A DNA stretch of 64,000 nucleotides. Origin: an uncultured Bdellovibrio sp. Lineage in GTDB: Bacteria > Bdellovibrionota > Bdellovibrionia > Bdellovibrionales > Bdellovibrionaceae. Both the position numbers and the translations under genes were made by a program. The stretch covers positions 416,001 to 480,000 of the forward strand of contig CAWVRN010000001.1 of assembly GCA_963932905.1 (NCBI GenBank), in the 5' to 3' direction. The notes beneath the pieces are model-generated. The model was not told the origin of the DNA and searched no databases. It worked only from the letters and a program-made list of their open reading frames with translations. Positions 1-64,000 of the stretch are shown here, piece by piece (position 1 is the first letter of the stretch; each line of letters begins with the position of its first letter).

Positions 1-2
1 GC

Positions 3-1016
3 CAGTTCGGTGACAAAGTAGATAGTATAGTCAGCGTTAATCCAATGGCTTACAGTAAGATCTGCCAATTCATCATGAGCGATATCAATAATCCAGAGAT
101 TGAATGTCGTGCTCGTCATGAAAAGATCATTCTTCAAGGACAAGTGGGCAGCGAACAAGAAAAAGTTCAGGCCGAAATCATTGCCAAAATTTATATGCCG
201 CCAGTTTATGTAGATCCATCATGTTCTGACGGTTCTATCAAATGTCCTAAACCAATGAATGATGGCGTGATCAACATGATCAGTGTAAAAGAAGGCGCTC
301 CGGCACCTCCTAAGAAACTCGTACAAATCAATATTCACTATGTTGAGTTGAAGAAGGACTACTCGAAATCATTCCGATTTGAGTGGGCCCCAAAAATTAG
401 TGATGAGACTGGTATGAAGGCGTCTAGTGGTGACACCGGTGGAGGAATTGTTACCTCGTTGACGGCGGTGGTCAGTAACCTTTTGCCAAAATTGAATTCT
501 GCAAAGACTCATGGACATGCGCGGGTACTTGAAAGTACGTCGTTTATGGTTCGTGATGGCGAAAAAGGTTCTATCTCACAAACGATTGATGAGCCGTATT
601 CAGTTATTGGACAAAACGGAAACCAAGGTACAGCATTTACTCCGACCGGCCTGAAAGCCTCGGTTACCCCACAAATCAGTGGAGACAAGTCTGGCACCGT
701 AGAAATGCGCCTTGAATTTCAGGTCAGTCAAAAAGTGGGCGTTGTTAACAGTAATCCGGTTGTTTCAAAAAACGAATTGAATACATTAGTTTTGGTTCGT
801 GACCGTCAAAGTGCAGCAGTGGGTGGTCTAATTAAGAACTCTACGGATACGAACTATAATCGTGACCCGGCCACAGCGGCATTATTCAATGCTTTAGCAG
901 CCAAGGGTACTGCGAGAAATCAAAATCAATTCGTAGTGTTTGTCACACCTAAGATCGTTACTTCGGCGAGCGCCGACAGTGAGAAGATCAAATCTAAATT
1001 TAAGATGCCATACTAA
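3..1016 (+). CDS. cpaC: Flp/Tad pilus secretin (CpaC/RcpA family), 5' end outside the window
   Basis: Frame is open from position 3. Secretin C-terminal pattern (ARVLES...GEKG, VTPQI, AVGGLI, FVVFVTPKIV). Directly upstream of the tadA/tadB-like genes. Confidence 0.85.
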   Translation, partial: QFGDKVDSIVSVNPMAYSKICQFIMSDINNPEIECRARHEKIILQGQVGSEQEKVQAEIIAKIYMPPVYVDPSCSDGSIKCPKPMNDGVINMISVKEGAPAPPKKLVQINIHYVELKKDYSKSFRFEWAPKISDETGMKASSGDTGGGIVTSLTAVVSNLLPKLNSAKTHGHARVLESTSFMVRDGEKGSISQTIDEPYSVIGQNGNQGTAFTPTGLKASVTPQISGDKSGTVEMRLEFQVSQKVGVVNSNPVVSKNELNTLVLVRDRQSAAVGGLIKNSTDTNYNRDPATAALFNALAAKGTARNQNQFVVFVTPKIVTSASADSEKIKSKFKMPY

Positions 1017-1109
1017 CGTATGGCTCTTGAATCCTTGTCGTTCTAGTCGTTCAGCGAGTTATCTAAAATTGAGAATATTCCGAAAAAGCTACCAACGAGG
1101 AGTATAGCT

Positions 1110-3311
1110 TTGGCGTTGAATCCTAATTGTACTATGATTGGTGTTATTGGTGGTAAAGGTGGAGTCGGTAAGAGCGTGTTTGCCGCAAACTTTGCCGTAG
1201 CGTTGATGAATGAGCTTCGTACTCAGGTTCTGTTGATCGATGGCGATTCCAAATCTATTGGTGACCAAAATTTCCTTTTGGGACAAAAGCCAAATAAGAC
1301 ATTGAAAGAAATCACAAACATGGCGACAGGTCTATCTGCTACGCCATTGAATCAACTTGTCAACATGCACCCGTCTGGCTTGGCCTACTTAGGTGCGGTT
1401 CGTGGGCCTGAAGAAAAATTGGATGTTAACCCCGAAGGGTTAATGCGCCAAATTGAATTCTTCAGCAGGCAATTTAAATTTATCATTGTGGATTTAGGCA
1501 ATGATATTGGTCCTTTGCAAAATGCTTTTTTATTAGAGGCAACTGCTTGTTTTATTATTACGACACCTGAAGTGTTAGTCGTAGCGCAAACTCAGCGTTT
1601 AGTGAATGACATGTTATCTGCAACATTTCCACGTGATATGTTCCAGTTAGTTATCAATAAAGTCAGCCCGTCAGGCATTTCTCCGCAAGATATCAGTAAT
1701 TCTTTGCGCTTGCCTCCAATGGGATTAATTCCACATGACGAAGTGACAACTCTGGCTTCGATTCAAAAGCAAACTCCCTTCGTAATTTCACAACCAAAAT
1801 CACCTCTGACGAACGCTTATTATGAAGTTGTTCGTCGTATTACGGGCGGACCTCTTCAACGTTTAAAAAATTTAGCAAAACCTAAACCTGCAGCGGCAAC
1901 GACGGATGCTGGTGCCAATGGTTCAGTGGGCGGTTTGTCAGCCACTTCAATGCAGGGCTTAGATCCACAAGTGCAAATGCGTCTTCGTGTTCATTCAGAA
2001 TTATTAAGATTGCCAGAGCTATCAAGAATGATGAAGGACTACACTCAAGATGAATCAAAACAGAATGAAATCAAAGACCGTGTAAAACGTGAAATTACGC
2101 AGATCGTAGATAAAGAATCTCCCGATATGGCGCGGGATAAGCGTCAGGTTTTGATTGAAGATGTACTAAAAGAATCTTTGGGATTAGGTCCACTGGAAGA
2201 TCTTCTGGCGGATAAAGATATTTCCGAGATTATGATTAATGGTTATAGAAAAATATTTATCGAGAAAGGTGGTAAACTGACTTGGGCGAAGGAAATGCAA
2301 TTTACTTCGAACGATCATTTACGCCGAATTATCGAACGCATCGTGACTCCCCTAGGTCGTCAGATCAATAACGCCAGTCCCATGGTGGATGCACGTTTGA
2401 AAGATGGAAGTCGTGTGAATGCGATTATTGAACCGTGTTCGATTGATGGTCCTGCCGTCACCATTCGTAAATTTAAAAAAGGTGGCGTGTCCCCTGACCG
2501 CTACGTGGAATATGGATCGATGACAAAAAATATGATCGAATTTTTACGTATTTCCGTAGAGAACGGAATGAATGTAGTTATTTCGGGCGGTACTGGTTCT
2601 GGTAAAACAACTCTATTAAATATGCTTTCTTCTTTTATTCCGACTAGTGATCGTATCGTAACTGTCGAGGACGCAGCCGAGCTGCAATTACAACAAGATC
2701 ACGTAGTCCGCTTAGAGACTCGTCCTACATCGATGGAAGGTTCACACGCGATCAGTATTCGTGATTTGATTAAGAATGCCTTACGTATGCGTCCCGATCG
2801 AATTGTCGTCGGGGAATGTCGTGATGGAGCAGCCCTCGATATGCTACAAGCGATGAACACAGGTCACGATGGCTCGATGACAACAACGCATGCGAACAAT
2901 GCTAAAGAATGCATTTCGCGTTTAGAAACTCTGTGTATGATGGCCGGAATGGATTTACCTGCTCGTGCGATTCGCGAACAGATTGCAAGTGCGGTTCACA
3001 TCATCGTGCAGGTTTCACGTTTATCAGATGGTTCGCGTAAAATTATGTCGATCACTGAAGTTGATGGGATTCAAGGCGAAGCTGTGACACTAGCACCTAT
3101 ATTTGTTTTCAAAGAAACGGGTTATGATGCCAAGAAAAAAATCTTGGGCCAATTCCAGCCTACTGGTTACATTCCGAAGTTAATTCAAAAGCTAGCTGCG
3201 AAAAATGTTATTGTTCCAAAAGAGTTGTTCTTGGCTGAAGCTCCTAAGGCAGCGGCTCCAACAACTGGCCCATCGCCTACTGCACAACCACCGGTTAAAA
3301 AGATAGGATAA
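1110..3311 (+). CDS. tadA: Tad pilus ATPase: N-terminal CpaE/TadZ (MinD/ParA-like) domain fused to a CpaF/TadA domain
   Basis: N-terminal deviant Walker A GGKGGVGKS. C-terminal GGTGSGKTT, TVEDAAEL, LRMRPDRIVVGECR and MNTGHDGSMTTTHAN are CpaF motifs. TTG start with GAGGAG RBS. Confidence 0.92.
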   Translation: MALNPNCTMIGVIGGKGGVGKSVFAANFAVALMNELRTQVLLIDGDSKSIGDQNFLLGQKPNKTLKEITNMATGLSATPLNQLVNMHPSGLAYLGAVRGPEEKLDVNPEGLMRQIEFFSRQFKFIIVDLGNDIGPLQNAFLLEATACFIITTPEVLVVAQTQRLVNDMLSATFPRDMFQLVINKVSPSGISPQDISNSLRLPPMGLIPHDEVTTLASIQKQTPFVISQPKSPLTNAYYEVVRRITGGPLQRLKNLAKPKPAAATTDAGANGSVGGLSATSMQGLDPQVQMRLRVHSELLRLPELSRMMKDYTQDESKQNEIKDRVKREITQIVDKESPDMARDKRQVLIEDVLKESLGLGPLEDLLADKDISEIMINGYRKIFIEKGGKLTWAKEMQFTSNDHLRRIIERIVTPLGRQINNASPMVDARLKDGSRVNAIIEPCSIDGPAVTIRKFKKGGVSPDRYVEYGSMTKNMIEFLRISVENGMNVVISGGTGSGKTTLLNMLSSFIPTSDRIVTVEDAAELQLQQDHVVRLETRPTSMEGSHAISIRDLIKNALRMRPDRIVVGECRDGAALDMLQAMNTGHDGSMTTTHANNAKECISRLETLCMMAGMDLPARAIREQIASAVHIIVQVSRLSDGSRKIMSITEVDGIQGEAVTLAPIFVFKETGYDAKKKILGQFQPTGYIPKLIQKLAAKNVIVPKELFLAEAPKAAAPTTGPSPTAQPPVKKIG

Positions 3312-3318
3312 AGAACGA

Positions 3319-4194
3319 ATGGATTTTTTGTTCAAACCAATTCCTTTTATTATACTCACCTCAATCGCTGTTGCGGTGACTATATATGGTTTGAGCGGAG
3401 TTCTGTTTCCTTTTTTTGAAAAGAAGTCGGCGTCCAATCGTGACTTAATTTTGAAGTACTATGAAATGATGGGTGTTCAGACGGATCCAAAGAAAGTAAC
3501 CTATTTACTGTTCGGGTTAAGTTTTGGCCTTGGCGGTATATTTTTCTTCTTGTTTTGGCCTGATGTAATTGCTGGCTTGTTGTTCGGTGGATGCGTCGGT
3601 ATTGCGGGATGGAATATGCCCGTATTACTAGTAAAATCAACGTACGAACGCCGCTGCGGAAAATTCGTTGAACAAATGGTAGATTCATTAACAATCATGG
3701 CGAATGGAATTAAGACGGGTTCGAATCCTGTTCAGTCTATGCAACGTGTGATCGACATCATGAATAATCCAATCAAGCAAGAATTTGAAAAAGTCGTTGG
3801 CGACACCCAGTTAGGTTCTAGTTTCGAAGAAGCCTTAAACAAGCTAGGCGAACGCATACCTAGACCGGACGTTCAGATGTTTGTCACAGCGATTAACATT
3901 TTAAAAGAAACTGGCGGTAATTTAGCGGAAACATTCGAGACTATAGTCTATGTTATTCGTGAACGTCAAAAAATCGAAAAGAAAATTGAAGCCATTACAT
4001 CAAAAGGAGTCATGCAGGGAATTATCGTTATGGCGATCCCCTTTCTGATTTTTGTAATCTTCTTATTTATGGATCCTACGTTCATTCGACCAATGTACAC
4101 TACGACAATGGGCTATATTTTGCTCTTTGTAATGCTAGTCCTGCAGGTAATTGGTGGTCTTTGGATCAAAAAAATTGTTACAATAAAAGTGTAG
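3319..4194 (+). CDS. tadB: Tad pilus inner-membrane platform protein (TadB, T2SSF family)
   Basis: Transmembrane segments, ETGGNLAE motif, position directly after tadA. Confidence 0.88.
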   Translation: MDFLFKPIPFIILTSIAVAVTIYGLSGVLFPFFEKKSASNRDLILKYYEMMGVQTDPKKVTYLLFGLSFGLGGIFFFLFWPDVIAGLLFGGCVGIAGWNMPVLLVKSTYERRCGKFVEQMVDSLTIMANGIKTGSNPVQSMQRVIDIMNNPIKQEFEKVVGDTQLGSSFEEALNKLGERIPRPDVQMFVTAINILKETGGNLAETFETIVYVIRERQKIEKKIEAITSKGVMQGIIVMAIPFLIFVIFLFMDPTFIRPMYTTTMGYILLFVMLVLQVIGGLWIKKIVTIKV

Positions 4195-4227
4195 TATGTT
4201 TCGGGTAAAAAAAAGGATTTTTAGATT

Positions 4228-5889
4228 ATGAAAAGCTTACTCATCCTCATTCTCCTAAGTTTTGTATCTTTGAATGTGCACGCTATCGTGGACATGAAAA
4301 ATGCCAACTATTCTAATACCTGGATCGATTTTGAATTAGATGGTACTGGCTATGATTTAAAACTAGAAAGAACTTACAATAGTCGTACTTTGTTTAACGG
4401 AATTTTTGGATTCGGCTGGTGCACAAATTTTGAAACGAAGTTAGAAATTACCGCTGAGAGTAATTTAAAAGTTCGTGAGTGTGGTGCTGGTGCCGAAGTT
4501 CTATTTTCTCCACGTGAAGTTGGAAAACAAGAAGTAGAAAGAGTTGTGGATTTTATCATTGGTAAAATGAAAGCGGAGAAAGTTGCTGGTCGTACCGATG
4601 AATTCTATAAAAAGAAAAAAGAAGAATTGTTCGAATACGACGACGACCGCGCGGATTTAGCTAAACAATACGGCTGGCAAACAAAAGTCGTTGATGGCAC
4701 AAAATTTATGGCCAACGGAAAAGAAGTAGAAAACATTATTTTCAAAACGACTTATTACGAGCGTACCCTACCCGATGGATCTAAGCAGCGGTTCAATCCA
4801 CAAGGTCAACTGACTTACATGTACGATAAAAACGGTAACATGCTGAAGTTAGATTACGATAAAGCGGGTCTATTAAAAGAAGTCGCAGATACTAATGCTA
4901 GAAAACTAACTTTTAAGTATTATTCCGCTAACAAAAAAGTTCAGCAAATTTTTGGTCCAAACGGCTTAACGGCAGAGTATCAGTATGTAAATACGGATGA
5001 TTTGTCGTATTCACGCGACGCTAAAAAATATGCTACGAAATACACTTACGATGATTTACACAATTTAACGAAAGTTGTATTCACAGATAATTCAGTGATC
5101 CAAATTAAGTATGACCAAAATAACGACTGGGTTATAGGTTTCACTGATCGTGATAAATGTAATGAAACGTACGGTTACGAAGTAGATAAAAAAGATCCCA
5201 AAGGTCATTTCTGGTCGACAGTTAAAAAAGTTTGCGGCAAAGAAACGGTGGCAAACAGCCGTTATGAATTCTGGCATAAACAAAAGGCAAATGGCGAGTA
5301 TGTTTTATCGCGCGTGTTATCTAAAGAAAATGATAACGAAACAGATATTTCGTATCACGAAACATTCGGACGCCCAACTTCCATTCGTAAAAATGGTGAT
5401 AAATTTTCCTATGAATATACACCAGATGGCTTGGTGAAAACCAAGAACACGGCTAATAATAAGCTGATTTTTGAATACAATAATTCTTTGAAAAAGCCTT
5501 CGAAAGTGACCGTAGAGGTATTGAACGACAAAGGGAAAAAGGTATCCACCAAGTTCACTATGTTTCAATATGATACAAAAGGTAATTTGAATTTTGCAGA
5601 AAACTCAGATGGCCAAAAGATCGAATTATCATACGACAATCGTGGTAGAATAACTAAGATCATCGATCAAGCTAAAAAGGTCGTAAAGCTTGAATACGAA
5701 GAGAAATACAACAAGCCGGTAGTAGTATCAAGACCGGGACTTGGATCGATTAAAGTAAGTTATAAACCAAATGGGGATATTAACAAAGTGGATAGTAAAG
5801 AAGGACCAAGCGTCGCGATGCAAGTTGCCAGTACGTTTAACACCTTGTTAGATATTATCGCCCCAGCCACTCAAGAATTATTTTTATAG
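4228..5889 (+). CDS. Secreted RHS/YD-repeat protein, Bd0109-like, without a C-terminal toxin
   Basis: Signal peptide, RTYNSR...FGFGW N-terminal RHS-associated motif, many YD/YDxxG repeats, position after tadB as at the Bdellovibrio hit locus. Confidence 0.85.
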   Translation: MKSLLILILLSFVSLNVHAIVDMKNANYSNTWIDFELDGTGYDLKLERTYNSRTLFNGIFGFGWCTNFETKLEITAESNLKVRECGAGAEVLFSPREVGKQEVERVVDFIIGKMKAEKVAGRTDEFYKKKKEELFEYDDDRADLAKQYGWQTKVVDGTKFMANGKEVENIIFKTTYYERTLPDGSKQRFNPQGQLTYMYDKNGNMLKLDYDKAGLLKEVADTNARKLTFKYYSANKKVQQIFGPNGLTAEYQYVNTDDLSYSRDAKKYATKYTYDDLHNLTKVVFTDNSVIQIKYDQNNDWVIGFTDRDKCNETYGYEVDKKDPKGHFWSTVKKVCGKETVANSRYEFWHKQKANGEYVLSRVLSKENDNETDISYHETFGRPTSIRKNGDKFSYEYTPDGLVKTKNTANNKLIFEYNNSLKKPSKVTVEVLNDKGKKVSTKFTMFQYDTKGNLNFAENSDGQKIELSYDNRGRITKIIDQAKKVVKLEYEEKYNKPVVVSRPGLGSIKVSYKPNGDINKVDSKEGPSVAMQVASTFNTLLDIIAPATQELFL

Positions 5890-5900
5890 GAGCAATCAGG

Positions 5901-6254
5901 ATGAAATTTTTTATATCTATAATCATGGTTTTATTAATGCTTAATTTATTTGCGCAGGCGAAGGTTGTTGCTGATCCGCCGGGAGCGACAGCAAGTAAAA
6001 TAGATGATTCAAAAACTAAAGACGATATTGCTGCAGGTGACAGTATGGAAGAAACGGCCGGCAAAGTTAAAAAGGGTAGCGAAGGAATAATTAAGCCGTG
6101 TCTTTATCGAGATGCTAAAGGACGATGCGTTCCGATGCCAAACACTACAATTGCGAGCAAAAAAGATACATGCATCAGGAGGGGTAAAGGTGGAAAAATT
6201 AACTGTAAACCAACAGTCGATCAAGAAACTAAACCCGTTGAGCAAACTAAATAG
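5901..6254 (+). CDS. Small secreted low-complexity protein, positional equivalent of hit-locus Bd0108
   Basis: AGGAG RBS, signal peptide, charged mature region with 4 Cys, directly after the YD-repeat gene. Confidence 0.6.
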   Translation: MKFFISIIMVLLMLNLFAQAKVVADPPGATASKIDDSKTKDDIAAGDSMEETAGKVKKGSEGIIKPCLYRDAKGRCVPMPNTTIASKKDTCIRRGKGGKINCKPTVDQETKPVEQTK

Positions 6255-6257
6255 TCC

Positions 6258-6515
6258 CTAAACCTGAATTTTACCGGACACTAAATTATCAATGGTGTCC
6301 GCATGCTGGCGACGAAGAGCATTCTTGATCGCCATTTCACTGCGAGATGCAAATTCATTCATCAAATTTGAATAGGGAGTCTTGATCGTGGCTTTCACGG
6401 CACCGCCGGCAAACACGCGCGTGACGATAAAAGGATTCTTCTCACCCCAATCTTCGGTTTGGATATGAAAGCTAGTTCCTTTAACAACGATATCTGAATT
6501 AAAACCCTTTTGCAT
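6258..6515 (-). CDS. Small hypothetical protein
   Basis: 85-aa ORF with globular composition (GFNSDI...FHIQTEDWG), preceded by a sigma70-like promoter TTGCCC-N17-TACATT. Confidence 0.7.
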   Translation of the reverse strand: MQKGFNSDIVVKGTSFHIQTEDWGEKNPFIVTRVFAGGAVKATIKTPYSNLMNEFASRSEMAIKNALRRQHADTIDNLVSGKIQV

Positions 6516-6596
6516 GCGACACCAATGTAATGGAAAATTGGGGGGTGGGCAATAGGTGAGACCAACTTTCTAAGCTAACTGCCTACGATGAATATA

Positions 6597-8474
6597 CTAA
6601 ATTGGGCAAGTTTTCGGCTTAGGCTTTGATGGTTTCCATAAAAACTGGCCAAAAAACATCACTTTTTCTAATACTTTTTCGTTTTGGACACTTTTGTCAT
6701 TCGACGATCCTGATATGCCTCCAGTGAGGCAAACTTCTAATTCATTCCTTTCTTTTTGATTTAATGACTTACTCGCCAACCACCTTTTAACTTTTTCCAA
6801 CCAACTTGTGCCGACTTTTTGGTCGTTGATTTCTTTTAACATTGAGAACAACGCTTCGGGGTCATCTTGAGATAAAGCCTGGATCAATTTAGGATTTGGC
6901 GAGCTAACTTTACTAAAAAATTTTAACGATTTAGCAAGCTCATCTTTTATTTGCTTTCTGCGGTCAGTTTTTAAACTGGTATTTAAATTTATAGTATCAA
7001 AGGCTTTGCTAAATGTACCTTTCATTTCACTTTCAAGTTCCGCAAGTTGTTTTGCAATCTTTCGAGCTTTAACGGCACTATTAAATGCACTCGCACCAGA
7101 TATAGCAGCGGTGCCGAGTGCCAAGACGCATTCCGCATTTTCGATATCTTTGTTTACAAAATGCTCAATTGATTGAGCGGAGGTTAAATCGGTTCTTTGG
7201 CAATAGTTTTCATTTTGTATGTGATAGTTATTTCCAAAACAAGTCTCCATAACTGTCTTTGCAACTTGCAGCGAGGACATACTTCCTTTGGTGACTGCAG
7301 AAATAATTTGAAACCCCCGCAATCCTCTTTGAGAAACAATTCCTAGATTTGCTAAGCGTGCGACGGCTATTTCAGCACCTCCCACGATTAGCGTGACGCC
7401 TCCTACAATTAAACTATTTGCAGTGTTCGAGACTTCAGCGCCTTTTCCATACTTTGCTTCTAAGCTACAGGCAATGGGCTTAAACAAACTTGAATTTGGA
7501 TCATTATACAAAAGTTTCTGTGCATTTCCCGCATCAAAAGTCGAAGTTTTGAAATTATGCTGATCATTGTATTGACCTTTTATAGAGGCAAGGTCCTTTT
7601 GGTCTGAAAAACTTTGATTGATTTCCCTTTCAATCACCTGCTTTTGGAAACTATAAGAACTATCTGAAAGGGCTTTTGCTTTCAGTTCTGTGAGATTAGG
7701 TTGCTTTCCAGTTTTTTGGGATTCTAAAAATGGATTTAAGATTTGTATCTTAAAATAGTTTTTAACATTTTCAGAAAATGAAAGAGGAAGTGAATTTTCA
7801 AGATTTTCAATCTCGAGTTGCAATTTAAAAACCTTCTCTTTTGTCGAGTTTTTTGGATCTACTGAATAGACTCTTGAAGCTTGCCCATAGCTTTTTAGCT
7901 CTAATGTTTTCTGAGCAATTTGTTGAGCCTTGCTTATCATATCATCTATAATTTTTTCTTGAGCGGACCTGGCCGATTCCCTTCTCTTTGCCTCAGATTT
8001 CTCTTCAACCACTTGAGCCTTTGTTTTTTTTAAATCACTTGCTAAGTTTGGAAACTCGGAAATCAACTCTTTATTTGATCGAATCATGTCATTTTCAGAA
8101 ACTTTATTTTGTTTATTTAAAGATTGCCAAAAATCAACACGGCACTCATTTTGTTTTGCGTTTTCTTGAACAAGTGAATTAAAAAATAATATTTCTTTTG
8201 ATTCGTTAGAGTTTCGAATTAATTCGGCAGTGAGTTTTGATTGGTTCGAGCAATTCATATTTTTACCTAAATATGCTTTAACTTCTTCAGGTTTTAGTAT
8301 GGAAGCTTCTTCCGTTTTTTGATTTGAGCAATCATCAATCAGGCGGTGATACCAAAACTGATTTACCTGGCCTTTGAACAAATCAAAAGCCTCCAGGGAC
8401 AGAGCTTGAAAGCTTGTTAGAGTGGCGAAAAGGAACAAAAAATAGTATTTAAGCACTATTGAATTTGTCGGCAA
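6597..8474 (-). CDS. Secreted helical hypothetical protein (start may be GTG at 8456)
   Basis: 625-aa ORF, signal peptide, coiled-coil stretches, two Gly/Ala-rich hydrophobic segments, scattered Cys. Confidence 0.7.
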   Translation of the reverse strand: MPTNSIVLKYYFLFLFATLTSFQALSLEAFDLFKGQVNQFWYHRLIDDCSNQKTEEASILKPEEVKAYLGKNMNCSNQSKLTAELIRNSNESKEILFFNSLVQENAKQNECRVDFWQSLNKQNKVSENDMIRSNKELISEFPNLASDLKKTKAQVVEEKSEAKRRESARSAQEKIIDDMISKAQQIAQKTLELKSYGQASRVYSVDPKNSTKEKVFKLQLEIENLENSLPLSFSENVKNYFKIQILNPFLESQKTGKQPNLTELKAKALSDSSYSFQKQVIEREINQSFSDQKDLASIKGQYNDQHNFKTSTFDAGNAQKLLYNDPNSSLFKPIACSLEAKYGKGAEVSNTANSLIVGGVTLIVGGAEIAVARLANLGIVSQRGLRGFQIISAVTKGSMSSLQVAKTVMETCFGNNYHIQNENYCQRTDLTSAQSIEHFVNKDIENAECVLALGTAAISGASAFNSAVKARKIAKQLAELESEMKGTFSKAFDTINLNTSLKTDRRKQIKDELAKSLKFFSKVSSPNPKLIQALSQDDPEALFSMLKEINDQKVGTSWLEKVKRWLASKSLNQKERNELEVCLTGGISGSSNDKSVQNEKVLEKVMFFGQFLWKPSKPKPKTCPI

Positions 8475-8569
8475 GAATTTGTTTGGAATAAATAGAAAAT
8501 TTAAAAAATAGATTTGATTTTAATCAGGTCATCGAGCGTTCGACCATTGTCTAGCCTGGAATTTTTTAC

Positions 8570-8596
8570 TACAATATTTCTAGTAAATTCCGAAAA
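8570..8596 (+). promoter_or_regulatory. Putative sigma28 (FliA) promoter
   Basis: TACA-N16-CCGAAAA; the CCGA starts 13 nt before the ATG at 8603. Confidence 0.5.
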
Positions 8597-8602
8597 AATC
8601 TT

Positions 8603-9385
8603 ATGCCAAGGAAAATTGGTTACTTTACAATCTTAAGTTTTTTTATGATTTGTTTAGATGCCGAATCAGCAGATAACTATAAAGTAAATGCTGCTGAATC
8701 AACTTGCTATAATACAATCAGGGCCATTAAGCACGGAATTTTCAGAAACGAGCGGGATCATATTATTCGTCATGTTCCCTATAATGGTCATGGAATCATT
8801 CTGGATTCTAATTTAATGATAGCATTAAAGGAGAAAGGGTTTGAACACCTTGGCGAATCGTCATGGCACGGACAACTAAAGAAAATGGTTAAAACGGCTA
8901 GCAAGCAAAAAAAGCAAAAATCAAATGTTCCTAGTTTATCTGATCCATTTAGGTTTTGGGTAAGCTCAAAAATAGGGCAAGAAGTCCAAGACGTTGTTAG
9001 AAGAAAAAAAATCTCCTTTGAATTTCCAGAGTCCACAAGAATTCTTCCTATAAACGAACATACAAAAGCAGAATATGATCAAGTTTACAATAAACTGCGA
9101 TCATTAAGTATTGGTGGCGATAAGGTACATGATAATGTGAATGATAGAGATATATTGACCGAGGTATTTTTTTCTAAAACAACGGATAACGTAACTCCTG
9201 TATTCGCGACTGCTGACAAGGGAATTATTAATCCACTATGTAAAACAATCCCCAATTGCGCAAGTGCGCTAAGACGAAATACCATGCGATCAGAATACCG
9301 CGACGGCTTTGATTTTACTATTCATGATGAATCAACTGGAATTTCCCGAACAGTTAGAATCTTGCCAATATATTTAGAAAAATGA
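8603..9385 (+). CDS. Putative secreted PIN-domain nuclease
   Basis: Signal-peptide-like N-terminus. PIN motifs IILDSNL (D68), IGQEV (E127), NDRDIL (D181) and FATADK (D205). Confidence 0.6.
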   Translation: MPRKIGYFTILSFFMICLDAESADNYKVNAAESTCYNTIRAIKHGIFRNERDHIIRHVPYNGHGIILDSNLMIALKEKGFEHLGESSWHGQLKKMVKTASKQKKQKSNVPSLSDPFRFWVSSKIGQEVQDVVRRKKISFEFPESTRILPINEHTKAEYDQVYNKLRSLSIGGDKVHDNVNDRDILTEVFFSKTTDNVTPVFATADKGIINPLCKTIPNCASALRRNTMRSEYRDGFDFTIHDESTGISRTVRILPIYLEK

Positions 9386-9447
9386 GGATCGAACTAAATC
9401 AGCAAATTTGGTTTCTACTAATGCGAAACTGATCGGGATTTGATCTC

Positions 9448-9474
9448 TAAGCCAATTAGCCTGGACTCCGATAG
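9448..9474 (+). promoter_or_regulatory. Putative sigma28 (FliA) promoter
   Basis: TAAG-N16-CCGATAG matches the spacing of the TAAA-N15-GCCGATAA consensus. Confidence 0.6.
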
Positions 9475-9700
9475 GTAAGAGAAAGAAACTGACGGAAATA
9501 AACCAGTCTAACTTCTATACAGCTGGATCAACGTCTGAATCTGAGACTTCTTACTGTAGGTAGTTAAAACTACGAATATTTACTGTCTCGTCTCACTCTG
9601 ATGCGTAAAAAATCTAGACTAAACTCGGCGCTAAACGTCGATTAAACTTATCTCAGACGGAGCGGTTATTGCTCTTGTATCTACTATCAGGGGAAACACT

Positions 9701-11368
9701 TTGAATAAAATTTTTTCGAAATATAGGTCGCTTTTTTTATCGGTTGGTTTACTTTTGGTATTTTTGACTTTATCGGATGCACAGGCTGGGGATAACAGAT
9801 CACACTTCGATACAGAGAATAAAAAGTGCCAAGACATGCTAGGAGACTCTAAGTACGACAAGAACGGTAATATTATCCCAGATACTAAAGGTGACACAAA
9901 ATATAAGTCTTGTGGTCTAGATCTAAAGCATGAGATGGAAGATCGTCGAGAGAAATGCGGTTCCGATACGGCTTGCAAAGTCGAGATTGGTAGGATTCTC
10001 GATAGCATTCAGGAGTCATATAAATTGGGTGAATCGCGATCAGATTCGGTAAGAAAAGAAACCTGTGAAAAATACTACAATGATGACCAGGACATTTACA
10101 AAGAGTGTTCCAAAGTACCAGCTAAGCAAGCTCGTTCCTGTGCTAAGTCTGTAAGCGAATCTGGTGGATTTATGAACAGTGAAGAGATGCAAATGGCCAC
10201 TCCTATGTTAGGTATGGTGAGCGGAGCAGATACCCTGCTTGGAATATACTCTGCAATGAACGAACGGCCTGATTGCACTTTATCTAAAGAGGATTTCAAA
10301 GAAAGCGAGAATAAACTTCAAGATCAGAAAAAAGAATTGGAAGACAAAGTTAAAGAAAACATGAAAGAAGCAGAAGACGCTCAAACTGAATATGCCGAAA
10401 AACTAAAGGCCTGGGCGGAAGCTGAAGGAAAAATTGCAGATCGTTTAAATGAAATTCCTAATGAAAAAGCAGACAACCTTCATAAAATTGACAATGAAAA
10501 ATTGAAAGCAAAAATGCAGGCGGATTCCAAATACAGCCAAATTTTGGATCAAATCGCGGATACTCGGAGAAAATATAACGACATGGTTTCAGCAAAGGCG
10601 GTGGCCTTATCTGAAAATTCTTCATTTGCAATTCATGACCGCTGTGCAATCATTGCAACTGGCGGAGATCCGGCGAAGCAATCTAGTGCCAGTGCGAAAC
10701 CGTCCACAGCGGTTCAAGCCTCATTCGCTGGTGCTTTTGCGCAAGGAAAAACGCTGACTGCTAATATTCAAAAACGTTACGATAATTGTATCAATACTGA
10801 AACATTAAAACAAAAACGCATTGAAGGGACTTTTGTTAATGAGTTGGCGGCTATGAAAGCCAAGCTCACTAGCCTGGACCAGGCGCTCGGTCAAGTTAAT
10901 GAAGAAAAACGTTTAGCTGATCAGGAAATAATCTACCAAATGCAGAACATAGAGAAAGCCTCAGCTGGTGAAGTTAAAAAGTTGGCAGCTGAATATCAAC
11001 GTATACAAACAGACAAAACTAATGAGCAGACTCTTTTAAAACAGAAACTAGAACGGTTAAATTCGGAAACTAAAAAATATCAGCAACAAGTTGCTATATT
11101 AGCTATGAAGTTAAGCATGTATGCAGGTAAACGTCCGGCTAAATATAGTGATGAGAAATCAGTGAATGATATGCTTGTGCAGTGTGGAGAAAACTACAGA
11201 GTTCTACTTGAAAGTTTTCAAAACGAGTGCTGTAGCATTAGTAAAGATGGTAAAACTAGAAAATCTTTGTATGCTGGCCAAGGCGCGTCTGTTTGTCGAA
11301 TGGAATATAGCGAATATGACCCTAAAAAAATAGAAGCAGCAAAAAAACCGGCTAAGAAAGTTAAATAG
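9701..11368 (+). CDS. Secreted Cys-rich coiled-coil hypothetical protein
   Basis: 555 aa, signal peptide ending AQA, long E/K/Q heptad-rich helices, Cys-rich N- and C-terminal regions. Confidence 0.75.
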   Translation: MNKIFSKYRSLFLSVGLLLVFLTLSDAQAGDNRSHFDTENKKCQDMLGDSKYDKNGNIIPDTKGDTKYKSCGLDLKHEMEDRREKCGSDTACKVEIGRILDSIQESYKLGESRSDSVRKETCEKYYNDDQDIYKECSKVPAKQARSCAKSVSESGGFMNSEEMQMATPMLGMVSGADTLLGIYSAMNERPDCTLSKEDFKESENKLQDQKKELEDKVKENMKEAEDAQTEYAEKLKAWAEAEGKIADRLNEIPNEKADNLHKIDNEKLKAKMQADSKYSQILDQIADTRRKYNDMVSAKAVALSENSSFAIHDRCAIIATGGDPAKQSSASAKPSTAVQASFAGAFAQGKTLTANIQKRYDNCINTETLKQKRIEGTFVNELAAMKAKLTSLDQALGQVNEEKRLADQEIIYQMQNIEKASAGEVKKLAAEYQRIQTDKTNEQTLLKQKLERLNSETKKYQQQVAILAMKLSMYAGKRPAKYSDEKSVNDMLVQCGENYRVLLESFQNECCSISKDGKTRKSLYAGQGASVCRMEYSEYDPKKIEAAKKPAKKVK

Positions 11369-11466
11369 GCGGTCGGTAAAACCGCCCCTCTACCTTGGTC
11401 GCTAGACCAACCCCGGAAACCTACTCTCCAGCGATAAAATTTGCCATAATAGTAGTATCTTTTTAA

Positions 11467-14181
11467 TTGGGAAATGTCCCCCTGGAGTACACTGTGACTT
11501 TGAATCCAACCGTGCGCAAACGCATCTTGATTATAGCTGGAGCTTCTAGTTTTATTGTTTTAATTGCGATTATTTTTTGGCTTAGTTCAATCAAAGCATC
11601 ACTGCCGCAGATACTGCAAATAAAAGACTACAAACCGCTTCTTGTTAGCCCGGTGTTTGATAGAAAAAATAAAAAAATCGGTGAATTCTTTCGTGAACGC
11701 AGAACTTTGGTTCCTTATGAACGAATTCCAGAGAAAACCATTCAGGCATTCCTAGCGGCAGAAGACGATCAGTTCTTTTCACATTCTGGTATTAACTATC
11801 TAGCCATCATGCGTGCGATGCTGGCGAACATGCGCGCTGGTCGTAACGTACAAGGTGGATCTACGATCACGCAGCAGGTGGCGAAAACGTTTTTCTTGTC
11901 ACGCGAAAAAACATTCGATCGTAAAATTCGTGAAGCCTTTTTAGCTTATCAGCTAGAAGACAATTTGAAAAAAGAAGAAATTCTATATTTGTACCTAAAC
12001 CAAATTAATTTCGGTCACGGTTGTTACGGAATTGAAAATGCATCGCAAACTTATTTCAAAAAAACGGTCAGCGATTTGACTGTTGCAGAATCCGCGATCC
12101 TAGCCGGCCTGCCTCAGGCACCCAGTCGTTATTCACCAGTGTTAAATCCTCAAAAAGCTAAAGAACGTCAGCGATATGTATTAGGTCGTATGGCCACTGT
12201 GGGATTCATCACTCATGAAGAGGCCGAAAAGGCAGTCAAGCAGCCTGTAAAAGTATATGTCCGTGATGATTTCGAGGATGTGGCACCTTACTATCAAGAA
12301 ACGATTCGCCAAATTCTATTTCAACAATTAGGCGAAGAAAAAGTTTTAGACCAGGGAATTAAAATATACACCTCTCTGGATCTGGAAAAACAAATTGCAG
12401 CCCAGGAATCTGTTCGTGCGGGTTTAAAGTCTTTGGATAAGCGCCAGGGTTTCCGCGGTCCACTGCAAAATTTGACAGATCCCGCCGCCATCACAGCTTT
12501 CCTAGAAAAAGAAAAGAAAGAACTGATTTTAGATACAACGCCGGAAAGAACAATCAACGTCGAAGGAAATTTTGACGAGATTCAAGCCAAGAGATCGGGC
12601 AAAAATACAAAAATTCCTTCCTATCTAACGCTAGCGAAAACCTACAAAGCTGTCGTCACGGAAGTTAACGATGCGGATGGTTTAACCTATGTTGAATTGC
12701 CTGAAATCAAAGGTGTTATCGACATGGACACAATGAAGTGGGCACGTAAACCAGATCCAAGTAAAAAATTTGATCAAGCGCAGATTAGTAAACCGTCAGA
12801 TGCTTTGAAAAAAGGTGACGTTGTTTTAGTAAAACTAACTAACGAAAATGTTTTGATTTCGCGGTTAAAAAAACCGATGGATTTCACGTCATTTATTTCT
12901 GTTGAATTAGATCAAGAACCTGAAGTTGAGGGCGCCTTGATTTCTTTCGACCAAGAGACTCAAGAAATTCTAGCAATGGTGGGCGGCTACCAATTTATTC
13001 GAAATAAAAACGAATTTAATCGCACGGTCCAAGCTGTTCGTCAGACGGGATCTGCGTTCAAGGCGATCGTATACGCATCGGCGTTAGATAAACACTATGA
13101 TCCATCGTCCGAACTAATGGACGCGCCGCTAGTTTACGAAGAATCAATCAAGGACCAAGAGGGTCAGGCGGACACTAAAGTGTGGAAACCAACGAATCAT
13201 GGCAAATCATTCGGCGGTCAGTTAACATTCAGAAATGCGCTTGTTCAATCGTTAAATATCCCAGCGGTTAGATTGATTGAAGACGTTGGTGTGCCTTGGG
13301 CGATGGACTATTCAAAGCGTTTGGGCATTTTCAGTCCTTTGAATAGCGATTTTACTTTAGCGTTAGGATCGTCATCGTTAACTCTATATGAGATGACCAA
13401 AGTGTTTTCGCAATTTGGTCGTCTTGGAAAAAAAATCAGACCGTTATTAATTCGCTCAGTAGTTGATCAGGATAATAAAAAAATAATGGAGAATGTATCT
13501 CTAGATATTCGGTTCCAAAATGAACTAGATGCCTTGGATAAAGAATACTCTGAACGTCGAAAGAACTATCTTGCTAAAAAGAATGGCACAGGTTCTGTCG
13601 ACCCCAACAACCCGAATGCGGTGGCTGAAGCAGAAACTCCGGACACCCAAAATGCAAAAACAAAAAAACCAGATGAATTCTTTTTCTTCGATGATGAAAA
13701 TCAGCTAATACGTCCCCAAACAGCCTATGTTATGACAAGTTTATTGAAAGGCGTAGTTGAGGATGAAAATGGTACAGCCGCCAGAGCCCGATCATTAGGC
13801 CGCGAAGTAGCCGGTAAAACAGGTACTACTAACGGTTATGTTGACGCTTGGTTCGTGGGCTATACACCACAAATTGCAACGGGCGTTTGGGTTGGCTACG
13901 ACAAGGAAAAGACAATCGGTAAAGGTGAAGTGGGCGGTCGCGCTGCTCTTCCGCTGTGGCTGGAATATATGAAATCGGCTCATGATAAATTGCCACAAAC
14001 GTCGTTTCCAGTGCCAAGTGGAATCGTGTTCGCCAACATTGATGCCGACACAGGAAAGTTAGCCTCAGCAGCCTCAAAAAATGTGATAAAGCAAGCGTAT
14101 ATCGAAGGGACTGAGCCGACCTTGTCTGCCAACAAGGGCGATGAAACCGTGGATTTCTTAAAGCAAGAAGTCAACGAATAA
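11467..14181 (+). CDS. mrcA: Class A penicillin-binding protein PBP1A
   Basis: Transglycosylase motifs AAEDDQF, QGGSTITQQ, RKIRE, LYLNQI. Transpeptidase motifs GSAFK, SLN, KTG. Confidence 0.95.
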   Translation: MGNVPLEYTVTLNPTVRKRILIIAGASSFIVLIAIIFWLSSIKASLPQILQIKDYKPLLVSPVFDRKNKKIGEFFRERRTLVPYERIPEKTIQAFLAAEDDQFFSHSGINYLAIMRAMLANMRAGRNVQGGSTITQQVAKTFFLSREKTFDRKIREAFLAYQLEDNLKKEEILYLYLNQINFGHGCYGIENASQTYFKKTVSDLTVAESAILAGLPQAPSRYSPVLNPQKAKERQRYVLGRMATVGFITHEEAEKAVKQPVKVYVRDDFEDVAPYYQETIRQILFQQLGEEKVLDQGIKIYTSLDLEKQIAAQESVRAGLKSLDKRQGFRGPLQNLTDPAAITAFLEKEKKELILDTTPERTINVEGNFDEIQAKRSGKNTKIPSYLTLAKTYKAVVTEVNDADGLTYVELPEIKGVIDMDTMKWARKPDPSKKFDQAQISKPSDALKKGDVVLVKLTNENVLISRLKKPMDFTSFISVELDQEPEVEGALISFDQETQEILAMVGGYQFIRNKNEFNRTVQAVRQTGSAFKAIVYASALDKHYDPSSELMDAPLVYEESIKDQEGQADTKVWKPTNHGKSFGGQLTFRNALVQSLNIPAVRLIEDVGVPWAMDYSKRLGIFSPLNSDFTLALGSSSLTLYEMTKVFSQFGRLGKKIRPLLIRSVVDQDNKKIMENVSLDIRFQNELDALDKEYSERRKNYLAKKNGTGSVDPNNPNAVAEAETPDTQNAKTKKPDEFFFFDDENQLIRPQTAYVMTSLLKGVVEDENGTAARARSLGREVAGKTGTTNGYVDAWFVGYTPQIATGVWVGYDKEKTIGKGEVGGRAALPLWLEYMKSAHDKLPQTSFPVPSGIVFANIDADTGKLASAASKNVIKQAYIEGTEPTLSANKGDETVDFLKQEVNE

Positions 14182-14216
14182 GACTGGACGATATTCAGCG
14201 AATATCATAAACCTAA

Positions 14217-17024
14217 GTGATGAAAGAAATTCACATTTGGGGAATTAAACAAAACAATCTGAAAAATGTAGATATCAAAATTCCACTGGGCCAGATGACA
14301 GTTATCTGCGGCCCATCAGGTTCTGGTAAAAGTTCGCTTGCGTTTGAAACTTTGTTCGCTGAAGGCCAACGTCGTTTCATTGAAAGCATGTCTAATTATA
14401 CCAAACAATTTTTAAACAAAGCGCCAAAGCCAGATATAGAAGGCGTCACAAATATTCCACCGGCAGTTTGTTTAGAGCAAAAAAATTCTGTGAAGTCGAG
14501 CCGCTCTAATGTCGGAACAACGACTGAACTTGTGGATTATTTGCGATTGTTGTACGAAAAATTGGGCGTGCCTTACTGCCCGAATCATCATATTCCAGCA
14601 GAAAAACATTCGATCACTGAGGCTACAAAGAAGATTTTGAAAGTCTTTGCTGGCAAACGTGGATATGTGATGGCGGAAGTAAAACAAAAAGACCGCGCTT
14701 TTGATGGTAAAGTTTTATTGGGCGAAATTTTAAAAGATGGTTATCAACGTCTTTGGATTCCAAGCAAAAATGAAATTGTTGAAATAACTGACCCTAAAAT
14801 AGCAAAGAAAGCGGCACCAAAAGAGGATTTCTTTATTGTCGTGGATCGTGTGGCGTTCAATATCGCCGACGAGGGTCGTATCGCTGATTCTGTAGCACAG
14901 GCGTATGAAGCATTTGTTAGATATAACAATGGTACCACGGCTCGCGGCTGCGTAGTTAAAACTACTGACGATCAAACTCTTCGATTTTCAGAAGAATTGA
15001 AATGTCCCGAGTGTGACTATCAACCGCCGCCATTAAATTCACGTTTGTTTAGTTTCAATAGTCCACTTGGTGCATGCCCAACATGTAAAGGTTTTGGAAA
15101 TATCTTAAGCCTAGATACAGCTAAAATTATTCCCAATCCTAAATTGTCTATAGCCGCGAACGCACTTCATCCATTCAGCATGCCTAGCGCGGCGGAAGAT
15201 AAAAAAGACCTATTGTCCTTTTGTAAGAAATCTAAAATTCCGACAGATGTCGCTTGGGAAGAACTATCAAAAGCTCATCAAGATGTTATTTGGAATGGAA
15301 ATGCTCAGTTTATGGGTGTTAAGGGGCTTTTTGATTATTTAGAAACTAAAAAATATAAAATGCACGTGCGCGTATTTATTTCTCGTTATCGCAGTCCCCA
15401 ATTGTGCAATGAATGCAATGGATCACGTCTACGAAAAGACGTGAATACTATTTTATTTAGAAAAAGAAATATCAATGATTTAACTCAACAAACTATCGAA
15501 GACCTAAAAAAGTTTTTTGATGTACTTGAAATCAATACCAATGAAAGAAACATTGCTGGCGAAGTTTTCGATCAAATTAGATCACGTTTGGATTTCTTGA
15601 TGCGAGTGGGAGTCGGGTACTTAACTTTAAATCGGGAAACTCGCACATTATCGGGCGGTGAATACCAGCGTTTAAATTTGGCGAACCAATTGGGAATGGG
15701 TTTAACTCAAACTCTGTATGTATTAGACGAGCCCACAGTAGGATTGCATCCTCGTGACAATGATCGATTAATTTCCATTCTAAAAGATTTACGAGATTTA
15801 GGTAATACCGTTGTTCTGGTGGAACATGATTACGACGTCATTAGAAATGCAGAGAACGTTATCGAGATGGGGCCAGGTTCTGGTTTTCGCGGCGGTGAAG
15901 TAATCTTCTCTGGTGCGCAGAAAGAATTTTTGAAAAGTACGAAATCAGTAACGGCGCCGTTTGTGAATCCTTTGGTAAGAAAGCCTATTGAAAAACCACG
16001 TCCTGTATCCAGTGATCTATACAAATATAAATTAAAAATGGAAGGCGCTACGGGACATAATTTAAAAGATTTAGATGTTGAAATTCCGCTTCATCGCATG
16101 GTGGTCGTGACCGGGGTTAGCGGATCTGGAAAATCAACGTTGATAGCAAAGACATTGTACCCGATGCTTGCGCGTGAATTGGATATCGAATTTTTAAAAG
16201 CAGAGCCGTGCAAAAAATTAAAAGGCGCTGAACTTATCCATAATGTTCTGTTAGTAGACCAATCGCCAATAGGCAAATCCGCACGAAGCTCACCTATCAC
16301 ATATATCAAAGCGTACGATATAATCAGAAACGTGATGGCTATGTTACCGGAATCTAAAGTTCGTGGGTATACTGCGGGAACATTTAGCTTGAACGTAGAT
16401 GGTGGTCGATGCCCGGCCTGCAAAGGGACCGGTGTTGAAGAAATCGATATGCAGTTCATGGATAATGTTATCATCCCTTGCGATGTCTGTGACGGTAAAA
16501 AGTTCAGGAACGAAATTCTTGAAATTACCTACAAGGGAAAAAATATACATCAGATTCTAACCATGACGGTGGCAGAAGCTATGGATTTTTTTGTGGCTCA
16601 TCCCCCAATTCGCAAAGCCCTATCTGTGTTGAAAGAAGTAGGCCTTGATTATCTGCAAATCGGTCAGCCTTCCAGCACACTTAGTGGCGGAGAATCACAG
16701 CGTTTGAAATTAGCCAAAGAATTGATCGAGGTAACTCATAAAGCAACTCTGTATATCTTGGATGAGCCGACAACAGGTCTACATTTCCGAGAGATTGAAT
16801 TGCTAATTAAAGTCCTTAATCAACTGATCGAAGCTGGTGGAAGTGTTGTTATTATTGAACACAATTTGGAAGTTATCAGTGCCGCTGATTATGTCATCGA
16901 TTTGGGCCCAGAAGCGGGAGTCAAAGGTGGCAATATCGTCGCCGTGGGCACGCCCAAGGATATAATGGCTGAACCACGCAGTTTAACTGGGTTGTATTTG
17001 AAAAAATACTATGGCTTAGAGTAA
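14217..17024 (+). CDS. uvrA: Excinuclease ABC subunit A (UvrA family)
   Basis: Two ABC ATPase modules (GPSGSGKS/LSGGE/LDEPT and GVSGSGKS/LSGGE/LDEPT), CxxC zinc fingers, FSFNSPLGAC motif. Confidence 0.93.
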   Translation: MMKEIHIWGIKQNNLKNVDIKIPLGQMTVICGPSGSGKSSLAFETLFAEGQRRFIESMSNYTKQFLNKAPKPDIEGVTNIPPAVCLEQKNSVKSSRSNVGTTTELVDYLRLLYEKLGVPYCPNHHIPAEKHSITEATKKILKVFAGKRGYVMAEVKQKDRAFDGKVLLGEILKDGYQRLWIPSKNEIVEITDPKIAKKAAPKEDFFIVVDRVAFNIADEGRIADSVAQAYEAFVRYNNGTTARGCVVKTTDDQTLRFSEELKCPECDYQPPPLNSRLFSFNSPLGACPTCKGFGNILSLDTAKIIPNPKLSIAANALHPFSMPSAAEDKKDLLSFCKKSKIPTDVAWEELSKAHQDVIWNGNAQFMGVKGLFDYLETKKYKMHVRVFISRYRSPQLCNECNGSRLRKDVNTILFRKRNINDLTQQTIEDLKKFFDVLEINTNERNIAGEVFDQIRSRLDFLMRVGVGYLTLNRETRTLSGGEYQRLNLANQLGMGLTQTLYVLDEPTVGLHPRDNDRLISILKDLRDLGNTVVLVEHDYDVIRNAENVIEMGPGSGFRGGEVIFSGAQKEFLKSTKSVTAPFVNPLVRKPIEKPRPVSSDLYKYKLKMEGATGHNLKDLDVEIPLHRMVVVTGVSGSGKSTLIAKTLYPMLARELDIEFLKAEPCKKLKGAELIHNVLLVDQSPIGKSARSSPITYIKAYDIIRNVMAMLPESKVRGYTAGTFSLNVDGGRCPACKGTGVEEIDMQFMDNVIIPCDVCDGKKFRNEILEITYKGKNIHQILTMTVAEAMDFFVAHPPIRKALSVLKEVGLDYLQIGQPSSTLSGGESQRLKLAKELIEVTHKATLYILDEPTTGLHFREIELLIKVLNQLIEAGGSVVIIEHNLEVISAADYVIDLGPEAGVKGGNIVAVGTPKDIMAEPRSLTGLYLKKYYGLE

Positions 17025-17064
17025 TTTCATTCCTTGATAGACTTTCTATTGTAAAATCAGTAGA

Positions 17065-18810
17065 TTGGGTGCTGTGAATAGCACCCTTATCCGCATCATA
17101 AAAGAAGTAAAGCAATACCGTTCTCAGCTGGCGATTATCGCTGTTACCGGTATTTTGTATTCAGCCGTTTATGCCCGTTTGGCTTTAATACTAAAAGATA
17201 TCAACGACAGTTTCCAATCCGGAGATCAAAACAAAGTCGCCCAAGTTGGCTTGATTGCACTTGTCATGGCTGTCGTGGTTGCGGGTTGCCGCTATTTACA
17301 TATTTTTACGATGAACGTAGTTGCAGAAATGATAACCAACAGCTATCGATTGCAACTTCAAAAAAAGTTCATGGATTTAAATTTAAAGTTTCATGGACAG
17401 TATGTTTCTGGTTCGGGTGGTTTATTGAGTCGAATCATAAATGATATCAAAGTTATTCAAGATGGACTCAGGATGATAGCGGATCTGTTCCGTGAACCTT
17501 TGCTGGCTGTTTTGCTATTAGGAAATTTGTTTTATCTAAATTGGCGCCTGACGATGGCGATATTAATTCTGCTTCCTATTATTTTAGTTTTCTTGAAACA
17601 GATATCACGAAGTTTGCGTAAATACGTATTGTTTGGCCAGGAAAACTTGGAACGCATCACATCAGTCATCAAGGAGTCGATTGATGGCGTACGTATCATC
17701 CAAAGTTTCAATTTAGAGAAAATCATGCAATCAAAATTGAAGGCTCAAACAGATGAATATCTTCAGATCCGCAAAAAAGTTCACTCACGCATCGAAATCA
17801 TGGGCCCGGTCACAGAACTATTGGCAACGGCAATTATACTTGCGATATTTTTCTATTTCAGCGTGGAAGTCGCTAAAGGAAATACCACTACAGGTGCGGT
17901 TTTGGCTTACATCACATCGATGTTGATGATTAATCAGCCCATTAAAAAACTTCAAGAAAGTTATGTTCGTATTCAAGAAACTATTGTGGCTGCAGATCGT
18001 GTATACGAAATTTTAGATAACAATGAAGTCGTGATGGATCCTGTTCAGCCCAAACCGTTTCCTAAAGATTGGAAATCTATTCATTTCAAAAATGTCAGTT
18101 TTCAATATGGGCAAGAGAAAATCTTGGACAATATCGATTTCTCGATTCAACGCGGACAATCCATAGCATTAGTGGGCGAAAGTGGTAGTGGTAAATCTAC
18201 GATTGTTAATTTGTTAGAAAGATTCTACGAGCCAAATCAAGGGCAGGTCTTATTTGATGACACAAATATTTTGGACTGTTCGTTGAAAGAACTACGTTCA
18301 CAAATTGCGCTCGTTTCGCAGGATGTATTTTTGTTTAGTGATTCGGTAATCAGTAACATTCGTTCAGGCAATCCTGATGCTTCCGATGAAGTGATCTATG
18401 AAAAATCAAAGAGGGCTAATGCTCATGATTTTATTGGTCGTTTATCTGAAGGGTATCACAGTAAAGTGGGTGATCGTGGGTCGTTACTTTCTGGCGGCGA
18501 AAAACAAAGAATCAGCATGGCTCGCGCATTCGTAAAAGATGCTCCACTTTTAATATTAGATGAAGCGACTAGTGCCCTTGATTCTTCCAGTGAACGTGAA
18601 GTACAGGCTGGTATTGAAGCTCTAATGGAAAACCGCACGAGTTTAATTATTGCCCATCGTTTGTCCACTATCCAAAACTGCGATTGTATTTATGTCCTTC
18701 GCAAAGGAAAAATAGTGGAATCTGGAACGCATCAACAGCTTCTAGCTAAGAAGGGTGATTACTACCGATTCTATCAGATACAGAATCAAAATGAGACTGT
18801 CTCATTGTAA
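17065..18810 (+). CDS. msbA: MsbA-like ABC exporter, permease-ATPase fusion
   Basis: N-terminal transmembrane domain, GESGSGKS, LSGGEKQR, ILDEATS, IAHRLST. Confidence 0.8.
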   Translation: MGAVNSTLIRIIKEVKQYRSQLAIIAVTGILYSAVYARLALILKDINDSFQSGDQNKVAQVGLIALVMAVVVAGCRYLHIFTMNVVAEMITNSYRLQLQKKFMDLNLKFHGQYVSGSGGLLSRIINDIKVIQDGLRMIADLFREPLLAVLLLGNLFYLNWRLTMAILILLPIILVFLKQISRSLRKYVLFGQENLERITSVIKESIDGVRIIQSFNLEKIMQSKLKAQTDEYLQIRKKVHSRIEIMGPVTELLATAIILAIFFYFSVEVAKGNTTTGAVLAYITSMLMINQPIKKLQESYVRIQETIVAADRVYEILDNNEVVMDPVQPKPFPKDWKSIHFKNVSFQYGQEKILDNIDFSIQRGQSIALVGESGSGKSTIVNLLERFYEPNQGQVLFDDTNILDCSLKELRSQIALVSQDVFLFSDSVISNIRSGNPDASDEVIYEKSKRANAHDFIGRLSEGYHSKVGDRGSLLSGGEKQRISMARAFVKDAPLLILDEATSALDSSSEREVQAGIEALMENRTSLIIAHRLSTIQNCDCIYVLRKGKIVESGTHQQLLAKKGDYYRFYQIQNQNETVSL

Positions 18811-18946
18811 GACGGCTCTTTCGTATTCACTATGAGTCAAAAAAAGCTCAAGTGTAAATTTTTTTTTACCGCTAAGTAATATAGAGGCATTTGCTATATT
18901 AGAGGTCTCGTTTTTTTGTATTTGAAGCTTACAAGTTTACGGGTGT

Positions 18947-19990
18947 ATGAAAAATTTTTTTGTTAAATTGATAACGCTAGTTTTGACAGTCAGCTACACC
19001 GCTGAGGCGTCTTTCTATGTTGTTAGGTCGGGTGATACATTGTCTACGATCGCACAAAAAAATATCGGTGAGCCGATTTATAGTCCTAATGGGTCCTTGG
19101 CTAAAATCAAAGCTTTAAATCCCCAAATCGAAAATCCGAATGTAATTCGCGTTGGTGATATCATAAATTTATCTGCTAAAACAGAAATTGCCGATAATCG
19201 GAGCCAAAGGATACCAGCGGATGAAGAGCAGAAAATCCAAAAGTCAGTTCCAGAAAAAATTGAAGATAAAATGTCATGCGAACCTGCGGTAACGATTCAA
19301 TCTAATCCCTCGGAGGAAGTTCTACATAGTTTACATCTGCAAGTTCACACTGGCTTGACAACGTTTTCGGGAATCGATGTGGCAACCTTAGCAAATGCGA
19401 ATGTTGTGTCCAAAAGTGATTTGTCGGCGCGGGCTTCCTGGAGACAGCATTGGACACCAAATTTTCATTCTGATTTTTTTGCGGAAGCAAGATCAGTGGG
19501 GTTGCAAAGTATTTCAGGTTCGAAATCTTTAGTGAGTGAAAATTTGAATTCGAATAAATTGGGACTTTCGATTGGTCACAAAGCAGGTGAACGACTGACT
19601 ATAGACTATGGTCTAGAGTACGGAAGTGAGTTTTTTATTCGTGGAGCCAGTTCGACTTTGATCTCGGTGGAAAGCCAGCCCATTCCCCAGTTCTCGACCC
19701 AAATACAATATAAAATATATGAGTTAGGCTCAACAAGTCTAGTGGCCAATTTGGGCGGCTCGTATTTAGGAGAGGTTTCGACAGATAACTACACTGTTAA
19801 ATCCGGAACTTCATATCAGGTTGGTATTAGTGTTGTGAAAAAGATGTCAGATCAGCGTACGTTTTCGGCTCAGTTAGCTTATTCCGATCGTAAGCAGGAT
19901 ACTTCATTGGTTTTAATACACGAAAAGAGTGTTTTTGGAACTGTCAGTTTTTCTATTCCACTTTTTGAAGGTGGAGGGAATTCAAAATGA
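18947..19990 (+). CDS. LysM-domain protein with a probable C-terminal outer-membrane beta-barrel
   Basis: Signal peptide, LysM (YVVRSGDTLSTIA...NPNVIRVGDIINL), then alternating amphipathic beta-strands ending VFGTVSFSIPLF. Confidence 0.72.
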   Translation: MKNFFVKLITLVLTVSYTAEASFYVVRSGDTLSTIAQKNIGEPIYSPNGSLAKIKALNPQIENPNVIRVGDIINLSAKTEIADNRSQRIPADEEQKIQKSVPEKIEDKMSCEPAVTIQSNPSEEVLHSLHLQVHTGLTTFSGIDVATLANANVVSKSDLSARASWRQHWTPNFHSDFFAEARSVGLQSISGSKSLVSENLNSNKLGLSIGHKAGERLTIDYGLEYGSEFFIRGASSTLISVESQPIPQFSTQIQYKIYELGSTSLVANLGGSYLGEVSTDNYTVKSGTSYQVGISVVKKMSDQRTFSAQLAYSDRKQDTSLVLIHEKSVFGTVSFSIPLFEGGGNSK

Positions 19991-22900
19991 AAAATATAAT
20001 TTCATTTATTTTTTGCTTTCCTTTGCTGTTTTCCATTAGTTGTACTCAAAACGATTCAAAAGTTGATGACTCATTTCTTGGTGGAGTGGCACTGTCTACG
20101 TCACGATCCCTAATTTCGGCAAGTAAACGAAATGTGATCAGCGGTGGCTCGATTTTGGTATCCTTGTCGTTGATGGACCAATATGGAAATTCATTTCATG
20201 TTCCCAATAGCAAACCAAATGTCGTTTTTTTAGTTACAGGTGGGACTAGTTCAGGCACATTTGGTTCAGTTACTAATTTAGAGAATGGAACTTTCAATTC
20301 TACTTTCACTGCGACGACCGCGGGAACAGAATCGAAAATTGTAGCGACTGTAGATGGAGTTGTTGTCGGTTCAACGGTTAGTATTCAGGTTGTACCTGGA
20401 ACCTATTCATTAGCGAATTCGTATGTTTCTGTTTCGTCATCAACGGTCAGTGCAGGTTCTGTTTCCACCGTAACTTTGCATATTCTTGATAGTGCAAATG
20501 GAGTGGTGACCGACGCAACAGGATTTCCAGTGGTGTTTACCTTATCGGGTGGCACCAGCTCCGGAACATTTTCAAGTGTTACCGATAACGGGAACGGAAC
20601 ATACACCGCGACGTTTACGGGAACGATAGCGGGTACTTCCGCCAATATCAGTGCAAGCATTTCAGGACAAAATATTACTAGCACATTGCCATCAATTTCT
20701 GTTTTTAATGGGCCAGCGTCTCAGGTGGTATTCTCTACTCAACCGGTAGGATCGGTTTTAGTGGGGACTTCATTGACAGCCCAGCCAGTTGTAACGATCA
20801 AAGATTTTTATGGAAATACAGTTACAACAGGAGCCGATGCAACTGCTAATGTGACTCTGGCGTTGACAGCCGGTACTGGAGCTTTAACAGGAACACTGGT
20901 CCGCGCAGCTGTGGGCGGTGTCGCCACCTTCACAGGAGTTGCCGCGAGCACGCAGGGTACGGGTAAAGTTATAACGGCTACCAAAGCTTCGACAGTTGGG
21001 TCCGGCGGAACGGCGGCATTGTCAGTGGCATCTAATAGTTTTTCTGTTTTCGCCAATTTCACAATGCTTGTGCCCTATACAGCAGGCACCGAATCTAGCT
21101 ATGTATTAAGTGATAGCACGCGTATCAGTTTAGCTAGCGGCGTGGTTCGCCTTACTCCTGCGGATCAAACGGATAGCGCAAATAACACGGGCGCAACAAG
21201 TGGCGGCTTTAAAAGTGGGACATTTACCGCGACTCAGTGGGATAGTACTAACAGTTATTTACGTTTAAATAGTTCAAATAACCAATCAGAATTAGATAGT
21301 AGCTGGGCTCCGCAGTGGGGCAGCATACTGGCTTATTGGAAAATGGAAAATAATTGGAATGATTCTGTTGGAGCATTTAGTGGTACAGGCAACAATGGAG
21401 TCACCTTTTCTTCTTCATTGTACAAAGTGGGATCCTATTCTGGAAAGTTTGATACCGCTTCAACGGATGACTATGTAGTTATTGCAGATCCAGGAACGGG
21501 AAGTTTACTTGATTTTGGATTTAATGATGAAATTGCTATGTCGGTATGGTTAAAAAATGGGGTCGCGGGTAACGATACGACTTATCGATATATAGTAGGA
21601 AAAGGTCGAACAGCCGCGAACTCGACAGATCAAAATTGGGGTATTAGAACCTTTTCTTCAGCAGCTGGACTTTACGGAATTTCTTTTGTCTATAGAAATT
21701 CAACGGATACGGCTTGGCATCGCTGGGAATCTGGGTCTGTTATTCCGATAGCGGGATGGCATCATGTGGTCGTTTCTTTCAAATTTGGCACGGGCAGTTC
21801 TATGAAAGTTTATGTCGATGGAAATGCTATCGCGGGAGCATGGACTTTGGGAGCCGGTGACGAATCTCCTTTGCAGAATAATGCGTCAGTTTGGATTGGA
21901 AATTCTATGGATTTGACTTTGCAATATACAGGTCAGATGGACGAGCTCGTGCTGTGGAGAAAAGCACTAACACAAACGGAAGCCAAAGCGATTTACTCAC
22001 GGCAGGTCACAAAATATTCTGGGCAATTTACATCTCGTGTACTAGATGCAATGAGTTCGCAGTCTTGGACCACGTTGACAGCGATTACGACACTTCCATT
22101 TTTCAAAGAAATTCTAGGTACATCGGGAAATGAAACTTCTTCAGAATATTCTTCGATAGTGGGATCTACCGGATCCACAAGTGATACGAATGCATTGTCT
22201 AACATCGTCGGTGTTTGGCATTTTGATGGCACAGAGGGGGCTATTACGGATGACGCTGTCGTCGTCGATTCTGCGACATCGGGAACTTCTGGCGCTGCCA
22301 AAGATGCGGATGCAACTAATACGATTCAGTATCAGACTGGAATTTTTGGTGAAGGGATTTCATTTGATGGCGTTAATGATTTTGTGACTGTTCCTAATAC
22401 GGCACTGAAATACAATTTCACGGATCAGTCTTTTACTGTTTCAGCTTGGTTTAAAACAAGTACTACGACATTAAGTTTTTTAGTCGGTCACGAATCACTT
22501 ATCAGCGGGTGGGGTATCGGTGTAACCGCTACGGGCGCATTGATTGCCGTAATTAAAAATTCATCCGCAACATCCGCAGCTGATTTTACGACATCGTCGA
22601 CGTTCAATGATGGAAACTGGCACCATGTAGTGGGTGTATTCACGACATCGACTGCGACTCAGACCGGTAATTCAGTGGTATTGTATGTAGATGGTGCTTT
22701 AGCCTCTGGAGCGGCGGGTTTTATTTCCGGTACTGTTTATAATCCGCCAAGTACTTCTCACCCCTTAACATTTGCGGCTCGTGGTACGGGAACTACTTCA
22801 CCTTTTAAAGGTAATTTAGATGAAGTGGCTATCTGGTCACGGGCTCTAAGCGCTGGTGAAGCCACTCAACTATTTCGTCGCGGATCCAACCGAGTGAAAT

Positions 22901-23586
22901 ATCAAATTCGGTCGTGTTCAGCCGCCGATTGTTCCGATCAAGAGAGTCTGACAGCGAACTATCGTGGTTGGAAAGGTCCAGATAATACCGGCGCAACTTA
23001 TTTCTCAGAGTTATACAATACGACAAATAATATACAGTTCGGCGTTCCTTCAGCCAACGCGCCGTTGATGACGTTCAGTAATTTTGCAGGTTCGGGTTTA
23101 GCTGTGACGACGAATAGGTATTTTCAGTATCGACTTTATTTGGAAAGCAATGATCCAGGAAACCTATGTAATTATGGTTCCGGTGCTGTTCCATGTTCGC
23201 CAGAAGTAAAATCTATTACTATTGGACCCAACCATTTCGACACAACCATACAGTCAATTATTTCAAATGCGGGCCTCGGTGTGGCTTACCAGACGTTTAC
23301 TGCAAGCGGTGTTACGGAAATACTTGGTTCGAATTCATGTAGTAGCGGTATTCGCTATGCCTTGAGTTCTGACGGAACTAATTTTTATTATTGGAATAAC
23401 ACTTCATGGGTGGCTTCATCGAGTTATTCGACTGCAAATGACATCGCTACATTGAACGCAAATATTGTGACCTTTTCGTCTTCGCCTGCGGGTTTGGGAA
23501 CACTGCAAGTGAAAGCCTATCTGAAATCTAGTGGTACTTCGCCCTGCGAACTAGATAGTATTCAATTCACTGGAACAAGTTATTAA
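19987..23586 (+). CDS. Large surface lipoprotein with invasin-like Ig (Big) repeats and two LamG/concanavalin-like domains
   Basis: Lipobox FSISC. Two repeats of GTFxSVTxxxNGTxxxTFT. LamG motifs (AYWKME, WHHVV, VYVDG, GxxDE(L/V)xxW) occur twice. S/T/G-rich. ATGA overlap with the upstream gene. Confidence 0.85.
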   Translation: MKNIISFIFCFPLLFSISCTQNDSKVDDSFLGGVALSTSRSLISASKRNVISGGSILVSLSLMDQYGNSFHVPNSKPNVVFLVTGGTSSGTFGSVTNLENGTFNSTFTATTAGTESKIVATVDGVVVGSTVSIQVVPGTYSLANSYVSVSSSTVSAGSVSTVTLHILDSANGVVTDATGFPVVFTLSGGTSSGTFSSVTDNGNGTYTATFTGTIAGTSANISASISGQNITSTLPSISVFNGPASQVVFSTQPVGSVLVGTSLTAQPVVTIKDFYGNTVTTGADATANVTLALTAGTGALTGTLVRAAVGGVATFTGVAASTQGTGKVITATKASTVGSGGTAALSVASNSFSVFANFTMLVPYTAGTESSYVLSDSTRISLASGVVRLTPADQTDSANNTGATSGGFKSGTFTATQWDSTNSYLRLNSSNNQSELDSSWAPQWGSILAYWKMENNWNDSVGAFSGTGNNGVTFSSSLYKVGSYSGKFDTASTDDYVVIADPGTGSLLDFGFNDEIAMSVWLKNGVAGNDTTYRYIVGKGRTAANSTDQNWGIRTFSSAAGLYGISFVYRNSTDTAWHRWESGSVIPIAGWHHVVVSFKFGTGSSMKVYVDGNAIAGAWTLGAGDESPLQNNASVWIGNSMDLTLQYTGQMDELVLWRKALTQTEAKAIYSRQVTKYSGQFTSRVLDAMSSQSWTTLTAITTLPFFKEILGTSGNETSSEYSSIVGSTGSTSDTNALSNIVGVWHFDGTEGAITDDAVVVDSATSGTSGAAKDADATNTIQYQTGIFGEGISFDGVNDFVTVPNTALKYNFTDQSFTVSAWFKTSTTTLSFLVGHESLISGWGIGVTATGALIAVIKNSSATSAADFTTSSTFNDGNWHHVVGVFTTSTATQTGNSVVLYVDGALASGAAGFISGTVYNPPSTSHPLTFAARGTGTTSPFKGNLDEVAIWSRALSAGEATQLFRRGSNRVKYQIRSCSAADCSDQESLTANYRGWKGPDNTGATYFSELYNTTNNIQFGVPSANAPLMTFSNFAGSGLAVTTNRYFQYRLYLESNDPGNLCNYGSGAVPCSPEVKSITIGPNHFDTTIQSIISNAGLGVAYQTFTASGVTEILGSNSCSSGIRYALSSDGTNFYYWNNTSWVASSSYSTANDIATLNANIVTFSSSPAGLGTLQVKAYLKSSGTSPCELDSIQFTGTSY

Positions 23587-23659
23587 GTGTCTATTTGTTT
23601 GATGTTTTTAGTGTGAAATACGTCTCAGAATAGAACAAATAGGTATCCGTTTTAGTGAT

Positions 23660-23686
23660 TAAGCTTATCTTTAAAAAAACCGATAT
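23660..23686 (+). promoter_or_regulatory. Putative sigma28 (FliA) promoter
   Basis: TAAG-N16-CCGATAT; the CCGA starts 13 nt before the ATG at 23693. Confidence 0.6.
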
Positions 23687-23692
23687 TAGGGT

Positions 23693-24394
23693 ATGAAAGA
23701 TAATCGCCTTTTGTTGTTAGGCTTATTGGAAGTGATGGAAAACGCGGTTGCAGAAAATAACCGTGATGTTTTCTTCAATAAGTTTTACCAAATTAGAAAT
23801 ATGCGTGCCGAATCTGCATCACCTGAACTGGTGAATGCGTTTAAGCGTTTGCTTTTGAAAGCAATTGGTGAATTCAATAGGAATAATTCATATAATACGA
23901 TAGTTTCATCGATCATTTCTTTAAGTTATGGATTAATTCCCACAGATAAACTGGATGCTGAATTGCTTAAAACTCTGAACGAGTGTGTCGATCTTCCAGA
24001 TACACGTATTAAAGCTAACGCTTTAACAGCAGTATCAGAATTTGATCCATATTCGGAACTGTTCAAAGAACATATTAATTCCAAATTTAATCGTATTGCT
24101 GCTGAAGCTCTGATTGCCGAAGGTAAAAAGGGATTAAGTGCTAAAATTTTTGATAAACTAAAAGAATTTTTTAATTCGTCTAATCCGTTTTTTGTGGCAT
24201 CCGGCATTTACGTCGTTGGCCAGTTGATGGATTTTTATCGCGATTCATTCTCTAGATCGAATAACATGTTCCAATCAGATTTTGATTTTTTTGTGAAAAA
24301 AATCGCTGTGTTTTCCAATCACCCACACGAAATGGTAAGAAAACGAGCTTTGCAAACAAAAAAATTAATCGATAATGATAAAAAATCAGCATAG
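23693..24394 (+). CDS. HEAT/ARM-repeat-like hypothetical protein
   Basis: All-helical with HEAT-like units (DTRIKANAL, NPFFVASG, HEMVRKRA). Confidence 0.6.
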   Translation: MKDNRLLLLGLLEVMENAVAENNRDVFFNKFYQIRNMRAESASPELVNAFKRLLLKAIGEFNRNNSYNTIVSSIISLSYGLIPTDKLDAELLKTLNECVDLPDTRIKANALTAVSEFDPYSELFKEHINSKFNRIAAEALIAEGKKGLSAKIFDKLKEFFNSSNPFFVASGIYVVGQLMDFYRDSFSRSNNMFQSDFDFFVKKIAVFSNHPHEMVRKRALQTKKLIDNDKKSA

Positions 24395-24520
24395 CTGCCG
24401 ATGAATATCAAATATTCAATTTTGACGAGCTAAATTCTAAGGTCAAATGTAACGGTGAGCGTGAAATCCAGTTTGTAGAACATAGACTTTCCTTTTATTT
24501 TCATTTATCTTAATAAGACT

Positions 24521-25093
24521 ATGAATTGGATAGTTATAATGGACCAAAGTCTTTTTACTTGGATCAACTCAGGCATGACGAATGCGTTTTTCGACATGTT
24601 TTTTCCATTAATTACTGACCTTCATAAAACGAAATATTTTGGATTAATCGTTATTCCGCTATGCTGTTTTTTACTATACAAAAAGTATTCAAAAAAAGGA
24701 TTTTTAATTTTCCTATTTTGTTTACTAAGCCTCGGAACCATCGATTTGGTTGGTAATCACGGTTTTAAAAAACCGTTTGAAAGGATGCGACCTTTTGAAA
24801 ATTCAAATCATGTAACTATCCAAAGGTCACCCGCAGCCGGTTTTAGTTTTGTTTCTAATCATTCGGCAAATATGTTTGGATTCGCGCTGTTTATGGGATT
24901 TTTCCTTCCGGTATTTAGAAAATTGTTTTTTACGATAGCTTTTTTGGTCGCCTATAGCCGAGTCTACAATGGGGTACATTATCCGTCTGACGTCGTTGTC
25001 GGCGCATTGGTGGGTAGTATTATATCTTTTGTCTTTATTAAACTGTATTTGCGATTTTTTGATCGTAGTAAAAAAGAAGTTGCCACTGTATGA
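24521..25093 (+). CDS. PAP2-family membrane phosphatase
   Basis: KxxxxxxRP, SFVSNHS and SRVYNGVHYPSD motifs. Confidence 0.92.
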   Translation: MNWIVIMDQSLFTWINSGMTNAFFDMFFPLITDLHKTKYFGLIVIPLCCFLLYKKYSKKGFLIFLFCLLSLGTIDLVGNHGFKKPFERMRPFENSNHVTIQRSPAAGFSFVSNHSANMFGFALFMGFFLPVFRKLFFTIAFLVAYSRVYNGVHYPSDVVVGALVGSIISFVFIKLYLRFFDRSKKEVATV

Positions 25094-26082
25094 GAGCGTT
25101 AGTGACAGGTGGAAATGGTTTTTTGGGCGCTCATCTTATTGAGAAACTCTTAGTTGAAGGCTTAGAAGTTACAGCATTCATTCGTAAAAGCAGTCTCCTG
25201 ACAGAACTGAAATCGCCTGAACGAGTAGAATTTGTCTATGGTGATATCACAGACAAAGTGTCGTTAATTGAAGCCTTTCGTTCTTCCAAGCCAGACGTTG
25301 TTTTTCATTTAGCTGGTTATATCGGCTATAAAAAATCTGAACGACCTATGATGGATGCAATTAATGTTCAAGGCACAAAAAACGTTGTCGACGCCATGAA
25401 CGAGTGTAAGATTCCAAAATTAGTACACATGTCATCAGTAGTTGCAGTAGGGGCGGGATATCGTCCAACTGAAATTCTGGATGAAAATTCTAAATTTAAT
25501 TTATCGCCTTTGAACCTAGGGTATTTTGAAACTAAACGAAAGGCAGAAGAGTTAGTTGTTCAGGCAACTAAAGACGGCGTGATTAAAAGCGTGATACTTA
25601 ATCCATCGACCATTTACGGGCCGGCGGATGCAAAAAAGGGTAGTCGAAAGACGCAACTAAAAGTAGCTCAAGGTAAATTTAAATTTTACACATCAGGCGG
25701 AGTCAGTGTCGTAAGTGTTGAAGACGTAATCGAAGGTATCTTTCGCGGTTATAAATCGGGTCGCAATGGAGAACGCTATATTTTATCCGGTGAAAATATT
25801 CTGATCAAAGAATTATTTGAAAAGATAGCTGGATTTGCAGGAGTCCCTGCGCCGACCATCTATTTGCCAAACGTCGCATTGCATATGATTGGTAAAGCTG
25901 GTGATTTGTTAACTAGTTTAGGGAAGCCGGTTTCATTAAGTCAGGAAAACGCATGGACGGCGACTCTTTTCCATTGGTTCAAAAATGACAAAGCAAGAAA
26001 CGAATTGGGAATGAATTTCAAACCTGCGGATTACAGTATCAAGCAAAGTGTAGATTGGATGCGAGAGAATAAGTTAATATGA
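25090..26082 (+). CDS. NAD-dependent epimerase/dehydratase (extended SDR, dihydroflavonol-reductase/HpnA-like)
   Basis: TGGNGFLG, HLAG, YFETK catalytic YxxxK. Confidence 0.9.
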   Translation: MRALVTGGNGFLGAHLIEKLLVEGLEVTAFIRKSSLLTELKSPERVEFVYGDITDKVSLIEAFRSSKPDVVFHLAGYIGYKKSERPMMDAINVQGTKNVVDAMNECKIPKLVHMSSVVAVGAGYRPTEILDENSKFNLSPLNLGYFETKRKAEELVVQATKDGVIKSVILNPSTIYGPADAKKGSRKTQLKVAQGKFKFYTSGGVSVVSVEDVIEGIFRGYKSGRNGERYILSGENILIKELFEKIAGFAGVPAPTIYLPNVALHMIGKAGDLLTSLGKPVSLSQENAWTATLFHWFKNDKARNELGMNFKPADYSIKQSVDWMRENKLI

Positions 26083-26969
26083 AGTCGACAAAAATTATCC
26101 TTATCGCTTTTTCATTGATATTTTTTTTGTTTTTGGGTTTTGCGATCCGAGTTTATCTGCTGATCCCAGATCGCAAAGACTTGATGTCTTGCTTTACGAC
26201 TAAGATGTACGAAGTAAAACTTTGTCCTGGCAGTAAAAACTATGTACCACTGAATCAGATTTCAAAAGTTTTGCAGAAAACAGTAATCTTGACAGAAGAT
26301 TCGTCGTTTTACACACACAAAGGTTTTGACTGGGAATCCATTGAAAAATCGGCGAAGGAAAATTTAGACGGCGGTAAATACAAACGTGGCGGATCGACCA
26401 TCAGTCAGCAGTTGGCAAAAAATTTATACTTAACTAAAGATAAAACGTTAATTCGTAAATTGACCGAAGCGTTCATTACTTTGCAAATCGAAAAGCATTT
26501 AACAAAAAACGAAATCCTCGAAAAATATTTAAACGTGGTAGAGTTCGGGAAAGATATCTATGGTGTTAAGGCAGCGGCTATGCACTATTTCAAGAAATCC
26601 CCGGCGCAATTGGATGTGGTGGAAAGTGCGTTCTTAGCGATGTTGCTGCCAAGTCCAAAAAAATATTCGCGATCGTTTTACACAAAGAAGCTGACCCCGT
26701 TTGTGTTTAATCGAATCCGACGCATCGTCAGTGATATGTATCAGTACAATCGTATTACTGAAGAACAATACATGGCAGCCAAATACAAACTCAGGACTTT
26801 CTACAGCACTCCCGATCAGATATCAGAGATTGATTCTATGGACGAGCAGGACAATGCTAACGCGCCAGTAGAAGAGGACGGCAGCGGCGATGATTCGGCG
26901 GATAACAGCGATCAATCAGATCCCGAATCGGACGGTTCACCCTCAGGTGATGTTCAATTCGATAACTAA
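26079..26969 (+). CDS. mtgA: Monofunctional peptidoglycan glycosyltransferase with an acidic tail
   Basis: TEDSSFYTHKG, RGGSTISQQLAKN, RKLTE, YLNVVEFG; no transpeptidase domain. Confidence 0.88.
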   Translation: MKSTKIILIAFSLIFFLFLGFAIRVYLLIPDRKDLMSCFTTKMYEVKLCPGSKNYVPLNQISKVLQKTVILTEDSSFYTHKGFDWESIEKSAKENLDGGKYKRGGSTISQQLAKNLYLTKDKTLIRKLTEAFITLQIEKHLTKNEILEKYLNVVEFGKDIYGVKAAAMHYFKKSPAQLDVVESAFLAMLLPSPKKYSRSFYTKKLTPFVFNRIRRIVSDMYQYNRITEEQYMAAKYKLRTFYSTPDQISEIDSMDEQDNANAPVEEDGSGDDSADNSDQSDPESDGSPSGDVQFDN

Positions 26970-26970
26970 T

Positions 26971-27759
26971 TTAGGTAACTAGCTTTTTAGTGATTCTGTG
27001 AAGCGCTACTATAAAGAATATATAGGCTAGAACCAACAAATAAAGAAAGTGAAGGTATCCCCACCAATGCCAATCATCGTTCAAAAGCATTCGGCATAAC
27101 TCAATCGTATGAGCCAAAGGGAAAAGATAAGTCGTAATTTGCAAAATCATTGGCATTTGGCTGATAGGAAAATATATTCCAGAGATCAAAGTCAGCGGAA
27201 TCAGAAAGCCGCTGGTTGCATAGATAAATGAATCGTAGTTTTTTGCAATGGAAGTAATCGTCATGGCGATACCGGCAAAAATCCAACTATTCAAAGTTAA
27301 TAGTAATACGACCAAAATAATTTGCCATTCAGAAACTAAGCCGAAAAAACTTCCAATAACAACAAGGCCCACAATCCCAAAAAATCCTTTAAACGTCGAC
27401 CAGAGCAATTCGCCCGTCACGATTTCGTGCGAATCAAGACGCGTCAGCATCATGTGGTTGTATATTTTCTGAAACGTAAGCTTCGTATAGTTATTATAGG
27501 TGCTCTCAAAGAATGGAACCATCATTGACGTAGAGGCAAGTAAACCCGGGAAGAAAAAATCCACGTAACTTTGTCCATTGATTGTTTGAATATAAGAGCC
27601 AAGCCCATAGCCAATAGCGCCTAGATACATCAGCGGTTCCAAAATAACCCAGAAGAAACTCACCAGAAAAGTTTTCTTAAAGTGCAAAAAATTACGTAGC
27701 CATATATTTTTATAGCCTTCGCGAATTTTAGGTAATTTCAAATAAGCTAAATCAAACAT
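26971..27759 (-). CDS. ABC-2 exporter permease, NodJ-like
   Basis: Multi-pass membrane protein with LEPLMYL, FFPGLLA and SGIYFPI motifs; overlaps the ATPase gene. Confidence 0.85.
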   Translation of the reverse strand: MFDLAYLKLPKIREGYKNIWLRNFLHFKKTFLVSFFWVILEPLMYLGAIGYGLGSYIQTINGQSYVDFFFPGLLASTSMMVPFFESTYNNYTKLTFQKIYNHMMLTRLDSHEIVTGELLWSTFKGFFGIVGLVVIGSFFGLVSEWQIILVVLLLTLNSWIFAGIAMTITSIAKNYDSFIYATSGFLIPLTLISGIYFPISQMPMILQITTYLFPLAHTIELCRMLLNDDWHWWGYLHFLYLLVLAYIFFIVALHRITKKLVT

Positions 27760-28678
27760 CTCGTAAATTGTATCCTGCTAGTTTTAAAAAGACGTCGTTT
27801 AAAGTTGGCCTTCTAAGTGTTACTTTTTCACTTTTTATAATTTCAAGAAGTAAGCGCGAATTCTGATCTGGTTTGATAAAAACCAAAACCATGTTGTGGT
27901 ACACTTGATATTCAAACTTATTTTCTTTTAGTCGATTGATGTAATAATTTAAATCGACGGAATTAGAATGAAATTCAACGACTTCTTCGCCGATATGATT
28001 TTTAATCAACGTCGCCGGATAGTCGATAGCTAATATTTTCCCATGATCGATAACTGCGACCCGGTCGCATAGCTCTTCGGCTTCTTCGATATAGTGGGTA
28101 GTCATCAAGATTGTGCCAGCCATTTCTTTCATTTGCTTAACAAAGTTCCATAACCACAAGCGTGATTGTGGATCCAAACCAGTCGTGGGCTCATCAAGGA
28201 ACAGCAAATCAGGGCTGTGAATTAATGCCCGCGCGATACATAAACGTCGCTGAGTCCCGCCACTTAGTTGGCTGATTTGATGATTAGCAAATTCTTCTAA
28301 TTTAAATAAACGTAGCAGATGGAAAATCTTCTCATTGACGGTCGAAGGTTCCATTTGTTGATAGCGAGCAAATAATTTCAAATTTTCTAAAAGTGTGAAA
28401 TCTTCATCCAGCATGTTGTCCTGTGGGACAACACCGATTTTAGATTTAATTTCACGGAAGTTGGTTTTAACGTTCAGGCCCAGAATATACAATTCGCCTT
28501 CAGTTAACAGAGATTGGCAATACATCAGCTTCATCAGCGTCGATTTGCCAGCACCATTAGGCCCCAGCAGTCCAAAGCATTCGCCCTTTTTAATATCAAA
28601 GCTAACACCGTCTAACGCAACAAAGTCGGAATATTTCTTAACGACATTTTTAGCTTCGATAGCAGTATCTAAACTCAT
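27752..28678 (-). CDS. ABC exporter ATP-binding subunit, NodI-like
   Basis: GPNGAGKS, LSGG, LDEPTTGLD. Start placed at ATG 28678 (GGAG RBS) because the longer ORF reads through the palindrome. Confidence 0.9.
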   Translation of the reverse strand: MSLDTAIEAKNVVKKYSDFVALDGVSFDIKKGECFGLLGPNGAGKSTLMKLMYCQSLLTEGELYILGLNVKTNFREIKSKIGVVPQDNMLDEDFTLLENLKLFARYQQMEPSTVNEKIFHLLRLFKLEEFANHQISQLSGGTQRRLCIARALIHSPDLLFLDEPTTGLDPQSRLWLWNFVKQMKEMAGTILMTTHYIEEAEELCDRVAVIDHGKILAIDYPATLIKNHIGEEVVEFHSNSVDLNYYINRLKENKFEYQVYHNMVLVFIKPDQNSRLLLEIIKSEKVTLRRPTLNDVFLKLAGYNLRDV

Positions 28679-28686
28679 AAAACTCC

Positions 28687-28766
28687 AGAGGGTACCTCCT
28701 AACATTCTGGTACCCACCGCATCATATATGACACGATGGGTACCAGAATGTTAGGAGGTACCCTCT
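28687..28766. repeat. REP/REPIN-like palindrome, copy 1 (30-bp perfect arms, 20-nt spacer)
   Basis: AGAGGGTACCTCCTAACATTCTGGTACCCA (28687-28716) and its exact reverse complement (28737-28766). Confidence 0.9.
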
Positions 28767-28799
28767 CTAGTTTCTAGTTATTTGAATTTAGATTCAAGA

Positions 28800-30611
28800 C
28801 TATTCTTTGTCAGCTTTACCACGTTTGTGTGGGTCTAGTTCGCGGCAACGGATGCGAATGTGTTTCGGAGTGACTTCGATTAACTCGTCGTCCGTGATCC
28901 ATTCCATTGCTTTTTCCAAAGTTACGGGACGAACTGGGACTAGGCGAATCGCCTCGTCAGAACCAGAGGCACGAACGTTTGTTAATTTTTTCTCGCGAGT
29001 GATGTTAACAACTAAGTTGTTTTCCTTAGCATGCTCACCAACGATCATACCTTCGTAAACTTGAGTTTGCGGAGTCACGATCATCACACCACGTTCTTGT
29101 AAATTCCAGATTGCATACGCCGTAGTCACACCACCGCGGTCAGAAATCATAGAACCATTTTTACGAGAAATAATATCACCTTTGTACGGTTCCCAGCCTT
29201 CAAATTGAGTATTCAATAAACCAGTACCGCGAGTGTCAGTTAAGAATTCAGAACGGTAACCGATCAAACCACGAGACGGGATTTTGAATTCAAGACGTGT
29301 ACGACCAGATCCTTTTTGGACCATGTTCATCATCACACCTTTACGAGTTCCCATTTTCTCTGTCACAACGCCAACGTAAGCATCTTCAACGTCGATAACT
29401 GCAGACTCCATTGGTTCTAGTTTAGTAGCGCCATCTTGTTTGAAGATAACTTGAGGCTTTGATACGCAAAGTTCGTAACCTTCACGACGCATTTGTTCGA
29501 TCAATACGCCAAGTTGTAATTCACCACGACCCACAACTTTGAATGAATCGGTGTTTTCAGTTTTTTCTACACGGATCGCAACGTTGTGAAGAAGTTCTTT
29601 TTCTAAACGCTCAAGGATTTTACGCGAGGTCACGCTCTTACCATCTTGACCCGCGAAAGGACCATTGTTTACAGAGAAGATCATTCCCACAGTCGGTTCT
29701 TCAACCGCGATACGTGGAAGTGGCTTAGGATCTGCCGCTGATGTAATGGTGTCACCAATAGTGAAATCTTCCATACCAGCAACGATCGCGATATCACCGG
29801 CACCGATTTCATTTACTGGAACCTGGCTATTTACGTGATAGCTGAATAAGGCAGATACTTTTAATTTCTTCTGACCTTTTTCTTGAACTACGACAACTTC
29901 GTCATTCACTTTGATTGTACCGGCACGAACACGGCCGATAGCTAAACGACCTACGTAATCATTGTATGAAATGTTTGATACCATAATTTGTAGAGAGTTA
30001 CCTTCGTTGATTTTCGGAGGAGGAACTAGATTGATGATCGCATCGTATAGGCAGATTAAGTTATCTGTTTTAACGTTAGGATCCAGAGTTGCCATACCTT
30101 CACGCGCGATTGCGTAGACAGTGTGGAAATCACATTGTTCTTCAGTGGCGTCTAAGTCGATGAATAAATCGAATACTTCATTCAATACTTCTTGAATACG
30201 AGCATCGGAACGATCGATCTTGTTGATACAAACCATAACTTTAATATTTTGCTCAAGTGCTTTTTTCAAAACGAAACGAGTTTGTGGAAGTGGACCTTCA
30301 GATGCGTCGACAAGCAAGATAGCGCCGTCAACCATGTTCAAGATACGTTCAACTTCACCACCAAAGTCACTATGTCCCGGTGTATCTACGATGTTGATTT
30401 TGTAGTCTTTGTATTGGAAAGACGCGTTCTTCGCCGCGATCGTGATACCACGCTCTTTCTCTAGATCCATCGAATCCATCAAGCGTTCAGCCACTTGTTG
30501 GTTTTCACGGAATGTTCCGGCTTGCTTGATCAAGTGATCCACAAGAGTTGTTTTACCATGGTCGACGTGCGCGATAATGGCGATATTTCTAATATGTTTG
30601 TTGTCTATCAT
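28800..30611 (-). CDS. typA: Translational GTPase TypA/BipA
   Basis: [58 protein letters not shown]. Confidence 0.97.
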
Positions 30612-30652
30612 CTGTACTTCCTATTTGTCGTTTAAACGTTAAATAAAATTTT

Positions 30653-30727
30653 AAAAGGTACCTCCTAACATTCTGAAACCCACAGCGTCTAATGCGCTGG
30701 GTTTCAGAATGTTAGGAGGTACCTTTT
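30653..30727. repeat. REP/REPIN-like palindrome, copy 2 (30-bp perfect arms, 15-nt spacer); may act as terminator or mRNA stabiliser
   Basis: AAAAGGTACCTCCTAACATTCTGAAACCCA (30653-30682) and its exact reverse complement (30698-30727); A/T runs at the ends. Confidence 0.9.
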
Positions 30728-30728
30728 T

Positions 30729-31763
30729 TTAACCGTGGCCGCCCATGAGGAATTTTTCTTCTTCGTGGCTTTTTAAAACTGTTTCGTTTTGGCTTTGGTT
30801 TGTCTTGCTAAATAAATTAGAAAAATAAATTTTAGATTCTGCCAAGATGCTTTCTGCATTTGGAGACTGAAATAGCTTTTTCCTAAATTGAGCGGAGTCA
30901 GGATACCCTGTTGAGAACCAAGCGGCAAACTTTCTTAATTGAATCTCTCTTAAGCGGTCACTACATCGCAGCGCATACATTTCGTTTAAGGTGTTTAACA
31001 AATTATAGAAGTCTTTGTCGATCTTTTCATCCCGACCTTGATACAGAGCCAAGGATTCTTTGAAGATGTAAGGATTTCTTAAAGCGCCGCGACCAATAAG
31101 GACTCCATCAAGATTGTATTTTTTCAGCCAGCCGACGGCGTCCTCAGCTGTTAAAACATCACCATTTCCTAACACTGGGATTTTTACTTTAGCTTTTACT
31201 TCGCCGATATAGTCCCAATTTGCTTTGCCTTCGTAGTTTTGTGAACGAGTGCGGCCGTGAATCGCCATCCAAGTGATGCCTTCATTGTAGGCGATGTGAC
31301 CGACTTCATCGGCATTAAGGGTTTCATGATTCCAGCCGGTGCGAACTTTGATCGTTACGGGGATTTTAACGGCTTTTACTACCGCACTGAGGACTTTTTG
31401 CAACATAACCAAGTCTTTCAGCATGGCTGAGCCAGCCCCTTTTTTAGTTACCTTCGGAACGGGGCAACCGAAATTTAAATCGACGAAATCCACGCCTTTT
31501 TGTTCTACGACTTGGGCGGCACGGGCCAGAATTTCAGGATCATCACCAAAAAGTTGTAATCCGACAGGTCGCTGTTCTTCATCATAACCCATCATTTCGA
31601 AAGTTCGTTCATTGTGGTATTCAAGGCCATTAGCACTGATCAATTCGCTAACGACCACACTGCTATCAAGCTTACGAATAAATGTGCGGAAAGAATGGTC
31701 CGTGATACCCGCCATAGGAGCGATAACAAAGGGATTCAATTTCAGGTGATCAGTCAGTTTCAT
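30729..31763 (-). CDS. dusB: tRNA-dihydrouridine synthase
   Basis: APMAGITD, QLFG, DLNFGCP, VTIKVRTGW, IHGRTR, NGDV, IGRGALRNP. Confidence 0.93.
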   Translation of the reverse strand: MKLTDHLKLNPFVIAPMAGITDHSFRTFIRKLDSSVVVSELISANGLEYHNERTFEMMGYDEEQRPVGLQLFGDDPEILARAAQVVEQKGVDFVDLNFGCPVPKVTKKGAGSAMLKDLVMLQKVLSAVVKAVKIPVTIKVRTGWNHETLNADEVGHIAYNEGITWMAIHGRTRSQNYEGKANWDYIGEVKAKVKIPVLGNGDVLTAEDAVGWLKKYNLDGVLIGRGALRNPYIFKESLALYQGRDEKIDKDFYNLLNTLNEMYALRCSDRLREIQLRKFAAWFSTGYPDSAQFRKKLFQSPNAESILAESKIYFSNLFSKTNQSQNETVLKSHEEEKFLMGGHG

Positions 31764-31913
31764 ACGTCACTTTAGCTAATGGTGTTGGCCGAAGAAAGTA
31801 GTTAGTTCTTTTGTGCCCAGAAGACAATAAATATCCGTGATATCTACGGAATTTTCAGTGGAATTGGAGGCATCTAAGAACTTTTTACTGGGTAAATAAT
31901 GAGCTAAATTACC

Positions 31914-32516
31914 TTATTCGAGCCAATGAACGCGGCCTTCGGTTTGGCGAGGGGCTTTGGGTGGATTGTGATCGGGGTAACCAAGGACAACTCCGCAAAG
32001 TAATTCCAGCTCTCCGGATTTAATTTTTGGATTTTCGTTTAACCTCAGGAATTCGATGACGTCGTCTTTGATTTCTAGCGGGGCTCCCATCGTGCAACAA
32101 CCAAGTCCTTCAACCACGCAGGCCAGATTCAAGTTTTCAACCGCCATGTACACACTACCAATACTGGTCAGATATTTTTCGTCGGCTGAGTTATTTGAAA
32201 ATACAAACAGCAAGACGGGTGCATCACCGAGGGTAAAGAAAAATCGTTCTGTGAAATCATACAACGACGGTTTCAATCTTTCTTTCAAAATATCTTTAAT
32301 CCCGAGCCATGATTTTTGAGAGTGTTTTAAATATTGGTCACGCATTTGACCCTGAACAACGAAGAATTCCCAGTTTTGTCGATTTTTACCCGAAGGTGCT
32401 TGCATCGCACCGGCAAGAATTCGTTCAAGTACTTCTTTTGGTACAGGATCTTTTTTAAATTTACGAATGGATTTGCGGCTTTCTAAAAGTTGGTAAAAAT
32501 CTTTTTTGTCTAGCAT
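31914..32516 (-). CDS. Nitroreductase family protein
   Basis: SRKSIRKF, APSGKNRQNWEF, GLGCC, LGYP. Confidence 0.92.
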   Translation of the reverse strand: MLDKKDFYQLLESRKSIRKFKKDPVPKEVLERILAGAMQAPSGKNRQNWEFFVVQGQMRDQYLKHSQKSWLGIKDILKERLKPSLYDFTERFFFTLGDAPVLLFVFSNNSADEKYLTSIGSVYMAVENLNLACVVEGLGCCTMGAPLEIKDDVIEFLRLNENPKIKSGELELLCGVVLGYPDHNPPKAPRQTEGRVHWLE

Positions 32517-32601
32517 AGTCGGATCCTATAACCGCCATTGAAATCTGTAAATGTAAAAAATCTTCAATAGCTTTTGGTATTTTCATTGCCTTTGGCTTGG
32601 C

Positions 32602-32629
32602 TTGACAGTCTATAGGCTTAACCTATAGC
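32602..32629 (+). promoter_or_regulatory. Sigma70-like promoter of tag with an overlapping palindrome
   Basis: TTGACA-N16-TATAGC; CTATAGG-N5-CCTATAG inverted repeat at 32610-32628. Confidence 0.55.
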
Positions 32630-32657
32630 AATTAAATTATCTTCATGGAGTTTCTAA

Positions 32658-33233
32658 ATGAAAAAACAAAAAGCAGTCGTCAGGTGCGAGTGGGCGAACG
32701 GATCGGAAATGATGGCTAAGTATCATGACACCGAATGGGGTCTGCCGACTCATAGCGATCGTCAGCACTATGAATTTTTAGTACTGGAAGGTGCACAGGC
32801 TGGACTCAGTTGGGCCACTATTTTAAAACGACGCAAAGGTTACGCTAAAGCCTTTTCCAATTTTGATCCAAAGAAAGTAGCTAAATACACAAAAGCCAAA
32901 ATCGATTCTTTACTAAAAGACGAGGGCATCATTCGTAATCGTTTGAAAGTAGAATCAGCAGTTCATAACGCTAAATTATTTTTAGCAATCCAAAAAGAAT
33001 TCGGCAGCTTTGACAAATATGCATGGCAGTTTGTGGGTGGAAAACAAATCAATAGAAAACGTAAAGGTATGAGTGACCTTCAAGCGACATCTCCAGAATC
33101 TGATGCTTTTTCAAAAGATCTGAGAAAGCGTGGATTTAAATTTGTAGGCTCAACCGTGATTTACGCGCATATGCAAGCGGTAGGTATGGTCAACGATCAC
33201 ACCGTGAAATGCTTTCGTCATAAAGACTGCTAA
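32658..33233 (+). CDS. tag: DNA-3-methyladenine glycosylase I
   Basis: RCEWA, YHDTEWG, LEGAQAGLSWATIL, IIRNRLK, GFKFVG, MQAVGMVNDH. Confidence 0.96.
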   Translation: MKKQKAVVRCEWANGSEMMAKYHDTEWGLPTHSDRQHYEFLVLEGAQAGLSWATILKRRKGYAKAFSNFDPKKVAKYTKAKIDSLLKDEGIIRNRLKVESAVHNAKLFLAIQKEFGSFDKYAWQFVGGKQINRKRKGMSDLQATSPESDAFSKDLRKRGFKFVGSTVIYAHMQAVGMVNDHTVKCFRHKDC

Positions 33234-33287
33234 AACAGATCCAATTTATTGCTGACAGCTGAAAACTAGATTGTTAATACTAGTCGA

Positions 33288-34466
33288 ATGACGTCTACAA
33301 TTGATCTTTGGATCGAATACATTTTACGCTTTTCTCATTTGGTGGCCGGTATTTCCTGGATCGGTAGTTCGTTTTATTTTATCTGGCTTGATAGCAGTTT
33401 TATGCCACCCGAAAAGCCACGTCATAATGTCGAAGGTGAAGTCTACATGGTTCATGGCGGCTTTTATTACCAAGTGGACAAACGAAAAATTTATCCTGGT
33501 GAAATTCCAAAAACACTTCATTGGTTCAAATGGGAAGCAACCCTAACCTGGATCACGGGATTTTTTCTTTTTGCTTTTTTGTATTACTTAAAAGGCGCGA
33601 CTTTGCTGATTAATCCTGAAGCCCTGGCATTGACTCAGTGGCAAGCGATTGGTTTAAGTTTGGGTTTAATTATTGGCTCTTGGTTTGTTTATGATTTGAT
33701 ATGGAATGCAAATCTGATCAAAGTAAAAGCGATAAGTATTTTTCTTTCGCTGTGCTATTTCGTCGCTATGATTTACGGATTAACGCGAATATTCAGTGGG
33801 CGAGGCGCCTTCATATTGATGGGCGTAATCATGGGAAGCTTGATGTTGTTGAACGTATGGGTTCGAATTCTTCCTGGACAAGCCAAAATGCTTAAAGAAG
33901 CCTTGGCCGGACAAGTTCCCGATTATTCTGTCAGTTTGAAATCTAAAGTGCGATCTGTTCACAATACCTATTTTATTTTTCCTGTTTTGTTCATTATGCT
34001 GAGCAATCACTACCCGGGCATTTATGGTCATCAGTACAATTGGGTGCTGTTAATTATCCTCAGTGTGTCGGGCGCTTTGGTTCGTCATACAATGGTAACT
34101 AAAAACACGAAAGAGCGTTGGCTGCTGATTCCTGCCGCGATTGGACTGATGGCTCTTGTTTTCGTAAGTTCAATTCAAGTAAAATCAAGCTCCAATTCCT
34201 CCATGCCCGTGCCAGATAATATGGATTACGCCTACGTAAGAAACATAGTCGAGGCCCGTTGTCAAAGATGCCATAGCACACATAACACCGATGAAAATTT
34301 CAAAGTTCCCCCGAAAGATGTCGTTCTTGAAACCGAAGATCAGCTCAGAAAACACAAAGACTTAATTATCAAGCAAGTTGAAAACAAAGTCATGCCGCTG
34401 GCGAATTTGACGGGCATGACGGATAGTGAGCGTGAAATTTTGGTCAGTTGGATGAAGAAACAGTAG
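33288..34466 (+). CDS. puuD: Membrane urate hydroxylase with a C-terminal cytochrome c (PuuD family)
   Basis: HLVAGISWIGSSFYFIWLD, VHGGFY, LHWFKWEA, RSVHNTY, MLSNHY; heme motif CQRCH; adjacent to the purine catabolic operon. Confidence 0.9.
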   Translation: MTSTIDLWIEYILRFSHLVAGISWIGSSFYFIWLDSSFMPPEKPRHNVEGEVYMVHGGFYYQVDKRKIYPGEIPKTLHWFKWEATLTWITGFFLFAFLYYLKGATLLINPEALALTQWQAIGLSLGLIIGSWFVYDLIWNANLIKVKAISIFLSLCYFVAMIYGLTRIFSGRGAFILMGVIMGSLMLLNVWVRILPGQAKMLKEALAGQVPDYSVSLKSKVRSVHNTYFIFPVLFIMLSNHYPGIYGHQYNWVLLIILSVSGALVRHTMVTKNTKERWLLIPAAIGLMALVFVSSIQVKSSSNSSMPVPDNMDYAYVRNIVEARCQRCHSTHNTDENFKVPPKDVVLETEDQLRKHKDLIIKQVENKVMPLANLTGMTDSEREILVSWMKKQ

Positions 34467-37400
34467 CTAGTAAACCAGCACGCGATGAATTCCTCCGTCT
34501 GGGAAAACTTTCACCTTAATCTGCTCTATCGTTTCTTGATTAGAAATTAAAAATTCTTTTTTATTTCCGGCAAATGCTTTTACCGTGGTTCTGGCAGCCA
34601 GTTCAACCCACTGTCCATTTTTCAAGCCCTCTAGGCTGATGGCAGACGGGTTGTTGTTCACGAAATATTTAAAATCTAAAACAACTCTTTTTATCACGGT
34701 CGGTTTACCAAGTTTTAAAACAAGTTCTTCGAAATGACCGGGTTTACGACTGCGGGCGGATTCAAATCCATCGAACATGTGAATCGGAGGAAACGGGGAA
34801 ACAACTTGATCGGCCGGTCCGTAATGTTGGTTGCTGACGCTGACCAGACAACCTCCAAACGCAGCAGAGGCCAGATTGATCGGACGCTTTTTATCCATAA
34901 GTCGTTTTATATTTTTTTCGGTCTCTAGCGCCGAAGCGGCATAAGGAATAGTCAGTGGTTTATGAGATTTTGGAATAACTTCAGTAAACCGGGTAGCGGT
35001 GGCTTCTTCGAAGAGCTTATAATTTTTCGCCTCTTCCGAAGGAAGCTCAGAGTACAAACCTAAACGAGATAATCCCCCATCAGGAAATACATTCACTTTA
35101 ATTTTTGAATACGGTTTTTCGCTGAGAGGACTGGTTTGTTTAATTTTCACGACACCGTGGCCAACTAGATTCTTCTTTGGGAGTATCAAATCCCAGTTTT
35201 TTGCCGCTTCATCGTAGCCGTATAACTCAATCGCTTCGACTTGATTTCCATCATGGTATTTGGTGGAAACTTGAATGTAACGAATAGGTCCCGCCTTCTT
35301 CATTTCAAATTCAAGTGTGTGACGATCGCTGGGATTGTGGCGTACGGATTCCCAACTATCCATCACTTTACCCTGAGCACAAAACAACTGCGGATCAAAG
35401 ATGGGCTGAAACGAACTGAATAGGTTATCAGCTTGAGCAAATCGTTCATCCGTAACTGAGATTACTTTTGCACCCACTGCCAAATTGTATTGTGCTAATG
35501 GATCTACGGGTCCTGTTTCAACAATGGGATCTGGACGACACGGAATGAAGGCATCAAAAATAAGGGCTTTATAGCCTCGATTCACAATTTGTTCTTGCGA
35601 GAATTTTTTGGGATCAAATTCAGTGTGGAATTTATCAAAGGAAATTCCGCTCAGATTCAATGTTCTAATCAATTCTTGTGCAACTTCAGCGATAAACGGT
35701 ACGGCACCGTTGTCGCCGTTAGCAAAAATAACAAAACCCAATCCTTGATCAGGTCCCGCATAGCAATGCATGAACAAGGCGCGGAAACCTTCGTTGGCAC
35801 CTTGATGAATGACGATTTTGTTTTCGCCGGCTTCGGCAATAAATATTCCTAGACCCATGAGGGCCCCCATGAATTCAAAACTGCCTTTGTCACGACCATG
35901 CAGCATCAAAGCGGCCGTATCGTGTGAAATAGAACCGGAGCCTTCAAGATTCTGATACGCACGAGTCAAATGGACCAAGAATTGGGCCATATCAGCAGAA
36001 GAACCCAATCCACCTGCCGCAAACGCGGGAAATTGCAATCGGGTGCCTGGTACTTCTTTCTGCCCATCAAAATAGCCGCATGCATAGTTTTTGCCCGGAA
36101 TATTTTTTAAATTAAACGTTAGGTTTTTAAGCCCCATTTCGGCAAAGAAGGGATATGAAATTTCTTGAATGGTTTTCTTTGTGATGGATTCAATTAAATG
36201 TTCTAGAACCAAAAATCCACCGCCAGAGTAACTGAATTTCTTGCCGGGCTCGTTAATCACTTTTACATCTTTGAGCAGATCTTGCCACACTGGCATTGGT
36301 TTTCCTAGCGGATGTCCTTGAACATAGTGACCACTTAATGCCGTGTGATTTAAAAGGTGCTCCAATTGAACCGCATCAGTGCTGAGCCTAAATGAAGAAC
36401 CTGCTTTTGCAAGCAATGCATTTACGGAAGAATCTAAAGCGATATTATTTTTTTTGAAAAACTCTAAACAGTAGGCCGCGGCCAAAGGTTTACTTAATGA
36501 AGCGATTTCAAACATCGTATCGGCTTGCACATGACCTTCGCCTTTACGACGCTCACCAAAGCTTAATGTCTGAGTCGAATCAAACGCGTTAATAGAAACG
36601 CTAGCACCTACGATCTTGTATTTTTCTAATAAATCCGAAATTTTATTTCGCACGTGATCTAGAGGGTGTTCGATCATACGTTTGCGAGTGATTTCCCACA
36701 ATGCCTCCCGAGCGGCACCGATTTCATCTTGAAATGATCTCTGTAGGCGCATTTTAAGAGCATTCAAAATTTCATCTGCTGATTTATCCTTAGCCGAAAT
36801 TAAAAATTTAAATCCAAATTTCTTTAGATATTCGCTGCCTAGATTTAAAAGTTCTTGGCGTTTGGTTTCGTCTCCAGCTAAGACTTTTTGCTGTTCGGAT
36901 GCGGCTTGTGAATCCAAGGTTTTTTTGGCTTCGCCTATATTTCCATGAAAATAAGCGGCGTCGATGATGTCTTGTTTCGAAAAGGATAATATAATTGTTT
37001 TTGCGTGCTTTGTGTTTAAAACAAAACCCTGAGCCATGGTTTTCGCAAATGCCAGCGATCCACAATGCTCGAAATAATAATTTAAACGCTCGATATAGGC
37101 ATCTAGCTTGAATCGTCCCGGCATCAATTCTTGTGCTGTCGTCCAGGGGTTCTGTGAATCGCGGATTGATTTAATAGTAAAAGGCAAAAGTAACTCGGTT
37201 GCAAATTCGGGCGGCTTAGGATCTGTCATTAATTGCAGCATGAGTTTCATTGCGATCGGGTACCAACGGGCTGTTTCGGCCGTGTATTTTACCTGAACGA
37301 TCTTATCTGGATTCGATAGGTCTTTGCGTATGAAGTGCATTTCTTCGTGAACAATTTTAATAAATTCAGCTTTATCAAATCGGCCATGGTAAAGTTCATG

Positions 37401-39128
37401 CCATACTTCCCAGCGGGAACGTTCAGCGGTCGCCAAATCATCCATCACTCGAACGGAAACTCCATTTACGTGCGCCGGCAGGGCCACACAGCCATTGCCG
37501 CTTAACCAATCTGTAAGGTACTGCAAGGATTGAAACACGTTGTAGCGAATTTCATCCGGGTGATTGTTAGCAATAAAATCAGATTCTTTGATGTCGGCCA
37601 CGATCAACGAACGAACATAATTTTCATCGTTTTCTGATAGTCCTTCAATGTCAGCGCCGTGAATGAAATCCAAAATTTGTTTGTGATACTTGGGTTGCAG
37701 CAGCGACGTCACTAGTTCATCAAGTCCAGCACTGTTGCCAGCGCTATGTTGGCGCCATGCTTCGACCAGCGCTAAACCCAAGCGCACAAAATCAGGATGC
37801 GCGACCCAGAATCCTGATAGATCGCGTTTCATTTGTGTAACGACGTCTTTTATGAAGCCAAGTAAGGTCATTTGAAATGAAGGGGACTGCGGATCCGTAT
37901 CGAGTGGCAAAATACCATACATGCCGCCGACTTTGATTCCGCCTCGCCCGCCAACTACTTTGGCAAGCAGGTGATGTGAGGCTTTGATGTATTTAATGAC
38001 GATGTTAGGGTCCGCTTTGACCGGAATTCTGTAGTGTGAGTCTTCTTTGAAAATTCGTGCTGTGGAAGCCAAGAAATCATGCCAGCCCAGGGAAGCGCCG
38101 ACAAAGTAAGGGTGAAGTGCGTCCATAATTTCGTTCACACGTAAGATGGCGCGGGGATTTTCAAGAACAATCATTAGACGAACAGTACCTAACTGATAAC
38201 TAGGGAATTGCTGTTTTATTTTGCTTTCTGCCGTTGAAATCATTTTCGCCAGGTAAGCCGCTTCTTCTTCATTTTCCAGTTTGGGTACATAAAAGCACAG
38301 TGATTCTGGACGATTCCAATTTTTATACAAGTGCAAAGCGAAATCATACAGGTGCAACGGAATAGGATTTCTATCTTGAAATAAAAATGTACATGGCAAT
38401 GCTAAACCAGGAAAACGTTTAATCGGCAAAGCCAAGTGACCTTTTTCTAGTTCGTAATTCTTTTCATCGCCGCTGACTTTTAGAGTGCCGTCAAAACACG
38501 CCGTCAAATTAACGGCCGCATCAATCAGATCGGCCCGCATTGGTGTTTTAGAATCTTCGTCATCGGCGCCCCATTTAGGATTGAACTTTTGAGTTTTCAA
38601 TAACTCTTCGACAATTTTGGGCTCGTTTTTTATTTTACGATGATAGGAATTCATAGCGTTGATAGCTAATTTCGCGCTATCCGGAGGGCCAAACAGAGTT
38701 ACGTGAGGTCCTTGCAGATACGGCGGGATTGCAGCCACCTGAGCACCCTTGGGGCCGAGGTAATGTTTGTCTTTTGCCCCAAGAACAATGCGACCTTGAT
38801 GATCCTCTAAACCAATAATTGTTTTATAATCACTGTCGGTAATTTCACGTTCAAGCGATGTATTAAAATCCGAGCACGCTTTTACCCGTTCATCGATAAA
38901 TTTTCTATCGATGCGACGCTGCTGAAGAACCTTTTTTAAATCGTCTTTTGTTTCTAGGTACAAATCAGAAAGAAATTTCAAGGCGGACGGAGTTTCTAAT
39001 CCTCCGCCTTCGCCGACTTCCACCATTCCATTTACGGATTTAATTGCCGTCGCATTTTTTAATAAATGATCCGCTAGAGGAGCTGGGATGTAGTCGTGGT
39101 AATATTCGATTTCAAAAAAGGATTTCAT
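34467..39128 (-). CDS. Four-domain fusion: malate synthase + OHCU decarboxylase + beta-lactamase-fold serine hydrolase + allantoicase
   Basis: One uninterrupted ORF; likely start ATG 39128, 4 nt after the uraH stop (ORF track gives 39161). Malate synthase motifs ADDEDS, YVPKLE, VLEN, GWHDF, WVAHP, GNGCV, MDDLATAERSR. OHCU decarboxylase motifs HGNIG, SEQ, YLKKFGFKFLI. Serine hydrolase motifs SLSK, YSG, HQG. Allantoicase repeats MDSWESVR/FDGFESAR and PDGG twice. Confidence 0.9.
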   Translation of the reverse strand: MKSFFEIEYYHDYIPAPLADHLLKNATAIKSVNGMVEVGEGGGLETPSALKFLSDLYLETKDDLKKVLQQRRIDRKFIDERVKACSDFNTSLEREITDSDYKTIIGLEDHQGRIVLGAKDKHYLGPKGAQVAAIPPYLQGPHVTLFGPPDSAKLAINAMNSYHRKIKNEPKIVEELLKTQKFNPKWGADDEDSKTPMRADLIDAAVNLTACFDGTLKVSGDEKNYELEKGHLALPIKRFPGLALPCTFLFQDRNPIPLHLYDFALHLYKNWNRPESLCFYVPKLENEEEAAYLAKMISTAESKIKQQFPSYQLGTVRLMIVLENPRAILRVNEIMDALHPYFVGASLGWHDFLASTARIFKEDSHYRIPVKADPNIVIKYIKASHHLLAKVVGGRGGIKVGGMYGILPLDTDPQSPSFQMTLLGFIKDVVTQMKRDLSGFWVAHPDFVRLGLALVEAWRQHSAGNSAGLDELVTSLLQPKYHKQILDFIHGADIEGLSENDENYVRSLIVADIKESDFIANNHPDEIRYNVFQSLQYLTDWLSGNGCVALPAHVNGVSVRVMDDLATAERSRWEVWHELYHGRFDKAEFIKIVHEEMHFIRKDLSNPDKIVQVKYTAETARWYPIAMKLMLQLMTDPKPPEFATELLLPFTIKSIRDSQNPWTTAQELMPGRFKLDAYIERLNYYFEHCGSLAFAKTMAQGFVLNTKHAKTIILSFSKQDIIDAAYFHGNIGEAKKTLDSQAASEQQKVLAGDETKRQELLNLGSEYLKKFGFKFLISAKDKSADEILNALKMRLQRSFQDEIGAAREALWEITRKRMIEHPLDHVRNKISDLLEKYKIVGASVSINAFDSTQTLSFGERRKGEGHVQADTMFEIASLSKPLAAAYCLEFFKKNNIALDSSVNALLAKAGSSFRLSTDAVQLEHLLNHTALSGHYVQGHPLGKPMPVWQDLLKDVKVINEPGKKFSYSGGGFLVLEHLIESITKKTIQEISYPFFAEMGLKNLTFNLKNIPGKNYACGYFDGQKEVPGTRLQFPAFAAGGLGSSADMAQFLVHLTRAYQNLEGSGSISHDTAALMLHGRDKGSFEFMGALMGLGIFIAEAGENKIVIHQGANEGFRALFMHCYAGPDQGLGFVIFANGDNGAVPFIAEVAQELIRTLNLSGISFDKFHTEFDPKKFSQEQIVNRGYKALIFDAFIPCRPDPIVETGPVDPLAQYNLAVGAKVISVTDERFAQADNLFSSFQPIFDPQLFCAQGKVMDSWESVRHNPSDRHTLEFEMKKAGPIRYIQVSTKYHDGNQVEAIELYGYDEAAKNWDLILPKKNLVGHGVVKIKQTSPLSEKPYSKIKVNVFPDGGLSRLGLYSELPSEEAKNYKLFEEATATRFTEVIPKSHKPLTIPYAASALETEKNIKRLMDKKRPINLASAAFGGCLVSVSNQHYGPADQVVSPFPPIHMFDGFESARSRKPGHFEELVLKLGKPTVIKRVVLDFKYFVNNNPSAISLEGLKNGQWVELAARTTVKAFAGNKKEFLISNQETIEQIKVKVFPDGGIHRVLVY

Positions 39129-39132
39129 AGTA

Positions 39133-39456
39133 CTAGCTGCCTCGGTAGGTGCTGTAACCATATGGGCTTAACAATAAAGGCACGTGGTATTTTCTGTTTG
39201 TGTCTGTGATATTGAACGCAACGGGTACAGCTAAAAAAAACGGAGTTAGATTTTGCTTCTTAAAGTAGTTTTCAATTTCAAAAGTTAAACGGTATTGCGC
39301 GATTTCATAGGGGCAATCAAAATTGATTCGTCCATCACTATTAGTTTTATCTTGTTTTACTTGTGACCACTGATTTCCATTTAATTTTTCTAACGTCACA
39401 GTGACATCTTTAGCTGGCATGCCCAAATTGATGTCCAAAATATGAGTACTAATCAT
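39133..39456 (-). CDS. uraH: 5-hydroxyisourate hydrolase (transthyretin-like)
   Basis: ISTHILD, TNSDGR, YHVPLLLSPYGYSTYRGS signature. Start moved to ATG 39456 (AAAGGA RBS). Confidence 0.96.
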   Translation of the reverse strand: MISTHILDINLGMPAKDVTVTLEKLNGNQWSQVKQDKTNSDGRINFDCPYEIAQYRLTFEIENYFKKQNLTPFFLAVPVAFNITDTNRKYHVPLLLSPYGYSTYRGS

Positions 39457-39457
39457 G

Positions 39458-40246
39458 TTACGATCCTTTGTTTTCTGATAATTTAGATTTATACGATAGT
39501 ATCTGCGCAGCGATACTAATGGCAATTTCGGGCGGCGTGTTGTCACCGAAATCTAGCCCAATCGGGCAATGTAGTCGCTGAAGAGCCTCATCGGAAACCC
39601 CGAGCTTGCGCAGTTCACCTTTGATCTTTTCACCTTTAAGTTTTGAGCCTATAACGCCAAGAAATGAAAAACGTTGATGCTGCTTCAGGGCTTTCTCTAG
39701 AACGGGAACATCGGCTGCATGTCCTTGAGTCAGCGACATTAAATAAGTTCCGTCGGGTAATGCGTCTACATGATTTGCCAAATTGTCTGTTTGAATTTTT
39801 TTTATGTTGAATGAATCTGGCAATTTATCTACCCATTCTTTGCGGTTATCAAAAACTTGTAGCTGACATGACCACGTTTGCATGACTCGGCACAGTTCCT
39901 GCGAAACATGTCCTGCACCAAAGATCGCCACCGACCAATTACTAAAGAACTGCGTATCAAAAAATACGCTGACCTCACCACCGCAGGTCATTCCAATATC
40001 AGTCTGTAAATTATAAGTTCCCATTGAAGGAGCCGATTTCGCTTGCAGCATTTCAACAGCGCGTTTGATACAAAACCCTTCAATTTTGCCACCGCCTACG
40101 GTTCCAAATCGTAATCCCTCTTTGGTCACCAGCATCTTAGCACCGACTTCTTGAGGTGCACTACCTCGGACGTTTACCAGGGTTACGATCACGTGATCTG
40201 TATGACTGCGGGATACATCACTCAGATGTTCAAGCCAAACGGTCAC
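39458..40246 (-). CDS. xdhC: Xanthine dehydrogenase accessory protein
   Basis: GSAPQEVGAKM, GTVGGG, GMTCGG, FGAGHV, GVIGSK, CPIG, PPEIAISIAA. Confidence 0.93.
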   Translation of the reverse strand: MTVWLEHLSDVSRSHTDHVIVTLVNVRGSAPQEVGAKMLVTKEGLRFGTVGGGKIEGFCIKRAVEMLQAKSAPSMGTYNLQTDIGMTCGGEVSVFFDTQFFSNWSVAIFGAGHVSQELCRVMQTWSCQLQVFDNRKEWVDKLPDSFNIKKIQTDNLANHVDALPDGTYLMSLTQGHAADVPVLEKALKQHQRFSFLGVIGSKLKGEKIKGELRKLGVSDEALQRLHCPIGLDFGDNTPPEIAISIAAQILSYKSKLSENKGS

Positions 40247-42603
40247 GGCGTTAACTCTTTCATTTTCATATAAATCTGCTCTTGAGTGGCCGGGATTTTC
40301 AATTTCACAGGTTTATCTAGTTTGGCGACGGCATTTTTTGGTTTATAGTAACTGAGTGCATTTTTCACGGCCGACCAAACGGAAATCGCAAGTAAAAGTG
40401 GCGGCTCACCGACCGCTTTGCTGGCGCGAACGTTACGCACATTAATTTGATTATCAATGAGATGGCATTTAAATACGCGCGGGATATCTTGCACGCTGGG
40501 GATTTTATAAGTACTTGGTGTGTTCGACAGCAGTCGACCATTTTTATAGAATAAGTTTTCTGTAGTTACCCAGCCCATTCCTTGTACAAAGGCACCGGTT
40601 ACTTGCCCATGATCGATGGCCTCATTAATTGGACGTCCTAGATCCATCAGGATTTCCGAGCGTAACACTTTTAATTCACCTGTGTAACGATCGATTGAAA
40701 CTTCGCTGGCCGCTACGCCGTTAGTGAAATAGAAGAATGGGCTACCTTGACCAGTTTCCTTATTATAGAAAATTCCGGGGTATTTGAAATAACCCTGCTG
40801 AGTTAGCGATTGACGATTTAAGTAGGCTTCTAAAACGAGTTCACTAAACGCGATGGTTTCTTTCGGATTTGAATTATCGTACACTTGACCATTTTGAAAT
40901 TCGATCGTTTGCCAATGTTGAACGGCTTCGATTTGAATTTCTGGAGCGGTACCGGCGCCGGCGGTGGGTTTACCACGCCACGCTTTTGGGCGCGCTAGCA
41001 TGGCCTTGGCCACCTTGGCTAGTCGTTCGCGTATACCTTGTGCGGCCGTTAAAGCCGCTTGGCAGTTGATATCGCTACCACTAGAGGCTGCTGTTGCTGA
41101 CGTATTTGGAATTTTCTCGGTAGATGTCGTCATTACTTTTACATCTTCAATAGGAATAGAAAAACATTCCGCAACGACCTGTGCGATTTTGATATTCACA
41201 CCCTGGCCCATTTCGGTGGCGCCTGTAGACACCTGAACGGATCCGTCCATGTGCACATTCACAAGCGCACTACCTTGATTTAAAAAACGAGTTGTAAATG
41301 AAATGCCAAACTTTACTGCTGTTACGGACAAACCTCGATACGTCGAATGATGACTGGCATTGTGGTCGTCTATTTCTTTGCGCCACTGTTTGTATTGCGT
41401 TTGTTTTTCAATATCCGTAAATAGTTGCGGCAAAACACTATCTTCTATTTTTTGCCCATAAGGAGTCGTTTGGTCTTTTTGATATGTGTTTATTTTTCTG
41501 ATTTCTAAAGAGTCTTTTTTCAGAAAAACAGCGATGTCTTCAATAATGGATTCGATAGTGGCAACACCTTTGGGGCCGCCGAATCCACGAAATGCTGTAT
41601 TGGGAGCCGTGTGAGTTTTACAAACTTGTCCGGCCACTTTAAAATTAGGAATGAAGTAGGCGTTATCTAAATGAAGCATAGCGCGTTCCATAATGGCGGT
41701 CGATAGATCGGCGTAGGCGCCGCCGTCAGAAAATAACTCGGCTTTCAAAGCCGTGATTTTCCCTGAATTATCAAAACCCACTTCGTAGAAATTTTTAAAT
41801 GGATTGCGTTTGCCTGTCATGATCATGTCATCATCTTTAGTCAAAATGATGCGTGCCGGGCGTTTTAGTTTCTGTGCCACAAGTGCCGCAAATACGGCAA
41901 AAGGGGCCGCTTGAGATTCTTTGCCTCCAAATGCGCCGCCCATACGCTTAACAACACATACAACTTGGTGATGTCGTAAACCTAAAGCCTCGGCGACTAG
42001 ATGTTGAACTTCCGTAGGATGTTGAGACGAGGAATGAATTTCAATTTGATCGTCTTCTTTAGGGTAAGCAATGGATGCTTGAGATTCTAAATAGAAATGC
42101 TCTTGGCCCGCGATCTCGATGTCCCCTTTTAGTTTATTTGGCGCCGATTTCAATGCATCGTCGACATCACCTCGCTGAATTGTACGCAAAGGACCGATGA
42201 AAAATTTAGTATCGATCGCTTTTTGTAAATCAAGAGTGGGCTCTAGTTCTTCGATCTCTAGTTTGATTTTCGCTTTGGCCTCGTGAAAGATATCCCGTTT
42301 TGTTGAGGCTATTATGGCAATCGGTTCACCGACATACTGAACTTGGTCTTCCGCCAAGAAAACCTGATCGTGAAAAATTGAACCCCACAAATTGTGCTTT
42401 AAATCTTTGTGCGTATAAACACCCAATATTTCGGGCATGGCCAAGCACGCAGTGAAATCTAGTTTCTTAATTTTGCCATAAGCCACGGGACTATAAAACA
42501 CGTCCACGAATACTTCGCCATGAACCAAGGGGCGGTCATCTATGTATTCGGCTTTTCCGACTACGTAACTTCGTCCTGAATCGTGATAGGCGGATTTACT
42601 CAT
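40243..42603 (-). CDS. xdhB: Xanthine dehydrogenase molybdopterin-binding subunit
   Basis: QEHFYLE, RMGGAFGGKESQ, AFRGFGGP, KFGISFT, EMGQG, SATAASSG, SKAVGEPP. Confidence 0.95.
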   Translation of the reverse strand: MSKSAYHDSGRSYVVGKAEYIDDRPLVHGEVFVDVFYSPVAYGKIKKLDFTACLAMPEILGVYTHKDLKHNLWGSIFHDQVFLAEDQVQYVGEPIAIIASTKRDIFHEAKAKIKLEIEELEPTLDLQKAIDTKFFIGPLRTIQRGDVDDALKSAPNKLKGDIEIAGQEHFYLESQASIAYPKEDDQIEIHSSSQHPTEVQHLVAEALGLRHHQVVCVVKRMGGAFGGKESQAAPFAVFAALVAQKLKRPARIILTKDDDMIMTGKRNPFKNFYEVGFDNSGKITALKAELFSDGGAYADLSTAIMERAMLHLDNAYFIPNFKVAGQVCKTHTAPNTAFRGFGGPKGVATIESIIEDIAVFLKKDSLEIRKINTYQKDQTTPYGQKIEDSVLPQLFTDIEKQTQYKQWRKEIDDHNASHHSTYRGLSVTAVKFGISFTTRFLNQGSALVNVHMDGSVQVSTGATEMGQGVNIKIAQVVAECFSIPIEDVKVMTTSTEKIPNTSATAASSGSDINCQAALTAAQGIRERLAKVAKAMLARPKAWRGKPTAGAGTAPEIQIEAVQHWQTIEFQNGQVYDNSNPKETIAFSELVLEAYLNRQSLTQQGYFKYPGIFYNKETGQGSPFFYFTNGVAASEVSIDRYTGELKVLRSEILMDLGRPINEAIDHGQVTGAFVQGMGWVTTENLFYKNGRLLSNTPSTYKIPSVQDIPRVFKCHLIDNQINVRNVRASKAVGEPPLLLAISVWSAVKNALSYYKPKNAVAKLDKPVKLKIPATQEQIYMKMKELTP

Positions 42604-44024
42604 TAGAAATTCTCCTGCACAAATCGATCGAATAAATCTAGGCAGATTTTCGAACGAAATTCAGATGATCCACGCAAATCGGAAATCGGGGTGATGCTGG
42701 CGGCAATCATTTGCTTTGCTTGATCAGCCAAAGCCGACGTCATTTCTTGTCCTTCCAGAACTTTTTCCACATCAAACAGACGTAGGGCCTTAGGACCAAC
42801 GCCACCATAAGCAATTTTGGCTTTTTCGATTTTTTTGTTCTGAGTTTGGAAAACAAAACTTGAATTGACACATGAAATGTCTAAATCACGTCGCTGCGAG
42901 ACTTTGAATAGCCCTATCTTACTTGATTGAGAGTTTGGAATTTTAAAACGAATACTTGTGATAAACTCATCATCTTTTAAATCAAAACTTTTGTAGCCTT
43001 TGATAAAATCAGTGAGTGGCACACTACGCAGACCTTTTGGGCTGAACAGTTCTACGACGGCATCTGCTGTTAACAAATAGGGTGTGGTATCTGCAATGGG
43101 TGACCCATTGGCTAAGTTACCCACAAGGGTGGCCGCATTTTTAATTTGAGGTGATGCGAAGATATTTAAAAACTCAGCAAACTTAGGGCTGCGACCTTCT
43201 AGAAACTTTTGAAGTGTTGTCAAATTTACCCGCGCGCCAACGATCACTTGATCAGCGTCTTGTTTCAGCGCGTACATTTCAGGAATTAAATGCAGACTCA
43301 TTAAATTAATGCCGGGATTTTTACCCTTGTTAATTTGAACACCGATATCGGTCGCGCCAGAAAAGATACGAACTTTAGGATGTAATTTTTTGTATTCAGC
43401 CGCTTGAGTTAATGTAGTGGGCGCAAAAAATTCTTTCTCACCCACAGTAATTTTAATCGGTATTGTTTGGTTGGCCTCTAAATCTTTGGTCAGTTTTTCA
43501 TAGTTATAACATGACTTTAATGGCGCGACTTTTTTGGTGTCTACGGCCATAGCCGCATTGATGATAGGCTGGTATCCAGTGCAACGGCAAAGATTGCCCG
43601 TTACATAGTTTTTAACTTTCTGTTCGGAAATGTTTTTCGTGTTTTCAAACATGCTCGATAAGGCCATGACGAAACCCGGTGTGCAGAATCCACACTGGCC
43701 GCCAAAATTTTTAACCATCGCATCTTGAACTTCGGACAATTGATTATTTTTTTCTAAACCTTCGACGCTAATTATATGCGACATATCCATTAAGAACGAT
43801 GTGCTGATACACGAATTGATGGACATAAATTTATCGGCGTCAGTAGAATGACGTCGATACAGGATTGTGCAGGCACCACAGTCACCTTCGGCGCATACCA
43901 CTTTGGTACCTGTTAGACCGACTTCGTATCGCAATAAGCTACTAAACGGCATAAACGCGCGTTCGCTGCTGATTTTGTGTACGGTTCCGTTAATCGTTAG
44001 TACAATATAGTCTCTGACTTGCAT
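42603..44024 (-). CDS. xdhA: Xanthine dehydrogenase small subunit ([2Fe-2S] and FAD domains)
   Basis: GTKVVCAEGDCGAC, QCGFCTPG, GNLCRCTGY, FASPQIKNAATLVGN. Confidence 0.95.
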   Translation of the reverse strand: MQVRDYIVLTINGTVHKISSERAFMPFSSLLRYEVGLTGTKVVCAEGDCGACTILYRRHSTDADKFMSINSCISTSFLMDMSHIISVEGLEKNNQLSEVQDAMVKNFGGQCGFCTPGFVMALSSMFENTKNISEQKVKNYVTGNLCRCTGYQPIINAAMAVDTKKVAPLKSCYNYEKLTKDLEANQTIPIKITVGEKEFFAPTTLTQAAEYKKLHPKVRIFSGATDIGVQINKGKNPGINLMSLHLIPEMYALKQDADQVIVGARVNLTTLQKFLEGRSPKFAEFLNIFASPQIKNAATLVGNLANGSPIADTTPYLLTADAVVELFSPKGLRSVPLTDFIKGYKSFDLKDDEFITSIRFKIPNSQSSKIGLFKVSQRRDLDISCVNSSFVFQTQNKKIEKAKIAYGGVGPKALRLFDVEKVLEGQEMTSALADQAKQMIAASITPISDLRGSSEFRSKICLDLFDRFVQENF

Positions 44025-44056
44025 AAAATCCTTTTGTGGATAATTTCAGAAGAGAT

Positions 44057-44557
44057 TTAGTAACTGATCTTATCGACTTTAGATGACCAAATTTGAAATA
44101 CTTTAAGTGCCTCGTCGCGCAACATAGCTTCCATTGGTATTTTTCGTTTTTCAAGTGGCTTAGGAATTTCTTGATAAATAAAATCATCATCGAACTGAAT
44201 TCCAGCCGCATCTGTTTTTGTATTAGCGAAATAAATTTTGTTGATTCGTGCCCAGTAGATAGCGGAAAGACACATGGGACATGGCTCGCAACTGGTGTAA
44301 ATTTCGCACTCTTCTAGACTGAACGTATTTAATTTTTGGCAGGCTTGACGAATAGCTTCAACTTCCGCATGAGCTGTCGGGTCATTGTTTGTAGTTACTT
44401 TGTTCCAGCCTTCACCGACGATGACGTTATCTTTGACGATCACAGCACCAAATGGTCCCCCATTTAATGAAAGGACGTTGTTTTTCGACAACTCGATCGC
44501 ACGTCTCATAAAGTTTAAGCGTAATTCATTTTTTTGTTTCATTTTAGTAGAGTTCAT
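44057..44557 (-). CDS. guaD: Guanine deaminase (cytidine-deaminase fold, B. subtilis GuaD type)
   Basis: GGPFGAVIV, DPTAHAEV, SCEPCPMC, FDDDFIY; immediately upstream of xdhA. Confidence 0.9.
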   Translation of the reverse strand: MNSTKMKQKNELRLNFMRRAIELSKNNVLSLNGGPFGAVIVKDNVIVGEGWNKVTTNNDPTAHAEVEAIRQACQKLNTFSLEECEIYTSCEPCPMCLSAIYWARINKIYFANTKTDAAGIQFDDDFIYQEIPKPLEKRKIPMEAMLRDEALKVFQIWSSKVDKISY

Positions 44558-44644
44558 AATCTACTGATTTGCTCATCACATCGCTTTTTTTTCAAGAGAA
44601 ATCGCGTTAAAACTCAAGCTGTTTCGTAAGCGGTCCTTGATCCG

Positions 44645-45253
44645 TTAAGGTTGGCCATTCCTGTATATGATTTGCAGCAAATTTTCATCTTTCTGCATAT
44701 ATTTATAGCCGTAAGAAGCAAGGTAGTTGCTGGCTTCCGCCTGCTCGGGGCTTAAATAAATTGCAAATCGTGATAGCTCGGGGAATGAAAACGGCTTTTT
44801 GGACCAACGGTGGCCGGTGGCGGATGGCCCCGCTTTGGATAAAAATAGAATTTCGGTTTTTAATCTGTCAATAGGGCAGGTATTTTCGCCAGATTTTGCA
44901 GTTTTTGCGTACGTCGATTTTTGAATCGCCTTTAATTTTTTCAATAGAAATTTTTGTTCATCTAACGGTAGATTGACGGTCGCGGGTTTGCCGTGATCGG
45001 GAGCAAAAACCGCGGTTTCGTCAGCTATACAATAACCAGCAATCCAAACCCATGATCCTGAGGCTAAACCGATAGATTTAGATTCCACTAATTTAGGATA
45101 ACCTTTATGGAAGTGAAATTCTTTTTCCAGCGGTGCCAAATCCAATTTAGCTTTCTTCTTATTTTTGTGGCTGGAAAGAACGATAACTTGTTGAGCAGGA
45201 TCTGCCAGTGCAATCAAACCTAAAAGAAAAAAACTAAGAACCAATTTTAACAT
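44645..45253 (-). CDS. Secreted hypothetical protein
   Basis: 202-aa ORF with a signal peptide, 8 nt downstream of the aminopeptidase gene. Confidence 0.65.
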   Translation of the reverse strand: MLKLVLSFFLLGLIALADPAQQVIVLSSHKNKKKAKLDLAPLEKEFHFHKGYPKLVESKSIGLASGSWVWIAGYCIADETAVFAPDHGKPATVNLPLDEQKFLLKKLKAIQKSTYAKTAKSGENTCPIDRLKTEILFLSKAGPSATGHRWSKKPFSFPELSRFAIYLSPEQAEASNYLASYGYKYMQKDENLLQIIYRNGQP

Positions 45254-45261
45254 TTCGTTTC

Positions 45262-46557
45262 CTATTTTTTTACAACGGCCGTCAAGTTTGACGCCGTACC
45301 TTGGGTGATCAAGATGTCATCTTCGATTCTTACGCCGCCCACGTTAAGCCATTTTTCAGCTTCGTTAAAGTTAATAAAGTCTTTAAATTTCTCGCGATTT
45401 GTCGCATCGTTAAGTAGAGTTTTAATAAAATAACAACCAGGTTCAACCGTGATGAGCATGTTTTCTTTTAGTGGGAAGTCTACGCGAATACGGGCTCCGC
45501 AGTAAAACTTTGGATTTACGTTTTCTTCATGCCCAGTATCGCGGACACGTAGACCCACCAAGTGTCCTACACCATGAGGATAAAATACGGCGATGGCTCC
45601 GGTATCTAAAATTGAATCCACAGAGCCTTTCATGACGTTCATTGAAACTAAACCTTCAGCAATTACTTTTGCGGTGATGCGATGAACTTGATTCCACTCC
45701 ATACCAATTTTGCAATTTTCAATTGCTTGAGTTTGTGCTTTCAAAACTAAATCATATAAAGATTGCTGTTGTGAAGAGAATTTCCCTGAAGCGGCAAACA
45801 CTCGAGTGATATCTACGCAATAGTCGTTGATCTGAGCACCGGCATCGATCAGAACCAATTCACCCTCTTGAACTTTTTTTACGGTCGGGATCGCATGTAG
45901 GACAGCCGCATTCGAGCCTGAACCTACGATGGTGTCGTACGGCATCCCGTGTGAACCATAACGTTGAATTTCGGCTTCGTATTCAATTTGAATTTCACGT
46001 TCGGTAACACCGGGTTTAATAAATGACTTAATTTTCTCATAACCCTTATTCGCAATATCGGCTAAGTCGCGTACGAGTTTAACTTCATCAGCGTCTTTAA
46101 TACGTCGGCATTGATCGAATTTTTCTTTCAATGAAATTTTTAGCGACGTATTTGGTGTTAGCGAAATTTCAAACCACGCTGGAATTTGTCCCAGACCAAT
46201 GATGTTTTTGAATTTATGCTGCTTTAAAAATGCGGGCAGAGTGCTGGCGTCTGAACCTTTAAATGTAAATGGTTGCATGCCTTCCCAGACGCTCTCATCG
46301 CGGGTTACAGGCTGGACAAAATCTTTCCAACCTAATTCCGGCGAGTAGAACACAACTCCATGACTACGGCGATAACCGGAAAGCCAATAATAAGAAGGGT
46401 GTGGAAGGAATGGGTACGTTTGATCTAAACCCCCGGGTTTCGTGTGAGGTTCACCGCAAAAGACCAGTACGCAATCTTCCGGAGTGAGCAGGCGTTTCCA
46501 TTCTGGTTCTAGGCGTTCACGTCTGTGGGCAATTGTCTTTTCGCTAAAAATCATCAT
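45262..46557 (-). CDS. Aminopeptidase P / M24B family peptidase
   Basis: LIDAG...DITR, HGVGH, TVEPG, GGVRIEDD metal ligands; N-terminal AMP_N-like domain. Confidence 0.9.
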   Translation of the reverse strand: MMIFSEKTIAHRRERLEPEWKRLLTPEDCVLVFCGEPHTKPGGLDQTYPFLPHPSYYWLSGYRRSHGVVFYSPELGWKDFVQPVTRDESVWEGMQPFTFKGSDASTLPAFLKQHKFKNIIGLGQIPAWFEISLTPNTSLKISLKEKFDQCRRIKDADEVKLVRDLADIANKGYEKIKSFIKPGVTEREIQIEYEAEIQRYGSHGMPYDTIVGSGSNAAVLHAIPTVKKVQEGELVLIDAGAQINDYCVDITRVFAASGKFSSQQQSLYDLVLKAQTQAIENCKIGMEWNQVHRITAKVIAEGLVSMNVMKGSVDSILDTGAIAVFYPHGVGHLVGLRVRDTGHEENVNPKFYCGARIRVDFPLKENMLITVEPGCYFIKTLLNDATNREKFKDFINFNEAEKWLNVGGVRIEDDILITQGTASNLTAVVKK

Positions 46558-46640
46558 ATATTGATTCTTTCCTAAACCGGTGTCGAAATCTAGATCTTAG
46601 TAGAGTATCCTTTTTATTCGGCATCGTCTAGAATGTTATT

Positions 46641-47261
46641 ATGATTCATGCCATATTTGTTTTAATTTTTGCATTTGCGATTGGTCAGTTAATCATTGTG
46701 AAGACGAACGATAAGTTTTCAACACGTCGGGATCCGGCGGCGATTAGACAGACTTACGATTTCACTAACTTAAAGGGAAATGCTTTAGATATAGCCTTGA
46801 AACAAAAAATGCTGGGCGACCTGGAAGTGGTTAAGACCGCTGATAATTTTGGGATCTCTTTTGGTCATTTTGCGTTTTCAACTTCAGACGGGCAAAAATT
46901 TTTGGGTTGTGAGTATTACGAAAAAGTAGTGGCTGTCTTTGAAGCGGAAGGGTCAGCAGTCAGCGGTCGAAAGTCCACGATGGAGATCTCGGGCCCTTGC
47001 AAATACTCTGAAAATTTGACGAAAATTCAAGCTGCCCTTATCCCTATCAAAAAAATTATGGGTGATACGCCTCAGGATGGCGAGATGACTTTTCAAGGGG
47101 ACATTCCAGTTAACGTTAAATTTCAAAATTTAACGGATTCATGGCCGACGCAGTGGAATTTAGTGAATGTTCGAATGGAATCACCTCAATACGTTTTTAT
47201 TATCGATCGTAACGAGATTTCCAAAATTATGGGACAGCCCTTGCTGATTTCTGTTCAATAA
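46641..47261 (+). CDS. Membrane-anchored or exported hypothetical protein
   Basis: 206-aa ORF with an N-terminal hydrophobic helix and a Cys pair. Confidence 0.7.
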   Translation: MIHAIFVLIFAFAIGQLIIVKTNDKFSTRRDPAAIRQTYDFTNLKGNALDIALKQKMLGDLEVVKTADNFGISFGHFAFSTSDGQKFLGCEYYEKVVAVFEAEGSAVSGRKSTMEISGPCKYSENLTKIQAALIPIKKIMGDTPQDGEMTFQGDIPVNVKFQNLTDSWPTQWNLVNVRMESPQYVFIIDRNEISKIMGQPLLISVQ

Positions 47262-47275
47262 GATAATAATTTCAC

Positions 47276-48268
47276 ATGATTTTTCCTACGGTAACGCCAC
47301 CTTACTGGGCGCCTGAAGGCCATTCGCAAACATTAGTGGCTCATTTAGCTGCGCCATTAATTGGGCCTAAAATTTCTTTTCATGACGAAAATAAAAAACT
47401 GATTTCCTGTTTAGAAGACGATGATAAATTGCTTATCAAATATCATCTGCGTGATCAAAAAAAATGGGTTTTGCTAGCTCATGGTTTGGCTGGGGATAGT
47501 GAATCGCAATACATCAAGCGAATGACTCGTTTAGCATTAGAGAAAAATATTTCGGTTTTACGTTTTAATCATCGTAACTGTGGTGAATCTGTGGGGTATG
47601 CTAACAAGACTTACCATGCTGGTCGTGGTGAAGATATTTACGCGGCCGCAAACTGGGTTCGTTCCAATTATCCTGGTAGTGAAATCATTGTTGTCGGTTT
47701 TTCATTAAGTGGAAATACAGTGCTCGACATGGCGATTCGTTTTGAAGATAAGATTGATATCAAGTGTACCATCGCCGTCAATGCACCGATTGATTTGACT
47801 CAAGCATCAATTAATATCGCACAAAAAGAAAACTTAGCTTACAATAAATACTTTGCTCGACTTTTGCATCTTTCCAACATGAATTTGGCGAAAAAACAAA
47901 AAGGTGGCTTGGGCGAGGTGATTCGAAATACGAAGGTTCCGCGATTTGCGGTTCTTGGTGATTTCGATCAGTTGTTTGTGGCGCCATTAAACGGTTTCAA
48001 GGATGCGTGGGATTACTACAAGCAATGTTCTACAATCGATCGCTTAGATGCGATCAAATCACCCGTAACCATACTGATGGCAAAGGATGATCCGATAGTT
48101 CCATTTCGAATGTATGAAGGTAAAAAATTTAATTCTAATTTTCAAGTTAGGATTGAAAAGACGGGTGGGCATTTGGGCTATCTCTCCCAATCGAAAACAC
48201 CACTCGGCGATAATCGCTGGATGGATTGGTACCTGATTGAACAAATCGTCGAGACGTTTAAAAAATAA
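47276..48268 (+). CDS. YheT-like alpha/beta hydrolase
   Basis: GHSQT, HGLAG, GFSLSG nucleophile elbow, AKDDP, GGHLG. Confidence 0.88.
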   Translation: MIFPTVTPPYWAPEGHSQTLVAHLAAPLIGPKISFHDENKKLISCLEDDDKLLIKYHLRDQKKWVLLAHGLAGDSESQYIKRMTRLALEKNISVLRFNHRNCGESVGYANKTYHAGRGEDIYAAANWVRSNYPGSEIIVVGFSLSGNTVLDMAIRFEDKIDIKCTIAVNAPIDLTQASINIAQKENLAYNKYFARLLHLSNMNLAKKQKGGLGEVIRNTKVPRFAVLGDFDQLFVAPLNGFKDAWDYYKQCSTIDRLDAIKSPVTILMAKDDPIVPFRMYEGKKFNSNFQVRIEKTGGHLGYLSQSKTPLGDNRWMDWYLIEQIVETFKK

Positions 48269-49055
48269 CACCATCTGGTTTTAATTCATCTGCTAACTTC
48301 ATTTCGGCTTCAGATTGAATCGGCCCAAGAAATACTAATTTCTTACGACGTCTCATTTCCGTAATCATCGATTCATCAACCAATGGTCGATTCAAATACG
48401 ATATAGGAGCGATAAAAACATCACCGCGAATAGAAATAGCCGCCTCCAAACCCAATGTAGCAAAGGATTTCAGGCGAGTGACTTCGGGAATTGACGTTCC
48501 GTATACCCACATCGGTTTTAATTCCTTGATGGCTTTGATGACAATGTCGACGGGTGAATTAATGAGAATGCGGTCTTCCAATTTATTTTTTTCAACAAAA
48601 CTAATGACGTCTTTATGAATGTCAGTCTCGTTCGACAAAATATTTAAAATATAGTGGTCAGTGGTGATGACTTGAAGGGCCTTTTCTAATGGCGTTATGT
48701 TTTCATAAAATTCATTTAGTTCTGCCAGTTTGTAACCGTGAACAAATTTGCCTTTGAATTTCTTTTTGTCGCGCGCCCAAGTCATGAATGCGTCCACATT
48801 AAAATTGTAATCTGAAATCAACACGCGATCGGCGGTCATATAAACATTGATCCATGTCAGGGTCGGTTTGCTGTCAGGTCGCACATGATCTTTAGAGAAA
48901 ACACCCACAGTGATGGGGCGGTTGGTGGTCATGGCACTTGACAGGAAAGGATGCTCAAATGGTTTATAAGGCAACGAAAGGCCCCACATGCGAACGATCA
49001 AGCCAATTAAAAGCGCTATTACTACTGTACCTAAACTAATCAAAAATAACCGCAT
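48258..49055 (-). CDS. Membrane-anchored GDPD/PLC-like TIM-barrel protein, apparently degenerate
   Basis: N-terminal TM, 'VYMTADRVLI' and C-terminal 'PDGVIF' resemble the GDPD fold; the canonical HRG motif is not seen. Confidence 0.5.
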   Translation of the reverse strand: MRLFLISLGTVVIALLIGLIVRMWGLSLPYKPFEHPFLSSAMTTNRPITVGVFSKDHVRPDSKPTLTWINVYMTADRVLISDYNFNVDAFMTWARDKKKFKGKFVHGYKLAELNEFYENITPLEKALQVITTDHYILNILSNETDIHKDVISFVEKNKLEDRILINSPVDIVIKAIKELKPMWVYGTSIPEVTRLKSFATLGLEAAISIRGDVFIAPISYLNRPLVDESMITEMRRRKKLVFLGPIQSEAEMKLADELKPDGVIF

Positions 49056-49252
49056 TTAGAATCCATATCCATAAGTTATTGAGTTTACTTGTTTTTATTT
49101 AAACAATATCAACCATTGTAGAAAATCAATGTACGTTAAAAAAAGACGTATTTAAGTTGAAAAACTTTAACTTTTCATTTAGTTTTCAGCTGCATACGCA
49201 CTTTTATGAGTAGCTCTAACGAACAATAGCATTTTTAGCAAAGGATAATTGC

Positions 49253-49711
49253 TTGATCCGATTGAGTCGAAAAATGGAATACGCTTTGGTGGCCCTGAAG
49301 TACATGGCTGGGAAAATTCCCGGCGAATTAACTTCAGCTAAAGAGATTTCCGATAAATTTCGTACACCGTTTGATGTCACGGCTCGCGTGATGCAATCGT
49401 TGTCGCAAAAGGGTTTGTTAAAATCCGAGTACGGTCCATTGGGTGGCTACTCGATCGCTAAAGATTTAAACCGTGTTTCTTTCAATGATTTGCTAGAAAT
49501 GATTGAAGGCCCAACACAAATCGTAAAATGCCTGCAAAAAGAAGAAGCCTGTGATGTGCAAGCTCATTGCAATATCGTATCGCCGGTCCAAGCGTTGAAC
49601 CAAAAATTAATACAATTTTATTCCAGTCTAAAATTAAAAGACATCGTTGTGGGTCAAATTCCAGCAGCGAAATCAGTAGAAATGATGAATGAGGGTATAA
49701 GTGGAAAATAA
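49253..49711 (+). CDS. Rrf2-family Fe-S regulator (IscR/SufR-like)
   Basis: EYALVAL, winged HTH, GPLGGY, three Cys (C-x6-C-x5-C); heads the suf operon. Confidence 0.9.
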
Positions 49712-51152
49712 GAAGTCAGCATCAGCTGGACCCTTGCAAGAGGATTACGCATACAAATACGGTTTTGAAACTGAAATCGAAGCCGATGCCGTTCAAAAAG
49801 GTTTGAACGAAGATATCATCCGTTTGATTTCTTCTAAAAAAGAAGAACCAAGCTGGATGCTAGATTACCGTTTGAAAGCGTTCGCGCATTGGAAAACATT
49901 GAAAGAGCCGAAATGGTCCGGTTTAAAATACTCTGCCATCGATTTCCAAGATATTTGCTATTATTCTGCACCAAAGAAAAAAGAGGGTCCTAAGTCACTA
50001 GATGAACTTGATCCTGAGTTAATCAAAACTTTTGAAAAATTAGGTATTCCGTTGGGAGAACAAAAGCGTATCTCTGGCGTAGCCGTAGACGTGGTGTTTG
50101 ACTCGGTTTCGGTAGCAACGACTCATAAAGAAGAGCTAGATAAAGTTGGTGTTGTATTTTGCTCAATCAGCGAAGCCATTAAAACGCATCCAGATTTAGT
50201 TAAGAAATATTTGGGCTCGGTAGTTCCTATCACGGACAATTTCTATGCGGCATTGAACGCGGCTGTATTTACGGACGGTTCGTTCTGCTATATTCCTAAA
50301 GGTGTTCGTTGCCCAATGGATTTATCTACCTACTTTCGTATCAACGCGAAAGAAACAGGACAATTCGAAAGAACATTGCTTGTAGCGGATGAAGGTTCCT
50401 ACGTGAATTATCTAGAAGGTTGCACGGCACCTCAACGTGATGAAAATCAATTGCACGCAGCGGTTGTCGAATTAATTGCGCTTGATAATGCGGAAATTAA
50501 ATACTCAACAGTTCAGAACTGGTACACGGGCGATAAAGAAGGCCGCGGCGGTATCTACAATTTCGTAACCAAGCGCGGGAAATGTGCAGGCAAGAAATCT
50601 AAGATCTCGTGGACGCAAGTTGAATCAGGCTCTGCGATCACTTGGAAATATCCGTCAGTTATTTTGCAAGGTGATGAATCGGAAGGCTCTTTCTATTCTG
50701 TGGCCCTAACGCATGACTACATGCAGGCGGATACGGGCACGAAGATGATCCATATCGGCAAGAACACAAAGAGCACGATTATCTCGAAAGGTATTTCAGT
50801 AGATAAATCATCGAATGCCTATCGTGGCCTGGTGAAGATTATGCCGTCAGCGGAAAACGCTCGTAATTATTCGCAGTGTGATTCGATGTTGGTGGGTTCA
50901 AAATCATCAGCGCACACGTATCCATACATTGATGTAAAAAACAAAACAGCACATATCGAACACGAAGCGACTACATCTAGAATCAGCGAAGATCAAATTT
51001 TCTATCTTCAATCACGTGGTTTGAATATGGAGAAGTCCATTTCAATGCTGGTTAATGGATTCTGTAAAGACGTGTTCAAACAATTGCCACTAGAATTTTC
51101 AGTCGAGGCAGTGAAGTTAATTGAAATGAAATTGGAAAACTCAGTAGGGTAA
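49701..51152 (+). CDS. sufB: Fe-S cluster assembly protein SufB
   Basis: [41 protein letters not shown]. Confidence 0.97.
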
Positions 51153-51162
51153 TGGAGAAAGA

Positions 51163-51915
51163 ATGTTAGAAATTAAAAACCTAAAAGCCGAAGTTGACGG
51201 GAAAGAAATCCTAAAAGGTTTAAATTTAAAAGTGAACGCAGGTGAAGTGCACGCGATCATGGGACCAAATGGTTCTGGTAAAAGTTCACTCTCTAAAGTT
51301 ATCGCGGGTCATCCGTCGTATTCAGTTACGGGTGGTGAAATCCTATACGATATTAATTTTCAGCCGAAAGATATCGCCGACATGGATCCAGACGAACGCG
51401 CTAAAGAAGGTATCTTTTTAGCGTTTCAATATCCAGTCGAAGTTCCTGGTGTGAGCAATTTCAATTTCTTAATGACATCGTTTAATTCGATTCTTGAGCA
51501 CCAAGGGTCGGAGCCACTGACAGAAGCTGAATTCAAAAGTTACCTAGATAAAAAGATGAACATCATATCACTGCGCCCGGACTTCCTTGAGCGCGGAGTA
51601 AATTCAGGTTTTTCTGGAGGCGAGAAAAAGAAGAACGAAATTTTGCAAATGGCAGTATTAGCTCCGCGTCTTTCTATTCTAGATGAAACAGATTCGGGCT
51701 TAGATATCGATGCTTTGAAAGTGGTTTCTGAAGGTGTTAACAAAATTAAATCTAAAAACAACGCGATTGTTTTAATCACGCATTATCAACGTTTATTGGA
51801 TTATATCAAACCAGATTTCATTCACGTGTTATATCAAGGACGCATCGTAAAAACGGGCGGACCAGAATTAGCACTGGAACTTGAGAAAAATGGTTACGAC
51901 GGATTCTTGCAATGA
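51163..51915 (+). CDS. sufC: Fe-S cluster assembly ATPase SufC
   Basis: MGPNGSGKS, FQYPVEVPGV, FSGGEKKKNE, LDETDSGLDIDAL, ITHYQRLL. Confidence 0.97.
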   Translation: MLEIKNLKAEVDGKEILKGLNLKVNAGEVHAIMGPNGSGKSSLSKVIAGHPSYSVTGGEILYDINFQPKDIADMDPDERAKEGIFLAFQYPVEVPGVSNFNFLMTSFNSILEHQGSEPLTEAEFKSYLDKKMNIISLRPDFLERGVNSGFSGGEKKKNEILQMAVLAPRLSILDETDSGLDIDALKVVSEGVNKIKSKNNAIVLITHYQRLLDYIKPDFIHVLYQGRIVKTGGPELALELEKNGYDGFLQ

Positions 51916-53201
51916 ATATTATAAATTCGTTTGATTCTTTTTTAATGGAAGCTCAAAAGTTCCCGCACGTCGCAGATTGGAACTCGAAGCAACGTCATAA
52001 GGAAGAATTAGTTAAATCAGGTCTGCCAACTCGCAAACAAGAGTCTTGGAGAAATACATCGCTTAAGTTCCTAAGTGAAAATGATTTCAAGCCAGCGAGT
52101 CATTCACCAACTCAACTGCCTGATGGTGTTCTTGCATTAGCTTCATCGAAAATGATCGATGGCTGCCATACGCTAGTTTTCTTAAATGGATTCTATATGT
52201 CAGGCCTTTCAAGATTTGACGTTAATACTGTTTTTATTAACGAAAATACAAAGAAAGACTCTTCATTTCAAGGTGACGTAGATAGTGTGTCTATTCATCA
52301 CCTAAATGAAATTTACAACTTAAACCCAATTGATATTACAATTAAATCGGATTTAACTCAGCCTCTTCAGATTTTGAACTTAACCCATTTAATGGATGGC
52401 CTGCCATTGGCGATCTCTCCGAAAGTGAATGTGACCGTTAAATCTAACAAAGAGGCAAAAATTGTGCTTTCGCATGTAGGCGAACATCAAGCTCGGTATT
52501 TTACGAATGGTATGTTTACATTTGCCATAGAGAAAGAAGCCCGTGTTGAACTTGTAAACCATATAAATCAAAGTACGAATGCTTATCATTTTGATTTCGT
52601 AGGTATCACTGTGGAAACATCGGCAACTGTTCGGTATTTTGAATTGAATTTGAACGCGCAATTAACTCGTCACGAATTTGTTTTGGAATTAAACGGTGAA
52701 CATATTCAGGCCGAGGTATTAGGCGCATCGTATTTAAAGCAAAATCAGCATTGCGATAGTCAAACTTACATCAATCATCACAAGGGTAGCTGCCATACGG
52801 AACAGGTCTATAAAGCACTTCTGGATGATGAATCACGTAGCGTATTTTCAGGAACTGTTTTCATCGCTGAAGGTATCGCGAAAACAGATTCAGCTCAATT
52901 AAATCAAAACCTATTGTTATCTGATAAAGTTGAGGTAAACAGCAAGCCGATCCTGAGAATATTTTCTGACGACGTAAAAGCGTCTCATGGTTCAACAATG
53001 GGTAAAATTCAAGAAGACGAAATATTCTACCTTCAATCGCGTTCAATCAGCCGTCCCAAAGCGATTGAATTGTTGGGGCAAGGTTTCTTAAACGAAATCG
53101 TTTTAAGAATGGGTTCTGATGTTTTGAAAAGACATTTTTCTAAAGAGTTACTAAATGAATTAGGAATGCAGAGAAAAGCAAAGTTAAAGGTAGTGAAATA
53201 G
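51912..53201 (+). CDS. sufD: Fe-S cluster assembly protein SufD
   Basis: LPTRKQESWR, NLLLS, DDVKASHG, FYLQSR; operon position. Confidence 0.92.
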   Translation: MNIINSFDSFLMEAQKFPHVADWNSKQRHKEELVKSGLPTRKQESWRNTSLKFLSENDFKPASHSPTQLPDGVLALASSKMIDGCHTLVFLNGFYMSGLSRFDVNTVFINENTKKDSSFQGDVDSVSIHHLNEIYNLNPIDITIKSDLTQPLQILNLTHLMDGLPLAISPKVNVTVKSNKEAKIVLSHVGEHQARYFTNGMFTFAIEKEARVELVNHINQSTNAYHFDFVGITVETSATVRYFELNLNAQLTRHEFVLELNGEHIQAEVLGASYLKQNQHCDSQTYINHHKGSCHTEQVYKALLDDESRSVFSGTVFIAEGIAKTDSAQLNQNLLLSDKVEVNSKPILRIFSDDVKASHGSTMGKIQEDEIFYLQSRSISRPKAIELLGQGFLNEIVLRMGSDVLKRHFSKELLNELGMQRKAKLKVVK

Positions 53202-53205
53202 AATT

Positions 53206-54429
53206 ATGCAGTTAAACGACATTAAACAGATAAAATCATTATTCCCGACCCTTCACCAAAAGGTGAATGGTCATGATTTGGTTTATCTGGACAGTGCTGC
53301 GACGACGATGAAACCAATATCGGTTATTGAACGTATCACTCGCTATTACCAAATGGATAATTCTAACGTACATCGAGGGGCACATTTTCTAAGCCAACGA
53401 GGAACGGATGAGTTTGAAAAAGCCCGACATACGGTAGCCGAGTTTATCAATGCAAAACTGGATTCAGAGGTTATTTTTACACGTGGTACGACAGAGTCGA
53501 TAAATTTGGTTTCTTCTTCGTACGGTCGTCATTTTTTAAAAGAAGGTGACGAAGTTATCCTAACGATCATGGAACATCATGCGAATGTAGTTCCTTGGCA
53601 TGTTCTCAAAACTGAAAAGGGTGTCGTATTAAAATACGTTTACCTAACTGAAGATGGCCAATTAGATCTTGAGCAGCTTAAAAAACTAGTGAGTGCAAAA
53701 ACTAAATTAGTCACCGTCACCGGTTGTTCAAATACGTTAGGTACATTCACCGATCTAAAGGCGATCGTAGCGATCGCAAAGTCAGTTTCTGCTAAAGTTT
53801 TAGTGGATGCGGCTCAATTGGTTTCCCAGCATAAAATTGACGTGCAGGAGTTAGATTGCGATTTTCTGGTATTCTCGGGTCACAAGCTATTCGGTCCAAC
53901 AGGTATTGGTGTGTTGTATGCCAAGCAAGAACTCTTAGAACAAATGCCTCCCTACCAAACTGGTGGATCGATGATTTTAGAGGTAACTGAGCAGGCAACG
54001 ACCTTTCATAGACCGCCATTCAGATTCGAAGCAGGTACTCCGCACATTGAAGGCGTAGTGGGTTTGATGTCGGCGATCCAATTCTTTAACTCCATTGATA
54101 AAACTTGGCTGCGGTCGCATGAAGATAAAATACTAAGCGCGGCAACCAGTGAATTAGAAAAGCTAGGCGATGTGATTGTTTACGGAAGCAAAACAAATAA
54201 GGCTCCGGTTTTATCGTTTAACCTAAAAGGTGTTCATAATTCCGATGTCGCGGCTTTGATGGACCAGCAAGGTGTTGCGGTACGTTCGGGTCATCACTGT
54301 ACTCAACCATTGATGAAGTATTTTAATACAGTGGGAACTGTTCGAGCTTCGTTTTCAATTTATAATGATTTGAATGATGTGGAAAAGTTTGTGGCCAGCG
54401 TGAAGAAGGCAAAGGATCTTTTATTATGA
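53206..54429 (+). CDS. sufS: Cysteine desulfurase SufS
   Basis: YLDSAATT, NVHRG, FSGHK (PLP Lys), FEAGTP, RSGHHC. Confidence 0.96.
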   Translation: MQLNDIKQIKSLFPTLHQKVNGHDLVYLDSAATTMKPISVIERITRYYQMDNSNVHRGAHFLSQRGTDEFEKARHTVAEFINAKLDSEVIFTRGTTESINLVSSSYGRHFLKEGDEVILTIMEHHANVVPWHVLKTEKGVVLKYVYLTEDGQLDLEQLKKLVSAKTKLVTVTGCSNTLGTFTDLKAIVAIAKSVSAKVLVDAAQLVSQHKIDVQELDCDFLVFSGHKLFGPTGIGVLYAKQELLEQMPPYQTGGSMILEVTEQATTFHRPPFRFEAGTPHIEGVVGLMSAIQFFNSIDKTWLRSHEDKILSAATSELEKLGDVIVYGSKTNKAPVLSFNLKGVHNSDVAALMDQQGVAVRSGHHCTQPLMKYFNTVGTVRASFSIYNDLNDVEKFVASVKKAKDLLL

Positions 54430-54989
54430 GTGAAAATTTTGATTTACTTGTACGTATTCAAGAAACACCAAATCCGAATGCGTGGAAATTCGTTTTGAAT
54501 AAAACGGTACTTGATGAAGGCAAAGCGACCTACATCGAGCCTAAGGAAGCAGAAAACAATCTATTAGCGCGTAGTTTGTTTGAAATATCGGGTGTAAAAC
54601 AAGTTCATTTTTTTCAGAATGTTGTGACGATTACTCACACATTTGATTCCGAACCGGATGAAATTCACAAAAATGTGACTTCTGTTCTGCAAACTCGCAT
54701 GCCGGCCCATAATCCTAAGCAAACTAAAGTTGATGAAAAGAAGATGGCCAGAGCTAGTTTACCGCCGGAAGTTCAGAAAATTGAAACTATCTTGGATGAA
54801 ACAATTCGCCCGGGATTGCAAGGTGATGGTGGTGACTTAGCTGTGATCAAATATGAAGATAACAAGCTATACGTTCATTACGAAGGCGCATGCGGTACAT
54901 GTCCAAGTTCAACCTCAGGAACACTGATGGCTATCGAAGGAATTTTGCGTGAACAGTTCAATGAACAGATCGAAGTTATCCCTTTATAA
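54426..54989 (+). CDS. Nfu-type Fe-S carrier (Nfu_N plus NifU C-terminal domain)
   Basis: TPNPNAWKF, IRPGLQGDGGD, GACGTCPSS. Confidence 0.92.
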   Translation: MSENFDLLVRIQETPNPNAWKFVLNKTVLDEGKATYIEPKEAENNLLARSLFEISGVKQVHFFQNVVTITHTFDSEPDEIHKNVTSVLQTRMPAHNPKQTKVDEKKMARASLPPEVQKIETILDETIRPGLQGDGGDLAVIKYEDNKLYVHYEGACGTCPSSTSGTLMAIEGILREQFNEQIEVIPL

Positions 54990-55223
54990 CGAACTATAAT
55001 GGCCGTGAAATGGAACGGCCGTTCTACCGGCCTCATTGCGTATGGTCGGTCCTTGCAAGGAAATCTCCAATGCTTTTGCTTGTCAAAATTTTTGACGTTT
55101 GTGAATTTGTTACCGGAAACATCTATAAAAATACGATAAAAATGCAAAAAAGAAGAACTTATTGCAGAACTAGTTTAGATTAGACAGCGAATCTAAATCT
55201 CTATTTTTAAATAGGAGTTTATC

Positions 55224-55766
55224 ATGTTTACTACAAATAAAACTTTTGCATCGGTTATTGGGTTTTTAATCTTGTCAGTATCTGCGCACGCTTCTAATGT
55301 TTCTATAGCGCAAGCAGGGAAACAGTGTTCAGGTGAAATTGCAATCCCTTCTATTAGTTGCATCAACCCGGACGGCGTTGATGAGGGACAAGAGTTGCAT
55401 GATGTACGTCTCTATGTAATGGAATTTCAAGATTGCAAAAATGGTAATATCAGTTCACTAACAAAAAATATTTCAGGCTTCGTGTTCTCTGAAGAAGCTT
55501 CCGAGGCGACTACTACGGTAGCCTTCAGTGGTCAACGCATTCATTTTGATGATCGTGTTGATGATTTAACAGCTGAGCTACCAAGAACTGCAGTTATACA
55601 AACAGCAAAATCTAAGTTTCTTTTAGATATCACTGGTGAAGAAGTTCCTTTGTATGAAGGAGCCGATATAACTCATGATTACGCGTTCAACGGTACATTC
55701 AAAAAAGTAAACGCCCAAGGTGCTACCTTGAGCGCTGGTCGTATTCTTTGTACAGTAAGCCGCTAG
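55224..55766 (+). CDS. Secreted hypothetical protein
   Basis: AGGAG RBS, signal peptide ending AHA, 4 Cys. Confidence 0.75.
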   Translation: MFTTNKTFASVIGFLILSVSAHASNVSIAQAGKQCSGEIAIPSISCINPDGVDEGQELHDVRLYVMEFQDCKNGNISSLTKNISGFVFSEEASEATTTVAFSGQRIHFDDRVDDLTAELPRTAVIQTAKSKFLLDITGEEVPLYEGADITHDYAFNGTFKKVNAQGATLSAGRILCTVSR

Positions 55767-55778
55767 AAACTTTTTAGT

Positions 55779-56402
55779 CTAGCGTTGAATTTTAGGCTCT
55801 TGAGATCTTAGGTCTTGAGGGCTTTCGCTGGAAAATTCTAACTTTTGAATTTTGTCAGCGTTAGAGGCCTCGAATTTTTGTTTCGCAATAAATTCTTGAG
55901 AATCTTCTGGACGACTTGAAATCAAAGCGACGTTGCTAACCGGCGTATCGCCGATGACTGTTCCAGCCGTCAACGTCACTAGTTTTTTTTCATTATTTGA
56001 ATAGCCTTTAACTATTATGGATACTTCGACTGGTTCCTCAGCATAAACGCCTTCCAATTGACCTTCTATATCACCGTCAACAATGGATACGCCTTCTGGT
56101 AATAACCATTGGTATGTCACCACATTATTTGAAGACTTTAATAATGTGATATAGCCCGTGATTTCTGTTTCGTCATTTGGGTTGTCTGCAATGTCTGGTG
56201 CTTCTAATTGAACGTTCACAAAAGACAGTGATTTACCCATTTTCGCATTGAACAACAACGAAGTCAGTGTGGGACTTTGTTTACCAGAGGCCGATGATTG
56301 CATTAAGTAGTCTGCCGATGCATAGCCTAGACCGAACATGGCCGTAAAAACAAAAACGAATTGCAATATACGAGTTTTATACATTTTTAATTTTGTGGAC
56401 AT
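55779..56402 (-). CDS. Exported hypothetical protein, possibly Ig-like
   Basis: Signal/TM segment, beta-rich core (YQWLLPEGV); overlaps or abuts the upstream peptidase gene. Confidence 0.65.
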   Translation of the reverse strand: MSTKLKMYKTRILQFVFVFTAMFGLGYASADYLMQSSASGKQSPTLTSLLFNAKMGKSLSFVNVQLEAPDIADNPNDETEITGYITLLKSSNNVVTYQWLLPEGVSIVDGDIEGQLEGVYAEEPVEVSIIVKGYSNNEKKLVTLTAGTVIGDTPVSNVALISSRPEDSQEFIAKQKFEASNADKIQKLEFSSESPQDLRSQEPKIQR

Positions 56403-58309
56403 AAATCCCTCTGTGTTGATCCTGAAATTTTTTGAACTCGATAACGAGCAGTTTCACCTACCGCTGCCGAGCTTTTGCCATATGTATTTGCTTTAACATC
56501 TAGTAAATAGGTGCCAGCAGTCAGCTGACTCAGACCAAAACCTTCACTACCAGATTCAAGTGATCCGTAAGTGCGGGCGCTTTTCTTTACAATGTCTGAA
56601 CTTTGTAAGCCTGATTCTTTTTCCTTGTAGTCGTCAAAGTAAGTATAGCCTTGTTTGTATAAATATAGATCTAGATCGACGTTATTAGATACCGTGCAAC
56701 CTGAATCACCAGGACCACTTGGGTTTGCGGGACCAGTCGGATACGCCGCACACTGGAAGTATGTGATTTGGATCGTTGCATTTGCATCGATATCTTGTTG
56801 AGTTACTTCTAAGCGATAGAAGTCATTTGAGCGTAACTGGTTCGACATTTTGTAAATAGGGCATGTTGAACCATAGCATGTGGTTTTGTCTGCAACAGGG
56901 CTTAGTTCACGAGTCGCACATGAATTCAAAGCTACTTCAGAAAATGTATTATTGTATTCTGCAAATGTTTTTGATTGTTTTTCATTATTTAGAACCGCGG
57001 TCCAATATGTGGTATTGCCTGAATAGGAAGCCGTAATGATTTGATCTAAACGTGACGTTAACAAATGCATCGAGCGAAAAACTTTACTACTAGAATGAAA
57101 TCCATTAACAGAATCTGTAAATACATTCCAGATTTCTTTGAACGGAATCCCTGCCCCATAAGGATAACTTGAAGATGCATTTTGCACGATTTTGAAAAGT
57201 GTACGAGTAATTGATAACTCGCGGAAATTACCTTCACCTGCTAAGGTTGATCTATCATAAAGAGTGCTTGTTCCGTCTTCACTTAATCGGAAGTATACGT
57301 TTTGTGTGCATGTTCCTGTTTCGGCAGAATCATTGCAGAATCCCGCAGTATCTAAATAGGTATTAATACCTTGGGCAGCAGCTTGAAAAAAGTTAGCAAA
57401 ACCTTCACTCCACGCTAAACGTGGATCAATAACAGCGTCACCATTGTGGTATCCACCCGGAGAATCTGTTTTGCCATAAACGTCTTCAAGGAAATGACCA
57501 TATTCGTGTAATACAACGCTTGTGTCAAAGTGATCAGTATCGGCTTGGCTAACGTTGCCGTCCTTGCCACCAAGTATAAATAGTTTTCTTTCACCCGGTT
57601 TATAGAATGATAACAAATTGTTTGGGTAACCAAAATATGCATAAGGATTAAATCCTGCTTTCCAATAGACCGTTACTTTTTCAGCAACGAAATTGGCATC
57701 ATTAGTTTGCGTGCGGATATACTGGTTTGCTTTATAAATAGAGGCCAAAATATGAAAAGCGCCGCCTTCAATTTTAGCACTTTCTGACATGCGGGCTTTT
57801 GCTAACACGGATAAACCACCAATGTCACTGGTAGCAGCGGTAGCGCTTGTTTCGATAGAGTAGGGTTGATTCAAGTTCGTTTCTTCTAAAACGCTTAATT
57901 TAATTTTAGAATTGAAAGCACGCGACAGAACACGCACACGAACTGTACCAGTGTTTTTGCTCACTTGAAGTGAGAAATTACCGTTCTCATCTGTATTGCC
58001 GCATTGAATTTGATCACCATTACCATTTAAAACTTCAATTTCTGCGTAAGGAATTACGGCAGTGGCTGGATTGCCTGATAGTGCGTAAATCGTGCCCTGA
58101 TTTGTAGCTGTTGTGGTGATCGGTCGATATTGGTAGCTAGCGTTTCCTGAAAGAGTCAATGCATCGGCGTAACTGCGAACATCTAGACAATTGGTCGTCT
58201 CGCTAGCTGTTGGTGTAGCTGACGAATCGTCACCACCGCCACCATTCGAACAAGAAATCAGCACAGAAATTGATCCCAGCAATAGTAGATTGAGCATGAA
58301 TTTAGGCAT
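56387..58309 (-). CDS. Lipoprotein zinc metallopeptidase with a PPC-like C-terminal domain
   Basis: Lipobox VLISC, LHEYGHF with downstream AWSEG, C-terminal DLDLYLY...AGTYLLDV. Confidence 0.78.
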   Translation of the reverse strand: MPKFMLNLLLLGSISVLISCSNGGGGDDSSATPTASETTNCLDVRSYADALTLSGNASYQYRPITTTATNQGTIYALSGNPATAVIPYAEIEVLNGNGDQIQCGNTDENGNFSLQVSKNTGTVRVRVLSRAFNSKIKLSVLEETNLNQPYSIETSATAATSDIGGLSVLAKARMSESAKIEGGAFHILASIYKANQYIRTQTNDANFVAEKVTVYWKAGFNPYAYFGYPNNLLSFYKPGERKLFILGGKDGNVSQADTDHFDTSVVLHEYGHFLEDVYGKTDSPGGYHNGDAVIDPRLAWSEGFANFFQAAAQGINTYLDTAGFCNDSAETGTCTQNVYFRLSEDGTSTLYDRSTLAGEGNFRELSITRTLFKIVQNASSSYPYGAGIPFKEIWNVFTDSVNGFHSSSKVFRSMHLLTSRLDQIITASYSGNTTYWTAVLNNEKQSKTFAEYNNTFSEVALNSCATRELSPVADKTTCYGSTCPIYKMSNQLRSNDFYRLEVTQQDIDANATIQITYFQCAAYPTGPANPSGPGDSGCTVSNNVDLDLYLYKQGYTYFDDYKEKESGLQSSDIVKKSARTYGSLESGSEGFGLSQLTAGTYLLDVKANTYGKSSAAVGETARYRVQKISGSTQRDLCPQN

Positions 58310-58315
58310 GTTTTC

Positions 58316-58342
58316 TTATCGGACTATTGACTTAAGACCTAA
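58316..58342 (-). promoter_or_regulatory. Putative sigma28 (FliA) promoter
   Basis: TTAG-N16-CCGATAA on the minus strand; the CCGA starts 13 nt before the ATG at 58309. Confidence 0.55.
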
Positions 58343-58420
58343 GTACTTTGTTTGCTTTATTTTGAGATGATTATTAGGGATTTTGACTTGAGTTTAGATT
58401 TAATAACTACAATATAAGAT

Positions 58421-60076
58421 ATGAATCAAAATCTGTCGAAAAGGTACTCGATTTATCGGGAAATTTTATTAGAAACGAAGAATCGTTCTTTTTTAGGTAT
58501 AGGCATTAATATCCTGTTTTCCTTATTGCTTCTTGTAACTGTGTATAGTCTTTTTGGGTTTCAAGCGAAATTTTTTGCGTTGGTGTCTTTAATTTTACTA
58601 GTGAGTCTAACTCGATGGATTCATTTGGCCAGTTTTGATTTAATAGGCTATCGACTTTGGCATCTGATTTTTAGTGTATTGATCGCATGCACGGGATCTT
58701 TGTGGTCAGCTCTAATTTATCTATCGGTAGATCAATATCATTCGGATATCAAGATTTTGACTTTGATCCATATGATATTTTCCGGAATGATGGCGACCGC
58801 ATCCTATAGTCTAGCTCTTTCAAAACGTGATTATTATCTGTTTGGAACTCAACTGATGCTGGCACCGCTAATGTTTTTTATTCTGAACAATGAGTCAGAA
58901 TTAAATAACGGATTTTTATTTGCAACGCTCATGCTATTTTTTATTCTAATTTCATTAGTTCGTAGAGATTATGCAAACCAGTGGTTTAACGTGCTTAATC
59001 AGAAGAATGAACTTCGCCTAATTATCAATTCCTTTCCTGGCGGAGTTTCACTCATCAAAGACAAAAAATATATCTATGTAAACGAGCTAGTTTCGCAATT
59101 TACGGGAATCCAGCCGAACTTATTCGTTAACGAACCTGTCGGCTTTGCACGCGCCGACGATGCATTTTCGTCGATATACGAACAGTTTGAAAAATCAAAT
59201 TTGAAAAGCGTGATTCAGGAGGTATTTTTAACTATCGGCGGTACCTCTAAGTTATTCTTACTAATTTTGAAACGAATGGAAGAAGATGATTCGATTATCA
59301 TCGCTATCACTCTGGATATTCATGAGCAGCGTCAAAACGAGATAGCACTGCAATCCGCCGCAAAAATGGCGGCCCTCGGAGAAATGTCCAGCAGCTTGGC
59401 TCATGAAATCAATAACCCATTGGCTGTTATTTCGGCGCAAGTAACTCAACTTTCAAGAATTATTGAAAGTACAACATTTCCAGAATCCGAGAAAAGCAAG
59501 TTTGATGTGGGCTTGCAAAGAATCTACAAAACAGTATTTAGAATCTCGGAAATAATTAAGGGATTGCGACAAATTGCCCGGAACGATACGTCAGATCCTA
59601 AACAGATTTCCAAAATACAAGATATCGTCAAAGAAACTATTTCATTATGTGAAACTAAATGTCGCAATTACGGGATCGAAATCAAATATAATATGGACAG
59701 CGAGGGGGCTTGGGTCAGTTGCCATCCGGCTCAGCTGTCCCAAGTAGTTCTGAACTTGTTAAATAACTCCATCTATGCCGTAGAAACATTGCCGGAAAAG
59801 TGGATTGAGATATCTTTAAAAAAATTCCAAGGTAGTTTCACCTTAAAAGTGAAAGATAGCGGAAATGGTATAGATAAAGCCGTTGTCGATAAGATTATGA
59901 CACCGTTTTTTACGACTAAGCCGACGGGGAAAGGTACTGGATTAGGATTAAGCATTTCTAAATCCATTATCGAACAGCATGATGGCGAGTTCTACTATGA
60001 TTCCAGTGAAAGGAACACGTCGTTTGTTATCAATCTTCCGCTGTCATCTGAACCCGATGGTAAAGCTACAGTTTAA
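58421..60076 (+). CDS. Membrane sensor histidine kinase (TM sensor, PAS-like, HisKA, HATPase)
   Basis: About 5-6 TM segments, AHEINNPL H-box, NLLNNS, DSGNG, PFFTTK, GTGLGLS. Confidence 0.93.
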   Translation: MNQNLSKRYSIYREILLETKNRSFLGIGINILFSLLLLVTVYSLFGFQAKFFALVSLILLVSLTRWIHLASFDLIGYRLWHLIFSVLIACTGSLWSALIYLSVDQYHSDIKILTLIHMIFSGMMATASYSLALSKRDYYLFGTQLMLAPLMFFILNNESELNNGFLFATLMLFFILISLVRRDYANQWFNVLNQKNELRLIINSFPGGVSLIKDKKYIYVNELVSQFTGIQPNLFVNEPVGFARADDAFSSIYEQFEKSNLKSVIQEVFLTIGGTSKLFLLILKRMEEDDSIIIAITLDIHEQRQNEIALQSAAKMAALGEMSSSLAHEINNPLAVISAQVTQLSRIIESTTFPESEKSKFDVGLQRIYKTVFRISEIIKGLRQIARNDTSDPKQISKIQDIVKETISLCETKCRNYGIEIKYNMDSEGAWVSCHPAQLSQVVLNLLNNSIYAVETLPEKWIEISLKKFQGSFTLKVKDSGNGIDKAVVDKIMTPFFTTKPTGKGTGLGLSISKSIIEQHDGEFYYDSSERNTSFVINLPLSSEPDGKATV

Positions 60077-61694
60077 TTTGATTTTTCAAATATTCGGTAA
60101 TTAAAAATACCGAGACTGAATTGCCACCAAGTGATTCTTTCCCTTGCGAAGTTACCCAAAGGTACTTTCCATCGGGAGAAATCGACAAACCGACCGGATA
60201 AGAATCAACGGGAACGCGACCGAGTACAGATAAGTCGGTTGATTTGGCTATAATAATTTCGCTGCCGTTGTTTGAAGTTAAGAATAGGTAATCAAATTTG
60301 GGATGAACTTTAAAACTGCGAACACCCAAGCCAACGAATTTCTTGTCATATTTAAAATCGGTGCCAGTGATGTCTATTTTTTCACCAACGTGGCCATTAA
60401 ATAAATCAATCATGCTTTTGAAAGGAACTTTCACGATTGTTCCTGAAGAATTGCAGCCAATGAATATGTCTTTGCCGTCTTTAGAAAAATGAATGTCGCG
60501 AGGGCCGGGTTGTAGTCCCATCACTGTGCCCAAGAATTCGAATTTATTCTTTAGATCTTTTTTAAAGATGGAAATTCCGCCACCCTTCATGCGAGTTACA
60601 AACAGGTACTGACTATCGTGGCTGAATGCCAAGCCACGCACGCAAAATCCACAGTCCTTATCACGATTGGCTTTTAAGTTCTTCAAGGACTGCTTTTTTT
60701 CGACAACAAGTAGTTGATGTTCTTTGAATTCTTCCGGTTTACTGGAAGAGATATCATAAACACCGACGGTGTTGTCGCCCCAGTTTGAAATCGCAATCCA
60801 TTTTTGGTCGGGTGACTTTTCAATGTATTTGGAAATAGGTCCCGTTCCCATGATACGAACAATTTTTCGATTTTTAATATCGACAACTGCAACGGCGGAT
60901 GTCAGTTGTCCCAGTTCGTCATAGTTCTTTCGATAGTACGTCGTCCAAAGATATGTATTGTTATGTGTGACGATGCTTTCTACCGGTTTTCCAGTAAAGC
61001 CTTTAGCCATTTTGGTGTCTTGTTTATAGGTAAATGGTGGCTTTTTATCCGCAAGACTTGCTATGGCGTCTTTGTCAAATTGATGCTTAATCACGGCAAC
61101 CTTTTCAGAACCATCACTTTTAAAAAATAATGTTTTTGCGCCTTCCAAAGACTGAACAAAAGCCATGTCGCCGGCATCTGAAAAAGAAACTGATTTCGGC
61201 GAAAATATATCTTGGTCATAGTGATCATTTTTTATTTCAATTTTGTTGTTGTAAGATTGCCAACGATTAATCAGGCTTAATTTCACAGGCGATTCTTCTG
61301 GTAATGATTGGCTAAAAATATCGACATTTTTTCGAAACTGATTTGTTTTTGCACCGCTATTGATGACTCGTAAGTTTTCTTTGGCTGCCGGCATAAATTG
61401 GGGGACTAGTTTGTGGGTTGGATCCAGTTTCAATGTGGTTTCCCAATTGGTGACTACCTTTTGCCATTCGCCCAACTTCCAGTAAGACCAGCCAATTTCG
61501 TAGTGGGCATCCCTGCATTTCGGATCTGCTTTTATTGCTTCGTTGTATAAATCGACCGCCTCTAGTGTGCGATTTCCGGCTTGGGCTGCGTAGCCCCTTT
61601 TTACTTTTTCGTCAGCGACTTTCTCTTCGCATTTTGGAATTTCAGCGGACCATGAAAATAAGGAAAGAAAAAGCAAATTAGCTAGAATGGACAT
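60066..61694 (-). CDS. Secreted TPR plus beta-propeller (YncE/YVTN-like) protein
   Basis: Signal peptide, TPR helices (AHYEIGWSYWKLG), repeated blades (SPDQKWI, FSHDSQYL, FSKDGKDI, ISPDGKYL). Confidence 0.82.
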   Translation of the reverse strand: MSILANLLFLSLFSWSAEIPKCEEKVADEKVKRGYAAQAGNRTLEAVDLYNEAIKADPKCRDAHYEIGWSYWKLGEWQKVVTNWETTLKLDPTHKLVPQFMPAAKENLRVINSGAKTNQFRKNVDIFSQSLPEESPVKLSLINRWQSYNNKIEIKNDHYDQDIFSPKSVSFSDAGDMAFVQSLEGAKTLFFKSDGSEKVAVIKHQFDKDAIASLADKKPPFTYKQDTKMAKGFTGKPVESIVTHNNTYLWTTYYRKNYDELGQLTSAVAVVDIKNRKIVRIMGTGPISKYIEKSPDQKWIAISNWGDNTVGVYDISSSKPEEFKEHQLLVVEKKQSLKNLKANRDKDCGFCVRGLAFSHDSQYLFVTRMKGGGISIFKKDLKNKFEFLGTVMGLQPGPRDIHFSKDGKDIFIGCNSSGTIVKVPFKSMIDLFNGHVGEKIDITGTDFKYDKKFVGLGVRSFKVHPKFDYLFLTSNNGSEIIIAKSTDLSVLGRVPVDSYPVGLSISPDGKYLWVTSQGKESLGGNSVSVFLITEYLKNQIKL

Positions 61695-62368
61695 AGAGTT
61701 TTTTCCGATTCAAATTCAAAAAAACGTTTCCATTTGGACAAGAATAGTTTTTCGTTCGTTTGAAAGTGCTTTTTCGCAAATTCGAGTTGGCGTGATATAT
61801 TTTTGTTCATTCTAGAAATGGCAGACTTGGTATTAGACGGTTGGCGTGGTTGTTTTTCTAGTTTCAAATGTTTTTCTAAAAGTTTCACTTGTTCCGAGAG
61901 CTCTTGAACCATCGAACAATCTAATGTAAACGCGTTGAAATTTTCTTTTTCTTGGATAACGATCTTTTTAAATTTCTCCAGCTGACTGAGCATTAGACCT
62001 TCTTTGCGATGGCTGACGGCGATCCAGTCTAGTGTATCAAATGAGTCGGGGAAAATAGGATAGATCTGCGATCGGTATTCGAACAAAAAAGAACTTTCGT
62101 AGATTTTCTTTTCTTCTTGGTTGCAAGTTAAAACCAAATTCGGATCGGGCTTAGCTAGAATTTTCTGACTTAGATATTCTAAGCGGCGATTCGGGAACTT
62201 ATTTGGTAAAAGCTGTTTGAATTTGGTTTGATAGTTTTGGCTGATTTTTTCCATACTCTGTGATGAAAAATTACACACTAAATTATTACGGACGTAACCG
62301 TTTTCTATCTTTAAAAAATAGCCGGTCGAAAAGATCAAAATTGTTAAGAAAAGAGCTACGCGCATCAC
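61682..62368 (-). CDS. Exported hypothetical protein
   Basis: 228-aa ORF with an N-terminal hydrophobic segment; overlaps the next gene by 13 nt. Confidence 0.6.
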   Translation of the reverse strand: MMRVALFLTILIFSTGYFLKIENGYVRNNLVCNFSSQSMEKISQNYQTKFKQLLPNKFPNRRLEYLSQKILAKPDPNLVLTCNQEEKKIYESSFLFEYRSQIYPIFPDSFDTLDWIAVSHRKEGLMLSQLEKFKKIVIQEKENFNAFTLDCSMVQELSEQVKLLEKHLKLEKQPRQPSNTKSAISRMNKNISRQLEFAKKHFQTNEKLFLSKWKRFFEFESEKTLCPF

Positions 62369-62450
62369 ACCTTAAATTCGGCATTTTTCTATATATAAAA
62401 ACTAGACCTAAGACCAAAGAAAGAAACCGTGTATTTTCCGATAAGTCTGT

Positions 62451-63947
62451 ATGAAATTAAGCTTCAAGGATTTTGCAAGCATTTCTAATCTGTTTGCGGT
62501 GCCTATTCTTATTATTGATCCGGACTCAAAATCCGTTTCCTATTGCAATGAATACTTTGAAGAGTTGACCGGAAAAACAGTCGATCAAGTAAAGGGCGAA
62601 GATGTTTATGATTTATTCGTTCCTCAAAATCGTATAAAAATAGATGCTATTATTGATCTTGCTGTCGGCGACAAGAATTTTGTTCGTATTAGCGAGAAAG
62701 ACCTAGAAATCAAACGCAGATCAGGTCGTAAATGCCCAGTCGATGTTTTTTGTAAAGTCGTTCAGTTAACAAGGGGCAAAGTGGTCGTTTTTTCGTTAAT
62801 TGACCTTTCTGAGGTTAAGGAAAAGCAACAAGAACGTGAATTTTTAATTAATCAAAATTTGCGCTCAGCAAAGTTGGCAGATCTGGGACGTCTCGCTCAA
62901 GGTATCGCACACGAATTAAACAACCCTTTAAGCGTGATTATTGGAAATCTTGAAATGCTAAATCTTGCAAAAGCCAAGCAGGGCGTCACTTTCGAGATGG
63001 TCCAAAAAAGCCTAGCTTCGATGTCTAGGAATTCCAATCGCATGTCTTTGATCGTCAAAAAACTTTTGAATTTTTATAAAACAGAAGACGTTCATTTTAA
63101 AGAGGTCAATACCACCGAAATTATTCGCGAAGTTATCAGTGAAAATGAATATTTCATGAATTTCAATAGAATTAGTCTTTATTTGGACGTGACCGATGTG
63201 AAGATTGTGTGTGATCGTTTGTATATCAAACAAGTTCTAACCAACTTGATGAAAAATGCGATCGCGGCTATCGAAACTCAAAAGACATCTAGGATGATAA
63301 CGGTAAAAGGTGAAGACGTTCTCGGCGAATACATTATTTCTGTGAATAACAATGGCGTTCCGATGTCTGACGAAATTAAAAATAAAATTTTTACACCATT
63401 TTTTACAACTAAAGATGTTGGTGAAGGTGTAGGACTGAGTCTGTATCTATCCGAAAAGATTATGAAGATTCATCATGGCAGTATTTCGTTCGAAAGTAAC
63501 TATAAGTCAGGTACAACATTCTTTTTACATTTCCCGAAAAGCAACGCCAACCTTAGTAGTGAGCCTGAATCCAAAGTCCTGATCGTCAGTCAGGAAGCCA
63601 CGTTCCGGTCGTTCCTTTTTAACAAGTTAGAGCAAGATCAATTTAAAATCATCGAGGCACAAAACCTGTCTGAATCGAAAAACCTATTTCACCATCCCCT
63701 ATCGGCCATCGTGATTGACGGCAGCGATCCTGACCTATTTAAAAATACACTGTTAAATGATCTATTGAGTTTAAGTCCAGCGTTTCCGGTGATTCTGTTC
63801 TATCCGCCAGAATTTGATTTGAAATTGAAATTTTTAAAGACGAAGAATCTTTATTTTTATCCAAAGCCAATCAGAAAAGACGACTACGATGATATGATTC
63901 GGCTTATCCGTAAACGTCAAGGGCAAGGTAATAAAAGAGCGTCTTAG
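62451..63947 (+). CDS. Cytoplasmic PAS histidine kinase with an atypical C-terminal receiver-like domain
   Basis: PAS (YCNEYFEELTG), AHELNNPL, NLMKNA, PFFTTK; C-terminal KVLIV...IVID...YPKP. Confidence 0.88.
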   Translation: MKLSFKDFASISNLFAVPILIIDPDSKSVSYCNEYFEELTGKTVDQVKGEDVYDLFVPQNRIKIDAIIDLAVGDKNFVRISEKDLEIKRRSGRKCPVDVFCKVVQLTRGKVVVFSLIDLSEVKEKQQEREFLINQNLRSAKLADLGRLAQGIAHELNNPLSVIIGNLEMLNLAKAKQGVTFEMVQKSLASMSRNSNRMSLIVKKLLNFYKTEDVHFKEVNTTEIIREVISENEYFMNFNRISLYLDVTDVKIVCDRLYIKQVLTNLMKNAIAAIETQKTSRMITVKGEDVLGEYIISVNNNGVPMSDEIKNKIFTPFFTTKDVGEGVGLSLYLSEKIMKIHHGSISFESNYKSGTTFFLHFPKSNANLSSEPESKVLIVSQEATFRSFLFNKLEQDQFKIIEAQNLSESKNLFHHPLSAIVIDGSDPDLFKNTLLNDLLSLSPAFPVILFYPPEFDLKLKFLKTKNLYFYPKPIRKDDYDDMIRLIRKRQGQGNKRAS

Positions 63948-64000
63948 TTCTTACTTAGAAAATCGTTTACTGTTTTACACGCCAATCTAAATGGATCCAT

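Follow-up and report, generated by a model that had tools for sequence, protein, structure and literature searches.

A four-module fusion protein beside genes for urate oxidation

The window (the whole 64,000-nucleotide stretch of DNA analysed here, from an uncultured Bdellovibrio sp.) contains, on the minus strand at 34467–39161, a single open frame of 1564 codons counted from the first ATG. Pfam divides the encoded protein into four modules, in the order malate-synthase-like, OHCU decarboxylase, Beta-lactamase (PF00144) and allantoicase. The features of the locus are as follows:

33288–34466, plus strand: PuuD-type membrane urate oxidase (Pfam Urate_ox_N, 313.6 bits)
34467–39161, minus strand: four-module fusion, 1564 codons; the probable true start, ATG 39128, gives 1553 residues
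34470–35486, minus strand: allantoicase module with two repeats, residues 1226–1564 (Pfam PF03561, 153.9 bits)
35487–36668, minus strand: serine hydrolase domain of beta-lactamase/DD-peptidase fold, candidate allantoinase, residues 832–1225 (Pfam, AlphaFold2, Foldseek)
36669–37061, minus strand: OHCU decarboxylase module, assigned to making (S)-allantoin, residues 701–831 (Pfam PF09349)
37062–39161, minus strand: malate-synthase-like module, residues 1–700 (Pfam PF01274 and PF20659)
39133–39546, minus strand: 5-hydroxyisourate hydrolase (TIGR02962, 133 bits against a cut-off of 87.45)
39458–40246, minus strand: XdhC (Pfam)
40243–42603, minus strand: XdhB (Pfam)
42603–44024, minus strand: XdhA (Pfam)
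44057–44557, minus strand: cytidine-deaminase-fold deaminase (Pfam dCMP_cyt_deam_1)

Specifically, the MS_TIM-barrel and MS_C models of Pfam match residues 251–463 and 536–655, OHCU_decarbox (PF09349) matches residues 718–829 over positions 39–154 of its 155-position profile, and the two Allantoicase repeats begin at residue 1230. The OHCU decarboxylase and allantoicase modules score under the cut-offs of NCBIfam NF010372 (67 bits) and TIGR02961 (174 bits, cut-off 277.9), respectively. Translation of the fusion probably begins at its second ATG (nt 39128, residue 12); this ATG lies 4 nt past the TAG of the upstream 5-hydroxyisourate hydrolase gene, the frame of which ends Y-R-G-S, it has a GAGG upstream, and a database protein 100% identical to the fusion is 1553 residues long. 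The deaminase may be a guanine deaminase; among NCBIfam models it matches TadA best, with 87.9 bits (under the cut-off of 150).

The fusion is kept in 219 genome stretches and in hundreds of database proteins, and its carriers include the named isolates Peredibacter sp. HCB2-198, Bacteriovorax sp. PP10 and Bdellovibrio sp. HCB2-146. Among 35 related loci, each of at least 15 kb, PuuD adjoins the fusion in all 35, 5-hydroxyisourate hydrolase lies near it in 35 by tblastn and in 34 by ORF clusters, and the xanthine dehydrogenase genes for XdhC, XdhB and XdhA are present in 14, 14 and 11, respectively; no other conserved family was found beside the fusion in these loci. An earlier note on this DNA proposed that the third module is a new allantoinase and gave the conversion of ureidoglycolate to glyoxylate as an alternative.

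The third module has the fold and catalytic motifs of a serine hydrolase

The Beta-lactamase model PF00144 matches residues 837–1155 (E 9.1e-31; 107.7 bits against a cut-off of 27), which agrees with the earlier note's placement of the domain at 35650–36660 (about residues 835–1171), and the order of the Pfam matches confirms that it lies between the OHCU decarboxylase and allantoicase modules. Three motifs are found exactly at the positions that had been read from the letters:

36489–36500, minus strand: S888-L-S-K891, the SxxK motif, with the proposed serine nucleophile and general-base lysine (alignment, model)
36222–36230, minus strand: Y978-S-G980 at the YxN position, with the Tyr kept and the Asn replaced by an invariant Gly
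35781–35807, minus strand: H1119-Q-G-A-N1123-x-G-F-R1127 at the KTG/HxG position (H1119-Q-G itself at nt 35799–35807), with a family-specific invariant Asn and Arg (alignment)

The residue numbers given earlier are correct when counted from the first ATG, as here, but with a start at the second ATG, S888 would be S877 in the real protein.

We take SxxK, YxN and K/H-T/S-G to be the motifs of the serine beta-lactamase/DD-peptidase fold. The domain has the SxxK, the tyrosine and the H-Q-G, and a glycine takes the place of the Asn of YxN; Y-S-G aligns to Y-N-N of the esterase IS11 and to Y-S-N of alkaline D-peptidase, and H1119-Q-G corresponds to H-G-G of IS11. Across 206 aligned members of the family (130 four-module, 24 intermediate and 52 stand-alone), S888 and K891 never vary, and S888, S890, K891, Y978, S979, G980, H1119, N1123 and R1127 are each at or within rounding of 100%, which speaks against a chance occurrence of the motifs. 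H945 and N1194 are likewise invariant in the family; together with N1123 and R1127 they would be expected to line the active site.

An AlphaFold2 model of residues 832–1225 (mean pLDDT 95.8), together with Foldseek, indicated that the domain adopts the two-domain alpha/beta arrangement of the PF00144 fold. In the model, S57 sits just before helix 59–73 (residues 890–904 of the fusion), placing the nucleophilic serine at a helix start, and the H-Q-G motif lies on a beta strand (model residues 283–292). The best Foldseek matches were the R61 DD-peptidase, the IS11 esterase, class C (ADC) beta-lactamases and a D-amino acid amidase, with TM scores of 0.65–0.72 at about 20% identity and an E value of 8e-21 to 3pte; the matches span peptidases, esterases, amidases and acyltransferases.

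Against 110 distant homologues of the fusion, the median identity of the domain (50.3%) resembles that of the OHCU decarboxylase (49.6%) and allantoicase (47.5%) modules. The domain is as conserved as two accepted enzyme modules, a sign of selection. Its family forms a group of its own, with 97 representatives at E <1e-30 and generic relatives only beyond, and is split from the outgroup with a support of 100. Sequence and predicted structure are best explained if residues 832–1225 form a catalytically active serine hydrolase with the class C beta-lactamase/DD-peptidase fold.

The domain has the PF00144 fold in common with the R61 DD-peptidase, class C beta-lactamases (ADC, MOX), the IS11 esterase, D-amino acid amidase and alkaline D-peptidase, a group that we take to be MEROPS family S12, and shares with it the SxxK motif, the YxN tyrosine and the HxG/KTG strand motif; by analogy with these enzymes, an acyl-serine mechanism would be expected. 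The domain differs from the group in its low identity (about 20%), in the replacement of the YxN Asn by Gly and in the additional invariant residues H945, N1123, R1127 and N1194. Two further differences are its location in the cytoplasm or peroxisome and its fusion to allantoicase.

No known allantoinase found in the 4.55-Mb assembly

The earlier note had remarked that the window contains neither AllB nor PuuE and had suggested a search of the whole genome for allB, puuE and allA. Profile searches of the 4.55-Mb assembly, which is 98.6% complete, extend that observation to the entire assembly: AllB (TIGR03178), PuuE (TIGR03212), AllA and AllC were not found in it, and the AllB model has no match within the fusion protein. 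Nor was a known allantoinase found in any other domain-carrying genome that was searched, with the single exception of G270.

The sole match to the AllB model in the genome (271 bits; cut-off 357.85) was considered as a hidden allantoinase and rejected because it is a dihydroorotase, scoring over the cut-off for that enzyme (NF006559, 677 bits against 482). Similar sub-cut-off paralogues coexist with a true AllB in two other genomes (G213 and G258). A route through allantoate amidohydrolase (AllC) was likewise rejected for this genome, since no match to it was found.

The domain and AllB are complementary across Bdellovibrionota

We surveyed 301 sampled genomes of Bdellovibrionota, applying the profile cut-offs. 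The domain is present in 34 of them, allantoicase in 61, AllB in 27 and AllA in 4; PuuE exceeds its cut-off in none of the 301. Among the 61 genomes with allantoicase, 33 have only the domain and 26 only AllB, while one (G270) is a counter-example that holds both and one (G163) has a truncated AllB adjoining its allantoicase, a complementarity that reflects in part the existence of two alternative gene modules and that is counted over related genomes, which are non-independent observations. Such a distribution is the phyletic pattern expected of a non-homologous replacement, and it bears out the co-occurrence with allantoicase and the mutual exclusivity with AllB and PuuE that the earlier note had proposed to look for. 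Both types occur inside single genera (g83, in genomes G073 and G224; g99, in G236 and G215).

The ureidoglycolate step shows a complementary set of candidates of its own. The 27 allantoicase genomes that are without the domain carry DUF6986 (24 genomes) or AllA (3 genomes), and the 34 genomes with the domain carry neither. The AllB-type cluster of G133 has the order AllB, allantoicase, OHCU decarboxylase, 5-hydroxyisourate hydrolase, DUF6986, and the fusion type amounts to this gene set with the domain in place of AllB and the malate-synthase-like module in place of DUF6986. Every allantoicase genome surveyed in the phylum thus holds AllB (truncated in G163) or the domain, together with AllA, DUF6986 or the malate-synthase-like module. 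We note that AllA alone is too rare (4 of 301) to separate an allantoinase from a ureidoglycolate enzyme, a gap that the distribution of DUF6986 filled.

The malate-synthase-like module is a probable ureidoglycolate lyase

Several observations suggest that the N-terminal module is probably a ureidoglycolate lyase and not a malate synthase. Arg276 of E. coli malate synthase A (3cuz) aligns with a Trp in the module, the genome encodes a separate, canonical malate synthase A, and the module is complementary to AllA and DUF6986 across the surveyed genomes. A malate-synthase-like protein of zebrafish (DrMSL) has been proven experimentally to be a ureidoglycolate lyase (Dembech et al., PNAS 2023, PMC10120013). 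The position of Arg276 is substituted in both proteins, by Ile in DrMSL and by Trp in the fusion, whereas Trp365 is kept in the fusion module and is Met in DrMSL (PMC10120013). DrMSL bears on this neighbouring module of the fusion and not on the beta-lactamase-fold domain; its activity, as described there, would assign the N-terminal module and so leave allantoinase as the only open step. That paper describes its UGL group as eukaryote-only (PMC10120013), and of 641 relatives of the module here the best 120 consist of proteins about 690 residues long, bacterial or unnamed, and of pieces of the fusion. The complementarity pattern also points to DUF6986 as a further ureide enzyme.

A candidate serine acyl-enzyme allantoinase and its alternatives

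We consider that the domain is probably a serine acyl-enzyme allantoinase, converting (S)-allantoin to allantoate, an interpretation that gains support from comparative tests that the earlier note had proposed, with outcomes that fit those expected of an allantoinase. The substrate and the acyl-enzyme chemistry that we infer would fit into the pathway as follows. PuuD and 5-hydroxyisourate hydrolase, encoded next door, would make OHCU, from which the OHCU decarboxylase module would generate (S)-allantoin. Ser888, activated by Lys891 and Tyr978, would then attack the amide carbonyl of the hydantoin ring, and the ring would open to an allantoyl-serine ester from which water would release allantoate. 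The directly C-terminal allantoicase module would remove one urea to give ureidoglycolate, and the N-terminal malate-synthase-like module would presumably take the last step, removing the second urea to give glyoxylate. The order of the OHCU decarboxylase, the domain and the allantoicase along the chain is the order of the pathway. The ring-opening chemistry seems plausible but is without precedent in the fold, because the Asn of YxN has become Gly and the substrates of the closest relatives of solved structure are peptides, esters and beta-lactams, none of them a hydantoin; we know of no earlier hydantoin-ring-opening activity in the beta-lactamase/DD-peptidase fold.

AllB (DAL1; TIGR03178) catalyses the same reaction as that proposed for the domain and has the same place in the pathway. 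It adjoins allantoicase directly in sister genomes, at the place where the domain is fused to allantoicase. The folds are unrelated, however, AllB being a member of the amidohydrolase superfamily with a metal centre in a TIM barrel, in contrast to the proposed serine nucleophile of the domain. PuuE (TIGR03212), which is polysaccharide-deacetylase-like and metal-independent, is likewise unrelated in fold to the domain, and it is reportedly a precedent for the replacement of AllB by a non-homologous family in urate clusters, as Ramazzina and colleagues are said to have described in 2008. The allantoinase reaction is a textbook one for which two unrelated families are known, and a third, built on the beta-lactamase/DD-peptidase fold, would clearly exemplify convergent recruitment; we lean towards the view that the domain represents such a third, convergent family, in which the hydantoin ring is opened through an acyl-serine on a penicillin-binding-protein fold. 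A search of the full-text literature, with subscription journals outside its scope, found no paper describing the fusion, a beta-lactamase-fold allantoinase or DUF6986, and a term search of a review from 2026 on the enzymes of urate catabolism (PMC13751858) gave 0 occurrences each of 'serine' and 'beta-lactamase'.

An unlikely alternative is that the domain has an accessory or other role, trimming another ureide or a peptide, correcting a side product or serving as a structural or oligomerising spacer. The opening of allantoin would then fall to an enzyme encoded elsewhere in the genome that has escaped recognition, or would proceed slowly and non-enzymatically. The fold is indeed very versatile, as the range of Foldseek matches illustrates, the substrate is deduced from context, and our enzyme search covered the families known to the libraries. 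On the other hand, catalytic residues invariant in 206 sequences argue against a purely structural function, and the match between module order and pathway order sits poorly with an accessory role. Such a role also does not explain why no allantoicase genome surveyed is without both AllB (truncated in G163) and the domain, and no gene beyond those of urate and xanthine oxidation is conserved beside the fusion in the 35 loci.

It is less likely still, indeed improbable, that the domain acts on ureidoglycolate, as an amidohydrolase or lyase yielding glyoxylate, and that allantoin is opened otherwise, for example by the malate-synthase-like module. AllA is absent from the genome studied here and from all 34 domain genomes, leaving the ureidoglycolate step without its classical gene, and a serine hydrolase could in principle perform its amidohydrolysis, which cleaves an amide. 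Of the 27 allantoicase genomes that are without the domain, however, 24 likewise have no AllA, and those 24 carry DUF6986; the distributions therefore indicate that it is the malate-synthase-like module that swaps with AllA and DUF6986, and that the domain swaps with AllB. To our knowledge, no TIM-barrel Mg enzyme of the malate synthase type has ring-opening amidase activity. Moreover, a dinoflagellate protein combines the domain with both AllA and allantoicase, and the zebrafish protein, a proven lyase (PMC10120013), is like the module here in being without Arg276.

That the domain is a resistance-type beta-lactamase or cell-wall DD-peptidase fused by accident is hardly credible, since the NCBIfam models for class C beta-lactamase and AmpH match it weakly, at 47.4 and 32.7 bits, far under the cut-offs of 415 (NF033085) and 266, it is internal among cytoplasmic enzymes without a signal peptide of its own, it has lost the Asn of YxN, and the fusion is as widely conserved as described above.

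Should the allantoinase assignment be right, many Bdellovibrionota would rely on the domain for this step (of the 61 sampled genomes with allantoicase, 33 have the domain alone), and it would also serve several eukaryotic lineages, among them dinoflagellates, haptophytes and copepods, in a stand-alone form targeted to the peroxisome or in fusion with allantoicase. If, in addition, the malate-synthase-like module and DUF6986 are unrecognised ureidoglycolate lyases, the ureide pathways that seem 'incomplete' in these groups would mostly be complete.

Domain architectures and eukaryotic homologues

Of the 51 family representatives scanned, 24 have the domain and allantoicase in a single chain, with the domain always on the N-terminal side. 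The joined forms comprise the domain with allantoicase, OHCU decarboxylase with the domain and allantoicase, and the four-module form. A transcript of the dinoflagellate Polykrikos kofoidii places AllA between the domain and allantoicase; as a single transcriptome ORF in a one-member cluster, this three-module protein could be an assembly chimaera. Eukaryotes break down urate in the peroxisome, and 23 of the 52 stand-alone homologues, as well as the dinoflagellate fusion, end in [SA][KR][LM], an SKL-type C-terminus that we take to be a peroxisomal signal.

Proteins of this kind currently bear the database names 'serine hydrolase', 'malate synthase' or 'CubicO group peptidase', and a protein atlas search with the domain gave nothing beyond clusters with the generic label 'Beta-lactamase domain-containing protein'. 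With such names, the recycling of purine nitrogen would be recognised too rarely in predatory bacteria and, probably, among protists of the sea.

A serine hydrolase domain within a four-module fusion protein

The earlier note held that a beta-lactamase-fold domain sits between the OHCU decarboxylase and allantoicase parts of a large fusion protein, and Pfam bears out this placement (PF00144, residues 837-1155). The three motifs from which the domain had been recognised are also confirmed, namely S-L-S-K (S888, nucleotides 36489-36500), Y-S-G (Y978) and H-Q-G (H1119), residues being numbered from the first ATG of the fusion ORF. An NCBIfam scan of the fusion agrees with the four parts found by Pfam; assignment of the domain as a class C beta-lactamase proper was rejected (47.4 bits, cut-off 415).

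The fusion, its modules and its gene neighbours
34467-39161, (-), four-module fusion, single open frame of 1564 codons
Residues 251-463, malate synthase TIM barrel (Pfam)
Residues 536-655, malate synthase C-terminal domain (Pfam)
Residues 718-829, OHCU decarboxylase (Pfam)
Residues 837-1155, Beta-lactamase PF00144 (Pfam, E 9.1e-31)
From residue 1230, allantoicase, two repeats (Pfam)
Neighbour, PuuD-type urate oxidase
Neighbour, hydroxyisourate (HIU) hydrolase, above the NCBIfam cut-off
Neighbours, XdhC, XdhB and XdhA
Neighbour, cytidine-deaminase-fold deaminase, putative guanine deaminase

The true start of the fusion is likely the ATG at 39128 (window 39126-39135, -), which has GAGG upstream and lies 4 bases past the stop codon (TAG) of the preceding hydroxyisourate hydrolase gene, whose frame ends in Y-R-G-S. 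With this start, the listed ORF probably begins with 11 untranslated codons; the database protein identical to the fusion has 1553 residues.

The OHCU decarboxylase module (window 36669-37061, -) matches its profile, 155 positions long, from position 39 to 154 only. Most of the fused relatives scanned start at about profile position 38-43, exceptions being the family representatives P0260 (21) and P0317 (28), and stand-alone OHCU decarboxylases of the phylum cover the full profile (positions 1-155). The late start of the fused forms means that the N-terminal part is missing or replaced in the fusion. Beside the cluster lie ORFs of 202, 206 and 265 residues (window 44645-45253, -; 46641-47261, +; 48258-49055, -), for which Pfam gives no match at E ≤ 0.001 and which recur beside the fusion elsewhere in 1/80, 0/80 and 0/80 loci, respectively; the 202-residue ORF, the only one of the three scanned against NCBIfam, had no match there.

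The domain and AllB alternate among genomes with allantoicase

Profile searches of the whole assembly, which is 98.6% complete, found no match to PuuE, AllA or AllC. The AllB model matched a single gene, whose 271 bits fall short of the 357.85 cut-off; this gene was rejected as an allantoinase because it is a dihydroorotase (677 bits with NF006559, cut-off 482). The absence of both known allantoinase families, noticed earlier in the window, thus extends to the whole assembly, and AllA is absent there too.

We surveyed the phylum in 301 evenly sampled genomes, G000 among them; the domain is present in 34, allantoicase in 61 and AllB above its cut-off in 27; PuuE exceeds its cut-off in none, the one weak match falling in a genome without allantoicase. 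That allantoicase accompanies the domain in 34/34 genomes is trivial, since the two are fused. The 61 allantoicase genomes divide into 33 with the domain only, 26 with AllB only, one with both (G270) and one (G163, 83% complete, 400 contigs) with an AllB fragment (253 codons, 312 bits) next to allantoicase, a pattern that is a contrast of two gene modules rather than a set of independent trials. The mutual exclusivity with AllB and PuuE that had been anticipated therefore holds apart from G270. None of the 301 genomes has AllB above cut-off without allantoicase, and the two genes directly adjoin one another, for example in genome G091 (C96, 12550-13869 and 13947-14888). Both types occur within single genera (G073 and G224 in g83; G236 and G215 in g99), so the swap has happened more than once, although related genomes are not independent observations. 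Comparative genomics thus supports the proposal that the domain is an allantoinase, which we regard as probable; a known fold would here be put to a new use, in a reaction that is itself known.

G270 carries AllB fused to OHCU decarboxylase (617 residues; L012:7383-9236, -, G270:C16). Another contig encodes PuuD, a 772-residue protein joining the domain to allantoicase, an allantoicase ORF with one repeat, two class-V aminotransferases and, as an ORF of its own, a malate-synthase-like protein of 735 residues.

The ureidoglycolate step has its own complementary set of genes

The earlier note offered as an alternative that the domain converts ureidoglycolate to glyoxylate. This is the less probable reading, since that step has a complementary set of its own, made up of AllA, DUF6986 (PF22484) and the malate-synthase-like module of the fusion. 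AllA is rare (4/301 genomes), and DUF6986 is present in 35/301, eleven of which lack allantoicase. The domain is missing from 27 allantoicase genomes, of which 24 carry DUF6986 and the remaining three AllA; neither is found in any of the 34 domain genomes. In 32 of these 34 the domain lies in an open frame of 1413-1645 codons, long enough for the malate-synthase-like module, and in G107 and G270 the module is a separate neighbouring ORF. The two complementary sets give a one-to-one mapping, in which the domain takes the place of AllB, and the malate-synthase-like module that of AllA or DUF6986.

DUF6986, which in allantoicase genomes is complementary to both AllA and the module, is a candidate unrecognised ureidoglycolate lyase. 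In G133, representative of the AllB-type cluster, it is encoded (L008:7887-9263, -, G133:C2) at the end of a row that runs AllB, allantoicase, OHCU decarboxylase, HIU hydrolase, DUF6986. It aligns weakly with the module by BLASTP (E 8e-5, 21% identity over 108 residues), across the conserved Glu and the G-x-x-D-F/Y motif.

As a precedent for the module, Dembech et al. (PNAS 2023, PMC10120013) showed by NMR, CD and kinetics that a zebrafish malate-synthase-like protein, DrMSL, is a ureidoglycolate lyase, with an unconserved acetyl-CoA site and the changes Arg276Ile and Trp365Met. By positions counted from the printed alignment with E. coli malate synthase A (3cuz), our module has Trp for Arg276 and keeps Glu250, Asp278 and Trp365. 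Position 276 is therefore substituted in both proteins, whereas Trp365 is kept here and is Met in DrMSL. A canonical malate synthase A is encoded elsewhere in the genome (335.6 bits, against 71.7 for the module). The module (window 37062-39161, -) also has many stand-alone bacterial homologues of ~680-700 residues and 50-60% identity, named examples being those of Desulfogranum, Desulfosediminicola and Persicimonas caeni and of MAGs with the labels Bradymonadaceae and Myxococcota.

Conservation, fold and proposed mechanism of the domain

We aligned 206 family members (130 four-module, 24 intermediate and 52 stand-alone) having at least ~85% domain coverage and >130 bits. S888, S890, K891, H945, Y978, G980, A1049, G1050, F1097, F1107, H1119, N1123, G1125, G1136 and N1194 are conserved in 100% of them; S979 and R1127 reach ~100% overall by rounding and are lower in one architecture group each (0.99 and 0.96). 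An AlphaFold2 model (mean pLDDT 95.8; 85-row alignment as input) places the serine at a helix start and H-Q-G on a strand, as in known members of the fold. Its Foldseek neighbours (TM 0.65-0.72, identity ~20%) are R61 DD-peptidase, IS11 esterase, a D-stereospecific hydrolase, ADC class C beta-lactamases, ClbP, D-amino acid amidase and LACTB; the best sequence match among solved chains reaches only E 1.7e-10.

Against 110 distant fusion homologues, the median identity of the domain (50.3%) is at the level of the OHCU decarboxylase (49.6%) and allantoicase (47.5%) modules. There are 97 family representatives at E <1e-30, beyond which only generic relatives of ~30% identity are found, and a FastTree tree of 117 rows, from which 97 of the 130 four-module rows were left out, separates the family from eight generic relatives with support 100. 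By these sequence comparisons the domain forms a family of its own.

In the mechanism we propose, Ser888, activated by Lys891 and Tyr978, would attack (S)-allantoin, supplied by the adjacent OHCU decarboxylase module, at its endocyclic amide carbonyl; ring opening would give an allantoyl-enzyme ester, from which water would free allantoate for the allantoicase module. Loss of the YxN asparagine and gain of the invariant H945, N1123, R1127 and N1194 are both compatible with a small polar substrate that has no acylamido side chain.

Distribution and architectures of the family

By its named relatives the window belongs to Bdellovibrionaceae, in the phylum Bdellovibrionota; the closest named contigs, 'Bdellovibrionaceae bacterium UBA2351/UBA2316', are 88-90% identical in the domain. 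A search restricted to long proteins gave 621 matches. Beta-lactamase, Allantoicase and OHCU_decarbox are present in every one of the best 120 of these and the malate synthase barrel in 116; the other four come from contigs of <5 kb. A relative of the fusion is encoded in 219/245 pattern-matched stretches (one genome per species). Across 35 fusion loci of at least 15 kb each, PuuD is present in 35/35, HIU hydrolase in 35/35 by tblastn (34/35 as an ORF cluster), and XdhC, XdhB and XdhA in 14, 14 and 11, respectively; no further conserved gene family was found beside the fusion in these loci. We found no description of the fusion, a beta-lactamase-fold allantoinase or DUF6986 in the full-text literature outside subscription journals, and a term search of PMC13751858, a 2026 review on the enzymes of urate catabolism, likewise gave nothing on them.

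Pfam scanning of 51 representatives found the domain joined to allantoicase in 24, N-terminal in all 24, and standing alone in another 24; two are unrelated multi-beta-lactamase proteins. Nine or ten of the joined forms consist of the domain and allantoicase, eight have OHCU decarboxylase as well, and five include the malate synthase module in addition. The representative P0273 (1004 residues; Beta-lactamase, Ureidoglycolate lyase at 114 bits and Allantoicase, in that order) comes from the EukProt transcriptome of the dinoflagellate Polykrikos kofoidii, as one transcript in a cluster of one member. Prymnesium parvum KAL1519419 and a protein from the copepod Oithona nana are among the named members that stand alone or have two modules. 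P0273 and 23/52 stand-alone sequences end in SKL, SRL, ARL, AKL, ARM or AKM, endings that form the PTS1 peroxisomal signal; urate oxidation in eukaryotes is located in the peroxisome. Dembech et al. (PMC10120013) likewise note a PTS1 on DrMSL. The 117-row tree gathers P0273 and all 23 PTS1-bearing rows into a group of 51 (support 86); a second group, of 56 rows (support 86), contains 32 of the 33 four-module rows.

Follow-up and report, generated by a model that had tools for sequence, protein, structure and literature searches.

A conserved four-module fusion protein with a candidate serine-type allantoinase and a malate-synthase-like module, and its probable place in bacterial urate breakdown

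Given that one frame in the window (the whole 64,000-nucleotide stretch of DNA analysed) carries modules for four enzymes of lower urate breakdown, this locus raises the question of whether they form one genuine protein and which reactions that protein could carry out. The longest frame, 34467-39161 on the minus strand, comprises 1564 aa with zero internal stops in the ORF check, and residues are numbered throughout from its first codon (residue 1 = ATG at 39161). Met12, at 39128, the start given in the preliminary description, is the likely one and is preferred over 39161 on sequence grounds. The stop codon of the HIU hydrolase (HIUase) gene lies 4 nt before this position and a GAGG lies 11 nt upstream of it; residues 1-11 are missing in 71% of 30 aligned homologues, and the database copy of the fusion protein is 1553 aa long. 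Counted from this likely start, the fusion gene spans 34467..39128 (minus strand, 1553 aa), and the frame analysis and the database copy together bear out the single stop-free ORF of about 1553 aa that a preliminary description had read from the letters.

From the N to the C terminus, the modules encoded on the minus strand are a malate-synthase-like module (MSL; 37131..39128, residues 12 to about 677), an OHCU decarboxylase (36672..37067, residues about 699-830), a beta-lactamase-fold serine hydrolase that is a candidate allantoinase (BL; 35547..36653, residues 837-1205), and two allantoicase repeats (35046..35474, residues 1230-1372, and 34470..34898, residues about 1422-1564). The corresponding Pfam matches were MS_TIM-barrel at residues 251-463 (E 1.6e-18) and MS_C at 536-655, OHCU_decarbox at 718-829 (E 6e-19), Beta-lactamase PF00144 at 837-1155 (E 9e-31), and Allantoicase, matched twice (E 3.8e-45). 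The domain coordinates proposed earlier deviate from these by no more than about 100 nt, with the hydrolase extending further, to about 35547, and the catalytic residues named at that time, R249 (IKRFPG), E334 (VLEN), D362 (WHDF), D575 (MDDLATAE), H739 and E756-Q757, proved invariant in 30 full-length homologues.

The four-module architecture is conserved. The domain-architecture search for the same order that had been proposed returned, among 631 matches, at least 120 full-length homologues (1510-1656 aa) that have the same architecture and five Pfam families. The linkers showed no length variation and the catalytic motifs were invariant in 30 aligned sequences. The fusion was present in 34/301 genomes of the host phylum, with open frames of 1413-1645 aa in 32 of the 34, and the domain order was the same in 65/80 metagenome loci, 9 more being cut only by contig ends. 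All three module junctions were bridged, without gaps or joints, by contigs of the independent run X1. These results speak against the long frame being an artefact, that is, four separate genes joined by an assembly or sequencing error. Split forms, which would fit such an error, occur in 2/34 genomes: G107 has two ORFs with the OHCU decarboxylase part broken, and in G270 one gene encodes BL-allantoicase and another MSL. Within the reach of sequence data, the artefact is refuted by the junction-spanning contigs and the homologues that share the architecture, and its probability is negligible. Literature searches found no paper on the four-module fusion or on a beta-lactamase-fold allantoinase, in agreement with the preliminary description, which named two-domain fusions as the ones known in urate catabolism. 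The gene is real, widely conserved in bacteria and unstudied in searchable papers. In runs X6 and X7, some bins were uncovered and no inference was drawn from them.

The fusion gene is the last gene of an apparent operon on the minus strand with the order deaminase-xdhABC-HIUase-fusion. Its first gene (44057..44557) encodes a zinc deaminase of the cytidine/guanine deaminase family, followed by xdhA (42603-44024) and xdhB (40243-42603) for xanthine dehydrogenase, xdhC (39458-40246) for the xanthine dehydrogenase maturation factor, and the gene for the HIU hydrolase (39133..39456; transthyretin family), which likely starts at Met31 of a 137-aa ORF and has no evident signal peptide. A gene for a PuuD-type membrane urate oxidase (33288..34466, plus strand; Urate_ox_N and, at the C terminus, CxxCH) converges on the fusion gene, and the stops of both abut. 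HIUase directly upstream and PuuD nearby were found in 20/20 sampled fusion loci from other genomes, and AllB-type and PF04115-type queries gave no match in any of the same 20. Since a profile search of the host genome found no urease and no urea carboxylase over cut-off, the glyoxylate carbon would be the main gain from the pathway.

The OHCU decarboxylase module scored 69.5 bits against PF09349 (threshold 24 bits) and fell below the NCBIfam cut-offs; H739 and E756-Q757, which we take to be catalytic in this enzyme, fall on the HP..G and EQ motifs in an alignment with 3O7H and 5UOU. The allantoicase part scored 153.9 bits over two stretches against PF03561, and yeast allantoicase 1SG3 matched the repeats with E 1.4e-30. 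Its score against TIGR02961 was 174 bits with a cut-off of 277.9 bits, indicating a divergent subgroup. With these Pfam domains and the conserved architecture, the proposal that one genuine chain unites four enzymes of lower urate breakdown held. The OHCU decarboxylase module would yield (S)-allantoin, and the allantoicase repeats would release urea and ureidoglycolate.

Between these two reactions the ring of allantoin has to be opened, and the distribution of allantoinase genes was therefore compared with that of the fusion. PuuE was not found in the host genome (98.6% complete), where the sole AllB-like match is a dihydroorotase and not an allantoinase. The fusion protein itself has no TIGR03178 (AllB) or TIGR03212 (PuuE) domain. 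Allantoicase occurs in 61/301 genomes of the phylum, within the fusion in 34 and only as a stand-alone gene in 27; one genome, G270, has both types. AllB over cut-off was found in 27 genomes, namely 26/27 of those with stand-alone allantoicase, in which it lies beside allantoicase, plus G270, and the one exception (G163) carries a truncated copy there. AllB over cut-off was found in 0/33 fusion-only genomes, and PuuE over cut-off in 0/301 genomes of the phylum. Weak TIGR03212 matches in 42/301 genomes (≤155 bits, cut-off 424.6 bits) are ordinary deacetylases, not PuuE. AllB queries found no match near 80 BL-like metagenome loci, whereas urate clusters of other phyla have AllB, allantoicase and MSL and lack BL. 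Given the absence of AllB from the fusion-only genomes and of PuuE from all 301, BL is probably a third kind of allantoinase. The preliminary description had left the function of the serine hydrolase unassigned, and it is comparative genomics that suggests this module as the missing allantoinase.

BL scored 107.7 bits against the 27-bit threshold of PF00144, and its motifs S888-L-S-K891, Y978-S-G980 and H1119-Q-G1121 are invariant in 30 fusions; they correspond to the S-x-x-K, Y-x-N and K/H-x-G motifs that we take to define the family, with Gly in place of Asn in the second. The predicted structure (pLDDT 93) has a DD-peptidase/class C fold, with a TM-score of 0.67-0.77 to the IS11 esterase, R61 DD-peptidase and ADC class C enzymes. 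As a subfamily BL is compact, with only 47 matches at E≤1e-5, and a protein atlas search with it gave generic PF00144 clusters only. Its stand-alone relatives look eukaryotic, with PTS1-like C-terminal tripeptides in 6/22.

The known enzymes of PF00144 comprise peptidases, beta-lactamases, esterases and amidases, and we are aware of none in the family that opens hydantoins. This, the nearest solved structures (esterases, DD-peptidases and class C beta-lactamases, with identities of about 20%) and G270, which keeps AllB in addition to a BL-allantoicase gene, would fit a BL that is not an allantoinase. Such a BL would instead cleave another amide, for instance in a peptide or a ureide side product, or serve as a scaffold, and allantoin would either stay unopened or depend on an unrecognised enzyme. 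The invariance of the Ser-x-x-Lys, Tyr and His-x-Gly motifs argues against a scaffold role, however, and the position of the module between the allantoin-making and the allantoate-using enzyme, the strict complementarity with AllB and the AllB-bearing clusters of other phyla without BL all run counter to this alternative, which we consider unlikely. That BL is an allantoinase appears quite probable; with Ser888 as nucleophile, it would open the hydantoin ring to give allantoate, as a third, serine-type enzyme in the place of AllB or PuuE. It would then be an analogue and not a family member of either: BL fills the same pathway position and phyletic slot as AllB/DAL1 and PuuE, but its fold is unrelated to the metal amidohydrolase of the former and the polysaccharide-deacetylase fold of the latter, with a serine nucleophile in contrast to a metal or NodB-type site. 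The Gly at the Asn position of Y-x-N speaks against an allantoinase, and one of unrecognised type might also be present elsewhere in the genome.

The MSL module shares the fold of malate synthase A (AceB; TIGR01344) and is noncanonical in sequence. Its model (pLDDT 92.9) shows the N-terminal clasp, TIM barrel and C-terminal lid of that enzyme, with 3CUZ and 3CV2 as its top matches in the PDB (TM-score 0.80-0.84, normalised to the length of the target). R249, E334, D362 and D575, invariant in 30 fusions, align with Arg166, Glu250, Asp278 and Asp447 of malate synthase A; C558, M414, W452 and P456 are retained as well, Cys438, Met330, Trp365 and Pro369 of malate synthase A being among the conserved positions. 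Unlike malate synthase A, to which it is 22-25% identical, MSL scored 123.1 bits against TIGR01344 (cut-off 594.5 bits) and 67 bits against PF01274 (threshold 26.4; canonical enzymes 265-356 bits), has insertions after strand 1, after the GGM motif (a loop 2 residues longer in the alignment) and before the catalytic Asp, and has no isocitrate lyase link. The fusion protein and every MSL sequence inspected in a 22-row alignment have GWHD (W360-H361-D362) at the position of canonical GRWD (Arg276-Trp277-Asp278); in a motif scan of 21 sequences, GRWD was found in 11/15 canonical-type rows, the pattern missing the other 4. Six residues are listed for the acetyl-CoA pocket in E. coli malate synthase A (Ile94/Thr95/Gly96/Met102/Met330/Pro369), and their MSL counterparts are Leu/Phe/Gly/Leu/Met/Pro, the fusion consensus at the Met102 position being Met; 5/6 are kept or conservative, in an alignment that is weak at strand 1 and includes no proven lyase for calibration. 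In a FastTree phylogeny of 52 rows, MSL was a clade apart from canonical malate synthases; the tree gave three clades without their sister relations and held no zebrafish-type sequence, none being among the matches listed, and so does not place MSL relative to proven lyases.

Since the host genome carries a canonical aceB beside aceA elsewhere, on contig C3, the MSL in the urate operon is not the housekeeping malate synthase. The same arrangement was found in G303, and canonical malate synthase tracks isocitrate lyase in 2/2 genomes having it; MSL, by contrast, goes with urate genes, and does so in several phyla. Urate-pathway genes lie near 31/80 stand-alone MSL loci (fetched flanks up to 10 kb), with none inside the fetched flanks of the other 49/80, and MSL-allantoicase and OHCU decarboxylase-MSL fusions also exist. 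These associations suggest that MSL very probably acts at the end of the pathway, where it would take the last step or steps: as a ureidoglycolate lyase (giving glyoxylate and urea), possibly with malate synthase activity kept.

A PF04115-type lyase query matched 0/80 stand-alone MSL loci, and PF04115 was absent from the host genome and from 34/34 fusion genomes. Within the phylum, MSL was found only in fusion genomes, and its exclusion of PF04115 there therefore carries no signal. Neither PF04115 nor MSL was found in 24/27 phylum genomes with only stand-alone allantoicase, so a dedicated lyase seems dispensable in the phylum. Among five urate-cluster genomes of other phyla, 4/5 have neither canonical malate synthase nor isocitrate lyase, and glyoxylate carboligase over cut-off was found in 0/5; in these genomes MSL may thus be the glyoxylate sink. 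A TIGR01504 match in G301 (332 bits) was rejected as glyoxylate carboligase, being far below the 711-bit cut-off.

MSL could be a true malate synthase only, with ureidoglycolate decaying spontaneously or via allantoicase and the chain running from OHCU to malate using acetyl-CoA. The malate synthase A fold, the retained catalytic Arg, both Mg ligands, Asp base and Cys438, the pocket (Ile94 replaced by Leu; Gly96, Met102 in the fusion consensus, Met330 and Pro369 kept), the genomes of other phyla just described and a host without urease or urea carboxylase over cut-off are consistent with this. In malate synthase G, Phe-Leu-Asp takes the place of the Arg276-Trp277-Asp278 of malate synthase A, and, if this is right, loss of Arg276 need not abolish activity. 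The score far under the equivalog cut-off, GWHD in every member inspected and the linkage to urate genes instead of isocitrate lyase argue against it, as does the zebrafish allantoicase-linked DrMSL, which, according to Dembech et al. (PNAS 2023; PMC10120013), is a ureidoglycolate lyase that has lost malate synthase activity. Malate synthase activity alone is a tentative reading, and lyase activity alone is held just as tentatively; both activities together appear somewhat more doubtful. Trp365, which is Met in zebrafish MSL, is kept; this, the largely kept acetyl-CoA pocket with Cys438, the stand-alone genomes that mostly do without any dedicated lyase, the genomes of other phyla in which MSL may be the glyoxylate sink and the 49/80 MSL loci with no urate genes inside the fetched flanks weigh against a lyase.

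As far as the accessible text of PMC10120013 goes, MSL and DrMSL are both divergent members of the malate synthase family linked to allantoicase and urate catabolism, both coexist with a canonical malate synthase-isocitrate lyase pair, and both have Arg276 substituted. MSL differs, by the same text, in being bacterial, fused to three other enzymes and about 130 residues longer, in having Trp and not Ile for Arg276, and in a largely kept acetyl-CoA pocket, which is degenerate in the DrMSL group; a lyase role of MSL is only predicted. The longer loop after GGM in MSL may correspond to the 2-aa insertion at the site interface reported there for the DrMSL group, which is of equal length.

We regard a cytoplasmic multi-enzyme chain for urate breakdown as the best explanation of the fusion protein, and as a reasonably probable one; the PuuD urate oxidase and the HIU hydrolase encoded next to it would make urate breakdown complete. 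The data show the module architecture, its conservation, the gene neighbourhood and the complementary distribution of the genes; the catalytic assignments of BL and MSL, and any substrate channelling, are what we infer. The preliminary description had the chain lead from OHCU through to malate. Its four-module chain in one protein stands, but 'through to malate' is one of three readings, since MSL is noncanonical and a eukaryotic malate-synthase-like protein is, according to PMC10120013, a lyase without malate synthase activity. The fullest version, in which one polypeptide with a serine allantoinase, of a fold not known for this reaction, converts OHCU and acetyl-CoA to malate, two urea and CO2, MSL splitting ureidoglycolate and condensing the still-bound glyoxylate with acetyl-CoA, is rather improbable.

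Should the assignments hold, a third form of allantoinase, not homologous to the others, would exist on the penicillin-binding fold, a pathway hole would be filled throughout a predatory bacterial phylum and, it appears, in some marine eukaryotes, and a terminal enzyme could be named for urate clusters of Myxococcota, Verrucomicrobiota, Planctomycetota and Bdellovibrionota. BL and MSL probably open the allantoin ring and process ureidoglycolate, tasks for which their families are not known in bacteria. The MSL clade bears on two questions posed in 2023 (PMC10120013): whether lyases arose from malate synthase only in eukaryotes, the lyase group there comprising eukaryotic sequences only, and whether the bifunctional lyase/synthase ancestor hypothesised there ever existed. 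An MSL that splits ureidoglycolate and then condenses glyoxylate would be a living counterpart of that ancestor, and the lyase branch of the family would not be confined to eukaryotes.

Malate synthase family genes are also tied to allantoin degradation in the yeast DAL cluster with DAL7 and in bacterial purine operons with glcB. These are genuine malate synthases accompanied by a PF04115-type lyase (DAL3), as stated in PMC10120013, whereas no such lyase was found here. Bifunctional allantoicase-OHCU decarboxylases of the NF010371/PRK13797 type fuse two of the same modules, but in reverse order, canonical in sequence and without BL and MSL; in loci L044 and L071 such fusions adjoin AllB and MSL.

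The fusion gene lies in an open frame of 1564 codons at 34467-39161 on the minus strand. As start, 39128 is preferable to 39161: the ATG at 39128 lies 4 nt past the stop codon (TAG) of the HIU hydrolase gene upstream and is preceded by GAGG 11 nt ahead, and residues 1-11 of the long frame are absent in 71% of 30 aligned homologues. The database copy of the fusion is 1553 aa long, and its Pfam domains follow the order MS_TIM-barrel and MS_C (the malate-synthase-like module, MSL), OHCU_decarbox, Beta-lactamase (PF00144, the serine hydrolase module, BL) and two copies of Allantoicase; both agree with the ORF of about 1553 aa with four enzyme modules that had been read from the DNA in the preliminary description. 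All modules scored well below the NCBI equivalog cut-offs, indicating that each has diverged from the typical members of its family.

Assembly error at the junctions, a concern raised in the preliminary description, was dismissed, since contigs of an independent groundwater run bridged all three module junctions at 98-99% identity with no gaps or joints. The same Pfam set was found in at least 120 listed homologues (1510-1656 aa, 55-100% identity; 631 matches in total), whose source names indicate Bdellovibrionota and which are annotated merely as 'serine hydrolase', 'malate synthase' or similar. No length-variable linkers were found at the junctions of the aligned homologues. Among 301 genomes of the phylum (169 genera), BL and MSL were both present in the same 34, representing 20 genera and at least nine families, and the fusion frame was open over 1413-1645 aa in 32 of these 34. 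BL as query retrieved 80 metagenome loci, one of which is identical to the window and not independent; 65 had the full order MSL-OHCU decarboxylase-BL-allantoicase, and the others were cut by contig ends (nine) or stand-alone (six). In an RNA library, which may contain DNA, pieces 95-99% similar were found in 26 of 30 bins. The fusion is thus a real, conserved and unstudied multi-enzyme; a literature search returned nothing on the four-module architecture or on a beta-lactamase-fold allantoinase, and a term search of a 2026 review of urate enzymes found no mention of Bdellovibrio, lactamase or serine hydrolase.

Several variant forms were observed. A contig of RNA library X6, from a relative about 96% identical, carries two extra T's at window position 35196 in the first allantoicase repeat, possibly reflecting an error or a strain with a frameshift. 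Locus L088 (G270:C12:1-12000) is a natural split form, in which a BL-allantoicase ORF of 774 aa adjoins the gene for PuuD, the membrane urate oxidase, and a separate MSL gene lies on the opposite strand; genome G270 additionally carries a stand-alone allantoicase, AllB and a second MSL. Locus L089 (G107:C32:2000-12000) has a fusion split between ORFs of 730 and 777 aa; its OHCU decarboxylase part matches over 64 residues only, so a frameshift or decay of this copy is possible. Locus L085, from a record labelled Chlamydiales MAG, holds a complete four-module fusion on a contig assigned outside Bdellovibrionota; incorrect binning or gene transfer could account for this.

Upstream of the fusion, on the same strand, are genes for a zinc deaminase, xdhA, xdhB, xdhC and HIU hydrolase, and a convergent gene for a PuuD-type urate oxidase runs up to the fusion stop. 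Three nearby ORFs, 44645-45253 (202 aa), 46641-47261 (206 aa) and 48258-49055 (265 aa), had no Pfam match at E<=0.001. HIU hydrolase lay directly upstream, with PuuD close by, at each of 20 fusion loci drawn from other genomes, so the conserved unit consists of PuuD, HIU hydrolase and the fusion; xdh genes were present in 7 to 9 of the 20. Taken at face value, this unit lacks both an allantoinase step and a ureidoglycolate lyase step. The four-enzyme picture of the preliminary description is correct in outline, but its BL and MSL modules need to be reassigned or at least tested.

The window's genome (98.6% complete) holds no PuuE, and its sole match resembling AllB, the other known allantoinase, is a dihydroorotase (NF006559, 668 bits against a cut-off of 482 bits). 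Allantoicase was found in 61 of the 301 phylum genomes, within the fusion in 34 and only as a canonical stand-alone gene in 27, G270 being the one genome with both types. AllB exceeded its cut-off in 27 of the 301, namely G270 and 26 of the 27 stand-alone-allantoicase genomes, and was found in none of the 33 fusion-only genomes; the 27th stand-alone genome has a truncated AllB copy in the usual position beside allantoicase. AllB nearly always adjoins the stand-alone allantoicase and is on a different contig in G270. PuuE exceeded its cut-off in none of the 301 genomes, and AllB queries matched none of the 80 BL metagenome loci. Urate clusters of other phyla combine AllB, allantoicase and a malate-synthase-like gene, never BL. 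Within the fusion, BL is placed between the allantoin-making and allantoate-consuming modules. In BL, the motifs Ser-x-x-Lys, Tyr-Ser-Gly and His-Gln-Gly do not vary, and the predicted model of the module (pLDDT 93) has a DD-peptidase/class C fold. Collectively, distribution and position suggest that BL is probably a serine-type allantoinase, the supporting counts including related genomes that are not independent. BL belongs to a narrow subfamily with only 47 matches at E<=1e-5. The stand-alone relatives of BL appear to be eukaryotic; they include a marine protist transcript and a sequence that adjoins Rubicon-homology, protein kinase and eEF1A-like genes. Six of 22 such relatives end in PTS1-like tripeptides, which fits a peroxisomal ureide enzyme.

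The predicted fold of MSL resembles malate synthase A, and Arg166, Glu250, Asp278, Asp447, Cys438, Met330, Trp365 and Pro369 (E. coli numbering) are retained. MSL has GWHD where the canonical malate synthases inspected have GRWD, differs from them by insertions past strand 1, past the GGM motif and ahead of the catalytic Asp, and forms its own clade in a 52-row tree. A canonical malate synthase A (549-aa ORF; PF01274, 335.6 bits) directly upstream of isocitrate lyase was seen in the same genome at G000:C3:262366-265332, on another contig than the fusion; the ordinary glyoxylate shunt is therefore present too.

A zebrafish malate-synthase-like protein is reported to have ureidoglycolate lyase activity but no malate synthase activity; that 2023 study describes the lyase group as confined to eukaryotes and proposes a bifunctional ancestor as a hypothesis (PMC10120013). 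PF04115, the known lyase type, was found neither in the window's genome nor in any of the 34 fusion genomes, and isocitrate lyase is tracked by canonical malate synthase, not by MSL; both favor a lyase role. A necessary lyase is disfavored by the 24 of 27 genomes with only stand-alone allantoicase that have neither lyase nor MSL. The acetyl-CoA pocket positions appear largely retained in MSL. Canonical malate synthase and isocitrate lyase are both absent in four of five urate-cluster genomes, and glyoxylate carboligase exceeds its cut-off in none of the five. No urease alpha subunit or urea carboxylase scored above cut-off in the window's genome, so glyoxylate carbon would be the main yield, and the two urea per urate are probably not used by this organism. 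Together, these points favor a synthase role. On this sequence evidence, MSL could tentatively be a ureidoglycolate lyase only or, just as plausibly, a malate synthase only; that it combines both activities is slightly less likely, and some other function is improbable.

MSL genes that stand alone are common, with 379 relatives in species-representative genomes, among them genomes of Myxococcota, Bradymonadia, Verrucomicrobiota and Planctomycetota. In the retrieved flanking sequence (up to 10 kb), urate genes were present at 31 of 80 loci examined and absent at 49; HIU hydrolase was found in 24, AllB in 22, allantoicase in 21 and PuuD in 21, and a PF04115-type lyase query matched none of the 80. 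An OHCU decarboxylase-MSL fusion in the opposite order to the window's (848-aa ORF, L018:9452-11995) was found in a Luteolibacter sp. AS25 record, in a cluster with cofactorless uricase, fused xdhAB, a cupin, an amidohydrolase, HIU hydrolase and a LysR regulator, and no allantoicase repeat was seen there. In two proteins of about 1030 aa (P0356 and P0364), a single chain combines MSL with two canonical allantoicase repeats and ends in AKL or ASL, which are PTS1-like; both proteins carry the GWHD motif and two insertions common to the bacterial MSL clade.
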